Shown: positions 1-64,000 of the stretch, one piece after another
How positions within the stretch are numbered: position 1 is the stretch's first letter
How the letters are laid out: each line of letters begins with the position of its first letter
Assembly: GCA_950097015.1 (NCBI GenBank)
Contig: CATNEN010000008.1
Location: 2,108,001-2,172,000, forward strand
Length of the DNA: 64,000 nt
Origin: Macrostomum hystrix
Lineage: Eukaryota > Animalia > Platyhelminthes
Reading direction: 5' to 3'
The notes under the pieces: generated by a model
What the model was told of the DNA's origin: nothing
The model's database searches: none
What the model saw: only the letters and a program-made list of their open reading frames with translations
Translations under genes and position numbers: made by a program

Positions 1-292
1 TTACTTTTCGACTTAAGCTCGCAAGCCGCTGCACAGTATGGCCGAACTTAATATATGATGCCGCAGCGAGCATTGTGCGCGCACTAAACTAAAGTACTTT
101 TTCGGATGTTTCCGTTCGTTCCACCGCCCAACCCCCACCCCCAACTGCTGCTGCGATGGACAGAATGATAAGCAAGAAAAGAAAATGAAGTCTTTCATTT
201 GTGTGCGCTTGTGGATGTGCACCACATGGCTGTGCCATTGTGAGGTGCTCGTTAAACATTGTAATGAGCATGAGTGAGAGTTATATAGTATA

Positions 293-3200
293 GACGGAGA
301 GATGAGTAGCTATGAGCAGTGAGAGGGAGATGGGATACGGAGAGATGAGTAGCTATGAGCAGTGAGAGGGAGATGGGAGACGGAGAGATGAGTAGCTATG
401 AGCAGTGAGAGGGAGATGGGAGACGGAGAGATGAGTAGCTATGAGTAGTGAGAGGGAGATGGGATACGGAGAGATGAGTAGCTATGAGCAGTGAGAGGGA
501 GATGGGATACGGAGAGATGAGTAGCTATGAGCAGTGAGAGGGAGATGAGAGACGGAGAGATGAGTAGCTATGAGCAGTGAGAGGGAGATGGGAGACGGAG
601 AGATGAGTAGCTATGAGCAGTGAGAGGGAGATGGGATACGGAGAGATGAGTAGCTATGAGCAGTGAGAGGGAGATGGGAGACGGAGAGATGAGTAGCTAT
701 GAGCAGTGAGAGGGAGATGGGATACGGAGAGATGAGTAGCTATGAGCAGTGAGAGGGAGATGGGAGACGGAGAGATGAGTAGCTATGAGCAGTGAGAGGG
801 AGATGAGAGGCGGAGAGATGAGTAGCTATGAGCAGTGAGAGGGAGATGAGACGCGGAGAGATGAGTAGCTATGAGCAGTGAGAGGGAGATGGGATACGGA
901 GAGATGAGTAGCTATGAGCAGTGAGAGGGAGATGGGAGACGGAGAGATGAGTAGCTATGAACAGTGAGAGGGAGATGAGAGGCGGAGAGATGAGTAGCTA
1001 TGAGCAGTGAGAGGGAGATGAGACGCGGAGAGATGAGTAGCTATGAGCAGTGAGAGGGAGATGGGATACGGAGAGATGAGTAGCTATGAGCAGTGAGAGG
1101 GAGATGGGATACGGAGAGATGAGTAGCTATGAGCAGTGAGAGGGAGATGGGAGGCGGAGAGATGAGTAGCTATGAGCAGTGAGAGGGAGATGGGAGACGG
1201 AGAGATGAGTAGCTATGAGCAGTGAGAGAGAGATGGGATACGGAGAGATGAGTAGCTATGAACAGTGAGAGGGAGATGAGAGACGGAGAGATGAGTAGCT
1301 ATGAGCAGTGAGAGGGAGATGGGAGACGGAGAGATGAGTAGCTATGAGCAGTGAGAGGGAGATGGGAGACGGAGAGATGAGTAGCTATGAGCAGTGAGAG
1401 GGAGATGGGATACGGAGAGATGAGTAGCTATGAGCAGTGAGAGGGAGATGGGATACGGAGAGATGAGTAGCTATGAGCAGTGAGAGAGAGATGGGAGACG
1501 GAGAGATGAGTAGCTATGAGCAGTGAGAGAGAGATGGGATACGGAGAGATGAGTAGCTATGAACAGTGAGAGGGAGATGAGAGACGGAGAGATGAGTAGC
1601 TATGAGCAGTGAGAGGGAGATGGGAGACGGAGAGATGAGTAGCTATGAGTAGTGAGAGGGAGATGGGAGACGGAGAGATGAGTAGCTATGAGCAGTGAGA
1701 GGGAGATGGGAGACGGAGAGATGAGTAGCTATGAGCAGTGAGAGGGAGATGAGACGCGGAGAGATGAGTAGCTATGAGCAGTGAGAGGGAGATGGGATAC
1801 GGAGAGATGAGTAGCTATGAGCAGTGAGAGGGAGATGGGATACGGAGAGATGAGTAGCTATGAGCAGTGAGAGGGAGATGGGAGACCGAGAGATGAGTAG
1901 CTATGAGCAGTGAGAGGGAGATGGGAGACCGAGAGTTGAGTAGTGAGAGGGAGATGGGATACGGAGAGATGAGTAGCTATGAGCAGTGAGAGAGAGATGG
2001 GAGACGGAGAGATGAGTAGCTATGAGCAGTGAGAGAGAGATGGGATACGGAGAGATGAGTAGCTATGAACAGTGAGAGGGAGATGGGATACGGAGAGATG
2101 AGTAGCTATGAGCAGTGAGAGGGAGATGGGAGACGGAGAGATGAGTAGCTATGAGCAGTGAGAGGGAGATGGGAGACGGAGAGATGAGTAGCTATGAGTA
2201 GTGAGAGGGAGATGGGAGACGGAGAGATGAGTAGCTATGAGCAGTGAGAGGGAGATGGGAGACGGAGAGATGAGTAGCTATGAGCAGTGAGAGGGAGATG
2301 AGACGCGGAGAGATGAGTAGCTATGAGCAGTGAGAGGGAGATGGGATACGGAGAGATGAGTAGCTATGAGCAGTGAGAGGGAGATGGGATACGGAGAGAT
2401 GAGTAGCTATGAGCAGTGAGAGGGAGATGGGATACGGAGAGATGAGTAGCTATGAGCAGTGAGAGGGAGATGGGAGACGGAGAGATGAGTAGCTATGAGC
2501 AGTGAGAGGGAGATGGGAGGCGGAGAGATGAGTAGCTATGAGCAGTGAGAGGGAGATGAGAGGCGGAGAGATGAGTAGCTATGAGCAGTGAGAGGGAGAT
2601 GAGAGACGGAGAGATGAGTAGCTATGAGCAGTGAGAGGGAGATGGGAGACGGAGAGATGAGTAGCTATGAGCAGTGAGAGGGAGATGGGAGACGGAGAGA
2701 TGAGTAGCTATGAGCAGTGAGAGGGAGATGGGAGACGGAGAGATGAGTAGCTATGAGCAGTGAGAGGGAGATGGGAGACGGAGAGATGAGTAGCTATGAG
2801 CAGTGAGAGGGAGATGGGAGGCGGAGAGATGAGTAGCTATGAGCAGTGAGAGAGAGATGGGAGACGGAGAGATGAGTAGCTATGAGCAGTGAGAGGGAGA
2901 TGAGAGACGGAGAGATGAGTAGCTATGAGCAGTGAGAGGGAGATGGGATACGGAGAGATGAGTAGCTATGAGCAGTGAGAGGGAGATGGGATACGGAGAG
3001 ATGAGTAGCTATGAGCAGTGAGAGGGAGATGGGATACGGAGAGATGAGTAGCTATGAGCAGTGAGAGGGAGATGGGAGACGGAGAGATGAGTAGCTATGA
3101 GCAGTGAGAGGGAGATGGGAGGCGGAGAGATGAGTAGCTATGAGCAGTGAGAGGGAGATGAGAGGCGGAGAGATGAGTAGCTATGAGCAGTGAGAGGGAG

Positions 3201-4670
3201 ATGAGAGACGGAGAGATGAGTAGCTATGAGCAGTGAGAGGGAGATGGGAGACGGAGAGATGAGTAGCTATGAGCAGTGAGAGGGAGATGGGAGACGGAGA
3301 GATGAGTAGCTATGAGCAGTGAGAGGGAGATGGGAGACGGAGAGATGAGTAGCTATGAGCAGTGAGAGGGAGATGGGAGACGGAGAGATGAGTAGCTATG
3401 AGCAGTGAGAGGGAGATGGGAGGCGGAGAGATGAGTAGCTATGAGCAGTGAGAGAGAGATGGGAGACGGAGAGATGAGTAGCTATGAGCAGTGAGAGGGA
3501 GATGAGAGACGGAGAGATGAGTAGCTATGAGCAGTGAGAGGGAGATGGGATACGGAGAGATGAGTAGCTATGAGCAGTGAGAGGGAGATGGGATACGGAG
3601 AGATGAGTAGCTATGAGCAGTGAGAGGGAGATGGGATACGGAGAGATGAGTAGCTATGAGCAGTGAGAGGGAGATGAGAGACCGAGAGATGAGTAGCTAT
3701 GAGCAGTGAGAGAGAGATGGGAGACCGAGAGTTGAGTAGTGAGAGGGAGATGGGATACGGAGAGATGAGTAGCTATGAGCAGTGAGAGGGAGATGGGATA
3801 CGGAGAGATGAGTAGCTATGAGCAGTGAGAGGGAGATGGGAGACGGAGAGATGAGTAGCTATGAGCAGTGAGAGAGAGATGGGATACGGAGAGATGAGTA
3901 GCTATGAACAGTGAGAGGGAGATGAGAGACGGAGAGATGAGTAGCTATGAACAGTGAGAGGGAGATGAGAGACGGAGAGATGAGTAGCTATGAGCAGTGA
4001 GAGAGAGATGGGATACGGAGAGATGAGTAGCTATGAGCAGTGAGAGGGAGATGGGAGACGGAGAGATGAGTAGCTATGAGCAGTGAGAGGGAGATGGGAT
4101 ACGGAGAGATGAGTAGCTATGAGCAGTGAGAGGGAGATGGGATACGGAGAGATGAGTAGCTATGAGCAGTGAGAGAGAGATGGGAGACGGAGAGATGAGT
4201 AGCTATGAGCAGTGAGAGAGAGATGGGAGACGGAGAGATGAGTAGCTATGAGCAGTGAGAGAGAGATGGGATACGGAGAGATGAGTAGCTATGAGCAGTG
4301 AGAGAGAGATGGGAGACGGAGAGATGAGTAGCTATGAGCAGTGAGAGAGAGATGGGATACGGAGAGATGAGTAGCTATGAGCAGTGAGAGAGAGATGGGA
4401 GACGGAGAGATGAGTAGCTATGAGCAGTGAGAGAGAGATGGGAGACGGAGAGATGAGTAGCTATGAGCAGTGAGAGAGAGATGGGATACGGAGAGATGAG
4501 TAGCTATGAGCAGTGAGAGAGAGATGGGAGACGGAGAGATGAGTAGCTATGAGCAGTGAGAGAGAGATGGGAGACGGAGAGATGAGTAGCTATGAGCAGT
4601 GAGAGAGAGATGGGATACGGAGAGATGAGTAGCTATGAGCAGTGAGAGAGAGATGGGAGACGGAGAGATG
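293..4670. repeat. 43-bp minisatellite array, about 100 copies
   Basis: Unit GATGAGTAGCTATGAGCAGTGAGAGGGAGATGGGAGACGGAGA recurs at 301, 344, 387 and onward, with variants confined to a few positions. Confidence 0.98.
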
Positions 4671-5145
4671 TGCAGCTATTAGTTCCTGCGAACCAAGTAA
4701 CAAATGATATAATCGAGTTTATAGAAGCAGGCCTTAAGCTTCGCTCTCTGTTGGTATTTTTCCCCGTGGCTTGTTCGACTTATTAGGTTGCAGCTCTCTG
4801 AGCTGGTTATCTTGCACTGTACTCACGCCATACCATCGTCATAATAAGAAAAAAATTGACCACGTAGGAACGCTTAAGTTTGAGCAGTACAAATAAGCAC
4901 CACGGAAATGTTTACAGACAGACATTTTTTCATGTTTCTGCATCACATGCAACGACAATGTTATACCCAAACATGTAATGTTCGTGTAGACAGGAATTTT
5001 ATTGCATGGCTTAACTGCTACTAAATGTGTTCTGGAGTATTTGAGGACCACAAAATCTAAAGGGGTCCTATTTTGACTGAACAAATGGACAGTTTAACAA
5101 GTCTGTTTTTCGGTCCTGTGTTACATGAGCCGAGCTGAGGAATAA

Positions 5146-6100
5146 CAACAACAACAACAAAGAACTGCTCCCGCCAGCCACGCAGTGGCCAGAGAGGGGG
5201 AGAGCAGTCAGAGAGCGCGTTTCTGGGCCAACGATCTCAAAAAGTCACCCGCTAGCTTGGTCCGGGGCGCCAGCATCACTCAGAAGCCGTTCAGGAAATC
5301 TCGCCGTTCGCCCTTGGCCTCGCCTGCGCGGTCCCTGCAGCTTGAGCAGCAGCACGTCGTGTAGTGGCTCAGGGCAGCGGGCCTCCGACCGGATGACGTG
5401 GCCAGCCAGTCGAAGTCGCCGCCCGCGCAGCAGGTCAGAAGGCCGCGTCAGGCGCGCCCTAGCGTAGAGCGCGGCAGTGGTCTCACTGCCTGGGCCGCTG
5501 CGCACCCCGAACGCCGCACGCAGCATGACCGCATGCGCAGCGTCCAGCTGCCTCTCCAAAGCGTCCGTCAGGGTCCAGGTCTCGGCGTTATACAGCAAGA
5601 CAGTCTCAACGACTGCCTGAAACAGCTGAGCCTTGAGCCCGTCGTCCAGGGCCTCAGATTGGAGTATGGGGCGCACTGAGCGGAGCGCGGCCCAGGCCAG
5701 TCCTCGTCGCCTCACCAGGTCGTCGGCAACGTCTGGCACGAGGCCGCCCGAGGTACAAGAACTGCTGGCAGCGGGTAAGCCTGATTGCTTCTCCAGCAGC
5801 GTCTCGATAGTTGATAGGAACTGGTCCAGCACGGGCTGTAACCGAGCTAGCAGCAACAGCTTTGCGGCGCAGGACATGAGCGAAATCCCCCTGTGCTCCT
5901 CCTTCCGTGTCGTGCCTGGCTTCTTCGGAATCGCAACGATGTGCGCGGTTGTCCACTCACGCGGGGCGCGGCACCTCCAGAGAGCACGCCGTTCATCACG
6001 CGGGCCACCTCAGTGGCGACCCTCGTGACTCGCAGTGCCTCCATAGGTACCTCGTCTGGTCCAGGGGCGCGGCCTCCCGGCGCCCGTCGAGCAAACTGCT
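5146..6100 (-). mobile_element. 5'-truncated, internally deleted, frameshifted non-LTR retrotransposon (RTE/RTEX-like reverse transcriptase remnant)
   Basis: Minus-strand frames give RT N-terminal motifs (APGPDEVPMEAL; W.TAHIVAIPKKP...HRGISLMSCAAKL...ARLQPVLD), then FLYLG and the RTE-type C-terminus (VETVLLYNAETWTLT...RRLRLAGHVIR). A (TTG)n tail reads as CAACAACAA on + at 5146-5160. TGAGGAATAA occurs at both 5136-5145 and 6167-6176 (probable 10-bp TSD). Clade assignment is from motif recognition only. Confidence 0.88.
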
Positions 6101-6130
6101 CGGGCAGTTTGCTCATGTGACAGCTTGAGT

Positions 6131-6164
6131 GCCGTAAAGACGGTCTCTTACTGCGAAGACTCAA
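6131..6164 (+). other. Fragment of the spliced-leader (SL) exon sequence, truncated before its 3'-terminal AUG
   Basis: GCCGTAAAGACGGTCTCTTACTGCGAAGACTCAA matches the first 34 nt of the Macrostomum lignano SL as I recall it (...GACTCAATTTATTGCATG). It is not followed by the SL 3' end or a donor site, so it is not an intact SL RNA gene. Confidence 0.8.
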
Positions 6165-6328
6165 GTTGAGGAATAATAACCTGTTCATTCCTTATCCACA
6201 TTCCTTCTCCACATTAAAGCCTGAGTTTGAATGACAAAACCCGAGATTGAATGGCACAGAGCGATAGTCTATGGACCAAACGGCGCCAACTGGCTGGATT
6301 AATTCTATGGCTGTATGAATGACAAAAA

Positions 6329-6417
6329 CCAAGGACCACTAGAAGAAGACAGGGCCACTAGAGACACACCACTAGAGACAGGGCCATATGCCCTAGTCTT
6401 CTTCTAGTGGTCCTTGG
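6329..6417. repeat. 89-bp inverted-repeat (hairpin/MITE-like) insertion
   Basis: Perfect 22-bp arms at 6329-6350 (CCAAGGACCACTAGAAGAAGAC) and 6396-6417, flanked on both sides by ACAAAA. Confidence 0.75.
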
Positions 6418-8445
6418 ACAAAACACTGAGATTGAATGGCAAAAGCTATACTACTTTCTTCTTTGGCTTAGTTAAATTGAATAAGAAATAACACATTCTA
6501 TGGGCCTAGTCGCGATAAATTTTCTAGATGAATAATGCACTATAACAAGGCAAAATGAAAAAAATAAATTGGAACTAAGTTGCGCATAGTTTGCGACTAA
6601 AAAGTAGTAAAATAATAAGAAATATGTATAGTTATTTGTATTTGCTTAATTATAACACGAGTTTTTTATAAAGATGCTTTAAATTTAATTTAAGCCCAAT
6701 CGATCGCGGACTGCCATTTTAAAATTATGACCCGGTTTTCAGTGTCCTGTTCAGTTCCGAACGACCCTTTTTATATGCGAACTAAAAGAAACGAAATGAT
6801 GTAATGTATGGGCACTCCATAGGCCCTAGTCATGGCATGTACACTGCAATAGGGTATTGTATGATTATAAGGACAGATTTTAGTGTACAATTGCCAAAGA
6901 GCCGCAGCCTTGTCCAAAACCTATTCCACTTAACACTTGCCATAGTCTGGATCACACTAAGTGTCTGCTGTAAAAAATCTGTGAGGCTACAGCGCACCCT
7001 ATAAGTATTTTTTTAACACTTGAAAGAGAAAAGGGGAACAAAATTGGATAATTGTGCAGTGAAACAAAGTCCATTGTCTCTTGTCAAGAACCTTTTTTAC
7101 TTGTTATTAATTGTCATTAGTGCTACACATGCATTGTACCAACCCTAAGCACTAAAGATGCACATCAATAATTTAATGTGATGCAATTGCACTGCACACC
7201 AACCATGTATGCCAAATTCGGCATACAAATATTACAAGATAAATCATAAATGCACACCCAATTTTTTGGGCATATACTTTTACTATATGATCTGGACTAT
7301 TGTACAGTTGCTAATTTCTTAAAATAGCTGAATATGGTAATGATGCTAAGTCACCATTGAATTGAAATTGTGTAAGATTTTTATACTTTCATATTAAGAT
7401 AAATTATTTTCTTTTCTCTAGTTTTTAAACAATATTCAGTTTGTAACACAAAAATGAATATAGTGTTAGGCCCCTAACTTAACTTCTTCTTTTAATATTA
7501 TTAAGTTAAAATTGTTTGTTTTTGTTTTCAATTTTTTGTGTTGTTTGTTTTATTAGCTAATTAAAGAAGAATATATATTTTTGGTTAGTACAATGAGTAA
7601 GCTCAAGAGTAATAGTGTTTGTGTTATGTTATTTCCTTCCATAGCAACCAAATGAAGGCTATGAGAAAAAACTAGAACTTTAATAATGGAAACTAATGTC
7701 ACCTATAGTTATTGTAGGAATTACTTACCATATTATGTGGGATTCAATGCCTATGGATATTAATTAGATAGGCCTATGATTAATTAAATGTATGCTTAAA
7801 ATAGCTAACTTTGTTTGACTTAAATAACCAACACCAGCATTAGGCCTAAAATTATTTCTTGAATATCAACTGAATGTCACAATTTTATGTATACTGTTTT
7901 ATATAGTCAATATATTTTCTAATCTCTGTGGTTAATTTCATACTATACATTTCTATTCATAAAGGGTTTGTCATCCAGGTTCAAAATCTTTGTTGGCATT
8001 AGCTTATCCTAAATCCATATTCTAAATTCGAATCCCAAATAGCATTTCATGATTTTTTATCCTAATTCGAATAGATTCCAATACTTGTTAAAATTATTAC
8101 TATTTTCTTTGTAATTAGCAATATTTTCATTACTGTTTGTAGATACAACACTTAATAGTCAAACAAAAATTTCTCCAGACACTTATATTGATACTTTTTC
8201 TTTTGTATAGTTAGGTATGAAAAGTTTATATTAAGTGATTAAAAAACAATTTTTCATAGTTTTTTGTTCATGAAGGCAGTATAAAATAATATTACTAAAG
8301 TAAATGCATTCACAACCTCATTATTGACATTGATGATACATTGATTGGATTATTAGATAAGACTTAATATTTTTTATCTATGAACTAAGATGCTTTATAA
8401 AATCATAATTTCTAGGCAGTCTTCGATCCCAATCTTGAAACTCCC

Positions 8446-11400
8446 ATGGAGGAGGAGGAGGCTGCAGCAGATAAGGCAACAGAGGTGGAGGTCGCCACAT
8501 CACTAGGCGGTTTCACCCTGGTGCCGGACAAGACGCGCAAGCTGCGCCGTCTCGGCCCAAGTTCCGGCTCAACCTATCGGCCAGAATGGATGCGTCGGCC
8601 AGTTGCCATTGACAACAGTCTAGACAACAGCGGTTCTTTGCTGCCAGTTGATTCGCTTACCTGTCTGCGTCCGGCGTTGCGCGCCGCTCTCCGGTCAACC
8701 GGTTTCGAGCACCTGTTCCCAGTGCAGGCAACCTCTGTGCCGTTGATGCTGGCGTCGCATCGTTTCAGCTGGTCCCGACCTCGCGACTTCGCCGTCTGCG
8801 CTGCCACTGGAAGCGGCAAAACTTTGGCCTATGTGTTGCCAGCTCTGCACCTGCTATTGTCCTGTCGCACCGTTGCATTGCGATGCATCATTGTACTGCC
8901 CGTTAGAGATCTGGCTATGCAGGTTAGTCAAATGCTTTTTGGACCTTTCTTAAACCACTTCTGCAATTAACTAATCATGAACTATTAAAACACCCTTCTT
9001 ATCTATTTTTCTTCTTCCTTATTTTCTCTGTCAACTCTGATTTATTATCACCCGTCCCAACCTCATCCCCGACCCTTCCTCACTTCCGCTCCCTTCCTCA
9101 CTTCCGCTCCCTTCCTCACTTCCGCTCCCTTCCTCATCTCCGCTCCCTTTTCACTTCCGCTCCCTTCCTCACATCCGCTCCCTTCCTCACTTCCGCTCCC
9201 TTTTCACTTCCGCTCCCTTCCTCACCTCAGCTCCCTTCCTAAACTCCGCTCCCTTCCTAAACTCCGCTCCCTTCCTAAACTCCGCTCCCTTCATCACATC
9301 CACTACCTTCCTCACTTCCGCTCCCTCCCTCATCTCCGCTCCCTCCCTCATCTCCGCTCCCTTCCTCACTTCCGCTCCCTTCCTCATCTCCGCTCCCTTT
9401 TCACTTCCGCTCCCTTCCTCACCTCAGCTCCCTTCCTCACCTCAGCTCCCTTCCTAAACTCCGCTCTCTTCCTAAACTCCGCTCCCTTCCTCACCTCCTC
9501 TCCCTTCCTCACTTCCGCTCCCTTCCTCACTTCCGCTCCCTTTTCACTTCCGCTCCCTTCCTCACCTCAGCTCCCTTCCTAAACTCCGCTCTCTTCCTAA
9601 ACTCCGCTCCCTTCCTCACTTCCGCTCCCTTCCTCACTTCCGCTCCCTTCCTCATCTCCGCTCCCTTCCTCATCTTCGCTCCCTTCCTCATCTCCGCTCC
9701 CTTACTCATCTCTGATCCCTTCCTCACCTCAGCTCCCTTCCTCACCTCCTCTACCTTCCTCATCTCCGCTCCCGTCCAGGTGCACCAGGTGTGCACTCGT
9801 CTTCTCGACGCTCTGCCAGAATTCGAATCCGATAGCAGCGAACAGATCCCAGTGTCGGGAGACCAGGAACAAAACCCGCAAAATGAGAAAATCAGTAGAC
9901 GCCCGCGAAAAATCCGTTGTCAACTGTTGGTTGGCGAGCGCAGCCTAGAGAAGGAGCGAGACCAACTGGTTCGCCGCCTGCCAGACGGTAGCTATCAATC
10001 AGGCGCCGACCTGGTCGTGTGCACTCCGGGCCGACTGGCCGATCATCTGCTTAACTGTCCCGGTCTGAGTCTAGCGAAACTGCGACTGCTCATCATTGAC
10101 GAGGCTGACAGGGTGATGGCCGAACAGAAACAAGACTGGTTCGGCTTGCTTGAGAGGCTGCTGGACAGGTATTTCTGCTTTTTTGTCACCTTATTTCTCC
10201 CATAGCCCGTGTTTCGTACAAAAATGATTTGTAGCTTAGTGGTTAGAGCGTCCAACCCATGAATTGAAGGTAGAGGGTTCGATTCCCGACTCCACTGGAA
10301 CAAGTTGTGTCATTCAGCAAGACACTTATATCCGCATTATTTCAGTTCATCCAATTGTTAAATGGGTTCCAGCATTAGCTGGGGTAATTGACGGTAGGTG
10401 TGGCGTCCCACCAATCCATGGACTGAACAGCCGTACGCAGCCTTCAGATGCGCCGCGCAATAGCTGCGTGCTGTCGGCTGCACATCTGGCCCGATTGGGG
10501 CAGGTGTAATCAATTATTACATTCTTACTATTTCTCACATAACCTGTGTTTCTCCCTATTTCTCCCATAACCTGTGTTTCTCCCTATTTATCCCATAACC
10601 TTTGCTTCTCCCTATTTCTCTCATAGCCTTTGTTTCTTCCTTTTTCTTCCCTAGCCTGTGTTTCTCCCTATTTCTCCCATAACCTTTGCTTCTCCCTATT
10701 TCTCCCATAGCCGGTGCTTCTCCCTATTTACCTAAATACCAGATTTTCTCCCCAATAAATTGGAGAATTCTCCCCTCTCTTCTGAATCACTAAATATGCT
10801 CTACTGATTAGCAAGTGATCAGTATCAGTTTTCCCCATCCATTCCGTTCCCTCCCGCAGGCCCAACCCCCATCCCAGCATCTATTCTTGGCTGCACACTG
10901 AGCCGCCGCATCTGCAAAAACTGTTGCTAAGCGCCACCCTGACGCACAATCCGGAACTTTTGCAACGCTTCCGGCTGCACAATCCGCTACTATTGACTGT
11001 CAGCGCCGAGTCAGACAAAGAGCTGGAAGTGTCCGCCGCGCCCGGCCACCTTCGCGAATACTTTGTCCAGTTGAAACCGTCTCAGAAGCCGCTATTCATT
11101 ATCCACCTCGTGCTAGGCTTGGGCCGCAGTCGGGTGCTGTGCTTCACTAATTCTAGGGAGTCCGCGCATCGACTGGCGGCTCTGGTGCGACATTTTGGAG
11201 ATCCCAGAGTCACCTGCGAGGCTGTGTCGGCTAGGCTGCCAGTGAGTGCTCGGCTTTTTAGAATACTTAATTTGTTGGTGACTATTTTCTGGTAAACAGC
11301 GGGAGTAACTATGACTTCATTTGTGTAGATAGTGCCTCGTCATCTTATTAGTAATGTAAACTAGTGTGCATGTTTTTTACGGATAGGTCGGAAGTTCGAA

Positions 11401-12029
11401 TCTTCAGCAATGAGCTGGGAATATCTGAGATAGTTGGGTATGTGGAGCGCCCCCTCCCAGTCCATGGACTGTACAGCTGTACAAAGTCTATGTACGCCGC
11501 TGATAAGGAACAAAAAAATTAACAGTTCTTTGCGCCCACCCCTCGCCCCCAGGTACCAAAACGCGCCCGCATTCTCCGCCGCTTCTCAACTGGCCAGCTC
11601 ACAGTCTTAATCTGCTCGGACAGTATGGCTAGAGGCATGGATCTGCCAAATGTTGACGCCGTTGTCTGTTATGAGAAGCCGGCATCTCTAAGAACCTACG
11701 TGCATAGGGCAGGCCGCACAGCTCGAGCTGGTAAGCCTGGCGCAGCCTATTCCCTTCTGGAGCGTCGGGAAGTTCTGCATTTTAGGCGCATGCTGAGCTC
11801 GGGCGGCAGGCAGGCTAAAGAGATTCGCATGCACTGCAGCAAGACTAAACGATACCAGGTCAGGTACCAGACTGCCTTGAACCGGCTGCACGACGAGGAG
11901 TCCGCCGTTGCCAACACCGATGATGCCGCTGACAGCCAGGCAAAGGAAGGCGTCAAAGTTGAGGATAAAACTGACAGCAAGAAAAAGAAGAAAGGTGTAA
12001 AGAAAAGAAAATTATCAACTGACAATTAA
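8446..12029 (+). CDS. DDX51: ATP-dependent DEAD-box RNA helicase DDX51 (Dbp6 ortholog), 4 exons, about 574 aa
   Basis: Exons 8446-8922, 9780-10168, 10860-11241, 11553-12029, all GT-AG and in frame. Motifs: FPVQ (Q), ATGSGKT (I), PVRDLAMQV (Ia), TPGRL, IIDEAD (II), LQKLLLSATLTHNP (III, DDX51-type), LCFTNS, SDSMARGMD (V), YVHRAGRTARAG (VI), plus a Lys-rich C-terminus. Confidence 0.93.
9075..9772. repeat. 18-bp pyrimidine-rich minisatellite in DDX51 intron 1
   Basis: Unit CTCCCTTCCTCACTTCCG, running to within about 8 nt of the acceptor AG at 9778-9779. Confidence 0.95.
10231..10518 (+). mobile_element. tRNA-derived SINE with CORE-like central domain (copy 1, DDX51 intron 2)
   Basis: A box GTAGCTTAGTGGTTAGAGC and B box GGTTCGATTCCC. 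The middle TGTGTCATTCAGCAAGACACTTA...TTCAGTTCATCCAATTGTTAAATGGG resembles the MIR CORE domain. It is co-linear with the copy at 34312-34621. Confidence 0.85.
10538..10735. repeat. 28-bp minisatellite in DDX51 intron 2
   Basis: Unit CATAACCTGTGTTTCTCCCTATTTCTCC, about 7 copies. Confidence 0.9.
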
Positions 12030-12808
12030 AGTCTGTGCATTTTTTTACTTCATTGAAGCCATGATTAAGAAACTCTGATTAAAAGAGGTCACGACGTAGT
12101 ACGAGTTGGTCATTGTTAGGACACCATCATTGAGAGGTCATTCTCTTGTGGGTCATTGTTGCGAAATCATGATTTAGAACTCATTTTTGAGACACTATGA
12201 TGTTAAGGTCATTTTGTAATAGGTCATTGTTGAGATCCCATTAATTAGAGGTCATTATATAGTTGGTCCTTGTTGTGACATGATGAAAAGGCTATTTTAT
12301 TGTGACGCCAATATAAAATAGTCAATTGGTTGTGACATTATCAATTGGTCATGCTTGAGACATTCTGATTAATTGGTCATTATTTAGTTGGTCGTTATTC
12401 AGCTTCCAATAACTTCCATAGAAATTAGTGGAAATGCTAGTCTTTGTTTTCCATCCTTAAGTCAATGAAGTTTTGTTGTATGCTGTTAGTATAACATTGT
12501 CATGATCTTTTTGCTGTATTTGGTTCCACGAAGTGCTACTGTTTATGAATAATTAAATAAATATAGCATTGCATTTGCCTATCGCTGTTTGCGAGGTGCA
12601 GTTAGAAAAATTCTGTTGGTGATTGGTCTCAACCAAATCCTAAAGTCCCAACCAGCCCCAGAAATCCCAAAAAAGTCCTAGCTAAACTGTAAGAATCCCC
12701 AAACGTCCAAAACCAAGACCTTAGATTAAAAAAATTTACTACTAAAAGACTAAAAGTACACTTTAATCGTTTATTGGCTTTTCTAGCGAATCATCGAATA
12801 TAGCAAGC

Positions 12809-13818
12809 ATGTCTGCCGACGAAGCAATGGAAGAAGAGATCGGTAAAGATTCGACTGAACCGAATAATAATAAGTCGTCATCAATTGGAAAGTCGCTCAA
12901 ACCTGGCATTGTCTACCTGAGCTCAGTGCCGAACGGCATGACAGTTAAACTGGTTCGAGAACACTTGTCACCATACGGCAAATTGGGAAGAGTTTTCCTT
13001 CAGGTTTGTGTTTCCATTTCTGTTTGTCTACTTCATTGCTAGTAAAATCGCTCTTATACACATATTGCGCTTCTAGTCGAGAACTCTTTCGATTGGTTGA
13101 GAGAATCCTGTCTTCTAATTGGTTAAGAGAATACTGGTCCCATTGGTTGAGAGAGTACTGGCTTCCTATTGGTTGAGAAAATACTGGCTTCATATTGGTT
13201 TCTAGAATGCCGTATTTTAATTGGTTCAAAGAATACTGTGCTTTAATTGGTTGAGAGAAATCAGCTGTCTTCTGATTGGTTGATTGAATACTGTACTTAT
13301 CTGCAGACACTATCCCGTACCCCAATTAGGTTGACGAGACAACAGCCCGCAAGCGTTGGCGCCTCTACAGCGAGGGCTGGGTTGAATTTGTTCGCCGCTC
13401 CGATGCCAAACGCTGCGTAGCGGCTCTGAATGCCACGGAGGTGGCGGACAAGAAGAAGCCCTGGGCTGGGCAGCTGTGGAACTTGCGCTATCTGCCGGGC
13501 TTTGCCTGGACTGACATCACCTATCGTGAGGCCAATGAGAAGGCGGTTCGCAACAAGCGATTAGCCATGGAACTGCAGCAGGCTCGCCGGATTGGCAAAT
13601 TGTACAAGGAGTCACTGGAGCAGGCTAAATCTCAGGAGAAAGCTAAGAAATCCAAGGGAGATGCTTTTCAGCCTTTGCCAGCTTTGAAACGCGTTGAACA
13701 GCGTCGTAGGCGTCAACGAGTTGGTCGTCAGGGCGGCGGATCGGATCCTGAACTGCAGGCGGTTAATAATCCGACATTCCTGGCCCAACTGCTGGGTGGC
13801 GGCGCGAAATCTTCATAA
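12809..13818 (+). CDS. ABT1: Activator of basal transcription 1 / pre-rRNA processing factor ESF2 (RRM), 2 exons, about 227 aa
   Basis: Exons 12809-13003 and 13330-13818. Motifs KPGIVYLSSVP...LSPYGKLGRVFLQ, YSEGWVEF and LWNLRYLPGFAWTDI are typical of ABT1/Esf2. Confidence 0.92.
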
Positions 13819-14315
13819 TTATTGATTCCACTTGCATTCTTATATTATTGGTCAGATAGTTAAACGTTTTCCTATTGGTTGGGATTGGCTACAAAGTTAC
13901 TCGCCCTCCCATTGGCTAAGCATCATAACTTATCTTATTGGCTAGAAAGTTAAGCTTTCGTTTAAGCAGAACAGTTTATCGGCTTAAAATATGGCTAAGC
14001 TAACTTTTCTATTTGCAGTTAAGAGCCTAAAGACTAACGTTAGATTGGTTTGTTGTACAGTTTTGCCTTAATTAAAATAATTGGTTCAATCGTTTACGGC
14101 GTATCTTGTCGCATTTACTCCATATTGATGTAATTTTTTGGAAATCCTAAAATCCTAATCCTACTGTAAAATAAAAAATACAATGCTAAAAGCATGCTCT
14201 GATCATTTGCATTTCAAACTTTATCGGACTGCTTTTCAATTTCTTTTACTTTTTGTTGTTCTAGAATAAACCATCTTTTTTTCTTTTCTATTTCAACACC
14301 AATCATTCCGGTCAA

Positions 14316-15530
14316 GCTACCTGTCACACTCATCTAGCTACCTGTCATTCTCATCTAGCTACCTGTCACACTCATCTAGCTACCTGTCACACTCATCTAG
14401 CTACCTGTCATTCTCATCTAGCTACCTGTCACACTCATCTAGCTACCTGTCACTCTCATCTAGCTACCTGTCACACTCATCTAGCTACCTGTCACACTCA
14501 TCTAGCTACCTGTCATTCTCATCTAGCTACCTGTCACACTCATCTAGCTACCTGTCACTCTCATCTAGCTACCTGTCACACTCATCTAGCTACCTGTCAC
14601 ACTCATCTAGCTACCTGTCATTCTCATCTAGCTACCTGTCACACTCATCTAGCTACCTGTCACTCTCATCTAGCTACCTGTCACACTCATCTAGCTACCT
14701 GTCACACTCATCTAGCTACCTGTCATTCTCATCTAGCTACCTGTCACACTCATCTAGCCACCTGTCATTCTCATCTAGCTACCTGTCATTCTCATCTAGC
14801 TACCTGTCACACTCATCTAGCTACCTGTCACAATCATCTAGCTACCTGTCATTCTCATCTAGCTACCTGTCACACTCATCTAGCCACCTGTCATTCTCAT
14901 CTAGCTACCTGTCATTCTCATCTAGCTACCTGTCACACTCATCTAGCTACCTGTCACAATCATCTAGCTACCTGTCACACTCATCTAGCTACCTGTCACA
15001 ATCATCTAGCTACCTGTCATATTAATTTAGCTACCTGTCATACTCTAGCTACCTGTCATAATCATCTAGCTACCTGTCACACTTATCTAGCTACCTGTCA
15101 CAATCATCTAGCTACCTGTCACTCTCATCTAGCTACCTGTCACACTCATCTAGCTAACTGTGATACTCATCTAGCTACCTGTCACTCTCATCTAGCTACC
15201 TGTCACTCTCATCTAGCTACCTGTCACTCTCATCTAGCTACCTGTCATACTCATTTAGCTACCTGTCATTCTCATCTAGCTACCTGTCATTCTCATCTAG
15301 CTACCTGTCACTCTCATCTAGCTACCTGCCACACTCATCTAGCTACCTGTCACTCTCATCTAGCTACCTGTCACTCTCATCTACCTACCTGTCACTCATC
15401 TACCTACCTGTCACTCTCATCTAGCTACCTGTCACACTCATCTAGCTACCTGTCAAACTCATCTAGCTACCTGTCACTCTCATCTAGCTACCTGTCACTC
15501 TCATCTATCTACCTGTCACTCTCATCTAGC
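14316..15530. repeat. 21-bp minisatellite, about 58 copies, ending 10 nt before the putative GSS ATG
   Basis: Unit CTAGCTACCTGTCACACTCAT. Confidence 0.97.
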
Positions 15531-15540
15531 CACCGCCACA

Positions 15541-18091
15541 ATGGCTGTATTACAATGGTTGATAATCCCGCAGCAGCAGCAGCGGCAGCAGCAGCAGCCG
15601 ATAAGGCGGAATCAGTCGAGCAGCCTCACAGGCTCTCAGCAGGCTCGCCTATCCAGTTTAGCCAGAGATCTAGCTTGCCTAAATGGCCTACTACTCAAGG
15701 ACACTACTAACAAAAGCAGCAGCGGCAGTGGCGTGGATCGCTGCATGATGGCTCCCATCACGCTGCTTCCGGCGCCGTTTCCGCGCGACGCATTCAATCA
15801 GGCGTTGGAATTGCAGGCCCTATTCAACACGCTGTATCACCGGGTTGCCAGGGACCACAATTTCCTATCAAGGGTTGTACCGCCTGCCGCTGAGTCGGAT
15901 AATTTTCTGTCAGCCCTGTGGCAGATGTATCTCACCTGTAGGCAGTCGGGCGCCGAGCAGCCCATTACTTTGGCATTGAATCGGGCCGACTATATGCTAG
16001 ATAACGATGCCGGACTCAAACAGGTGTGCTCGCGTGTAGAATGTGCATAAAGCCTAACCACTTTTACAGACAGTTGTACAGCAGCAGCTATTGTGAAATT
16101 TATACCTAAATTTCTACCTCAACTGATTTTGGACTCTTTTCTGTTTAGTGGGTGAGATTTCGGACTCTTTTCTGTCGAGAGGGTGAGATTTCGGATTCTT
16201 TTCTGTCGAGTGGGTGAGATTTCGGATTCTTTTCTGTCGAGTGGGTGAGATTTCGGACTCTTTTCTGTCAAGTGGGTGAGATTTCGGACTCTTTTCAGTC
16301 GAGTGGGTGAGATTTCGGATTCTTTTCTGTCGAGTGGGTGAGATTTCGGATTCTTTTCTGTCGAGTGGGTGAGATTTCGGATTCTTTTCTGTCGAGTGGG
16401 TGAGATTTCGGATTCTTTTCAGTCGAGTGGGTGAGATTTCGGACTCTTTTCTGTCGAGTGGGTGAGATTTCGGATTCTTTTCTGTCGAGTGGGTGAGATT
16501 TCGGATTCTTTTCTGTCGAGTGGGTGAGATTTCGGATTCTTTTCTGTCGAGTGGGTGAGATTTTTGCTTATCAAACATATTCTTCGAAGTACCTATCAAC
16601 CATCAATCAATCATCAATCAATCAATCAATGAACGCAGGTGGAGATCAACCTGATGGCGTCCAGTTTCGGCGGCTTGGCCCAGCGCCTATCCGCCGTGCA
16701 CCGCCAGGTGATGTCGGCAGCCGGGGCCAACGAGCGCGAACTATCCAGACGCTTGCCAGAGAATCGGCCAGCCGAGACCTTCGGCGAAGCGTTCGTTCAA
16801 GCCTGGCGACTCTACGGCCGTCCGGACGCTGTCATCCTGTTCGTCGTCTCGCCAGAGGAGCGCAACGTCTTCGATCAGCGAGCCCTCGAGACCGAGATCT
16901 ACAATGCGGACGCCACCGTGCCGCAGGTTCTTCGGCGCAGTTTCGCCCAGATCGCTGAATCTGCTCGCATTGAAGAAGGCACCGGCCGGCTTTTAATAGG
17001 AGACCAGGAGGTGGCCATTGTGTATTTTAGAGACGGCTATTCGCCCGATCATTTCTCAGACGCATCTGGCGCCGCTTGGAGTACCAAATTGTTAATTGAA
17101 CGATCTAAAGCTATCAAATGTCCGAATGTTGCCTACATGCTGGCCAATACTAAAGCTGTGCAGGCGGCCCTGTGCGAGCCTGGCGCTGTGGCTCGCTACC
17201 TGCCCGGCAAAAGTGCCAAAGTTGAAGCTACTTTTGTTGATCAATGCGTGCTTAGCGATTCTAGGTGAGGCTGGACATTCTATTTTATATTTATTCTATA
17301 TTTTAATCAATTCTTAGAGAAAAACAATGAATGTTCTTTCTGTCCTACTATCAGTAGTGTAGCTTGTGAGTAGTAAATACTGAAAACATTTTTAGATTGT
17401 GCTTTTTGACTACGAAAATCTTTTTTTCAAAAGTCTATAAGTAGATTAGAAGTTGTTGAAAAACTCATTATACGTCTAGTAAAAACAAAACAGTATTATA
17501 CTGATAAAAAGGTAAAAAATACACCTAGGCTTTTTTTACCTTACTCGAGGTTCGAGCTGGCGACCTTGCAATGGCGAGGCAAACAACTTAGCCACTAGGC
17601 TATTATTTCTAGACTATTTTATAACTTAAACAACAGCTCGATTTCAAGCAAGGAGTTCTAAACGTAGCATCTGAATACCGTCACAATGTCTCAGGGCGTC
17701 CCGCTGGCTTCAGGCCGATCCTGAAGACTTCGTATTGAAGCCGCAGCGCGAAGGCGGCGGCAACAATATCTACGGTCGCGACGTTGGCGTCTTCGCCAGC
17801 CGGCTGACAACGCGCCAGGCGGCCGCCTACATTCTGATGCGCCGGATTCGGCCTCAGCAGCAGGTGTCGCTGATGCTCAAAGCCGACCAGCGGCTGGAGC
17901 GCCGGCCGGAGATGCCGCTGTGCGTGTCGGCCATCTCGGAGCTCGGCATCTACGGCGCTTTAGTGGCTAAAAACAATTCCGAACGGCTGAATTGTTCGGC
18001 TGGCCACGTGCTGAGGACTAAGTCCGCCTTTACTGACGAAGGCGGCGTTGCTACGGGCTATTCCTGTATTGACAGCGTCTATTTGGTTTGA
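15541..18091 (+). CDS. GSS: Glutathione synthetase (eukaryotic type), 3 exons, about 501 aa; start codon uncertain
   Basis: Exons 15541-16023, 16639-17264, 17695-18091, frame-consistent. Motifs APITLLPAPFPR, LNRADYML, LKQVEIN..ASSFGGL, YFRDGYSP, IERSKAIKCP, FVLKPQREGGGNNIYG, SELGIYG, GHVLRTK and EGGVATG. Confidence 0.94.
16125..16563. repeat. 31-bp minisatellite in GSS intron 1
   Basis: Unit GAGTGGGTGAGATTTCGGATTCTTTTCTGTC, about 14 copies. Confidence 0.95.
17538..17602 (-). mobile_element. Degenerate tRNA-like SINE head in GSS intron 2
   Basis: The minus strand reads TAGCCTAGTGGCTAAG (A box) ... GCTCGAACCTCGAG (B-box-like). There is no convincing cloverleaf or anticodon arm. Confidence 0.5.
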
Positions 18092-19194
18092 CTTCTATTT
18101 TTAGATTGGCAATATTTCCATGGTAACTGGAAATTCAGATTTTTCATTTCGGAGGCGGCGCCCGAGTTTTTTTCCTAAACATTTATTATTCTTATTCACT
18201 TGATTTTCTAATTTAAAAGTAACAGTTTTTTAACAGTAGAACTACCAAGGGGTGGGAATTCCCCCTGACAATTTTTGTGCTGCACCCGAACGGACCAACG
18301 CAAGCACACGAAACTCCAGAACACGGACCAACTTTTTGTTGCGCATCTTCTGAAACAATGGTCAAATCGCCAGCTTTTCCGACCGTCGAGATATTCAATG
18401 GTTCTGGCCGAAGGTCAGGTGTTTCTCATAAGCGCTAGTGTATTTCATACACCCCTATACAGAAATTAGCACTGCGCCTCAGTGCGGCCTTGCCAGGCCT
18501 TCAAAAATTGATCTGCATGTCACCCGAATGTGGCTGCCTTTATCTAGACGGATTTGCAGGACCTTCAAGGGCAATAACAGGTGGAACTAGGCCACTATGG
18601 ACACCCTGACGCGAATTTCTCCAATTTCACCGATCAAGCCAAAATATTAGGCGCAGCTCAACCACAGGACACCGTCGCCTAGTCTGTCACCACCCAACGC
18701 TGTTAGCATTCAGGCGCTGCCTAAAAAATTTCAGGGGCGGATTACTTATAAAAACGGGCGGCAAAATGGCTTGGTAGTCCTAATGTCAATTTAACAATTC
18801 TTTAATTCCTATTCACTGATCTCTTTCACTTCTTCAGCTTTGTAGTAATTTTTTCAAAAAAAAACAAGTGCTTGATTATTATTTTTTAAGGTTGTGCAAA
18901 ATCGTATAGTTTTTAGAGTTAACTTTACTAGAAAAATTATCTTAAATACGAGCTTTTGTTTGATTTTTGGAAGACTTGAAATTTTTTGTTTCTTTTTTAA
19001 TTCTCCCTAGCATATGTTGTTTTCTAATGAATGTCTAATTCTTTTATTCCCGTGGGACAAATCATTCCATTAGCTTGCTGTAATCCTACTTATTGTATCT
19101 ATTCTATTCTTACCATCTAAATTTCCTTATACTATCATAATTACTCATTTAGAATATTTACTTTTTTACATACTAGGGCAGATCTTTAAAGAAG

Positions 19195-19830
19195 AGTGTG
19201 TACATTAATGGGTTGACCTTGGGGAGTGTGTAAATCAATGAGTTGACTTTGGGGAGTGTTTACATTATTGGGTTGACCTTGAGAAGTGTTTACATAAATG
19301 AGTTGACCTTGGGGAGTGTGTACATTAATGAGTTGACCTTGAGGAGTGTTTACATTAATGAGTTGACCTTGAGGAGTGTTTACATTAATGAGTTGACCTT
19401 GAGGAGTGTTTACATTAATGAGTTGACCTTGAGAAGTGTTTATATTAATGAGTTGACTTTGGGGAGTGTTTACATTAATGAGTTGACTTTGGGGAGTGTG
19501 TACATTAATGAGTTGACTTTGGGGAGTGTTTACGTTATTGGGTTGACCTTGAGAAGTGTTTACATAGATGAGTTGACCTTGGGGAGTGTTTACATTAATG
19601 AGTTGACCTTGAGGAGTGTTTACATTAATGAGTTGACCTTGAGAAGTGTTTATATTAATGAGTTGACTTTGGGGAGTGTGTACATTAATGGGTTGACCTT
19701 GGGTACTGTGTGCATTATTGGATTGACATTGGGTAGTGTGTACATTAACGGGTTGACCTTGGGCTGTGTGCACAATTGATAGGTTGACCTTGGGCAGTGT
19801 GTACATTATTAGGTTGACCTTGGGAAGTGT
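19195..19830. repeat. 30-bp minisatellite
   Basis: Unit GAGTGTTTACATTAATGAGTTGACCTTGAG, degenerating toward the right end. Confidence 0.95.
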
Positions 19831-20544
19831 TTATTTAATCGATTACACTTTGGCTGTTTGTGCACTGGTAGACTGACTTTTGGGGGAATGGGTACATCTT
19901 TAGATTGACCTTGGGTGGTGTACATTGATAGATCGTCCCTAATAGTATATACACACCGTCTCAGAAACGTTAGGTTGGGCATGGTTAGGTTATTTTATCT
20001 CGTTTCGTTACTACGAGTATATAGTACTATTAATAAGAAGTTTTTATCCCTAATAGTTTATATATAAGACATTCGATAATGAATCACATCGCGTATCTTG
20101 TGTGTTTTTTTCACAGATCTTTAAGCCCTTACTCTGCTCGATTATTTGTCTGCTTGAGATTTAGGTGCCTTGTCTCTTAAATATATAGATCTTTGCATAA
20201 CCTTGTAGTTTTTTTTTATTCCGTCGCAAAAATTTCAGCATCTTACGCTCGTACTAGGCTACTAACTTGCTTATAAACTACTTAGCAAGTTTATTTTACA
20301 ATTTAAAAGTTTGCAAACTTTTTTAAGATATCGCGTGTGTAAATTTTGATATTAACAATAACAAAATGCCTATAAACTTTTTCGGCTGAATAAAATTCCA
20401 CGATACTGTGCCACGGTCGTGCAAGGAGATTGCTTTTTTGCGAAAGAATATTGAATAAAAAAGTTGTATTGAAGTTGATTTGATTTTCATTAAAATGCTT
20501 TGGCTTTATAAATTCACGTTAAAAATATGTTCAAACATTAAGCC

Positions 20545-21020
20545 CTTTTTCTTCCATGTATATACATCCCTTTACTATTCCTTCTTTAATGTATATCTGT
20601 CACTTTACTATTCCTTCTTAAATGTACATCTGTCCCTTTACTATTCCTTCTTCAATGTACATCTGTCCCTTTACTATTCCTTCTTAAATGTACATCTGTC
20701 CCTTTACTATTCCTTCTTAAATGTACATCTGGCCCTTTACCATTCCTTCTTCAATGTACATCGTCCCTTTACTATTCCTTCTTCAATGTACATCCGTCCC
20801 TTTACTATTCCTTCTTCAATGTACATCCGTCCCTTTACTATTCCTTCTTCAATGTACACCCGTCCCTTTACTATTCCTTCTTAAATGTACATCTGTCCCT
20901 TTACTATTCCTTCTTCAATTTACATCCGTCCCTTTACTATTCCTTCTTAAATGTACATCCGTCCCTTTACTATTCCTTCTTAAATGTACATCCGTCCCTT
21001 AACTAACCCTTCTTCAATGT
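20545..21020. repeat. 33-bp minisatellite immediately upstream of LPCAT exon 1
   Basis: Unit ATGTACATCTGTCCCTTTACTATTCCTTCTTCA; degenerate copies continue to about 21080. Confidence 0.93.
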
Positions 21021-21054
21021 AGATCCCTCCCTTGGCTAAATAGTATAGCCTTAA

Positions 21055-24000
21055 ATGTACAATCCTTCAATGTACATCTGTCTCGTAGCCAATCAGCGCA
21101 CACTAATTGAGCCGTTGTCAAACGATTCGCTATTTCAGGGGCAGCCGCCGTCCATCAGCGACTCCAACGGCTCCACGGCGGCCGCAGCCAGTTGCGTCTG
21201 TTCGCTGCCCCTGCCGCCTCGGCCGTTCAACCCGTTTCACCACCGGGCGGGTTTCCTGTGGTACCACTGGCTGACGGTGCCATTGTTCAGCCTGCTGGTG
21301 TTTCCCGTGCGGTTGTTCCTGCTGCTCCTCTGCTTGGCCGCGGCGTTTCTGGTGTCTTTCGTTACTCAGATCGGCGGCAAAGCTACTGTGCCACTGTCGC
21401 CTTGGAGATGGTATAGATGCTAACTATTCCCTTGTTCTAGTTTTTTTAATTGGCTTTTAATCACTGTCCACGTTTATAAATTTCTCAAAACTCTTCTTTT
21501 ACGAGTTTTTATAAAGCTTTTATGATTTCCTCAACGTGTTTGGGAGTTAGGAGTTACCAAGGTTAGCTCGCAGTTTCTAAAAAAAGTTTCCTTTTGGTAC
21601 CCTAGTTTTTTATTTAACGGGTTTCCAATTAGGAATTCCCAATGTTAGTTTCTAAAAGGGTTTCCTTTTGGGAATTCCAAAGTTCAGTTTTTAGAAGGAT
21701 TTCCTTTTGGGAATTCCCAATGTTAGTTTCTTAAGAGTTTTCCATGAGGAAATTCCCAAGATAAGTTTCTAAAATAATTTCCTTTGGGAATTCCCAAGCT
21801 TTGTTTCTCCACGGGATTTTAATTAGGAATTCCCCATTCCAAAGTTGGCCTCTAAAATGGTTTTCTATCAGGAATTATCTAGGTTGGTTCCAAAAAGGGT
21901 TTTCCATGAGGAACTCCCAGGGTTAGTTTCTAAAGGGGTTTTCCAAGTGGGATTCTCACGGTGGGTTTCTCGAAGGGTTTTTTAACCAATATCAATACTC
22001 TAATATTTGCCAGTTTCGTGGCCGACCACCTGCTGTTCAACATTGGTCGTCTGGGCGTGTTTGTTAGCGGCTATCAAAGAATCCATGTCAAAGGCTGTCG
22101 AGCTTCGGTCACCGAGGCGCCCCTGGTGGTGGCTGCTCCGCACACTTCGCTCACGGACACCGTGCTGTTTTTCTGTTGGAGACCGCTGCTAGCACCAGTG
22201 ACTAAGGCACCGAGAAATTTCTTTTACAATGGTTTGTAACATTGTGTGCTATCCGATAGGTATTGACTAACTGGGTTTTGACAATTTAGGCTGCAATCGG
22301 TGAAAAATGTCTGTGGACAGTTTAGGCTACTGTCGGTGGACAGTTTAGGCTACTATCGGTTGACAATTTAGGCTAATGTCTGTGGACAGTTTAGGCTACT
22401 GTCGCTGGACAATTTAGGCTACTATCAGTGGACAATTTAGGCTAATGTCTGTGGACAGTTTAGGCTACTGTCGGTGGACAGTTTAGGCTACTATCGGTTG
22501 ACAATTTAGGCTACTGTCAGTGGACAATTTAGGCTACTGTCGCTGGACAATTTAGGCTACTATCAGTGGACAATTTAGACTAATGTCTGTGGACATTTTA
22601 GGCTACTGTCGCTGGACAATTTAGGCTACTGTCTGTGGACAGTTTAGGCTACTGTCGTTGGACAATTTAGGCTACTGTCGCTGGACAATTTAGGCTACTT
22701 CGGGCAAATTTTGGCAGGCAGTTTTTAGCAAAACATTTTGGACAATTTCAAATCTCAAAGTCGAAGCCCTTGCCGCTGCCTGAGCAGTGATGCTGCCCAC
22801 AGGCGAGTCGCTAGTCGTCGAACGAGACAACCGCCAGAAGCGCGCCCAGGCAGCCGAGGAGATCATCCGTCGAGCCCGTTCCAGCTTTGATGGCGGCCAA
22901 GTCTATCGCCAGCTGTTGACCTTTCCGGAGGGAACCTGCACCAATGGCGGCGCGCTGATCGGCTTCAGATCGGGAGCGTTCGCCCCTGGCGTGCCCGTGC
23001 AGCCGCTTCTGTTGCGTCACGTCGATCCGCTGAAACTGCACTGCTGGGCGGTCGACGGATCGTCAATGTGAGCTCTGACTGTCTTCTGTTCTTGGATTTA
23101 TGTAGATTGCTACTTAGGTTAAGAATATTTTGTATTCGTTCTCACTGGTATCTTTTCCCCTTCTGACTGGGATCTCTTCCCCTTCTCACTGGGATCTTTT
23201 CCCCTTCTGACTGGGATCTCTTCCCCTTCTCACTGGGATCTCTTCCCCTTCTCACTGGGATCTTTTCCCCTTCTGACTGGGATCTCTTCCCCTTCTCACT
23301 GGGATCTCTTCCCCTTCTCACTGGGATCTTTTCCCCTTCTGACTGGGATCTCTTCCCCTTCTGACTAGGATCTCTTCCCCTTCTTACTGTGATCTCTTCC
23401 CCTTCTCATTGGGATCTTTTCCCCTTCTCACTGGTATATTTTCCCCTCCTCACTGGGATCTCTTCCCCTCCTCACTGGGATCTCTTCCCCTCCTCACTGG
23501 GATCTCTTCCCCTCCTTACTGGGATCTCTTCCCCTCCTCACAGGGATCTCTTCCCCTCCTTACTGGGATCTCTTCCCCTCCTCACTGGGATCTCTTCCCC
23601 TTCTCACTGGGATCTCTTCCCCTCCTCACTGGGATCTCTTCCCCTTCTCACTGGGATCTCTTCCCCTCCTTACTGGGATCTCTTCCCCTCCTTTCTGGGA
23701 TCTCTTCCCCTCCTCACTGGGATCTCTTCCCCTCCTCACTGGGATCTCTTCCCCTCCTCACTGGGATCTCTTCCCCTCCTCACTGGGATCTCTTTGTTGT
23801 GGCTGCTAGCCAAATGAGCGAGGCGAGGCTGAATCAAGTTAACCAAAGGAGAGGGTGCTCTCTCGCGTAGCGAGAGCCGTGCTTAAATATTCTTGAACGT
23901 CACATGTACATCGATTACATGGGTACACTATGAGCAGATGTGCACATAGGCCATTCACAACACTTCCCCTCCTAATATCTGTTCCTCTCCTCACTGAGAT

Positions 24001-25764
24001 CATCAGTTAGCCCTCGCTTAGGTCATAAATTTTCTTTTGCGAGGCAACAGTGCCTTCACTGTTTTCCCTCCAGTTGTTGCACACTTATTGTTTCTTGTAT
24101 TATTGGCAGGTTATACGTGCTGTTCCGCTGCGGGTCTAGACTATACTCTGAGCTGCATATCGAGGTGAGTATTGCTAGATTATTGCGATATAAGCAGGTT
24201 TTATTTTATGTTTTAAGACTCACTACGATTGATTGGCTGTGGAAATTGTTTTATATTTCAGTTCCTGCCCGTTTACCATCCGTCGCTCGAAGAGCGCTCA
24301 AATCCGCAACTGTATGCCAACAATGTGCGAGAACTGATGGCCAGGTTAGTAAGGCATTTTTATGTTTAACTACTATAAGTAGTTTGTGTGTACATTGCTC
24401 TTCTTTTATAAGTCAGTTTAAAAGCTGCGACCATCTCCGCTCTCGCTGATTGGCTTACTTAATTACAACCAATCACCGGTTAGGCACGCGGGACTGCCCG
24501 TTAGCGACCAATCGCACACCGACGTGCTACTGTTCAAAGCAGCTCGCCGTCAAGGACTTCATCGGCTCGGCTTTCCTTTGAGCGGCTTTCGACGACTAAT
24601 GCGACGCATGATGCCTGATACAGATGTCAGGAACAAAGACAAAGATAAAGATCGAAAAAATCTACTGGCCAGAGTGACACCCGGGCCGCCCAGGCCGATG
24701 TGCCCGCACGAGCTAGCTGCCGAGGCAGTCCTGCCCGGGGCACTGGAGTCCTGGATGCGGCTGGTGTTCGACATCTTTGACTGGGTCTGTACTTTCCTGT
24801 ACTATCTTTTGTGGGTGTCTGTACTGCCTTTTGTGGGTGTCTGTACTGCCTTTTGTGGGTGTCTGTACTGCCTTTTGTGGGTGTCTGTACTGCCTTTTGT
24901 GGGTGTCTGTATTGCTTTTTGTGGGTGTCTGTACTGCTTTTTGTGGGTGTCTGTACTGCTTTTTGTGGGTGTCTGTACTGTCTTTTGTGGGTGTCTGTAC
25001 TGTCTTTTGTGGGTGTCTGTACTGCCTTTTGTGGGTGTCTGTACTGTCTTTTGTGGGTGTCTGTACTGCCTTTTGTGGGTGTCTGTACTGCCTTTTGTGG
25101 GTGTCTGTACTGCCTTTTGTGGGTGTCTGTACTGCCTTTTGTGGGTGTCTGTACTGTCTGTTATAGTTGTCTGTACTGTCTGTTATAGTTGTCTGTACTG
25201 TCTGTTATAGTTGTCTGTACTGTCTGTTATACTTATCTGTACTGTCTGTAATTGTCTGTAATACATGTATCCCATCCTATTTTCCCCGCTGCAGTCCCAC
25301 AGCGGTCGCATCGATCCTCGCTGCGTATTTATCACCGCCGCTTTGCTCTGCTGTCCAGACCGTTTAGAGGACACCCTGGTAGATGCAATGATGGTAAGCC
25401 CATTAGGTGCAGCTGGGTTAGCCATATTAACAAAACACATATTTTTCCTTTTTTTCTAGCGACTTTCCATCGATAAACACCAAGTTGATTCGGTTGCCAT
25501 GGAGACTGCGCTACGCAGCTTGATTGGCATGACACCCGAATTGTGTCAGACGATTCTGCGCGAAGCTCCAGTTGGTTTAGCTACGGCAGGTGAGATATTG
25601 CAAGCCGATATGTATAGAAAAATCCTTATCGAAAATGTCGTGCGCTATTCGAAATGAGTTTTTCCGGTAATTTTTCAGAATCATGCGTCCGCTACGTGAC
25701 ACAGTTCGAATCGGTGCGCAATTTGAAACAGTTGAACAAAGAACTGGCTGATATAATCGGCTAA
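21055..25764 (+). CDS. LPCAT1/LPCAT2: Lysophosphatidylcholine acyltransferase of the LPCAT1/LPCAT2 family, 9 exons; N-terminus uncertain
   Basis: Exons 21055?-21410, 22014-22231, 22788-23067, 24110-24164, 24262-24344, 24484-24784, 25295-25393, 25460-25589, 25679-25764; all phases are compatible. Motifs PFNPF plus a TM helix, APHTSLTD (HxxxxD), FPEGTCTNG, FRSGAFAPGVPVQP, IEFLPVYHPS.EE..NPQLYANNVR, and a degenerate EF-hand-like FDWSHSGRID. Confidence 0.9.
22315..22700. repeat. 23-bp minisatellite in LPCAT intron 2
   Basis: Unit GGACAGTTTAGGCTACTGTCGGT. Confidence 0.93.
23145..23795. repeat. 22-bp minisatellite in LPCAT intron 3
   Basis: Unit CACTGGGATCTCTTCCCCTTCT. Confidence 0.95.
24785..25260. 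repeat. 22-bp minisatellite starting at the donor site of LPCAT intron 6
   Basis: Unit GTGGGTGTCTGTACTGCCTTTT, grading into GTCTGTACTGTCTGTTATAGTT. Confidence 0.93.
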
Positions 25765-26417
25765 ACAGCTGCGCTATCATTATTTTACTTTGGTTTACAC
25801 GAATTTCATTTAATATTTTTCGGTGCTAAATTCGTCTTTACGTCTTCCATTTATACAAGATGCTCCTGTGGTGCCTAAATTTGTTAGTGTTAGAAATTAA
25901 TTTTTACCACGTTTATTTTACCACAGTGTCCTTTTAGATCACGTTAATTGTCTAGACGTCTTGATAAGCTAGATTTTTTATTTTATGTATGCTCAAAAGC
26001 ATATGACTTTGTTTTGATAAGTTTTTTTGTGCACCTTTTTTTGCTAGTAGTTTAATTTAAGTCACTAAATATACTCTACCGAAATATTTAACACTAAACA
26101 GTTCACAATAGTATACATTATATTGACTAAAAAGCTTTGATTTTGACTCACTCACTCAATTAAGCATTTCATATGGAAAGCTGTGAAATATCAAATGCAT
26201 ATGTATAAAATGGTATATTTTAAGTTAGACGGCAAACGGCTAAAACGTACTTTCAATTGGTTAAACATGAGCTGCATACTAAAACTATTGACTTTAAATT
26301 CATTAAATTTACTACGGGTACAGTAAATAAAAGTTTTAGTCATTTGATTGGTTCGTCAAAAAAAGAGGCGTGAGGTGGAGGATTCGAGATCCTCTGATTG
26401 GTTGGCCTATTAGAATT

Positions 26418-27775
26418 TCAACTGCCTCCCGGCCTAACTGAGGCGAACCATTTGGCCACCTTGGCGCCGCCGTAACGAAGCGACTTAAATAGGCCGGCTG
26501 TGGCAGCACTTTTAGCAGTCTGGCCCAGACTTGACCTGAAAACTATTCGACGAAGTTGGCGACGTAATGCTTCGGCAATCTGCCCGGGCCCGGCGCCGGA
26601 CTGCAGCGGAGCGGTCAGCTCCAACGCCAGCGATTTGGGTAGACAGGCAATCAGCGCTGCTAGCTGGTCGGGCTCGGCCGTCCACGCAACGACGTCATCA
26701 TCGTGCCGGACGTCTGGCCACGCTAGGAAAGGCAGCCGTCTTGCAGCCAGCGATCGGTAAATTTCGGTTAGCAATGGAGCTTGAGGCACTGCGATGTTTT
26801 CGACCTGAGAAATCAATGGCAATCAAGTTGGCAGTGGCAAAGCCGAAGCTATTGTGCGTACAACTTTTCAGTCCATGGACTGGAGTGAACTGAAGCACTA
26901 TGGAATTCAGTAACTTTCTCAGGGACACAAATTTGTTCCTCACTGAGATTCGAACCCATGACCTTCGGGTCAGGATGAGGTTAGGGAGCTTGTACACAAT
27001 TTGCAACTATTAGGGTCAAAAAGTCTGAGCAGAAGTACACATCAGTGTGGTGTGCCTGCTTTCGGTGTGTATGTGTGTGTGCTCAGAGAAATGAGCAGAA
27101 CTCAGAACTCTTTGCTGGCTGCGGCTCGACTGTAGCATAGATGCGGCAAAAGATTGTCTATCCCCAACGACGCACCTTCCCGGCATCTTCGGCGAACGCC
27201 ATTCGCACATCGCCGCCATAGCTGAGTCCGCAAATTGCGGCCAGAAGGCGTCTCTGGCTGATCCGACAGTCGGGCAGCAGGACCAGCAGGCCGGCAGCCA
27301 GAGCCGCTGTCCGATTGGCTTCCAACGCCCCGGCCAGTCTGGGACAGGCGGCATTGTCCGGCTCGATAGGCCAGGCCACCGGCTTCTGCAGCCGTCCGGC
27401 CAGGTAGAGCCAGCGCCATTCAGTTAGGTCGGCTACGAGAGACTCGACACTGACAACCCCGTATTTTATAGTGCGACCCTCGACAGTCGGCACCAAGGTG
27501 TTAAAGTACACGCCGGCTCCGACTCGCTCTTGAAGTCTAGCCACAGTACCAGCGCCAAGACTGGCCACTGCTGAATAATGCGACCGGTGCGTGGTCAAGT
27601 TGGCCGCGTGCCAGGCTCGACTGTCCGGCACCACGAAGACTAGATCGAGCATGCCGCTGCCGCGGACGCGACCAGCCTGTTCGAACACGGCCGAACCGTA
27701 GGCGAAGCAGGCGCTCATGGGCTGGGGAAATGCGCCGACTATACGCCGGAGAAGGCGCAGCGTCGACTCGCTCAT
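26418..27775 (-). CDS. TAMM41: Mitochondrial phosphatidate cytidylyltransferase Tam41, 2 exons, about 328 aa
   Basis: Exons 27775-27176 and 26804-26418. Motifs FAYGSAVFEQ, MLDLVFVV, GAGVYFNTLV, IKYGVVS, LYLAGRLQKPV, GLSYGGDVRM..AED.GKVENI and SLRYGGAKVAKW. Confidence 0.95.
26842..26990 (-). mobile_element. Deleted, diverged copy of the tRNA/CORE SINE family in the TAMM41 intron
   Basis: Shares TTCAGTCCATGGACTGG, GTGAACTGAAGCA and GGACACAA with the 34312-34621 copy, and has a B-box-like ATTCGAACCC. Confidence 0.65.
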
Positions 27776-27889
27776 TTGGCCCTTAGAACTGAATGAGAGA
27801 AGTTAGAGCGAACTCAAAGTGAGATCGCGGTGGCTGGCAAAGCTGACTAGCTGATGAAATAGGACGAAATGGGATGGCAGTAGGAAAAC

Positions 27890-28145
27890 ATTTATTGGCT
27901 GATAAAATGAAGTGAGATGGTACTGAGGCGAGCGGAAAAATTTTGATTGGTTGACAAAGTGGAGTGAGAAGGGGAGGCGGGCGGAAAACTTTTATTGGCT
28001 GATTAAGTGGAGTGAGAAGGGGAGGCGGGCGGAAAACTCTGGATTGGTTGATAAAGTGGAGTGAGAAGGGGAGGCGGGCGGAAAACTCTGGATTGGTTGA
28101 TAAAGTGGAGTGAGATGGGGAGGCTGGTGGAAAAATCGTATTGGC
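27890..28145. promoter_or_regulatory. 48-49-bp tandem repeat (about 5 copies) carrying CCAAT and GC-box motifs upstream of TAMM41
   Basis: Each unit has ATTGG (CCAAT on the TAMM41 strand) and GAGGCGGGCGGA, lying 115-370 bp upstream of the ATG. The regulatory role is inferred. Confidence 0.4.
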
Positions 28146-29036
28146 TGTTAATACAGCTCGTAATCAGATAAGCGTGTGGGCGGGCCAATCTGATAGATGA
28201 AAATATGACGCGGAGTGGTGTGCAGTTCAAGCTGATTGTTTTGGCTGAGTAAAAGGAAGTCGTATTTCAGTGAGCAGGTGAAATAAGCTAATTAAGATAT
28301 TAACTAATTAAAACTATTGAAATGTTCTGGAATAATTAAGAAATTAAGAACGAATTTTTAAAAGCATAATTGTTTTTCGAAACAAAACTCATAATAGAGC
28401 AGACACACCCGATGTTGCTGAAAAGTTATTATATTTTGTCAGCATTTAACTGGGCACTCTTTGTCAATCTAGACGTTACTTTTTTGACACAAAAGCCTAT
28501 TAAATGCCTACAAGACGCGCAGCTAGCAATATGACGAACTCATTGTAAACTTTAATACAAGAGACGACAAGCTAGCACACGTACTGCCAGAATCGGATGA
28601 TCAAACGGTGGAAATAAGAAATGACAGCAACAATCCACTTTTGTGTGTTTGCCAGCAATGAATAGATGTAAGAATAAATAATTATTGGTGAATCTGTTAA
28701 TTTGTTGATAAACAAGACAAAAGCCAAAGCGAACAGAATAAAGATAGGAGAATTAAAATCAACTTTTTTTATTTAGTGCACAACTACTAAATGAAGGAAT
28801 ATTTTACACTGGGTTATTAAAGTCTCTTATCAAATAGTTCATACACAGATTATAGAACGTTTGCGAGCTACAGTTATGGATTATTGAATGTTAATAACTC
28901 GCCCCGGCAAGTTATTTGAAATGAGAAATGATCAGAATAATAAAACAAACCGAAGAAAACAAACAGACATCTAGAAGTACAACATTTTGCAGCCTACTTG
29001 ATTCTGCGAGCACTCAATTTAATCATTCATTGGAAC

Positions 29037-29877
29037 TTTACCGGTTGGGTGCCGAGCAAGTTAATGGCGGTCGATCGAGGCGCGTAGCGCCGAGATCGTA
29101 ATCGCCATTAACTGCGAGGCAGCCAACCGGTAAAAGCATTATAAGGCTTCAGGCCATAGACAAATCAACTCCCCCTATAACGCCGTTGCTTGTCGACCGA
29201 CAGCCGCCAGATAGCGTTATAGGGGGAGTTGATTTGTCTATGGCCTGAAGCCTTATAATGCTTTTACCGGTTGGTAAAATACTTTAATTGATAATTGAAA
29301 ATGAACAAATATAAGCGTCCAAATTTTATCAGCTTCTGGCTCATGGCGGATTGGCGCAGTTTGTGCCATAGACATGCCATTATCGCTGAGTGATCGTTTA
29401 TACCATAATACGTTGCTGAAGCCTTATAATGGCGCAGCCATGCAGCAGCACTCGCTCAGCCAGTTGTCTATGGCAGAGACTGGTCCTACGAGCGTGTATT
29501 ACAGGGAAATACTGTGAAATTATAAACTACACGCTCGCAGGACCAGTCTCTGCCATAGACAACTGGCAGAGCGAGTGCTGCTGCATGGCTGCGCCAATGA
29601 ATGATTCATAACTCATATAGTTCATATAGCTCTGAATTTAGAAACTCTAGAGACAACCTACTATAGTAGTAATCTAATCCATTAAAACTCGACTCTAGTA
29701 AAATTATACTATAGTAGGAGTCGAATAGTCATGGCTGACCACCTACCTCATCGCCAAAGCCACATTTTCCGCACCAGTGCATGCTGACCGAGAATCGACA
29801 GCTAGTCAGACTGCACTGGTACGGAAAATGTGGCTTTGGCGATGAGGTGGTCAGCCATGACTATTCGACTCCTACTA
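29037..29877. repeat. Cluster of four inverted repeats (hairpins)
   Basis: H1 29037-29134 is imperfect. H2 arms 29123-29183/29214-29274 (61 bp, perfect). H3 arms 29430-29498/29528-29596 (69 bp, 2 mismatches). H4 arms 29712-29781/29812-29877 (one 4-nt indel, 1 mismatch). Confidence 0.95.
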
Positions 29878-30239
29878 AACTATACTCTTACTATAGTAGA
29901 GTTCCAATAGAGTAGATTACAACTAAAGTAGCTAGATTGTTAAAAGAGTAGCTAGTTAGAATCGGACTGGAAATAGGCCCAAGCTAGTTGCGGAGCTCCT
30001 ATTCATGGCCAAATCCTCTACACATTAAGTCCTCAACTTTTGTCGCGATGATTCGTTACTGGATGTCTACTTTAAATATCGTTTTGATAAGTTACGGCAG
30101 TTCCGCTAATAATGATTTTCTTCAAGATTCCAAATAATTGAACTTGTAGTTTTAAGTACATAGCAAAAACCTAGCGTAACGAATCACCTGACAAAAGACC
30201 TCGGCCCCGGGCATTGGACAGGCCGCACATCAACCGACT

Positions 30240-33200
30240 CTAGCATTCTCGATGCATGCCTTTAATCAGGTGGTCCGGCGCCTCAACCTCTTTCAATAGG
30301 CGAGCTAGCAGGGCTCGATTGACGCCCGGCGACTGACTGCCAGCAGCCAGGCTGATTGACAGGTACAGCGGGTCCTGCGACAGCTCGAGGAAGCCGGGGT
30401 TGGCGCCCAGCTCGGGTACTTGGCTCTTTAAGAGGTCGAGGAATCGATCGTAGAGATTTATTCTGCGCAGCTCGTCGCATAATCGACTGCGAGCGTCGGA
30501 GTCCAGCTTGTCTAGATCGTTGCCAACGCCGACCGGGGTGTTGACGGCGGCGGCAGTGACGGAAGCCATGCCGCAGTCAGTTTCGCAGCCTTCCTCAAAG
30601 CCAATGTCATCGTCTTCGTCCATATCGTCGCCGAGTAAATCTTCGGGGTCGGGTAATAATAAGCTGTCCGACTCGGTAGCAGACTGTAATCGAGCTTCCA
30701 GCAGTTGAACAACATCGGCCTGGCTGGCCTCCCGGGCCATGTCTAACACTGTCTGGCCATTGTCTGTAGAGCGGATCAACAGCCGTACAGAGCCGTTCTC
30801 TAACAGCCACTTGCAGACATGAGCGTGGCCTAGCTCGGCTGCCAACATCAGCGGCGTCCGGTCGAACGCGCCGCGCCAGTGCCAGTCGAAATCAACCTGG
30901 GGAATGTCATTTGCGGCCATGTTTGTTCTTCACAATGGCTGGATGCTGGAATTGGGAACCCAGTCACAATGGCTGGATGCTGGAATTGGGAACCCAGTCA
31001 CAATGGCTGGAAGCTGGAATTGGGAACCCAGTCACAATGGCTGGATGCTGGAATTGGGAACCCAGTCACAATGGCTGGATGCTGGAATTGGGAACCCAGT
31101 CACAATGGCTGGAAGCTGGAATTGGGAACCCAGACACAATGGCTGGATGCTGGAATTGGGAACCCAACAACAATGGCTGGATGCTGGAATTGGGAACCCA
31201 ACAACAATGGCTGGATGCTGGAATTGGGAACCCAACAACAATGGCTGGATGCTGGAATTGGGAACCCAACAACAATGGCTGGATGCTGGAATTGGGAATC
31301 CAACAACAATGGCTGGATGCTGGAATTGAGTCAGTCTCGACATCCATAAGGAATCTAATGATGAGACTCACGGTCACTTTGGTAGCCTTGGCATAGCTGG
31401 CTAGACTCTGGAGCATATCAACGCTGCCAACCTCGGCAATGTAGTGCACCGGTGTGCGGCATCGACCGTCGGGCATGCGAAGAGCAGCGGCCACATTCGA
31501 CGGATCGCAGAGCTGCTGGTTTCTGGCCAGCCAGCTCAGAATTGAGTCTAGCGCCGTTGGCCTATTGTCGGCGGCGCAGTGATGAAAAACGTTTCGACCC
31601 TCGACATCGTAGCATTCGTGCACCTGGGTTGGACTGCGGTGGGTTAAAGGGGCGGTTTCTTTTAAATAGTTGACTAGCTAGGTAGCTAGGCAAAGTCAGG
31701 TAGGCACAGACACCTGTCAGACCGCACGACAGACAGATACGTAGACACGCTTTTCAAAGCAGAAAGACAGGTTGACAAAGACACGCCTTTGAAAGCAGAA
31801 AGACAGGTAGACAAAGACACGCCTTTGAAAGCAGAAAGACAGGTAGACAAAGACACGCCTTTGAAAGCAGAAAGACAGGTTGACAAAGACACGCCTTTGA
31901 AAGCAGAAAGACAGGTAGACAAAGACACGCCTTTGAAAGCAGAAAGACAGGTAGACAAAGACACGCCTTTGAAAGCAGAAAGACAGGTTGACAAAGACAC
32001 GTCTTTGAAAGCAGAAATACAGGTTGACAAAGACACGCCTTTGAAAGCAGAAAGACAGGTAGACAAAGACACGCCTTTGAAAGCAGAAAGACAGGTAGAC
32101 AAAGACACGCCTTTGAAAGCAGAAAGACAGGTTGACAAAGACACGTCTTTGAAAGCAGAAATACAGGTTGACAAAGACGTCTTTGAAAGCAGAAAGACAG
32201 GTTGACACAGACACCAGTCTGAAACTCTGCGAAAGCAAGGAAAATGTAGAATACGGAAAGGTGGAAGCCATAGTTAAAAGTCAAATTATGTTAACGCTAG
32301 AAATGTCAAGATTCTCACAATTCTCCAAGCAGTTTCTCGAGCAGATTGTTACTATCAGGTGAGGCTTTATCAATCGCATCAACAGCCAGCATTAGCAGAG
32401 TATGCTTAGCTGAATTTCGATGTCGCAGCAATTTATCATTCAATCCACCCTGTTCAGCCGCATTCACAAAGTCCTGAGCCAGATTGGTGTAGCCGCGAAG
32501 CAGAGCTTGGCCAGTAGGACTCTCCTGGTATCGCAAGCTTTCTATGCTGAGTAACGCCTGGGGACAGGCGCTGATTAAAATATCCATGGCCTTCGAAGGA
32601 TCATTTGTAAAGGCTAAGCAATGAATGGCTTTTATCACACCCTTCTTATAGTAACTATCATTATTCTTTGAAGCTGTAGTTGGAGAAAGACGAGGCCTAG
32701 CAGTCGATAAAGTGGGCGCATGAGCCGAGGATACAGTAGATACCCCAACACTCTCTACGATACCCTCGTCGATGCTCATTTGGCCGACACCCCGCGTGAC
32801 GCTAGTGATCACAATGTCATCAGGCTTGGATTCCAGCGGTTGTGATTTGATGATCCGAGTCAATTCTGGTTTGCTTTTGCATTCGGGTGGCGGACTTCTA
32901 AAGTCCCCTATTGAAGACTTGATGCTTGTTTGCTGGTTGAGTACAGAATTAGCAGCCTGGGTGGAGTCAAGAGCCACTGCCTCACCGCTAGCCTTGGAGC
33001 CGGCTGTGCCAGATGGCAGCCGATGAGCTTCGAGCACTCCCAGCTTTGGCTGCTTACTGCTGAGGAAGAAATCAAGATATAAAAGAGACATGAGAGACTG
33101 TGAGGTGCCCTGCTCCTAATGATGTAACATTTCGGATTCGCAGAGTAAAAAATAACAAAAACAATCATTTACCTTGGAACAGAATCAAACTGAATATTGT

Positions 33201-33411
33201 CTCCCCTACAAACAAATGTTGTGTTTAGCTTATTATTAAGATTGCAAAAATGAAAACCAACATGAGATAAATAATTAACCGTGATGCGGAAAAAAACATA
33301 CCCATAAGCGCCTGCAGGTGTAGAATCAAACTGTACGCCACTAGAACTCGGTTCACCTTCAGTCACCTTGGCGTCGCCGTATGTTCTGCGGCCTTTCATT
33401 TTGTCGGTCAT
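30240..33411 (-). CDS. Ankyrin-repeat protein, 5 predicted exons, about 600 aa, with a low-complexity N-terminus and a possible helical (death-fold-like) C-terminal domain
   Basis: Exons 33411-33302, 33205-33173, 33059-32319, 31633-31372, 30896-30240 (sum 1803 nt, phases compatible). Ankyrin-like repeats: KHTLLMLAV, GRNVFHHCA, RTPVHYIAEVGSVDML, RTPLMLAAELGHAHVCKWLLENG, GQTVLDMA. The two small 5' exons are less certain. Confidence 0.75.
30930..31325. repeat. 34-bp minisatellite in ankyrin gene intron 4
   Basis: Unit TGGCTGGATGCTGGAATTGGGAACCCAGTCACAA. Confidence 0.95.
31750..32210. repeat. 36-bp minisatellite in ankyrin gene intron 3
   Basis: Unit AAAGCAGAAAGACAGGTAGACAAAGACACGCCTTTG. Confidence 0.95.
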
Positions 33412-33511
33412 TGCTCACTTGCTGACTTGCTGCTGAAGCAATCAAGTTAATAAATTATTATAATAAAATGTGGCAAAGCACTAATATAGTAGCTTAATAT
33501 AATAAATTTAT

Positions 33512-33574
33512 TTTAATAATAAACGAAAATATGTGTATATGATTTACATACACATATTTTCGTTTATTATTAAA
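33512..33574. repeat. AT-rich perfect inverted repeat (27-bp arms, 9-nt loop) upstream of the ankyrin gene
   Basis: TTTAATAATAAACGAAAATATGTGTAT at 33512-33538 and its reverse complement at 33548-33574. Confidence 0.9.
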
Positions 33575-34311
33575 CTGATTTCAAACTAAAGTAGAAAACT
33601 CTAGTATTAGAGTAACCTTAGGTGTTTAGGATTTGGTGTATTGTTCGAAATGTTTGCTCTCGTTCAGAGAAGCATACTGCTTCAGTATCTTAATTTTTAT
33701 ATAGCTGTTAAATTTATGAAACTCTCAGTATTTTTCCGAGCTTTCTATTGTAAAGCAGCATTAGAATTGCCAGTCCTGAAAGCACTCTATGGACCAGCGC
33801 CCGTCATTTTTTACTCGGATTTTCCGAGTGAACAGCATGAAATAGGAAGGTCCTAGGAAGGTATGTACATTGGGCTCTCGTCCGCCGCTCTCCTAAATGT
33901 ACATTAGACATTTATGCGAAGCAAACACAAGCTGGGGCCACATGCACACGTCTTATCTCTCTATAACCTGTCTTGAATGTACTTGCATGCCTTCTCCAGT
34001 TTTCTAATCTAACACACTGAATGATTGAATGTACATTGCAAAATAGGCAAGGGCGTGCGTAGTAAACACGAAACGAAAACTCCCTGCTGACTTATAATAC
34101 ACATATCCTCTTCTCTCTCGGGCCAAAGAAGGACTTTGTGGGAGAGTAGTCAGCGCTGAAGTCAGTGTTTTTTGCAGCATGATTGCTCTGAGTTGCGCAA
34201 TTCGTTTTTTTCTTAATTTTCTCTTTGCTAAGTTATAACTACGTTATAATTTACTCAAACACTATTATGCTCACAAAATTCTCATGCAATTATGTCGACT
34301 ATATGTTATTG

Positions 34312-34621
34312 ATAATAATAATAATAATAATAATTGATTACACCTGCCCCAATCGGGCCAGATGAGCAGCCGACAGCACAGCCGCAGCTATTGCGCGGTG
34401 CATCTGAAGGCTGCGTACGGCTGTTCAGTCCATGGACTGGGGGGACGCCACACCCACCTTCAATTATCCCAGCTGATGCTGGTACCCATTTAACAGCTGG
34501 GTGAACTGAAGCAATGCATAGTTAAGTGTCTTGCTAAAGGACACAAATTGTTTCAGTGGAGTCGGGAATCGAACCCCCGACCTTCAAGTTGTGTTTCCGA
34601 CGCCCTAACCACTAGGGCTAC
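34312..34621 (-). mobile_element. Full-length tRNA-derived CORE-like SINE (copy 2) with an (ATT)n tail
   Basis: Minus strand: GTAGCCCTAGTGGTTAGGGCG (A box), GGTTCGATTCCC (B box), TGTGTCCTTTAGCAAGACACTTAAC...CTTCAGTTCACCCAGCTGTTAAATGGGTACC (CORE-like), then a unique 3' part. The tail reads as (AAT)n on + at 34312-34334. Confidence 0.88.
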
Positions 34622-35126
34622 AACCTCTTAAATTAATTGATGATATTGCTAATTTATACAATTTTGAATCAATATGGATTCGCTAAAGAGGTTAATACTG
34701 AGCAATGTTACTTGTCCTTGTCACCAGGGTTTTCGACGAGAATCGCTGAACATCTCAACAATGCTGTCGCTGACTCGGATGGCTTTGAAATATCGGTGGA
34801 CTTCCACGAAAAATCGGTCATTCGGTTGTGCGGCTATCGTGAAGTAGGCAGTGGGTATTTGAAATATCCCCGTGGTTTTTCTACTGTAAATTATTGTTCA
34901 TTCTTCAGCGAACCCAATTGGATTTCACAGTAATTAATTGCCTCTCAAAGGTACCATAACCAAATACGTCACGCGTAAAATTACTTAAATCGTACTCTTA
35001 CATCATTTACGAAAATAAGTTTTCTACATTGCTACTAATAGTACAGACTATACACTATGCCTAAGTGTAATACTATCCTAATTCAATTGCACCATAGGCG
35101 ACCGCTATTGGTTTTCAACTTCTATT

Positions 35127-36637
35127 TCAAACTAAGTAACTTCAATTTCACCCGGCGGCTCTCCGGCTGGCGTTAGTAACTTCAATTTCGCCCGCAGGGA
35201 GGGGTGCTCGTGTGAACCCAATTAGTAACTTCAATTTCGCCCGCGGGGAGGGGTGCTCGTGTGAACCCAATTAGTAACTTCAATTTCGCCCGCGGGGAGG
35301 GGGTGCTCGTGTGAACCCAATTAGTAACTTCAATTTCGCCCGCGGGGAGGGGGGTGCTCGTGTGAACCCAATTAGTAACTTCAATTTCGCCCGCAGGGAG
35401 GGGGGTGCTCGTGTGAACGCAATTAGTAACTTCAATTTCGCCCGCGGGGAGGGGGTGCTCGTGTGAACCCAATTAGTAACTTCAATTTCGCCCGCGGGGA
35501 GGGGGTGCTCGTGTGAACCCAATTAGTAACTTCAATTTTGCCCGCGGGGAGGGGGTGCTCGTGTGAACCCAATTAGTAACTTCAATTTCGCCCGGCGGCT
35601 CTCCGGCTGGCGTTAGTAACTTCAATTTCGCCCGGCGGCTCTCCGGCTGGCGTTAGTAACTTCAATTTCGCTCGGCGGCTCTCCGGCTGGCGTTAGTAAC
35701 TTCAATTTCGCCCGCGGGGAGGGGGTGCTCGTGTGTACCCGATTAGTAACTTCAATTTCGCCCGCGAAACCGGCCTGCCCAAGTTAGGGTAAATCAATTT
35801 CACAAAAAGTAATATCTATTTCGTCTCTTCAGCACAGCGATTTGTGTTTGTGCCCAATCTGTGAAATACGGACTTTGTCCTTGCCTTTGATCTTCGCCGA
35901 CGCCGCCACCGACTCCGCCGCAGTGGAATTATTATAATTTTCTTTCGAGTGTCGAGAGATTTATGGCCCTGTGAATTTATGACACTATAGCACAGAACCA
36001 CAAAAATTCAACTAATTGGATAGCGCCGACACTTTCACATCCAGCCGCTCTTGAAGCTCCAATATTATTGAAGCGACAATATGAGCTCTTTTTGCTGTTT
36101 GTCTCCCACTTGGTGTCTTGCCTGAGACGTCAAAAATATATTGAAAGTATAGGCCCATCATGGCCTATATTAATGTTTAAAGCCGGATGAAAAAAGTGCA
36201 AGACGAAATAGAAGTTACTAATCGGGTATACACGAGCACCCCCTCCCTGCGGGCGAAATTGAAGTTACTAACGCCAGCCGGAGAGCCACCGGGCGAAATT
36301 GAAGTTACTAACGCCAGCCGGAGAACCGCCGGGCGAAATTGAAGTTACTAACGCCAGCCGGAGAGCCACCGGGCGAAATTGAAGTTACTAACGCCAGCCG
36401 GAGAGCCACCGGGCGAAATTGAAGTTACTAACGCCAGCCGGAGAGCCGCAGGGCGAAATTGAAGTTACTAACGCCAGCCGGAGAGCCACCGGGCGAAATT
36501 GAAGTTGCTAACGCCAGCCGGAGAGCCACCGGGCGAAATTGAAGTTACTAACGCCAGTCGGAGAGCCGCCGAGCGAAATTAAAGTTACTAACGCCAGCCG
36601 GAGAGCCACCGGGCGAAATTGAAGTTACTTAGTTTGA
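35127..36637. mobile_element. Foldback-like non-autonomous element with long inverted termini built from tandem subrepeats
   Basis: Outer ends TCAAACTAAGTAACTTCAATTTC (35127) and its reverse complement (ending 36637). The left arm (35127-35765) and right arm (about 36205-36637) consist of the same 40-bp and about 50-bp units in opposite orientation around a unique spacer of about 430 bp. No TSD is visible. Confidence 0.8.
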
Positions 36638-37331
36638 GAACCGACAATTTAATCTGTTAGGTTCTGGCACTACCTTATATATTTCTAGAACTTACGCTAT
36701 TTTGTACGCCTAAAGTTAGTACAAAATTAAAAATGGAATTAATTAAATAATTATAACACAAGTGCTTTAAAACTTGTTGCGGTCTTTCGAAGAAATGCCA
36801 TCACACGCGCAAGTTACTAATTTATTTCGAAATTAAACCGGCTTTTACGAGACTTTTGTGTCATAACTTTGTTTGTCAAGCTTTTAATTGAATACATATA
36901 GACATGAAATAACGAACAAATAGTTTAAAGTACACAGTATAAGTTCATTAGAAGGGAGTGAACGAAAGTGCAGCCTAAAAGTACAAATTACACAGTTATT
37001 AACACGCAGCAAAACTTATTTAATTAAGAGTTTTAGTTTTCTTTGCCCCAGGTCAGCCACGTGATCGAGTTAGCCCAACAAATGTTCTAAAAATAGCAAC
37101 AAATGAAGCCCTCACCGGCCAATCGATATTTGAAGGATGATGAGTCGATATAAATTTCTAGTTATATAGGACCTGAACTATGAAGATATCTACCCAACCG
37201 ACAAATACATCTTTCATAAACATTTTCATCATTTTGGTAGACAGTTCATTACAAATAGCTAGATTAGCACCCGATATGTATCGAAAAAGCTAAATAAGAA
37301 TGCAATAGATTTTCAATAGATTATAAAGTCG

Positions 37332-40300
37332 CTACTGCTGCGGCATATTCTTCGGCCGCACCTCCTGATCGCTGGTGTAGCGAATGAACACGTTATCCTC
37401 GGCCCGACTATTAGCATTCGGACCCTCTTCGCCCTGCTCAAACATGTAGGAAGCCGCCACAGCCAGCATGCTGCCGTCGTCAGCAAATGCCAGTGCGGCA
37501 ATCGACGTAGGGAATTTGTGCAGCTGCATGAGCCGTTTGCGATTGAACCCGTCCCAGATATTAACCATGCAGTCGCTGCCACCGGTGGCGAATGTGTTGA
37601 ATTGGCGATGAAAAGCCACGGCGTTGACCGGGTAGATTTCTTCCGTTTCCTGGTTCTTCACTCGGTGACATTTGAAGGCGTACTTTTTCGCTTGCACCTC
37701 CGGGCTGGTGTCGAAGAATTCGACGGCTACACGGCCTTCGATGGAGGACAGCACGTAGCCCTGAACGAATGCCCAAGAGAGAATATGCATAAACAATTTG
37801 ATTCAAGAAATGTTTTACATTTAATTAAAAATGCAATGGAAATAATCCTCACCAGAGAATATAAACAAATCTACTCAAGGAAAGTCAAATCGACTCAAAT
37901 AAGAATAAAATCTACTCAAAGAAGAGTCAAATCTACTCAAGGAAAGTCAAATCGACTCAAATAAGAATAAAATCTACTCAAAGAAGAGTCAAATCGACTC
38001 AAATAAGAATAAAATCTACTCAAGGAAAGTCAAATCGACTCAAATAAGAATAAAATCTACTCAAAGAAGAGTCAAATCTACTCAAAAAAGAATCAAATCT
38101 ACTCAAAGAAGATTCTAATCTACTCAAAGAAGATTCTAATCTACTCGAAGAAGAGTCAAATCTACTCAAAGAAGATTCTAATCTACTCAAAGAAGAGTCA
38201 AATCTACTCAAAGAAGATTCTAATCTACTCAAAGAAGATTCTAATCTACTCAAAGAAGAGTCAAATCTACTCAAAGAAGAGTCAAATCTACTCAAAGAAG
38301 ATTCTAATCTACTCAAAGGAGAGTCAAATCTACTCAAATAAGAATAAAATCTACTTAAAGAAGAGTCAAATCTACTCAAAGAAGATTCTAATCTACTCAA
38401 AGAAGAGTCAAATCTACTCAAAGAAGATTCTAATCTACTCAAAGAAGAGTCAAATCTACTCAAAGAAGATTCTAATCTACTCAAAGAAGAGTCAAATCTA
38501 CTCAAAGAAGATTCTAATCTACTTAAAGAAGAGTCAAATCTACTCAAAGAAGAATCAAATCTACTCAAAGAAGAGTCAAATCTACTCAAGGAAAGTCAAA
38601 TCGACTCAAATAAGAATAAAATCTACTCAAAGAAGAGTCAAATCGACTCAAATAAGAATAAAATCTACTCAAGGAAAGTCAAATCGACTCAAATAAGAAT
38701 AAAATCTACTCAAAGAAGAGTCAAATCTACTCAAAAAAGAATCAAATCTACTCAAAGAAGATTCTAATCTACTCAAAGAAGATTCTAATCTACTCGAAGA
38801 AGAGTCAAATCTACTCAAAGAAGATTCTAATCTACTCAAAGAAGAGTCAAATCTACTCAAAGAAGATTCTAATCTACTCAAAGAAGATTCTAATCTACTC
38901 AAAGAAGAGTCAAATCTACTCAAAGAAGAGTCAAATCTACTCAAAGAAGATTCTAATCTACTCAAAGGAGAGTCAAATCTACTCAAATAAGAATAAAATC
39001 TACTTAAAGAAGAGTCAAATCTACTCAAAGAAGATTCTAATCTACTCAAAGAAGAGTCAAATCTACTCAAAGAAGATTCTAATCTACTCAAAGAAGAGTC
39101 AAATCTACTCAAAGAAGATTCTAATCTACTCAAAGAAGAGTCAAATCTACTCAAAGAAGATTCTAATCTACTCAAAGAAGAGTCAAATCTACTCAAAGAA
39201 GATTCTAATCTACTCAAAGAAGAGTCAAATCTACTCAAAGAAGATTCTAATCTACTCAAAGAAGAGTCAAATCTACTCAAAGAAGATTCTAATCTACTTA
39301 AAGAAGAGTCAAATCTACTCAAAGAAGAATCAAATCTACTCAAAGAAGAGTCAAATCTACTCAAAGAAGAGTCAAATCTACTCAAAGAAGAGTCAAATCT
39401 ACTCAAAGAAGAGTCAAATCTACTCAAAGAAGAGTCAAATCTACTCAAAGAAGAGTCAAATCTACTCAAAGAAGAATCAAATCTACTCAAAGAAGAATCA
39501 AATCTACTCAAAGAAGAATAAAATCTACTCAAAGAGTCAAATCTACTCAAAGAAGACTCAAATCTACAAAAAACGATTTGAATCTTCTAAGAAAAGATTA
39601 AATCTACTCAGCGAGGATTCAAATTAACTAAATAAGATTATAATCTTCTCAAACAAATGCTTAACTAATCCACATGAAAATGACTCAGTCATACTCCAGT
39701 GAGAATTTCCAGCTGAATTTAGATCAATAATCTAAAGCAGCACTAACCTGCTTATTAGGAAAGCAGCGCAAGCACCTAGTCTGATATTTGAGACTAGACT
39801 CTCGCGTCTGCTGCGGTTGAGTCATCTGTCTCAGATCCCAAACAAGGACGTGACGGGCGGCCGTGCCCACAACCATCTGATGCCCGGTTGTGTCTAGAGT
39901 GTACACCTTTTCCGGCTGCTGATGCATTGAACTGAATGCGGGAGCCCTGGTGTCCCACAGCTTAACGGAGCTGTCCCAGGAGCCGGTGACCAGCTGGTTC
40001 GTGTCGGCCGAGAAGTGAACGCATTTGATTGGTCGATCGTGATAGCCTACGATTATTTCTGTGGGAGTAAGGCGTGAAAATCTCTTAGAAATGGGTGATC
40101 GCATTAAACGAGATTCTTAAAAACCAAGCTCTAATAAATGAGATTCTAAGAAACACCTTAAAAATTTCTTGGAAACGAGATTCTAAGAAATGAAAACCTT
40201 AGAAACGAGATTCGTAGAAATGAGTTTTAAGAAACGTCTAAAATCCATCCTCTATATCGCTAGATAAAAAAACATTAAGCTGTTAGTAGTTCATTTTCAA

Positions 40301-41799
40301 AAATTTTGGATTATAAAATTCTTTTATAATCCAAATTTTAAACAGGAAATGAAATTAGACATAAGATATTATTCTAAGATATGAGATTCGGAGACTGTCT
40401 CCTCTGTACACAAACCTTTGTTCGCTGTCCAATCATAGCCAAGCAGGACACAGTCTAGGCCGCCGCTAAATGACCTGTTCGGTTCCTGGATAAAGGAGTC
40501 AGCAATTAAAATAAGAACAATATTACAACAAAATGCACGATTTGAGCAATTAAATTCTTTACGCCAGTATCTTGTACACCATTTAGGCTACTGACTTGTA
40601 CACCCTTCAGGCTAGTACCTTGTCCAACCTTCAGGCTAGAACCTTGTACACCCTTGAGGGTAGTATGTTGTACACCCTTGAGGGTAGTACGTTGTACACC
40701 CTTGAGGGTAGTAACTTGTACACCCTTGATGGTAGTAACTTGTACACCCTTGATGGTAGTAACTTGTACACCCTTGATGGTAGTAACTTGTACACCCTTG
40801 AGGGTAGTAACTTGTACACCCTTGATGGTAGTAACTTGTACACCCTTGAGGGTAATAACTTGTACACCCTTGAGGGTAGTAACTTGTACACCCTTGAGGG
40901 TAGTAACTTGTACACCCTTGAGGGTAGTAACTTGTACACCCTTGAGGGTAGTACCTTGTACACCCCTCAGACTAGTACCTTGTACACCCTTCAGGCTAGT
41001 ACCTTGTACACCCTTCAGACTAGTACCTTGTACACCCTTCAGACTAGTACCTTGTACACCCTTCATACTAGTACCTTGTTCACCCTTCAGACTAGTACCT
41101 TGTACACCCTTCAGACTAGTACCTTGTACACCCTTCAGACTAGTACCTTGTACACCCTTCAGACTAGTACCTTGTACACCCTTCAGACTAGTACCTTGTA
41201 GACCCTTCAGACTAGTACCATGTTCACCCTTCAGACTAGTACCTTGTACACCCTTCAGACTAGTACCTTGTACACCCTTCAGGCTAGCACCTAGTACACC
41301 CTTCAGACTAGTACCTTGTTCACCCTTCAGACTAGTACCTTGTAGACCCTTCAGACTAGTACCTTGTACACCCTTCAGACTAGTACCTTGTACACCCTTC
41401 AGACTAGTACCTTGTACACCCTTCAGACTAGTACCTTGTAGACCCTTCAGACTAGTACCATGTTCACCCTTCAGACTAGTACCTTGTACACCCTTCAGAC
41501 TAGTACCTTGTACACCCTTCAGACTAGTACCTTGTACACCCTTCAGACTAGAACCCCAGGCTAGACAGCCAGCAACATCAGACGAAACTCACCGAGAAGT
41601 CGCAGTCAAGCACCGGCTGCTGATGGTAATAGCTCGACTTTAAAACATTCTTATTGACATCGTACAGCCTGACGGAGCCGTCCCAGCTGGACACGAGCAA
41701 ATGCTGGCAGGAATTCGGTTGAAATTTCACAGCGCTGATGCCGTCCTCGGGTGGATCCTTCAGGCGAACTTCAGTTTGCACAGCGTTATCGCCAGACAT
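37332..41799 (-). CDS. BUB3: Mitotic checkpoint WD40 protein BUB3, 4 exons, about 338 aa
   Basis: Exons 41799-41593, 40485-40416, 40058-39748, 37760-37332. Motifs [72 protein letters not shown] and TFATGGSD..VNIWD.FN.KRL. Confidence 0.96.
37865..39570. repeat. 21-bp minisatellite in BUB3 intron 3, with a 649-bp higher-order duplication
   Basis: Unit AAATCTACTCAAAGAAGAGTC. The variant order starting at 38020 recurs starting at 38669. Confidence 0.96.
40590..41550. repeat. 24-bp minisatellite in BUB3 intron 1
   Basis: Unit GTACCTTGTACACCCTTCAGACTA; the left part is the variant GTAACTTGTACACCCTTGAGGGTA. Confidence 0.96.
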
Positions 41800-41924
41800 T
41801 GCAGCTAAATGCGATTCTTAATTGGGTCGGCTAGAACTGAAAATACAGTAGCAATGTACGACGTGATCAACACAATGGGAAGCTTAACTTATTGAAATTT
41901 AGGCAACGGACAGGTAAAAATTAT

Positions 41925-42540
41925 ATTTGGTAATGGGCATGTAAATATATGATATTTGGGTAATGAGCAGGTAGATATATGATATTTGGTAATGAGCAGG
42001 TAGATATATGATAACTGGGTAATGAGCAGGTAGATACATGATAACTGGGTAATGAGCAGGTAGATATATGATAACTGGGTAATGAGCAGGTAGATATATG
42101 ATAACTGGGTAATGAGCAGGTAGATATATGATAACTGGGTAATGAGCAGGTAGATATATGATAACTGGGTAATGAGCAGGTAGATATATGATAACTGGGT
42201 AATGAGCAGGTAGATATATAATAACTGGGTAATGAGCAGGTTGATACATGATAACTGGGTAATGAGCTGGTAAATATATGATATTTGGGTAATGAGCTGG
42301 TAAATATATGAGATTTAGGTAATGAGCAGGTAAATATAGAATATTTGGGTAATGAGCAGGTAAATATAGAATATTTGGGTAATGAGCAGGTAAATATAGA
42401 ATATTTGGGTAATGGGCATGTAAATATAGAATATTTGGGTAATGAGCAGGTAAATATAGAATATTTGGGTAATGAGCAGGTAAATATAGAATATTTGGGT
42501 AATGAGCAGGTAAATATAGAATATTTGGGTAATAAGCATC
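41925..42540. repeat. 30-bp minisatellite upstream of BUB3
   Basis: Unit GGGTAATGAGCAGGTAGATATATGATAACT, changing to GGGTAATGAGCAGGTAAATATAGAATATTT. Confidence 0.95.
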
Positions 42541-43059
42541 AAAATATATATTAGCTTTGGGTACTGGGCAGGTAAGTATATGACTATTTATTTGGAGTAA
42601 CTTGTGTAGATTTTAAACTAATAAGAGAGACTTAGCGAAATAAAGTGAGTATTAAGAGCGGTACTGTTGAGTCGCATAACGCAATTAAATATAATTAGCT
42701 CTAGCTTTATGTGCATATATATATTTGTGCATAATTAAATTAAATGTTTTACAATGGAATCATAGAATGTTGCAAACTGACTCTCAACAAGAGGAGGTAT
42801 AATGATTAGAGATTAATTAGAGAATGATTAACATTCAATCAGTCAGTTAACAGCATATCTAACGCCAAAAAAGTTGTGGAAAAATAACCCAGCAAAGATT
42901 AACAAGAAACTAAATATTACCTATAGTAAAAAAAGAGAAATTGACTATGGCGCCTAAACGACAAGGCAGTGTTTTATCTTGTAAGTAAAATATATATTCT
43001 GCAATTCTAAAAAAGCATTAGCAAACTTTTAATTGCTATTCGTATGAAAGTCAGATTCC

Positions 43060-43650
43060 CACAGTGTAATTCCGATTCCCAAAGTGTAATTCCGATTCCC
43101 AAAGTGTAATTCCGATTCCCAAAGTGTAATTCCGATTCCCAAAGTGTAATTCCGATTCCCAAAGTGTAATTCCAATTCCCAAAGTGTAATTCCAATTCCC
43201 AAAGTGTAATTCCTTCCCAAAGTGTAATTCCAATTCCCAAAGTGTAATTTCGATTCCCAAAGTGTAATTCCAATTCCCAAAGTGTAATTTCGATTCCCAA
43301 AGTGTAATTCCAATTCCCAAAGTGTAATTTCGATTCCCAAAGTGTAATTCCAATTCCCAAAGTGTAATTTCGATTCCCAAAGTGTAATTCCAATTCCCAA
43401 AGTATACTTTCGATTCCCAGTGTGTAATTTCGATTCCCAAAGTGTAATTCCAATTCCCAAAGTATAATTTCGATTCCCAGTGTGTAATTTCGATTCCCAA
43501 AGTGTAATTCCAATTCCCAAAGTGTAATTCCAATTCCCAAAGTGTAATTATAATTCCCAATGTGTAATTCCAATTCCCAAAGTATAATGTCGATTCCCAA
43601 AGTGTAATTTCAATTCTTAAAGTGTAATTCCCATTCCCAAAGTGTATTTT
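43060..43650. repeat. 20-bp minisatellite
   Basis: Unit TTCCCAAAGTGTAATTCCGA. Confidence 0.95.
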
Positions 43651-44202
43651 CAGTAGAGCATCATTTTAAACAACAAATCAAAATCTAACAACCAAATCAA
43701 CTTGTACCATAGACATTAAACTATTTTACTGCGGTTATAAAAAATTGAATTTAAAATCAACAATACGCGAGTTTTTGGAAGTTGTTGGACATGCAGAGGA
43801 AAAAAAGTTGACTTTTGCCACCTAAGTTCATGGTGGCGAGAAATATAATAGAAAACAACTTTTATGTTTTTTTTTATCGATTTTTATCGAGATTTTTTTT
43901 TCGCTAAAGAACACTACATTGCACAAAATCCAGGGTACTTTGTTGTTAGTATAAATTCGAAACAGAAAGATAACAGATGTTGGCAAAATCTGAGCTAATG
44001 AGAACATAATCTGAGAATAGATCTGAGGAAAAGAAATCATTTTGAGTATAAACAATATCACATAAATGGCTAGCGACTTGCAAAATTAGGCCAAATTGAA
44101 ATAAAGCGAAAATAGAAAAATATGGACAGGAAGATTAGGAAAACATGTAGAATTAGGATTTAGGTAGATATCTTGATCTAGTGGACCAGGTCAAAGGGTA
44201 GA

Positions 44203-47000
44203 AGACTAGGCTGGAGGGTAGAAGACTAGGCTGGAGGGTAGAAGACTAGGCTGGAGGGTAGAAGACTAGGCTGGAGGGTAGAAGACTAGGCTGGAAGGTA
44301 GAAGACTAGGCTGGAAGGTAGAAGACTAGGCAGGAAGGTAGAATACTAGGCTGGAAGGTAGAAGACTGGGCTGGAAGGTAGAAGACTAGGCTGGAGGGTA
44401 GAAGACTAGGCTGGAAGGTAGAAGACTAGGCTGGAAGGTAGAAGACTAGGCAGGAAGGTAGAATACTAGGCAGGAAGGTAGAATACTAGGCTGGAAGGTA
44501 GAAGACTGGGCTGGAAGGTAGAAGACTAGGCTGGAAGGTAGAAGACTAGGCAGGAAGGTAGAAGACTAGGCAGGAAGGTAGAAGACTAGGCTAGAAGGTA
44601 GAATACTAGGCTGGAAGGTAGAAGACTAGGCAGGAAGGTAGAAGACTAGGCTAGAAGGTAGAAGACTAGGCTGGAGGGTAGAAGACTAGGCAGGAAGGTA
44701 GAAGACTAGGCTAGAAGGTAGAAGACTAGGCTGGAAGGTAGAAGACTAGGCAGGAAGGTAGAAGACTAGGCAGGAAGGTAGAAGACTAGGCTGGAAGGTA
44801 GAAGACTAGGCTGGAAGGTAGAAGACTAGGCTGGAAGGTAGAAGACTAGGCAGGAAGGTAGAAGACTAGGCTGGAAGGTAGAAGACTAGGCAGGAGGGTA
44901 GAAGACTAGGCAGGAGGGTAGAAGACTAGGCTGGAAGGTAGAAGACTAGGCAGGAAGGTAGAAGACTAGGCAGGAGGGTAGAAGACTAGGCATGAGGGTA
45001 GAAGACTAAGCAGGAGGGTAGAAGACTAGGCTGGAGGGTAGAAGACTAGGCAGGAAGGTAGAAGACTAGGCAGGAAGGTAGAAGACTAGGCAGGAAGGTA
45101 GAAGACTAGGCAGGAAGGTAGAAGACTAGGCTGGAAGGTAGAAGACTAGGCTGGAAGGTAGAAGACTAGGCAGGAAGGTAGAAGACTAGGCAGGAAGGTA
45201 GAAGACTAGGCTGGAAGGTAGAAGACTAGGCTGGAAGGTAGAAGACTAGGCAGGAAGGTAGAAGACTAGGCTGGAAGGTAGAAGACTAGGCTGGAAGGTA
45301 GAAGACTAGGCAGGAGGGTAGAAGACTAGGCAGGAAGGTAGAAGACTAGGCAGGAAGGTAGAAGACTAGGCAGGAAGGTAGAAGACTAGGCTGGAAGGTA
45401 GAAGACTAGGCAGGAAGGTAGAAGACTAGGCTGGAAGGTAGAAGACTAGGCAGGAAGGTAGAAGACTAGGCAGGAAGGTAGAAGACTAGGCTAGAAGGTA
45501 GAATACTAGGCTGGAAGGTAGAAGACTAGGCAGGAAGGTAGAAGACTAGGCTAGAAGGTAGAAGACTAGGCTGGAAGGTAGAAGACTAGGCTGGAGGGTA
45601 GAAGACTAGGCTGGAGGGTAGAAGACTAGGCAGGAAGGTAGAAGACTAGGCTAGAAGGTAGAAGACTAGGCTGGAAGGTAGAAGACTAGGCTAGAAGGTA
45701 GAAGACTAGGCTGGAAGGTAGAAGACTAGGCAGGAGGGTAGAATACTAGGCTGGAAGGTAGAAGACTAGGCTGGAAGGTAGAAGACTAGGCTAGAAGGTA
45801 GAATACTAGGCTGGAAGGTAGAAGACTAGGCAGGAAGGTAGAAGACTAGGCTAGAAGGTAGAAGACTAGGCTGGAAGGTAGAAGACTAGGCTGGAGGGTA
45901 GAAGACTAGGCTGGAGGGTAGAAGACTAGGCAGGAAGGTAGAAGACTAGGCTAGAAGGTAGAAGACTAGGCTGGAAGGTAGAAGACTAGGCTAGAAGGTA
46001 GAAGACTAGGCTGGAAGGTAGAAGACTAGGCAGGAGGGTAGAATACTAGGCTGGAAGGTAGAAGACTAGGCTGGAAGGTAGAAGACTAGGCAGGAAGGTA
46101 GAATACTAGGCTGGAAGGTAGAAGACTAGGCTGGAAGGTAGAAGACTAGGCAGGAAGGTAGAATACTAGGCTGGAAGGTAGAAGACTAGGCTGGAAGGTA
46201 GAAGACTAGGCTGGAAGGTAGAAAACTAGGCAGGAAGGTAAAAGACTAGGCTGGAAGGTAGAAGACTAGGCAGGAGGGTAGAAGACTAGGCAGGAATGTA
46301 GAAGACTAGGCAGGAGGGTAGAAGACTAGGCAGGAAGGTAGAAGACTAGGCTGGAAGGTAGAAGACTAGGCTAGAAGGTAGAAGACTAGGCTGGAAGGTA
46401 GAAGACTAGGCTGGAAGGTAGAAGACTAGGCAGGAAGGTAGAAGACTAGGCTGGAAGGTAGAAGACTAGGCTGGAAGGTAGAAGACTAGGCAGGAGGGTA
46501 GAAGACTAGGCAGGAAGGTAGAAGACTAGGCAGGAAGGTAGAAGACTAGGCAGGAAGGTAGAAGACTAGGCTGGAAGGTAGAAGACTAGGCAGGAGGGTA
46601 GAAGACTAGGCAGGAGGGTAGAAGACTAGGCAGGAGGGTAGAAGACTAGGCTGGAAGGTAGAAGACTAGGCTGGAAGGTAGAAGACTAGGCTGGAAGGTA
46701 GAAGACTAGGCAGGAGGGTAGAATACTAGGCAGGAGGGTAGAAGACTAGGCAGGAGGGTAGAATACTAGGCGAGTGGTAGAAGACTAGGCTGGAAGGTAG
46801 AAGACTAGGCAGGAAGGTAGAAGACTAGGCAGGAAGGTAGAAGACTAGGCAGGAAGGTAGAAGACTAGGCTGGAGGGTAGAAGACTAGGCAGGAAGGTAG
46901 AAGACTAGGCAGGAGGGTAGAAGACTAGGCAGGAAGGTAGAAGACTAGGCAGGAGGGTAGAAGACTAGGCTGGAAGGTAGAATACTAGGCGAGTGGTAGA
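44203..47000. repeat. 20-bp minisatellite, about 140 copies
   Basis: Unit GAAGACTAGGCTGGAAGGTA, with no indel over roughly 2.5 kb. Confidence 0.98.
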
Positions 47001-47740
47001 AGATCAGATACGAGCCCTTAGAAATGGTAGACTAGCTATGGTAATATAGCAAAGCGAAGCATGTGAATGTAATAAGAACTTGCGAAATGGCAACCAATGA
47101 GCTTCAAATAACATTTCATGGAATCAACCTTAAGTACTTGTGACAGTAAATACTTAACAGAAAGCATAACAAAAAGAAATGAAAAAGAGATAAAAAAACT
47201 TTTGTCAATAAAATCTAGGTCAAGAAAGTCAAATTGCCGAATAATTTTATTAAAATTTTCAATATAACATTTTCGAAATTTCTCGAAATTCTCAGTAACA
47301 ATAAACGTGCGATATTAATAATACTATGCGATTAGAAAAAATGTACTAGTATGAGTAGACTGCGATCACAAGCACAGTATGCGATGAATGTGCAGAATTA
47401 GGTTCGACTGAAAACAAAAGAAAACAATAAAGGAATTTGACTAGACTATAATATAATCTTAAAGTAAATAAGCCATTAAAAAAAATACATTGGTTAAGGC
47501 TGAAATGCCATTTACCGAAATCACAATGGGTTATGAAACCTAATAACAACAGGAATTAAAAATGAACTTTATTTTAAAATGTGAAACTTCTGTAGACATG
47601 GTGCTCGGTGTCTTATGTAAGACAATAATCAAATTAGAAATTAAAAGCCAAGTGCAGAATAAGTACAAAAAAATAAAAATAAATTTCTTGGAAGATCAGT
47701 ACCAATAACAATAGGTAGGATGTACCCAGTAAGCGAAAAT

Positions 47741-47933
47741 ATCTCACTGCTGTTATCTCACTGCTGTTATCTCACTGCTGTTATCTCACTGCTGTTATCT
47801 CACTGCTGTTATCTCACTGCTGTTATCTCACTGCTGTTATCTCACTGCTGTTATCTCACTGCTGTTATCTCACTGCTGTTATCTCACTGCTGTTATCTCA
47901 CTGCTGTTATCTCACTGCTGTTATCTCACTGCT
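47741..47933. repeat. 14-bp minisatellite overlapping the TMEM164 stop codon
   Basis: Unit TATCTCACTGCTGT on +, about 14 copies. The rightmost unit contains the TGA at 47928-47926 on the minus strand. Confidence 0.93.
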
Positions 47934-50900
47934 CCTTGGCGTGTCCATTAGACTCAATTGGTGGCATTGGTTCAACTGAGTTTAAAGCAGATGAATCACC
48001 TTCTGACGGGACAGGCTGAGCATAGCAGGCCCAGAGCAGGCCGCGATAGATCAAAGTTAGCGACTTGCCAAAGATGGTCACTAGAAGGGTCTGGTGAAAG
48101 ACCGCCCACTGGCGATAGTGCGGCCCGCGAAATGGATCCGAGATAGCCGGACACATGATGTTGTCAAGGTTCACGAGGGTGACCTAAGGATGGGTGACAA
48201 CTTCAGCAACTTGATTCGGAACAAGGTTAATGGATTCTAGAGATCGGAACTAGGTTACTGGATTCTAGAGATCGGAACTAGGTTACTGGATTCTAGAGAT
48301 CGGAACTAGGTTACTGGATTCTAGAGATCGGAACTAGGTTACTGGATTCTAGAGATCGGAACTAGGTTACTGGATTCTAGAGATCGAAACTAGGTTACTG
48401 GATTCTAGAGATCGGAACTAGGTTACTGGATTCTAGAGATCGGAACTAGGTTACTGGATTCTAGAGATCGAAACTAGGTTACTGGATTCTAGAGATCGAA
48501 ACTACTCGTAGGTTACTGGATTCTAGAGATCGGAACTAGGTTACTGGATTCTAGAGATCGAAACTAGGTTACTGGATTCTAGAGATCGGAACTAGGTTAC
48601 TGGATTCTAGAGATCGGAACTAGGTTACTGGATTCTAGAGATCGGAACTAGGTTACTGGATTCTAGATATCGGAACTAGGTTACTGTATTCTAGAGATCG
48701 GAACAAGGTTACTGGATTCTAGATATCGGAACAAGGTTAATGGATTCTAGAGATCGGAACTAGGTTACTGGATTCTAGATATCGGAACAAGGTTACTGGA
48801 TTCTAGAGATCGGAACTAGGTTACTGGATTCTAGAGATCGGAACTAGGTTACTGTATTCTAGAGATCGGAACTAGGTTACTGGATTCTAGATATCGGAAC
48901 AAGGTTAATGGATTCTAGAGATCGGAACTAGGTTACTGGATTCTAGATATCGGAACAAGGTTACTGGATTCTAGAGATCGGAACTAGGTTACTGGATTCT
49001 AGAGATCGGAACTAGGTTACTGGATTCTAGAGATCGGAACTAGGTTACTGGATTCTAGAGATCGGAACTAGGTTACTGGATTCTAGAGATCGGAACTAGG
49101 TTACTGGATTCTAGAGATCGGAACTAGGTTACTGGATTCTAGAGATCGGAACTAGGTTACTGGATTCTAGAGATCGGAACTAGGTTACTAGGAACTAGGT
49201 AGATTTCTGTCTTAAATGGGAACAAGATTTCTGTCTAAAAGAGAACTAAATTTCTGTCTTAAATGGGAACTAGATTTCTGTCTAAATGGGGGAACTAGAT
49301 TTTTGTCTAAATGGGGGAACTAGATTTCTGTCTAAATGGGGGAACTAGATTTCTGTCTAAAAAGTGAACTAGAATTCTGTCTAAATAGGGGAGCTAGATT
49401 TCTGTCTTAATGGGGGAACTAGATTTCTGTCTAAATGGGGGAACTAGATTTCTGTCTAAATGGGGGAACTAGATTTCTGTCTAAATGGGGGAACTAGATT
49501 TCTGTCTAAAAAGTGAACTATATTTCTGTCTAAATGGGGGAACTAGATTTCTGTCTAAATGGGGGAACTAGATTTCTGTCTAAATGGGGGAACTAGATTT
49601 CTGTCTAAATGGGGGAACTAGATTCTGTCTAAATGGGGGAACTAGATTTCTGTCTAAATGGGGGAACTAGATTCTGTCTAAATGGGGGAACTAGATTTCT
49701 GTCTAAATGGGGGAACTAGATTTCTGTCTAAATGGGGGAACTAGATTTCTGTCTAAATGGGGGAACTAGATTTCTGTCTAAATGGGGGAACTAGATTTCT
49801 GTCTAAATGGGGGAGCTAGATTTCTGTCTAAATGGGGGAACTAGATTTCTGTCTAAATGGGGGAGCTAGATTTCTGTCTAAATGGGGGAACTAGATTTCT
49901 GTCTAAATGGGGGAGCTAGATTTCTGTCTAAATGGGGGAGCTAGATTTCTGTCTAAATGGGGGAGCTAGATTCTGTCTAAATGGGGGAGCTAGATTTCTG
50001 TCTAAATGGGGGAGCTAGATTTCTGTCTAAATGGGGGAGCTAGATTTCTGTCTAAATGGGGGAACTAGATTTCTGTCTAAAAAGTGAACTAGAATTCTGT
50101 CTAAATAGGGGAGCTAGATTTCTGTCTTAATGGGGGAACTAGATTTCTGTCTTAATGGGGGAACTAGATTTCTGTCTAAATGGGGGAGCTAGATTTCTGT
50201 CTAAATGGGGGAGCTAGATTTCTGTCTAAATGGGGGAGCTAGATTTCTGTCTAAATGGGGGAACTAGATTTCTGTCTAAATGGGGGAACTAGATTTCTGT
50301 CTAAATGGGGGAACTAGATTTCTGTCTAAATGGGGGAACTAGATTTCTGTCTAAATGGGGGAACTAGATTTCTGTCTAAATGGGGGAACTAGATTTCTGT
50401 CTAAATGGGGGAACTAGATTTCTGTCTAAATGGGGGAACTAGATTTCTGTCTAAATGGGGGAGCTAGATTTCTGTCTAAATGGGGGAACTAGATTTCTGT
50501 CTAAATGGGGGAACTAGATTTCTGTCTAAATGGGGGAGCTAGATTTCTGTCTAAATGGGGGAACTAGATTTCTGTCTAAATGGGGGAACTAGATTTCTGT
50601 CTAAATGGGGGAACTAGATTTCTGTCTAAATGGGGGAACTAGATTTCTGTCTAAATGGGGGAACTAGATTTCTGTCTAAATGGGGGAGCTAGAATTCTGT
50701 CTAAATGGGGGAACTAGATTTCTGTCTAAATGGGGGAACTAGATTTCTGTCTAAATGGGGGAACTAGATTTCTGTCTAAATGGGGGAACTAGATTTCTGT
50801 CTAAATGGGGGAACTAGATTTCTGTCTAAATGGGGGAACTAGATTTCTGTCTAAATGGGGGAACTAGATTTCTGTCTAAATGGGGGAGCTAGATTTCTGT

Positions 50901-53900
50901 CTAAATGGGGGAACTAGATTTCTGTCTAAATGGGGGAGCTAGATTTCTGTCTAAATGGGGGAACTAGATTTCTGTCTAAATGGGGGAGCTAGATTTCTGT
51001 CTAAATGGGGGAACTAGATTTCTGTCTAAATGGGGGAGCTAGATTTCTGTCTAAATGGGGGAACTAGATTTCTGTCTAAATGGGGGAGCTAGATTTCTGT
51101 CTAAATGGGGGAACTAGATTTCTGTCTAAATGGGGGAGCTAGATTTCTGTCTAAATGGGGGAACTAGATTTCTGTCTAAATGGGGGAGCTAGATTTCTGT
51201 CTAAATGGGGGAGCTAGATTTCTGTCTAAATGGGGGAGCTAGATTTCTGTCTAAATGGGGGAACTAGATTTCTGTCTAAAAAGTGAACTAGAATTCTGTC
51301 TAAATAGGGGAGCTAGATTTCTGTCTTAATGGGGGAACTAGATTTCTGTCTAAATGGGGGAACTAGATTTCTGTCTAAATGGGGGAACTAGATTTCTGTC
51401 TAAATGGGGGAACTAGATTTCTGTCTAAAAAGTGAACTATATTTCTGTCTAAATGGGGGAACTAGATTTCTGTCTAAATGGGGGAACTAGATTTCTGTCT
51501 AAATGGGGGAACTAGATTTCTGTCTAAATGGGGGAGCTAGATTTCTGTCTAAATGGGGGAACTAGATTTCTGTCTAAATGGGGGAACTAGATTTCTGTCT
51601 AAATGGGGGAGCTAGATTTCTGTCTAAATGGGGGAACTAGATTTTCTGTCTAAATGGGGGAGCTAGATTCTGTCTAAATGGGGGAGCTAGATTTCTGTCT
51701 AAATGGGGGAACTAGATTTCTGTCTAAATGGGGGAGCTAGATTCTGTCTAAATGGGGGAGCTAGTTTTCTGTCTAAATGGGGGAACTAGATTTCTGTCTA
51801 AATGGGGGAGCTAGATTTCTGTCTAAATGGGGAGCTAGATTTCTGTCTAAATGGGGGAACTAGATTTCTGTCTAAATGGGGGAGCTAGATTTCTGTCTAA
51901 ATGGGGGAGCTAGATTCTGTCTAAATGGGGGAACTAGATTTCTGTCTAAATGGGGGAGCTAGATTTCTGTCTAAATGGGGGAGCTAGATTTCTGTCTAAA
52001 AAGTGAACTATATTTCTGTCTAAATGGGGGTGCTAGATTTCTGTCTAAATGGGGGAGCTAGATTTCTGTCTAAATGGGGGAGCTAGATTTCTGTCTAAAT
52101 GGGGGAACTAGATTTCTGTCTAAATGGGGGAGCTAGATTTCTGTCTAAAATGGGGGAGCTAGATTTCTGTCTAAATGGGGGAGCTAGATTTCTGTCTAAA
52201 TGGGGGAGCTAGATTTCTGTCTAAAAAGTGAACTATATTTCTGTCTAAATGGGGGAGCTAGATTTCTGTCTAAATGGGGGAGCTAGATTTCTGTCTAAAA
52301 TGGGGGAGCTAGATTTCTGTCTAAATGGGGGAACTAGATTTCTGTCTAAATGGGGGAGCTAGATTTCTGTCTAAATGGGGGAACTAGATTTCTGTCTAAA
52401 TGGGGGAGCTAGATTTCTGTCTAAATGGGGGAGCTAGATTTCTGTCTAAATGGGGGAGCTAGATTTCTGTCTAAATGGGGGAACTAGATTTCTGTCTAAA
52501 TGGGGGAGCTAGATTTCTGTCTAAATGGGGGAACTAGATTTCTGTCTAAATGGGGGAACTAGATTCTGTCTAAATGGGGGAGCTAGATTTCTGTCTAAAT
52601 GGGGGAACTAGATTTCTGTCTAAATGGGGGAACTAGATTTCTGTCTAAATGGGGGAACTAGATTTCTGTCTAAATGGGGGAACTAGATTTCTGTCTAAAT
52701 GGGGGAACTAGATTTCTGTCTAAATGGGGGAGCTAGATTTCTGTCTAAATGGGGGAACTAGATTTCTGTCTAAATGGGGGAGCTAGATTTCTGTCTAAAA
52801 TGGGGGAGCTAGATTTCTGTCTAAATGGGGGAACTAGATTTCTGTCTAAATGGGGGAGCTAGATTTCTGTCTAAATGGGGGAGCTAGATTTCTGTCTAAA
52901 TGGGGGAGCTAGATTTCTGTCTAAATGGGGGAGCTAGATTTCTGTCTAAAAAGTGAACTATATTTCTGTCTAAATGGGGGAACTAGATTTCTGTCTAAAT
53001 GGGGGAGCTAGATTTCTGTCTAAATGGGGGAGCTAGATTTCTGTCTAAATGGGGGAGCTAGATTTCTGTCTAAAAAGTGAACTATATTTCTGTCTAAATG
53101 GGGGAGCTAGATTTCTGTCTAAATGGGGGAGCTAGATTTCTGTCTAAATGGGGGAGCTAGATTTCTGTCTAAATGGGGGAGCTAGATTTCTGTCTAAATG
53201 GGGGAGCTAGATTTCTGTCTAAATGGGGGAGCTAGATTTCTGTCTAAAAAGTGAACTATATTTCTGTCTAAATGGGGGTGCTAGATTTCTGTCTAAATGG
53301 GGGAGCTAGATTTCTGTCTAATGCATAAAGTCAATTTCTAACATCAATAAGAGTTTTGACTATGTTGACCTGAGAAGGGAGTCACATTTTTAGAATATTT
53401 CTACCTTGATTAGAACCACTAAATGATTAGAAACATGATTAGAGACACAATGTCACATTAGACGACCAATTAAAAATAAGAATTCGAAAAGCGAACGGAC
53501 ATCAATGAACCTGATTCAGTTATACCAAATAGGCAAGGCGAAAAAAAAGTGAATTTCAAAAGTACAGGCCACCTCAGAAGCCAATCTGACCGAATGGCGC
53601 CACACTATTATCTATTGCAGATAAAGCAACAGATAAGCACAGCTAGTAATCCTTGTGGGGTCTAAAAACATTTTGTCACTTAATTAAAACTTTAAACTCG
53701 CAAATATAAGTCGACTGACAACTGAAAAAAATTATAGAATTACTCAAAGTGTACTCACGCAAGAGATTGGCTGGAGTATAACAAAGTGATAAATACATTG
53801 AACCGCCTGCGCCAGTATCACCCACGAGAAGTCTAGCATTGGTTCGGTTGTGAAGACGCCTGACAAAGGTTTCAGCGGGTCTTTGTTTGAGTTATAAGCA

Positions 53901-56900
53901 CAAAAAATACCTGTCACGAAGTCTGCCAGTTCGTCAATCTAACAAAGCCTTTTTACTGTACCGTTTTTTATCGTAAATTGGTGTCTAGGCTTCTCTTATC
54001 AGCCCAGCCTGATTGTCCATATGTCTTTATGCAATGGGTGCCTGTCTGTAATGGGTGTCTGTCTGTAATGGGTGTCTGTAATGGGTGTCTGTCTGTAATG
54101 GGTGTCTGTAATGGGTGTCTGTCTGTAATGGGTGTCCACCTGTCTGTAATGGGTATCTGTCTGTAATGGGTGTCTGTCTGTAATGGGTGTCTGTAATGGG
54201 TGTCTGTCTGTAATGGGTGCCTGTCTGTAATGGGTGTCCATCTGTCTGTAATGGGTGTCCATCTGTCTGTAATGGGTGTCTGTCTGTAATGGGTGTCTGT
54301 CTGTAATGGGTGTCTGTCTGTAATGGGTGCCTGTCTGTAATGGGTGTCTGTCTGTAATGGGTGTCCACCTGTCTGTAATGGGTGTCCATCTGTCTGTAAT
54401 GGGTGTCTGTCTGTAATGGGTGTCCACCTGTCTGTAATGGGTGTCTGTCTGTAATGGGTGTCTGTCTGTAATGGGTGTCCATCTTTCTGTAATGGGTGTC
54501 CCCTGTCTGTAATGGGTGTCCATCTGTCTGTAATGGGTGTCTGTCTGTAATGGGTGTCTGTCTGTAATGGGTGTCCATCTTTCTGTAATGGGTGTCCATC
54601 TTTCTGTAATGGGTGTCCCCTGTCTGTAATGGGTGTCCATCTGTCTGTAATGGGTGTCTATCTGTCTGTAATGGGTGTCCATCTGTCTGTAATGGGTGTC
54701 CATCTGTCTGTAATGGGTGTCCATCTGTCTGTAATGGGTGTCCATCTGTCTGTAATGGGTGTTTATCTGTCTGTAATGGGTGTCTATCTGTCTGTAATGG
54801 GTGTCTATCTGTCTGTAATGGGTGTCCATCTGTCCTTAATGGGTGTCTGTCAGAAATGGGTGTCCATCTGTCTGTAATGGGTGTCCATCTGTCTGTAATG
54901 GGTGTCCATCTGTCTGTAATGGGTGTCCACCTGTCTGTAATGGGTGTATATCTGACTGTAATGGGTGTCCACCTGTCTGTAATGGGTGTCCACCTGTCTG
55001 TAATGGGTGTCCATCTGTCTGTAATGGGTGTCCACCTGTCTGTAATGGGTGTCCATCTGTCTGTAATGGGTGTCCACCTGTCTGTAATGGGTGTCCATCT
55101 GTCTGTAATGGGTGTCCACCTGTCTGTAATGGGTGTCCATCTGTCTGTAATGGGTGTCCACCTGTCTGTAATGGGTGTCCACCTGTCTGTAATGGGTGTC
55201 CATCTTTCTGTAATGGGTGTCCCCTGTCTGTAATGGGTGTCTATCTGTCTGTAATGGGTGTCCATCTGTCTGTAATGGGTGTCCATCTGTCTGTAATGGG
55301 TGTCCATCTGTCTGTAATGGGTGTCCATCTGTCTGTAATGGGTGTCCACCTGTCTGTAATGGGTGTATATCTGACTGTAATGGGTGTCCACCTGTCTGTA
55401 ATGGGTGTCCATCTGTCTGTAATGGGTGTCCATCTGTCTGTAATGGGTGTCCATCTGTCTGTAATGGGTGTCCACCTGTCTGTAATGGGTGTTTATCTGT
55501 CTGTAATGGGTGTCTATCTGTCTGTAATGGGTGTCTATCTGTCTGTAATGGGTGTCCATCTGTCCTTAATGGGTGTCTGTCAGAAATGGGTGTCCATCTG
55601 TCTGTAATGGGTGTCCACCTGTCTGTAATGGGTGTCCATCTGTCTGTAATGGGTGTCCATCTGTCTGTAATGGGTGTCTATCTGTCAGTAATGGGTGTCC
55701 ATCTGTCTGTAATGGGTGTCCATCTGTCCTTAATGGGTGTCTGTCAGAAATGGGTGTATATCTGTTCACAATCGCTGTCCAGTTGCACTGGATTATATAT
55801 TTCTGACTGTCAGTAATTCAGTTAGTGTGTGACTAATTGTCAAGTATTCCATTGGAGCAGTCAGTAAGCTGTTAGTTTAGACTCCTTACACACTGCGATA
55901 GTATTTGAGTACAGTACGCGCGCACTAGCCCAAACCGCAGAGCATAAAACAACACAATCGCATAGAGATTTTCCCTATCCGTTGTCGAAATTGAGTTCTG
56001 ACAAACTTGAACCTAACACACTCCCAAGTTTAAGAGTTCATGAGTACCGTGCGAAAGTGCGCGTGCGATAGAAATTTAGACTGATCGTTTTGAGAGGACA
56101 GGAACTGTAGCGCGGTTAGGGAAATTTGAGAACACAATTTCATGCACGCGAAATACTGTCAAGGGTAAAGTACACTTAAAACAGAATCTCTAGAGACTGC
56201 AGTCAGATGGCCACTGCCCCACTCACATCGAGACAATTCTAAAACGCTTTAACAAAGGCTAACAGACACGAGTATTGTAAAGATTAGAAAAAAAGATTCA
56301 TAAACTAATCGGGCTAACACAATTTGTACGGATCTATTTGCACACTAATTTCATAGATAGCTAAAACGCAGGATAGCAACAAAACATTCAGAATCTTTGC
56401 GTTTAGTTTTACACAAGATCAGCGAATAAAAAACTGTTTTCTTACCATCTCTAAATCCACGCCGGATTAGAAACAATGGCAAGGCTAGAATGAGTACATG
56501 CTGAGCATAGTAGACTAAAACTTCGCCGTGTAACTGAAAGTGAGATTTGTGCCATTCTGTTAGTTTTCAAATCTCACCATTTATTTTCACATCCCATCAC
56601 CACGATGATCCCATGACCTGCCACAATCCCATCCCCATGACCTGCCACAATCCCATACCCCATGACCTGCCACAATCCCATCCCCATGACCTGCCACAAT
56701 CCCATCCCCATGACCTGCCACAATCCCATACCCCATGACCTGCCACAATCCCATCCCCATGACCTGCTACAATCCCATCCCTATGACCTGCCACAATCCC
56801 ATACCCCATGACCTGCCACAATCCCATACCCCATGACCTGCCACAATCCCATCCCCATGACCTGCCACAATCCCATACCCCATGACCTGCAACAATCCCA

Positions 56901-59125
56901 TCCCCATGACCTGCCACAATCCCAAACCCCATGACCTGCCACAATCTCATCCCCATGACCTGCCACAATCTCATCCCCATGACCTGCCACAATCCTATCC
57001 CCATGACCTGCCACAATCCCAAACCCCATGACCTGCCACAATCCCATCCCCATGACCTGCCACAATCTATCTCATCCCCATGACCTGCCACAATCCTATC
57101 CCCATGACCTGCTACAAGCTCATCCCCATGACCTGCCACAATCCCATACCCCATGACCTGCCACAATCCTATCCCCATGACCTGCCACAATCCCATCCCC
57201 ATGACCTGCTACAATCCCATCCCCATGACCTGCCACAATCCCATCCCTATGACCTGCCACAATCCCATACCCTATGACCTGCCACAATCCTATCCCCATG
57301 ACCTGCTACAAGCTCATCCCCATGACCTGCCACAATCCCATACCCCATGACCTGCCACAATCCTATCCCCATGACCTGCCACAATCCCATCCCCATGACC
57401 TGCTACAATCCCATCCCCATGACCTGCCACAATCCCATCCCTATGACCTGCCACAATCCCATACCCTATGACCTGCCACAATCCTATCCCCATGACCTGC
57501 CACAATCCCATACCCTATGACCTGCCACAATCCCATACCCTATGACCTGCCACAATCCTATCCCCATGACCTGCTACAAGCTCATCCCCATGACCTCCCA
57601 CAATTCAATCCCCATGACTTGCCACAATCCTATCCCCATGACCTGCCACAATCCCATCCCTATGACCTGCCACAATCCCATCCCTATGACCTGCCACAAT
57701 CCCATCCCCATGACCTGCTACAATCCCATCCCTATGACCTGCCACAATCCCATACCCCATGACCTGCCACAATCCCATCCCCATGACCTGCCACGATCCC
57801 ATCGCCATGACCTGCTACAATCCCATCCCCATGACCTGCCACAAGCCCATCCACATGACCTGCTACAATCCCATCCCCATGACCTGCTACAATCCCATCC
57901 TCATGACCTGCCACAATCCCATCCCCATGACCTGCCACAATCCCATCCCCATGACCTGCTACAATCCCATCCCCATGACCTGCTACAATCCCATCCCCAT
58001 GACCTGCTACAATCCCATCCCCATGACCTGCTACAATCCCATCCCCATGACCTGCTACAATCCCATCCCCATGACCTGCTACAATCCCATCCCCATGACC
58101 TGCTACAATCCCATCCCCATGACCTGCCACAATCCTATCCCTATGACCTGCTACAATCCCATCCCCATGACCTGCTACAATCCCATCCCCATGACCTGCT
58201 ACAATCCCATCCCCATGACCTGCTACAATCCCATCCCCATGACCTGCCACAATCCTATCCCTATGACCTGCTACAATCCCATCCCCATGACCTGCTACAA
58301 TCCCATCCCCATGACCTGCTACAATCCCATCCCCATGACCTGCTACAATCCCATCCCCATGACCTGCTACAATCCCATCCCCATGACCTGCCACAATCCT
58401 ATCCCTATGACCTGCTACAATCCTATCCCCATGACCTGCCACAATCCTATCCCTATGACCTGCTACAATCCCATCCCCATGACCTGCCTCAATCCTATCC
58501 CCATTACTATCCATAACCTGCAGACAATGAATCGCCCATTCAATACAATGACTTTATTCTCGCTGGCATAATAGGAATTGTAAAAAAACTCACCAATCTA
58601 GTATTAACAACCGGCAGTAATAGGGCAAGAAGAGGCCCATTTAGCAGGTGAATCATTAGCCGAAATAAGCCCGTTGTGTAACGACACGGAGGCATGAGTA
58701 GTAGAATAATCTGTCAATCATTCGAAAATATATTACATATTTAACAATTGATATGGACTGATAGCTGGCAAGTGAAAACAGCATACCTGTATTATAGTGA
58801 TAACATGGCATGGATTTAACAGCCAAATAACAGTGTTAGTGGACAATTTGAAGCCGATCTCAATGCCAAACACTAGGGAGTGCAGAATACCGAGTACTTT
58901 CAAATCGGTTTGATTAGACTGATGCTTTTGATGCTTAGTATCCGTGGCTACTGGCGGCAATTTGATTTTCTGCCAGGCCAAGTTAAGTTGAAATGCCGCC
59001 AATGCTAGGCAGGGCAAAGTCTCAGCTAGTTTCTGTTTGAGACTCAAATACTCGTGACAATCAGCACCGCCAACTCCATCTAACTCAAAGTTGACACCAG
59101 AGTAAGTCCATCCTAGGAAACTCAT
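47926..59125 (-). CDS. TMEM164: Transmembrane protein 164 ortholog, 5 exons, about 300 aa
   Basis: Exons 59125-58787, 58710-58594, 56533-56446, 53859-53759, 48183-47926 (903 nt, phases compatible). Exons 2-4 were found by hand and are absent from the ORF track. Motifs [55 protein letters not shown] and [28 protein letters not shown]. Confidence 0.93.
48220..49195. repeat. 28-bp minisatellite in TMEM164 intron 4
   Basis: Unit GATTCTAGAGATCGGAACTAGGTTACTG. Confidence 0.97.
49196..53325. repeat. 25-bp minisatellite, about 165 copies, in TMEM164 intron 4
   Basis: Unit CTAGATTTCTGTCTAAATGGGGGAA, with a recurrent variant unit AAAAAGTGAACTA. Confidence 0.98.
54030..55765. repeat. 21-bp minisatellite (with 17- and 13-bp variants) in TMEM164 intron 3
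   Basis: Unit CTGTCTGTAATGGGTGTCCAT. Confidence 0.96.
56610..58505. repeat. 24/25-bp minisatellite in TMEM164 intron 2
   Basis: Unit CCCCATGACCTGCCACAATCCCAT. Confidence 0.96.
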
Positions 59126-62100
59126 CTTTGTTTAAGCAAACTAGTCAAATAGACTAGCCACTCTTCGACAATAAAATGGCTTTTTTAGAACCACCAATAG
59201 TGTTTTAAAGCAAAGTCCAGATTGCTGAAAAACAGTGATGTAATTTGTAATGCTATGTAGCTACATATTTAGATTTAGAATTAGAACTATTCCTAATGCT
59301 TACTGATAAGAAAGTAATGTTAACTGAAACAGCAACATCCTTAGTGTAACAAATATACTCAATGAAGCTAGTTTCACTTTTATAGAAATTTATAAATATT
59401 AGCAGCTAAAGTAATCATCAGACATACAATGTCTGTCTCATACTCATATGTAAGTAAAAAAGTAAAAATACTCCTACTAAAGAAGAATATGCATATTTCA
59501 GCTAAACAATAAAACCTCTAAATATTATCACCCTAATCATAACAAAGAATTGTAATACACAGTTTAATAAATATGCTGTACCTCAACATACATGAAACCA
59601 AGACTGACGTGGAATGGATGATGACTAGAAAATCACAATAACTTGTCAATAATTAATCTGTAATGCGGATAAATTTTTTGTCTAGTATAGGCCGAGTAAT
59701 GGGATCCTGTATCAACTATCATTCTGTCTCATACCCAATGACACTTTTCTCTATAAATAACTTTGAGAAACAAGCTAACTTACAGACTTACAAAGCTAGT
59801 TAATTTGTCAACAAACTTATGACTTGAGAATCTCAATTACTAATAATTAATTCCTTTGAAAAAAAATCTTTAAAAAATCAACAAGAATGATATAATTATA
59901 TAAAACTAGCATGATAACATGAGGTAAATAAAACAAAACTATAACAACAATGAGACAAATGATGAGATAACAACATGACAATCACAAAACAAAGATGAGA
60001 TGGCAATGTGATGACAACAAGACAAACATAATCCTGTGACTCTGTAAGCCAGTGTTGAGATCTGGACAAAACTACTATTATTAGTTTATCAGGGAACCAT
60101 GTTGTGACTTTTGTCATTAAAGAATGCAAGGAATGCAAGAATGAATGCCAAAGAGCCTCTACATGCAAATACTAACTGGCAGAGGAACCATTCCTTGATT
60201 TTGTGGTAGAGCGCACATTGAAAAGAGAGAGATAGGAGATTAGGTCGAATTAGGGATGATGTACATGGGCAATTAAATATAAGGTGGCTTGGCAACAAGA
60301 TCAAATATGTCCTCAAACAATAGATCAAAGGGTAGAGACAATAAAATTCTATTCACACTGATGCACCCTGATGACACATTTATCAATGACACACTTACCT
60401 TGATATTAGGTTTTAAAAAGTAAAAAAGTTGATATTGTAGTAAAGATGCATTTATCATTTTTAAGTCTAATTTGTACCTATGCTCTTTGTTTAAATGGGC
60501 TAAATATTTTGACAAATATGATAAATATTATACATATTCCATCAAATTCATTCATTTTAACAAACCTTTTTTGTGTATATAAACGAGTGCAATTCATGTG
60601 AGACAAATCAACGTGCCAGTGCAGCAAAAAGCAAATAAGCTATAACTGAGTAAGAAGATATTCAAGCGTTGAGTTGGTTATTTGAGGCTGTGACCCTCTG
60701 ATCCATGGAAAACAAATAGCAAAGACTGGAGAATAAGAGACCAGTGCCTTAGAAGGATAAACCACTTATGCCGAGTGATACACTACCAAGAGAAGGGAAG
60801 ATAGAGTTATAAGCCCTGTTACAATATCATAATTATATATTCCTAATTCTTTATCAACACAGTTCATACATAAAAATTTGACAATTTACCCATATCATAC
60901 CAAATTTACTCAGATAACTAAGTTATAAAGCCAAAATTTTATGAATTAGGGCCTAGAAAGGTTTTTGGTATTTTTGTCTGCCACCATCTTGTCCAGTATT
61001 AACTTGCCTTTAAAAGAAACTTCATACAAACTCACCTACAATATGAACAAATGAAACAAAGTTATTTGTTGGTGTTATAGCTTTAATAATCTCAAAAGAA
61101 AAGATCATATTGATAAAATACATATGCAATGCACAAGTTCATATTGATCAGGTGCTTAAATTATGTCTATGTCAATTTAGTCAGGAGCTACATCTAAACA
61201 AGATTTGCTCACTTTAAAGGCTTGTTCACATGGCCATGAAATCAAATGCTGAGTGCGAATTATTTATCTGCTTATGACTTTTATTTGTTAACAAAAAAGT
61301 CAACATGTCTCTTGGCAAATGAGATGGTGGCAGATGAAGATACTGGAACCCAATTATAAATAGCAATATATAAGATAATTAATAAATTATAGATCTATTT
61401 AGGAGCAAGAATATTTTGTCTTTAAAAAAATTTCTACAAAAGAACACAGCACAAAAAAAATTATAAAACAGAAAAGACCAAGCTTAGCTTATAATATAAT
61501 TTAACTGCTTTTGAAAGGAATAGCTAAATAACTTTTGATGATATCACTTGAAATTTTATAGTCCTAATACATATATCTATTTTCTAGCTAGCTATGCAGG
61601 CAGGTCAGAAAGCTGGTTAAGATAGTAACTTTTGGTAGTTTCAATCTCATGTTTGCAAAATAATGCAATGATATGCTTATGCTTAATTATTATATGTTAT
61701 ATTTAGTTAGGCCTAGTACAATATACACACTGCAATGCATTTACATGCCAGCTAACATGAATTTGCCATTTCTGCTGATTGTAGCTCTTTCCTTTTCAGT
61801 CCTGCGTGTGCAATAGATGCTGGCCAATCACTGTAATTATATCTTTTTTATTTTTGTGAAATCCTATTAACTAGAACCAGTAACACAAACCAATAAAAGT
61901 TCAAGGAACAAATGCTAAAGTGGTAGGACATTGAAACGGGTATGATGTTATTAGAATTTATAAATATATGGAAATCCAGGTCTGCAATTATATTCTTTCT
62001 GCTTTTTATAGAAACTGTATTACTACTACTTTATGAGGTGGAAATCAATTAATTCTTTGATTCAAACCAGCCAAATTTTTTAAAGAACACAGGCAGTATG

Positions 62101-62227
62101 GCTTGGAATAGTATTTGCGGCTTATTTAAATTTTTATGGTTTTCTTGATATATTCAAGATTAGTGTAATTAAAGATTAGTGTAATTAAAGCTAAACTCAA
62201 CAGGTATTTCTTGTTTGGAAGTGCTTA

Positions 62228-62971
62228 TTCCCATGGTCCCGTGCCGAGAATTTCAATTTTATCCACATGGATTGGTGCCGATAATTTTCTGCTTATCCAC
62301 ATAGCAGCTTGTATAAATAGGTCTACTTTCAAGTCCCTACCTATTCTTCTCTGAGCATAAGGCTTTTGCTTCAGAGTATAGTGTATACTGTACACTATCA
62401 ATGTATAGTGTAAAATAATAACAATGATGTGTGATAATATGTGTGACGAGTTTGGTGCTGACTAGAATTCTGCTGGTTGACTTGTATGATTTTCTTTGAT
62501 GAACTTCTTACTTTTTCAGTCAATACAATTCAAATGAAACCACGTAACTATGACAAAATATGCAGTAGGCCTAATTTGTTATTACAATAATTAAAAAGGA
62601 TGACATTAATGTTGGTTAATGAATGTGAAGGTCAAAATGTAGAACACATTCGTAACACATTGGCAACTTTGTCGATCTATTGGCTTGAGGGTTCAACAAA
62701 ATGTATAAACCCGAAAGGGCCTCGTTTCAAAAAAACAGAACTGTGTGGATATAATTGAAATTAACGGCACGGCATATTTATATAAAGAATTTTAGACCTA
62801 TTCATACAAGCTGCCGTGTGGATAAGCAGAAAATTATTGGCATGGCTCCGAGTGGATAAAATTAAAATTAACGGCACGGCATATTTATATAAAGAGTTGT
62901 GGATAAGCAGAAAATTATCAGCACGGATCTGTGTGGATAAAATTGAAATTATTGGCACGGGACCGTGGAAA
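62228..62971. mobile_element. MITE / non-autonomous DNA transposon with about 100-bp imperfect TIRs and a probable TA TSD
   Basis: The left end TTCCCATGGTCCCGTGCC...TTTTATCCACA...TTTTCTGCTTATCCACA...CAGCTTGTAT is mirrored at 62793-62971, where the right arm carries duplicated subrepeats. TA at 62226-62227 and 62972-62973 sits in a GCTTAAGC-type site. Confidence 0.7.
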
Positions 62972-64000
62972 TAAGCTCTGCCTTCTTTTTTATCTATAAC
63001 CTCGCTTAAAAGTGTGTTTAAAAGTGTATGTTTTGTAGTTTTTTTGTCTGAAAATGATATATGGATAGTTTCTGCATTCTAGCTCAGCCGCCTTTGTATG
63101 CTATTGCTGTAAGTGTAGCAGTATGACGAAGACAATGGTGAACGTGTAGCGGTAGCAATTATTTGGTAGCTTCTTAGTTGTAGCTAGCACGGTTATGTTT
63201 GTTCTTCAGTTGGCGTATTTACTTATTTCTTTCGAAGCGTAAAAATGCACTTTATGAGCTCGACCACTTAAGCACTTTGGGGGTTATAATACAGTGCGAG
63301 ACAGACGGTTACTATAAAGTCTAACTTAACCTACTCTACAAATTATAAGTCAATGGCTTGATAGCTGAGACTTTACATTTAAATTCAGATTGCGTTCAGT
63401 AGAAACAAAATTACTTGCTGTTGCTCTCTCGCGCTGCCTCAGCGTTCCGATTTAAACACGCATAGTCGCAGAACAAATGAACGAGCAGGGAAAGAGACAG
63501 AGCAAACCAGGGGACGCACGAGAGAAAGGGGCAAGCAAGCAGCTCTGAACTAAAAATCACGTTTCTTCGAATACATTTTAAAGGCTATGAAATTCTACGA
63601 ATCCGCAATATAACAAACCATTGGCATTGAAGCGATTAAACAGTTCAACGAGTATCAACGACTATTGCTAACCTATGGAAAGAACCGAGCAAATTAATAT
63701 TCACGCAAACTTATTGTAACAAAAAATATGACTTCACGACGTCACAGGAGCTTCGATGTATAAAAGTTCCTAATAAATATTCCTAATTCCTTATCAACAC
63801 AATCAAATCAAATCCAATAAAATATATGGGTTTTTCTCATCTAGATTGGATGGTGTTGTAATATAATGATTGTCCTAGCTGGAGCGTGAGGAATTTAAGG
63901 ACAAACAAGCTGACACTAGTGTAATTGTCAAGCAGTCATCTCACGTACAATTTTCATGCACTATTACACAATATACATGCAAAGACCAGTAAACATGCAC

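Follow-up and report, generated by a model that had tools for sequence, protein, structure and literature searches.

An inverted spliced-leader piece at the 5' junction of a LINE insertion in Macrostomum hystrix, a probable product of twin priming

Introduction

Classical twin priming of L1 elements, said to have been described by Ostertag and Kazazian in 2001, reportedly gives rise to 5' inversions. Small RNAs can also be joined to L1 by template switching, as in the U6 snRNA/L1 chimeras, in which the first-strand cDNA jumps templates and U6 is full-length and in sense orientation. Spliced leader (SL) sequences, which mammals do not have, are linked with retrotransposition in further ways: SLACS, CZAR and CRE of trypanosomatids and NeSL-1 of C. 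elegans are LINEs that insert into SL RNA genes, and the recycled cDNAs of dinoflagellates leave SL relics in retroposed sequences. The closest described case is a set of primate L1 chimeras with antisense 5S rRNA (nt 1-45), tRNA (nt 1-37) or U5 snRNA, in which nt 1 lies at the junction and the TSDs surround the whole composite, an arrangement attributed to twin priming (bioRxiv 10.1101/2025.02.02.635956). Our literature search found no paper that joins the spliced leader with twin priming, and the Symsagittifera genome paper mentions both the SL and LTRs and draws no connection between them. In Macrostomum, a 109-bp SL RNA gene has been described for M. lignano, for which the published SL is a 35-mer, and the M. 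hystrix assembly paper reports that the SL is highly conserved across the genus (Wiberg et al. 2023). Here, we describe an M. hystrix locus, lying in a stretch of 64,000 nucleotides (the window), at which a LINE insertion ends in an inverted piece of the SL. The locus fits a twin-priming chimera of the known class with the SL as new partner RNA.

Results

The LINE insertion in the window is young and 5'-truncated (Table 1). It is 98-99% identical to other copies of its family over 5146-5815 and 95% identical over 5816-6099. At 5815/5816 the copy has lost 589 bp internally, and with them most of the RT domain; the breakpoints of this deletion share no microhomology. A Pfam search of the window LINE's own ORFs gave no match. 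The ORF of the family does contain RVT_1 (E = 1.5e-29 in the family copy L034), and an APE domain was seen only in a related element, L026. An earlier sequence-only reading had placed an RT remnant beside the SL; little of the RT is left in this copy. All 12 of the other family copies checked at the 3' end terminate in ...GGCGGGAGCAGTTCTT with a (TTG)n-type tail behind it, beyond which the flanks are unrelated.

The TSD encloses both the LINE and the SL, with the LINE 3' tail adjoining the left copy, SL nt 34 adjoining the right copy and SL nt 1 facing the LINE. The sequence-only reading had given it as 10 bp; that core is perfect, but the duplication extends to 12 bp, 11 of which match. The single T at 6166 may be a later change or a mis-repair. 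The insertion lies in a multicopy host repeat, and the empty site is seen directly: in the nine paralogous repeat copies that we read (L122-L130), the left flank continues straight into the right flank, and the uninterrupted site (...gagccgaGCTGAGGAATAAtaacctg... / ...gagccgaGCTGAGGAATAAtaacctgttcattcc..., L122 being one base off) contains neither LINE nor SL. The empty site that had been predicted from the window, ...GCTGAGGAATAATAACCTG..., is present verbatim in paralogous repeat copies, without the SL. Since these nine uninterrupted sites lack the SL, it is cargo that arrived with the insertion and not part of the flank. A contig joining 5132 to 6167 (run X6, record 25) was considered as the empty allele and rejected, as it derives from paralogous repeat copies. 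Among the Logan contigs of four sequencing runs none spans 6099-6167, so that support for this junction comes from the assembly alone.

Table 1 Features of the insertion, with positions in the window, and SINE insertions with a captured SL
Feature	Position	Strand	Basis or remark
Left flank, multicopy host repeat ending in left TSD	5091-5145	.	32 other genomic matches
Left TSD copy GCTGAGGAATAA (core TGAGGAATAA at 5136-5145)	5134-5145	.	Same as uninterrupted site in L123-L130
5'-truncated LINE copy	5146-6099	-	Homology to family copies, ending exactly at 6099
LINE 3' tail, (TTG)5; reads (CAA)5 on +	5146-5160	-	Sequence and family comparison
Perfect 11-bp hairpin	6089-6114	.	Arms GAGCAAACTGC (6089-6099) and GCAGTTTGCTC (6104-6114), loop TCGG (6100-6103)
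ATGTGA, six bases at the join of the two cDNA ends	6115-6120	.	Sequence reading
CAGCTTGAGT	6121-6130	.	Exact reverse complement of SL nt 29-34 (ACTCAA) plus original target GCTG
SL nt 1-34 piece	6131-6164	+ (sense on +, antisense to LINE)	Match to SL RNA genes on C15, C17, C42
Right TSD copy GTTGAGGAATAA (core TGAGGAATAA at 6167-6176)	6165-6176	.	T at 6166 where target has C
Right flank, same host repeat continued	6165-6327	.	Dozens of matches, query positions 3-163, 87-96% identity
SINE loci with SL capture			L024, L028, L029, L068, L077, L079, L082, L085, L089, L095, L107, L120
SINE locus L024, TSD GTCTTTCAATAAAT			8 nt common to antisense SL
SINE locus L028, TSD CTATAAA			5 nt common to antisense SL
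SINE locus L029, TSD CAATCGA			None common; target CG in place of SL bases; SL part nt 1-34, as in the window
SINE locus L068, TSD TTTGACTGG			None clear, terminal mismatch
SINE locus L077, TSD TTAGT[A/G]AAAAT			3 nt common to antisense SL
SINE locus L082, TSD TAAAGC[T/A]GAA			2 nt common to antisense SL
SINE locus L085, TSD GTTTTAAT			3 nt common to antisense SL
SINE locus L120, TSD AGGTAAC[A/G]ATT			3 nt common to antisense SL

The captured piece, GCCGTAAAGACGGTCTCTTACTGCGAAGACTCAA, is identical at 34 of 34 positions to nt 1-34 of the SL exon in the SL RNA genes of the same genome, and its 24-nt core gave no chance match in 100 shuffles of the window. The SL RNA genes form tandem arrays (19 copies with a period of ~11.6 kb, on C15, C17 and C42), in which the 34-mer runs on as ...TTTATTGCATG and then GTAAGACACCG...; the donor GTAAG follows directly after ...TTTATTGCATG, and the M. 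hystrix SL exon is 45 nt long. The SL RNA unit is 109 nt, in agreement with the gene known from M. lignano, and is predicted to fold into three hairpins (z = -4.0), with an Sm-like site, UAUAUUUUUAG, between predicted hairpins 2 and 3 and with SL nt 30-38 as the AU-rich apical loop of predicted stem-loop 1. The window piece was also considered as an SL RNA gene or pseudogene, and this was rejected: it ends at nt 34 into the TSD and has neither nt 45 nor the donor GTAAG nor an intron with the Sm site.

In ten RNA-derived contigs of run X4, the SMART template-switch oligo (...AGAGTACGGG) ends directly before 6131, which supports G6131 as SL nt 1 with a precision of ~1 nt, because the oligo itself also ends in G. 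The same G is the first base of a full-length LINE copy headed by the SL and of many SL copies dispersed in the genome. The published M. lignano 35-mer corresponds to nt 11-45 of the 45-nt M. hystrix exon and matches the piece over nt 11-34. The window gives independent support for an SL of 45 nt that begins 10 nt upstream of the published 35-mer. The sequence-only reading had identified the 34-mer between the LINE and the right TSD copy as the first 34 nt of the M. lignano SL. Its place, read on the + strand, and its start at SL nt 1 are borne out, but the SL is that of M. hystrix, and the published M. lignano sequence starts at nt 11. Orientation and TSD positions likewise bear out that the SL is antisense to the LINE and runs from an internal position back to nt 1, with nt 1 pointing inward.

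A pattern search of the assembly (220,453,370 nt in 42 contigs) allowing ≤2 mismatches returned 71 matches to the 34-mer, 23 of them exact, and 108 matches to the 22-mer of SL nt 1-22. SL-like copies are common in the M. hystrix genome, many of them within repeats.

The junction between LINE and SL can be read directly base by base. On the + strand, which is the strand of the first-strand cDNA, the order from the LINE end is GAGCAAACTGC, TCGG, GCAGTTTGCTC, ATGTGA, CAGCTTGAGT, SL nt 1-34 and the TSD. The 15 nt that follow the LINE end at 6099 fold back on LINE sequence: the first hairpin arm is the final 11 nt of the LINE homology, and the loop differs from the family copies. Hairpins of ≥11 bp occurred in 0 of 5,000 shuffles, and the junction region folded as DNA gave z = -4.2. 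The second arm (6104-6114) is a snap-back of the first-strand cDNA end, and the hairpin with its exact arms had been noticed as snap-back filler in the sequence-only reading. A source for ATGTGA was sought in the LINE copy and in the SL RNA gene, and none was found there. That reading had also pointed out the inverted repeat CTTGAGT/ACTCAAG (6124-6130 and 6159-6165). The 7-bp repeat is present and proves to be the inner part of a 10-nt inverted copy (6121-6130 against 6159-6168), which has no mismatch if the changed base is set back to that of the target; the original target GCTG is known from the empty sites and from the left TSD copy.

The 10-mer at 6121-6130 is the junction of primer and SL copied by snap-back. 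Because it copies both the SL and the target GCTG, a strand made up of target ...CAGC and antisense SL must have been present, and have been copied, before the final joining. This is direct evidence in the sequence that the target's free 3' end was extended along the SL, beginning at nt 34 and finishing at nt 1, as twin priming proposes. At this locus no clear pairing is seen between the primer end ...CAGC and SL nt 35-38, and priming would have been essentially unpaired; clear microhomology is confined to the SINE cases described below.

Similar captures recur elsewhere in the genome. Our survey took in the sequence on either side of 82 SL-like copies that do not belong to the arrays (≤2 mismatches in nt 1-22, among the matches listed), the classes reported here leaving out the truncated copies L078, L094 and L109. 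At least 12 tRNA-like SINE insertions carry an antisense SL whose nt 1 meets the 5' end of the SINE head-to-head (Table 1). At these loci the SL is truncated at apparent nt 33-44, or nt 33-41 except in the diverged L079, and is separated from the antisense SINE 5' end by a filler of 0-35 nt that is different at each locus. In most of them the SINE is ~310 nt long and ends in an (ATT)n tail; those at L079, L089 and L095 are diverged or different elements, and at L077 the SINE itself is 5'-truncated. Clear TSDs enclose the SL at eight of the 12 loci, the 5' TSD copy abutting or entering the SL, and at six of these eight the TSD directly overlaps the SL by 2-8 nt of matching microhomology. The target CG that replaces SL bases at L029 marks the primer. 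In all nine mapped events (eight SINE loci and the window), the first SL-derived base lies at nt 30-37, a range that falls in the predicted apical loop of SL RNA stem-loop 1. Inverted copies are seen in SINE fillers as well: in that of L028, CTCTCG pairs with CGAGAG, and that of L024 contains an inverse copy of SL GGTCTCT.

A genome search with exact patterns gave four head-to-head and no sense SL-SINE arrangements, and reversed-pattern controls gave none. With ~1,700 SINE heads and ~85 dispersed SL copies in 220 Mb, we calculate that chance adjacency would account for ~0.01-0.04 events. A single SINE master copy carrying the SL was rejected, as fillers, SL end points and TSDs vary among loci. 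The genome holds at least nine well-supported events (the window and eight SINE loci), and up to 13 with the SINE cases that have no clear TSD. In the window's own LINE family, 13 further 5'-truncated copies were read, and their 5' junctions are ordinary and free of SL. The genome-wide search for SL k-mers that the sequence-only reading had called for finds inverted SL recurrently at SINE 5' ends, but not at these 13 truncated LINE copies. The twin-priming geometry proposed in that reading is supported by the templated copy of the target/SL junction and by the 12 head-to-head captures at SINEs.

Discussion

We consider it probable that heterologous twin priming during target-primed reverse transcription made the insertion in the window. 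The LINE endonuclease would have nicked one strand of GCTGAGGAATAA inside the host repeat, and the nicked 3' end would have started first-strand cDNA at the (UUG)n tail of the LINE transcript, with synthesis halting ~950 nt in, at window position 6099. A second nick 12 bp away would have freed the 3' end of the other strand (...TTATTCCTCAGC-3', window minus strand). Instead of priming on the first cDNA, this end would have served the reverse transcriptase as primer on a separate SL-bearing RNA, most likely free SL RNA, in which nt 30-38 lie in the predicted apical loop. Copying would have gone from nt 34 to the capped nt 1. Both nascent 3' ends would then have snapped back, one adding an 11-nt LINE copy and the other 10 nt across the target/SL junction, before being joined across the six bases ATGTGA. 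We infer the order of these events, the identity of the SL-bearing RNA and the joining enzyme, for which an end-joining polymerase would be our guess; a twin-priming role for the reverse transcriptase of this LINE is likewise our reading of the sequence. In the window, the poor fit of the primer end to SL nt 35-38 and the six bases without a traced source speak against this account, as does a junction seen in the assembly but in no read contig.

Of the two possible templates, a separate SL RNA or the LINE's own RNA after trans-splicing, we favour the former. The SINE cases require an SL-bearing RNA distinct from that of the element, because in most of them the SINE part begins close to its native 5' end, or exactly there, and is head-to-head with SL nt 1. 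Captured SL pieces end inside the exon in all cases but the old, diverged L079; this, together with the nine starts in the predicted loop, suggests free SL RNA rather than SL-mRNAs. More tentatively, and with some doubt on our part, the intact SL RNA or SL snRNP may be favoured, perhaps even recruited, as a bridging template when the Macrostomum LINE/SINE machinery primes the second strand, with the AU-rich loop at nt 30-38 serving as a landing pad for an AT-rich target end.

The main competing account is twin priming in cis, in which the LINE RNA would itself have been SL trans-spliced, the second primer would have been extended on its own 5' SL and the intervening kilobases would have been lost. 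The RNA within the integration complex is the nearest template, and SL-headed LINEs do exist in this genome: L026 is a 5'-complete, single-ORF LINE that begins exactly with the sense 45-nt SL, has an Exo_endo_phos match (E = 3.8e-11) and shares 44% amino-acid identity with the N-terminus of the ORF of the window's family, and L081, L074 and L112 also resemble SL-headed LINE 5' ends. A Pfam search of ten ORF pieces near SL copies in unique contexts (L074, L076, L081, L094, L102 and L112) returned nothing informative on retroelement content. Because the SL heads a related LINE family in sense orientation, a cis origin keeps some probability for the window LINE. However, it cannot account for SINEs joined at or near their native tRNA-like 5' ends to SL nt 1, classical twin priming usually keeps adjacent parts of the RNA whereas here kilobases are skipped, and no SL match lies on C32 near the longer family copy, among the matches listed. 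We therefore regard cis twin priming as unlikely. Three further routes were rejected: a site-specific retrotransposon targeting the SL, given that the empty sites are without SL, that the 13 family copies have no SL at the 5' junction and that 12 lie in unrelated flanks; a first-strand template switch of the U6/L1 type, given that the SL is antisense to the LINE and that no sense SL-then-SINE-head arrangement occurs genome-wide; and classical twin priming on adjacent parts of one LINE RNA, the inverted segment being SL and not LINE sequence.

Lower still in our estimate stands capture at the DNA level, in which end-joining repair would have filled the break with a ready-made SL cDNA fragment, by ligation or by copying, without target priming. 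Stray cDNA could supply such a fragment, as could the strong-stop DNA of LTR elements whose R region starts with the SL; in several LTR families the SL stands ~40-45 nt ahead of the end of the LTR, with a PBS-like TGGCGCCCGAAC next, and minus-strand strong-stop DNA made from such elements would terminate opposite SL nt 1. In our view, the fillers formed by snap-back also resemble the templated insertions of end-joining polymerases. Yet a strong-stop fragment should reach into U5 past nt 45, which no piece does, and the window piece is canonical at 34 of 34 positions whereas most LTR copies are mutated; the microhomology between TSD and SL and the narrow start range at nt 30-37 fit RNA priming instead. 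That the SL was already present at the target (as a relic, as the target of an SL-seeking insertion or as part of an unrelated repeat), or that the match or junction is due to chance or misassembly, is very improbable and largely refuted. SL-like copies are frequent (71 for the 34-mer and 108 for the 22-mer), many in repeats, and no read contig spans the junction. Against this, the nine host-repeat copies read have an intact site without SL, the SL sits inside the TSD, none of the repeat families that bear an SL resembles it in flanking sequence, a match of 34 out of 34 is incompatible with chance, and a TSD with templated fillers is not expected from an assembly error.

The locus, for which heterologous twin priming remains our preferred account, is a clean natural record of the second DNA end during non-L1 LINE and SINE integration in a flatworm, and it keeps the junction of primer and template in the form of a templated copy, a feature seldom preserved. 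It also carries a warning for annotation, as SL k-mers in Macrostomum genomes come by at least four routes: SL RNA genes, LTR R regions, sense LINE heads and inverted pieces at SINE or LINE 5' junctions. If recruitment of SL RNA were true, components of trans-splicing would be physically present at integration sites, and retrotransposition would steadily seed the genome with antisense SL pieces.

Compared with known systems, SLACS, CZAR, CRE and NeSL-1 are likewise non-LTR retrotransposons linked with SL sequence, but there the SL is the target, whereas in the window it is the cargo; as the empty site is without SL, the window insertion is not of this type. The dinoflagellate relics, together with the SL copies in LTRs and LINE heads of the M. 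hystrix genome, share with it the origin of SL DNA through reverse transcription of SL-bearing RNA. Those copies are in sense orientation and 5' of the retro-copied RNA, whereas the window piece is inverted and would come from a second priming. In U6/L1 chimeras, too, a small RNA abundant in the nucleus accompanies a LINE at its truncated 5' end within one TSD, but U6 is sense and the SL in the window is antisense; the orientation is wrong for a U6-type chimera.

Classical L1 twin priming resembles the window in its two reverse transcriptions from the ends of a staggered break and in an inverted 5' segment within one TSD. There, a single L1 RNA supplies the two segments, which lie nearly side by side in it, whereas here the inverted one comes from a different RNA or from the far 5' end of the same one. 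The primate small-RNA/L1 chimeras are the closest known case and, like the window, have one TSD flanking the whole composite. No concept is overturned, since the same geometry has already been described for 5S rRNA, tRNA and U5 with mammalian L1; rather, the SL joins the short list of small RNAs captured by twin priming. Unlike in the primate chimeras, the partner is the SL, the host is a flatworm and the LINE is a non-L1 element with a (TTG)n tail, most of the Macrostomum events are on a tRNA-derived SINE, and the junctions carry templated snap-back fillers.

SL elements at the heads of retrotransposons

A leader in sense orientation stands at the genomic locus L026, a 5'-complete, single-ORF LINE whose first base is the start of a sense 45-nt spliced leader (SL) and whose ORF, with an APE domain, lies 74 nt downstream of that leader. 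This element is related to the LINE family in the window, with an amino-acid identity of 44%. A LINE that starts exactly at a sense SL indicates that LINE RNAs of Macrostomum hystrix are trans-spliced and then retrotransposed with the leader still attached. Three further loci, L081 (with a PHD-like ORF1), L074 and L112, look similar in arrangement to L026.

The SL also occurs as four same-strand pairs, with spacings of 3.6-8.4 kb within pairs. In some families a PBS-like TGGCGCCCGAAC comes directly after the end of the repeat, which lies ~40-45 nt past the SL. The SL appears to sit at the start of R in at least three LTR-retrotransposon families.

SINE-linked SL pieces and SL RNA genes

The tRNA-derived SINE that bears inverted SL pieces at other loci is also present in the window, as two ordinary copies. 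Five of the twelve SINE-linked SL pieces (L024, L028, L068, L085 and L089) start with ACCGTAAAG, that is, with A and not G at SL nt 1, which is G in all SL RNA genes inspected. The A may have been added at the template end, either without a template or in connection with the cap. The SL RNA genes lie in tandem arrays on three contigs. Elsewhere, in the C24:4546060 region (L109), several degenerate repeats resembling the 5' part of the SL (gccgtaaaga...) lie downstream of a truncated SL-like copy, and may be a small tandem array derived from the SL.

Spliced-leader and SINE features. C-numbers are contigs of the same assembly (G000).
Feature	Location	Strand	Description
SL-headed LINE (L026)	G000:C7:9274929-9274962	minus	SL match and flanks read
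SL RNA genes	C15:9741-33064		tandem units of ~11.6 kb
SL RNA genes	C17:2776-120859	switch between 68409 and 80461	tandem units of ~11.6 kb
SL RNA genes	C42:14545-62142		tandem units of ~11.6 kb
tRNA-derived SINE	window 34316-34630		ordinary copy, ~310 nt, (ATT)n tail
tRNA-derived SINE	window 10229-10519		ordinary copy, ~310 nt, (ATT)n tail
SL pair L025/L002	C7:8556394, 8561382	same	conserved contexts
SL pair L072/L073	C7:5516363, 5519979	same	conserved contexts
SL pair L113/L114	C8:3485160, 3492320	same	conserved contexts
SL pair L115/L116	C39:15248142, 15256514	same	conserved contexts

The LINE copy in the window and its host repeat

Relative to the family copy L034, the window LINE lacks 589 bp internally at 5815/5816, and comparison of the two revealed no microhomology at the breakpoints; the reverse transcriptase could have jumped along its template, or the segment could have been deleted afterwards. 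Immediately upstream of the insertion lies a 4.4-kb minisatellite (window 290-4670) with a 43-bp, GAGATGAGTAGCTATGAGCAGTGAGAGGGAGATGGGAKACGGA-like unit. The LINE is inserted into a short multicopy repeat (window 5091-5145 and 6165-6330; other copies include L122-L130). Because neighbouring matches to this repeat at other loci are in inverted orientation, their arrangement suggests a MITE-like or foldback element.
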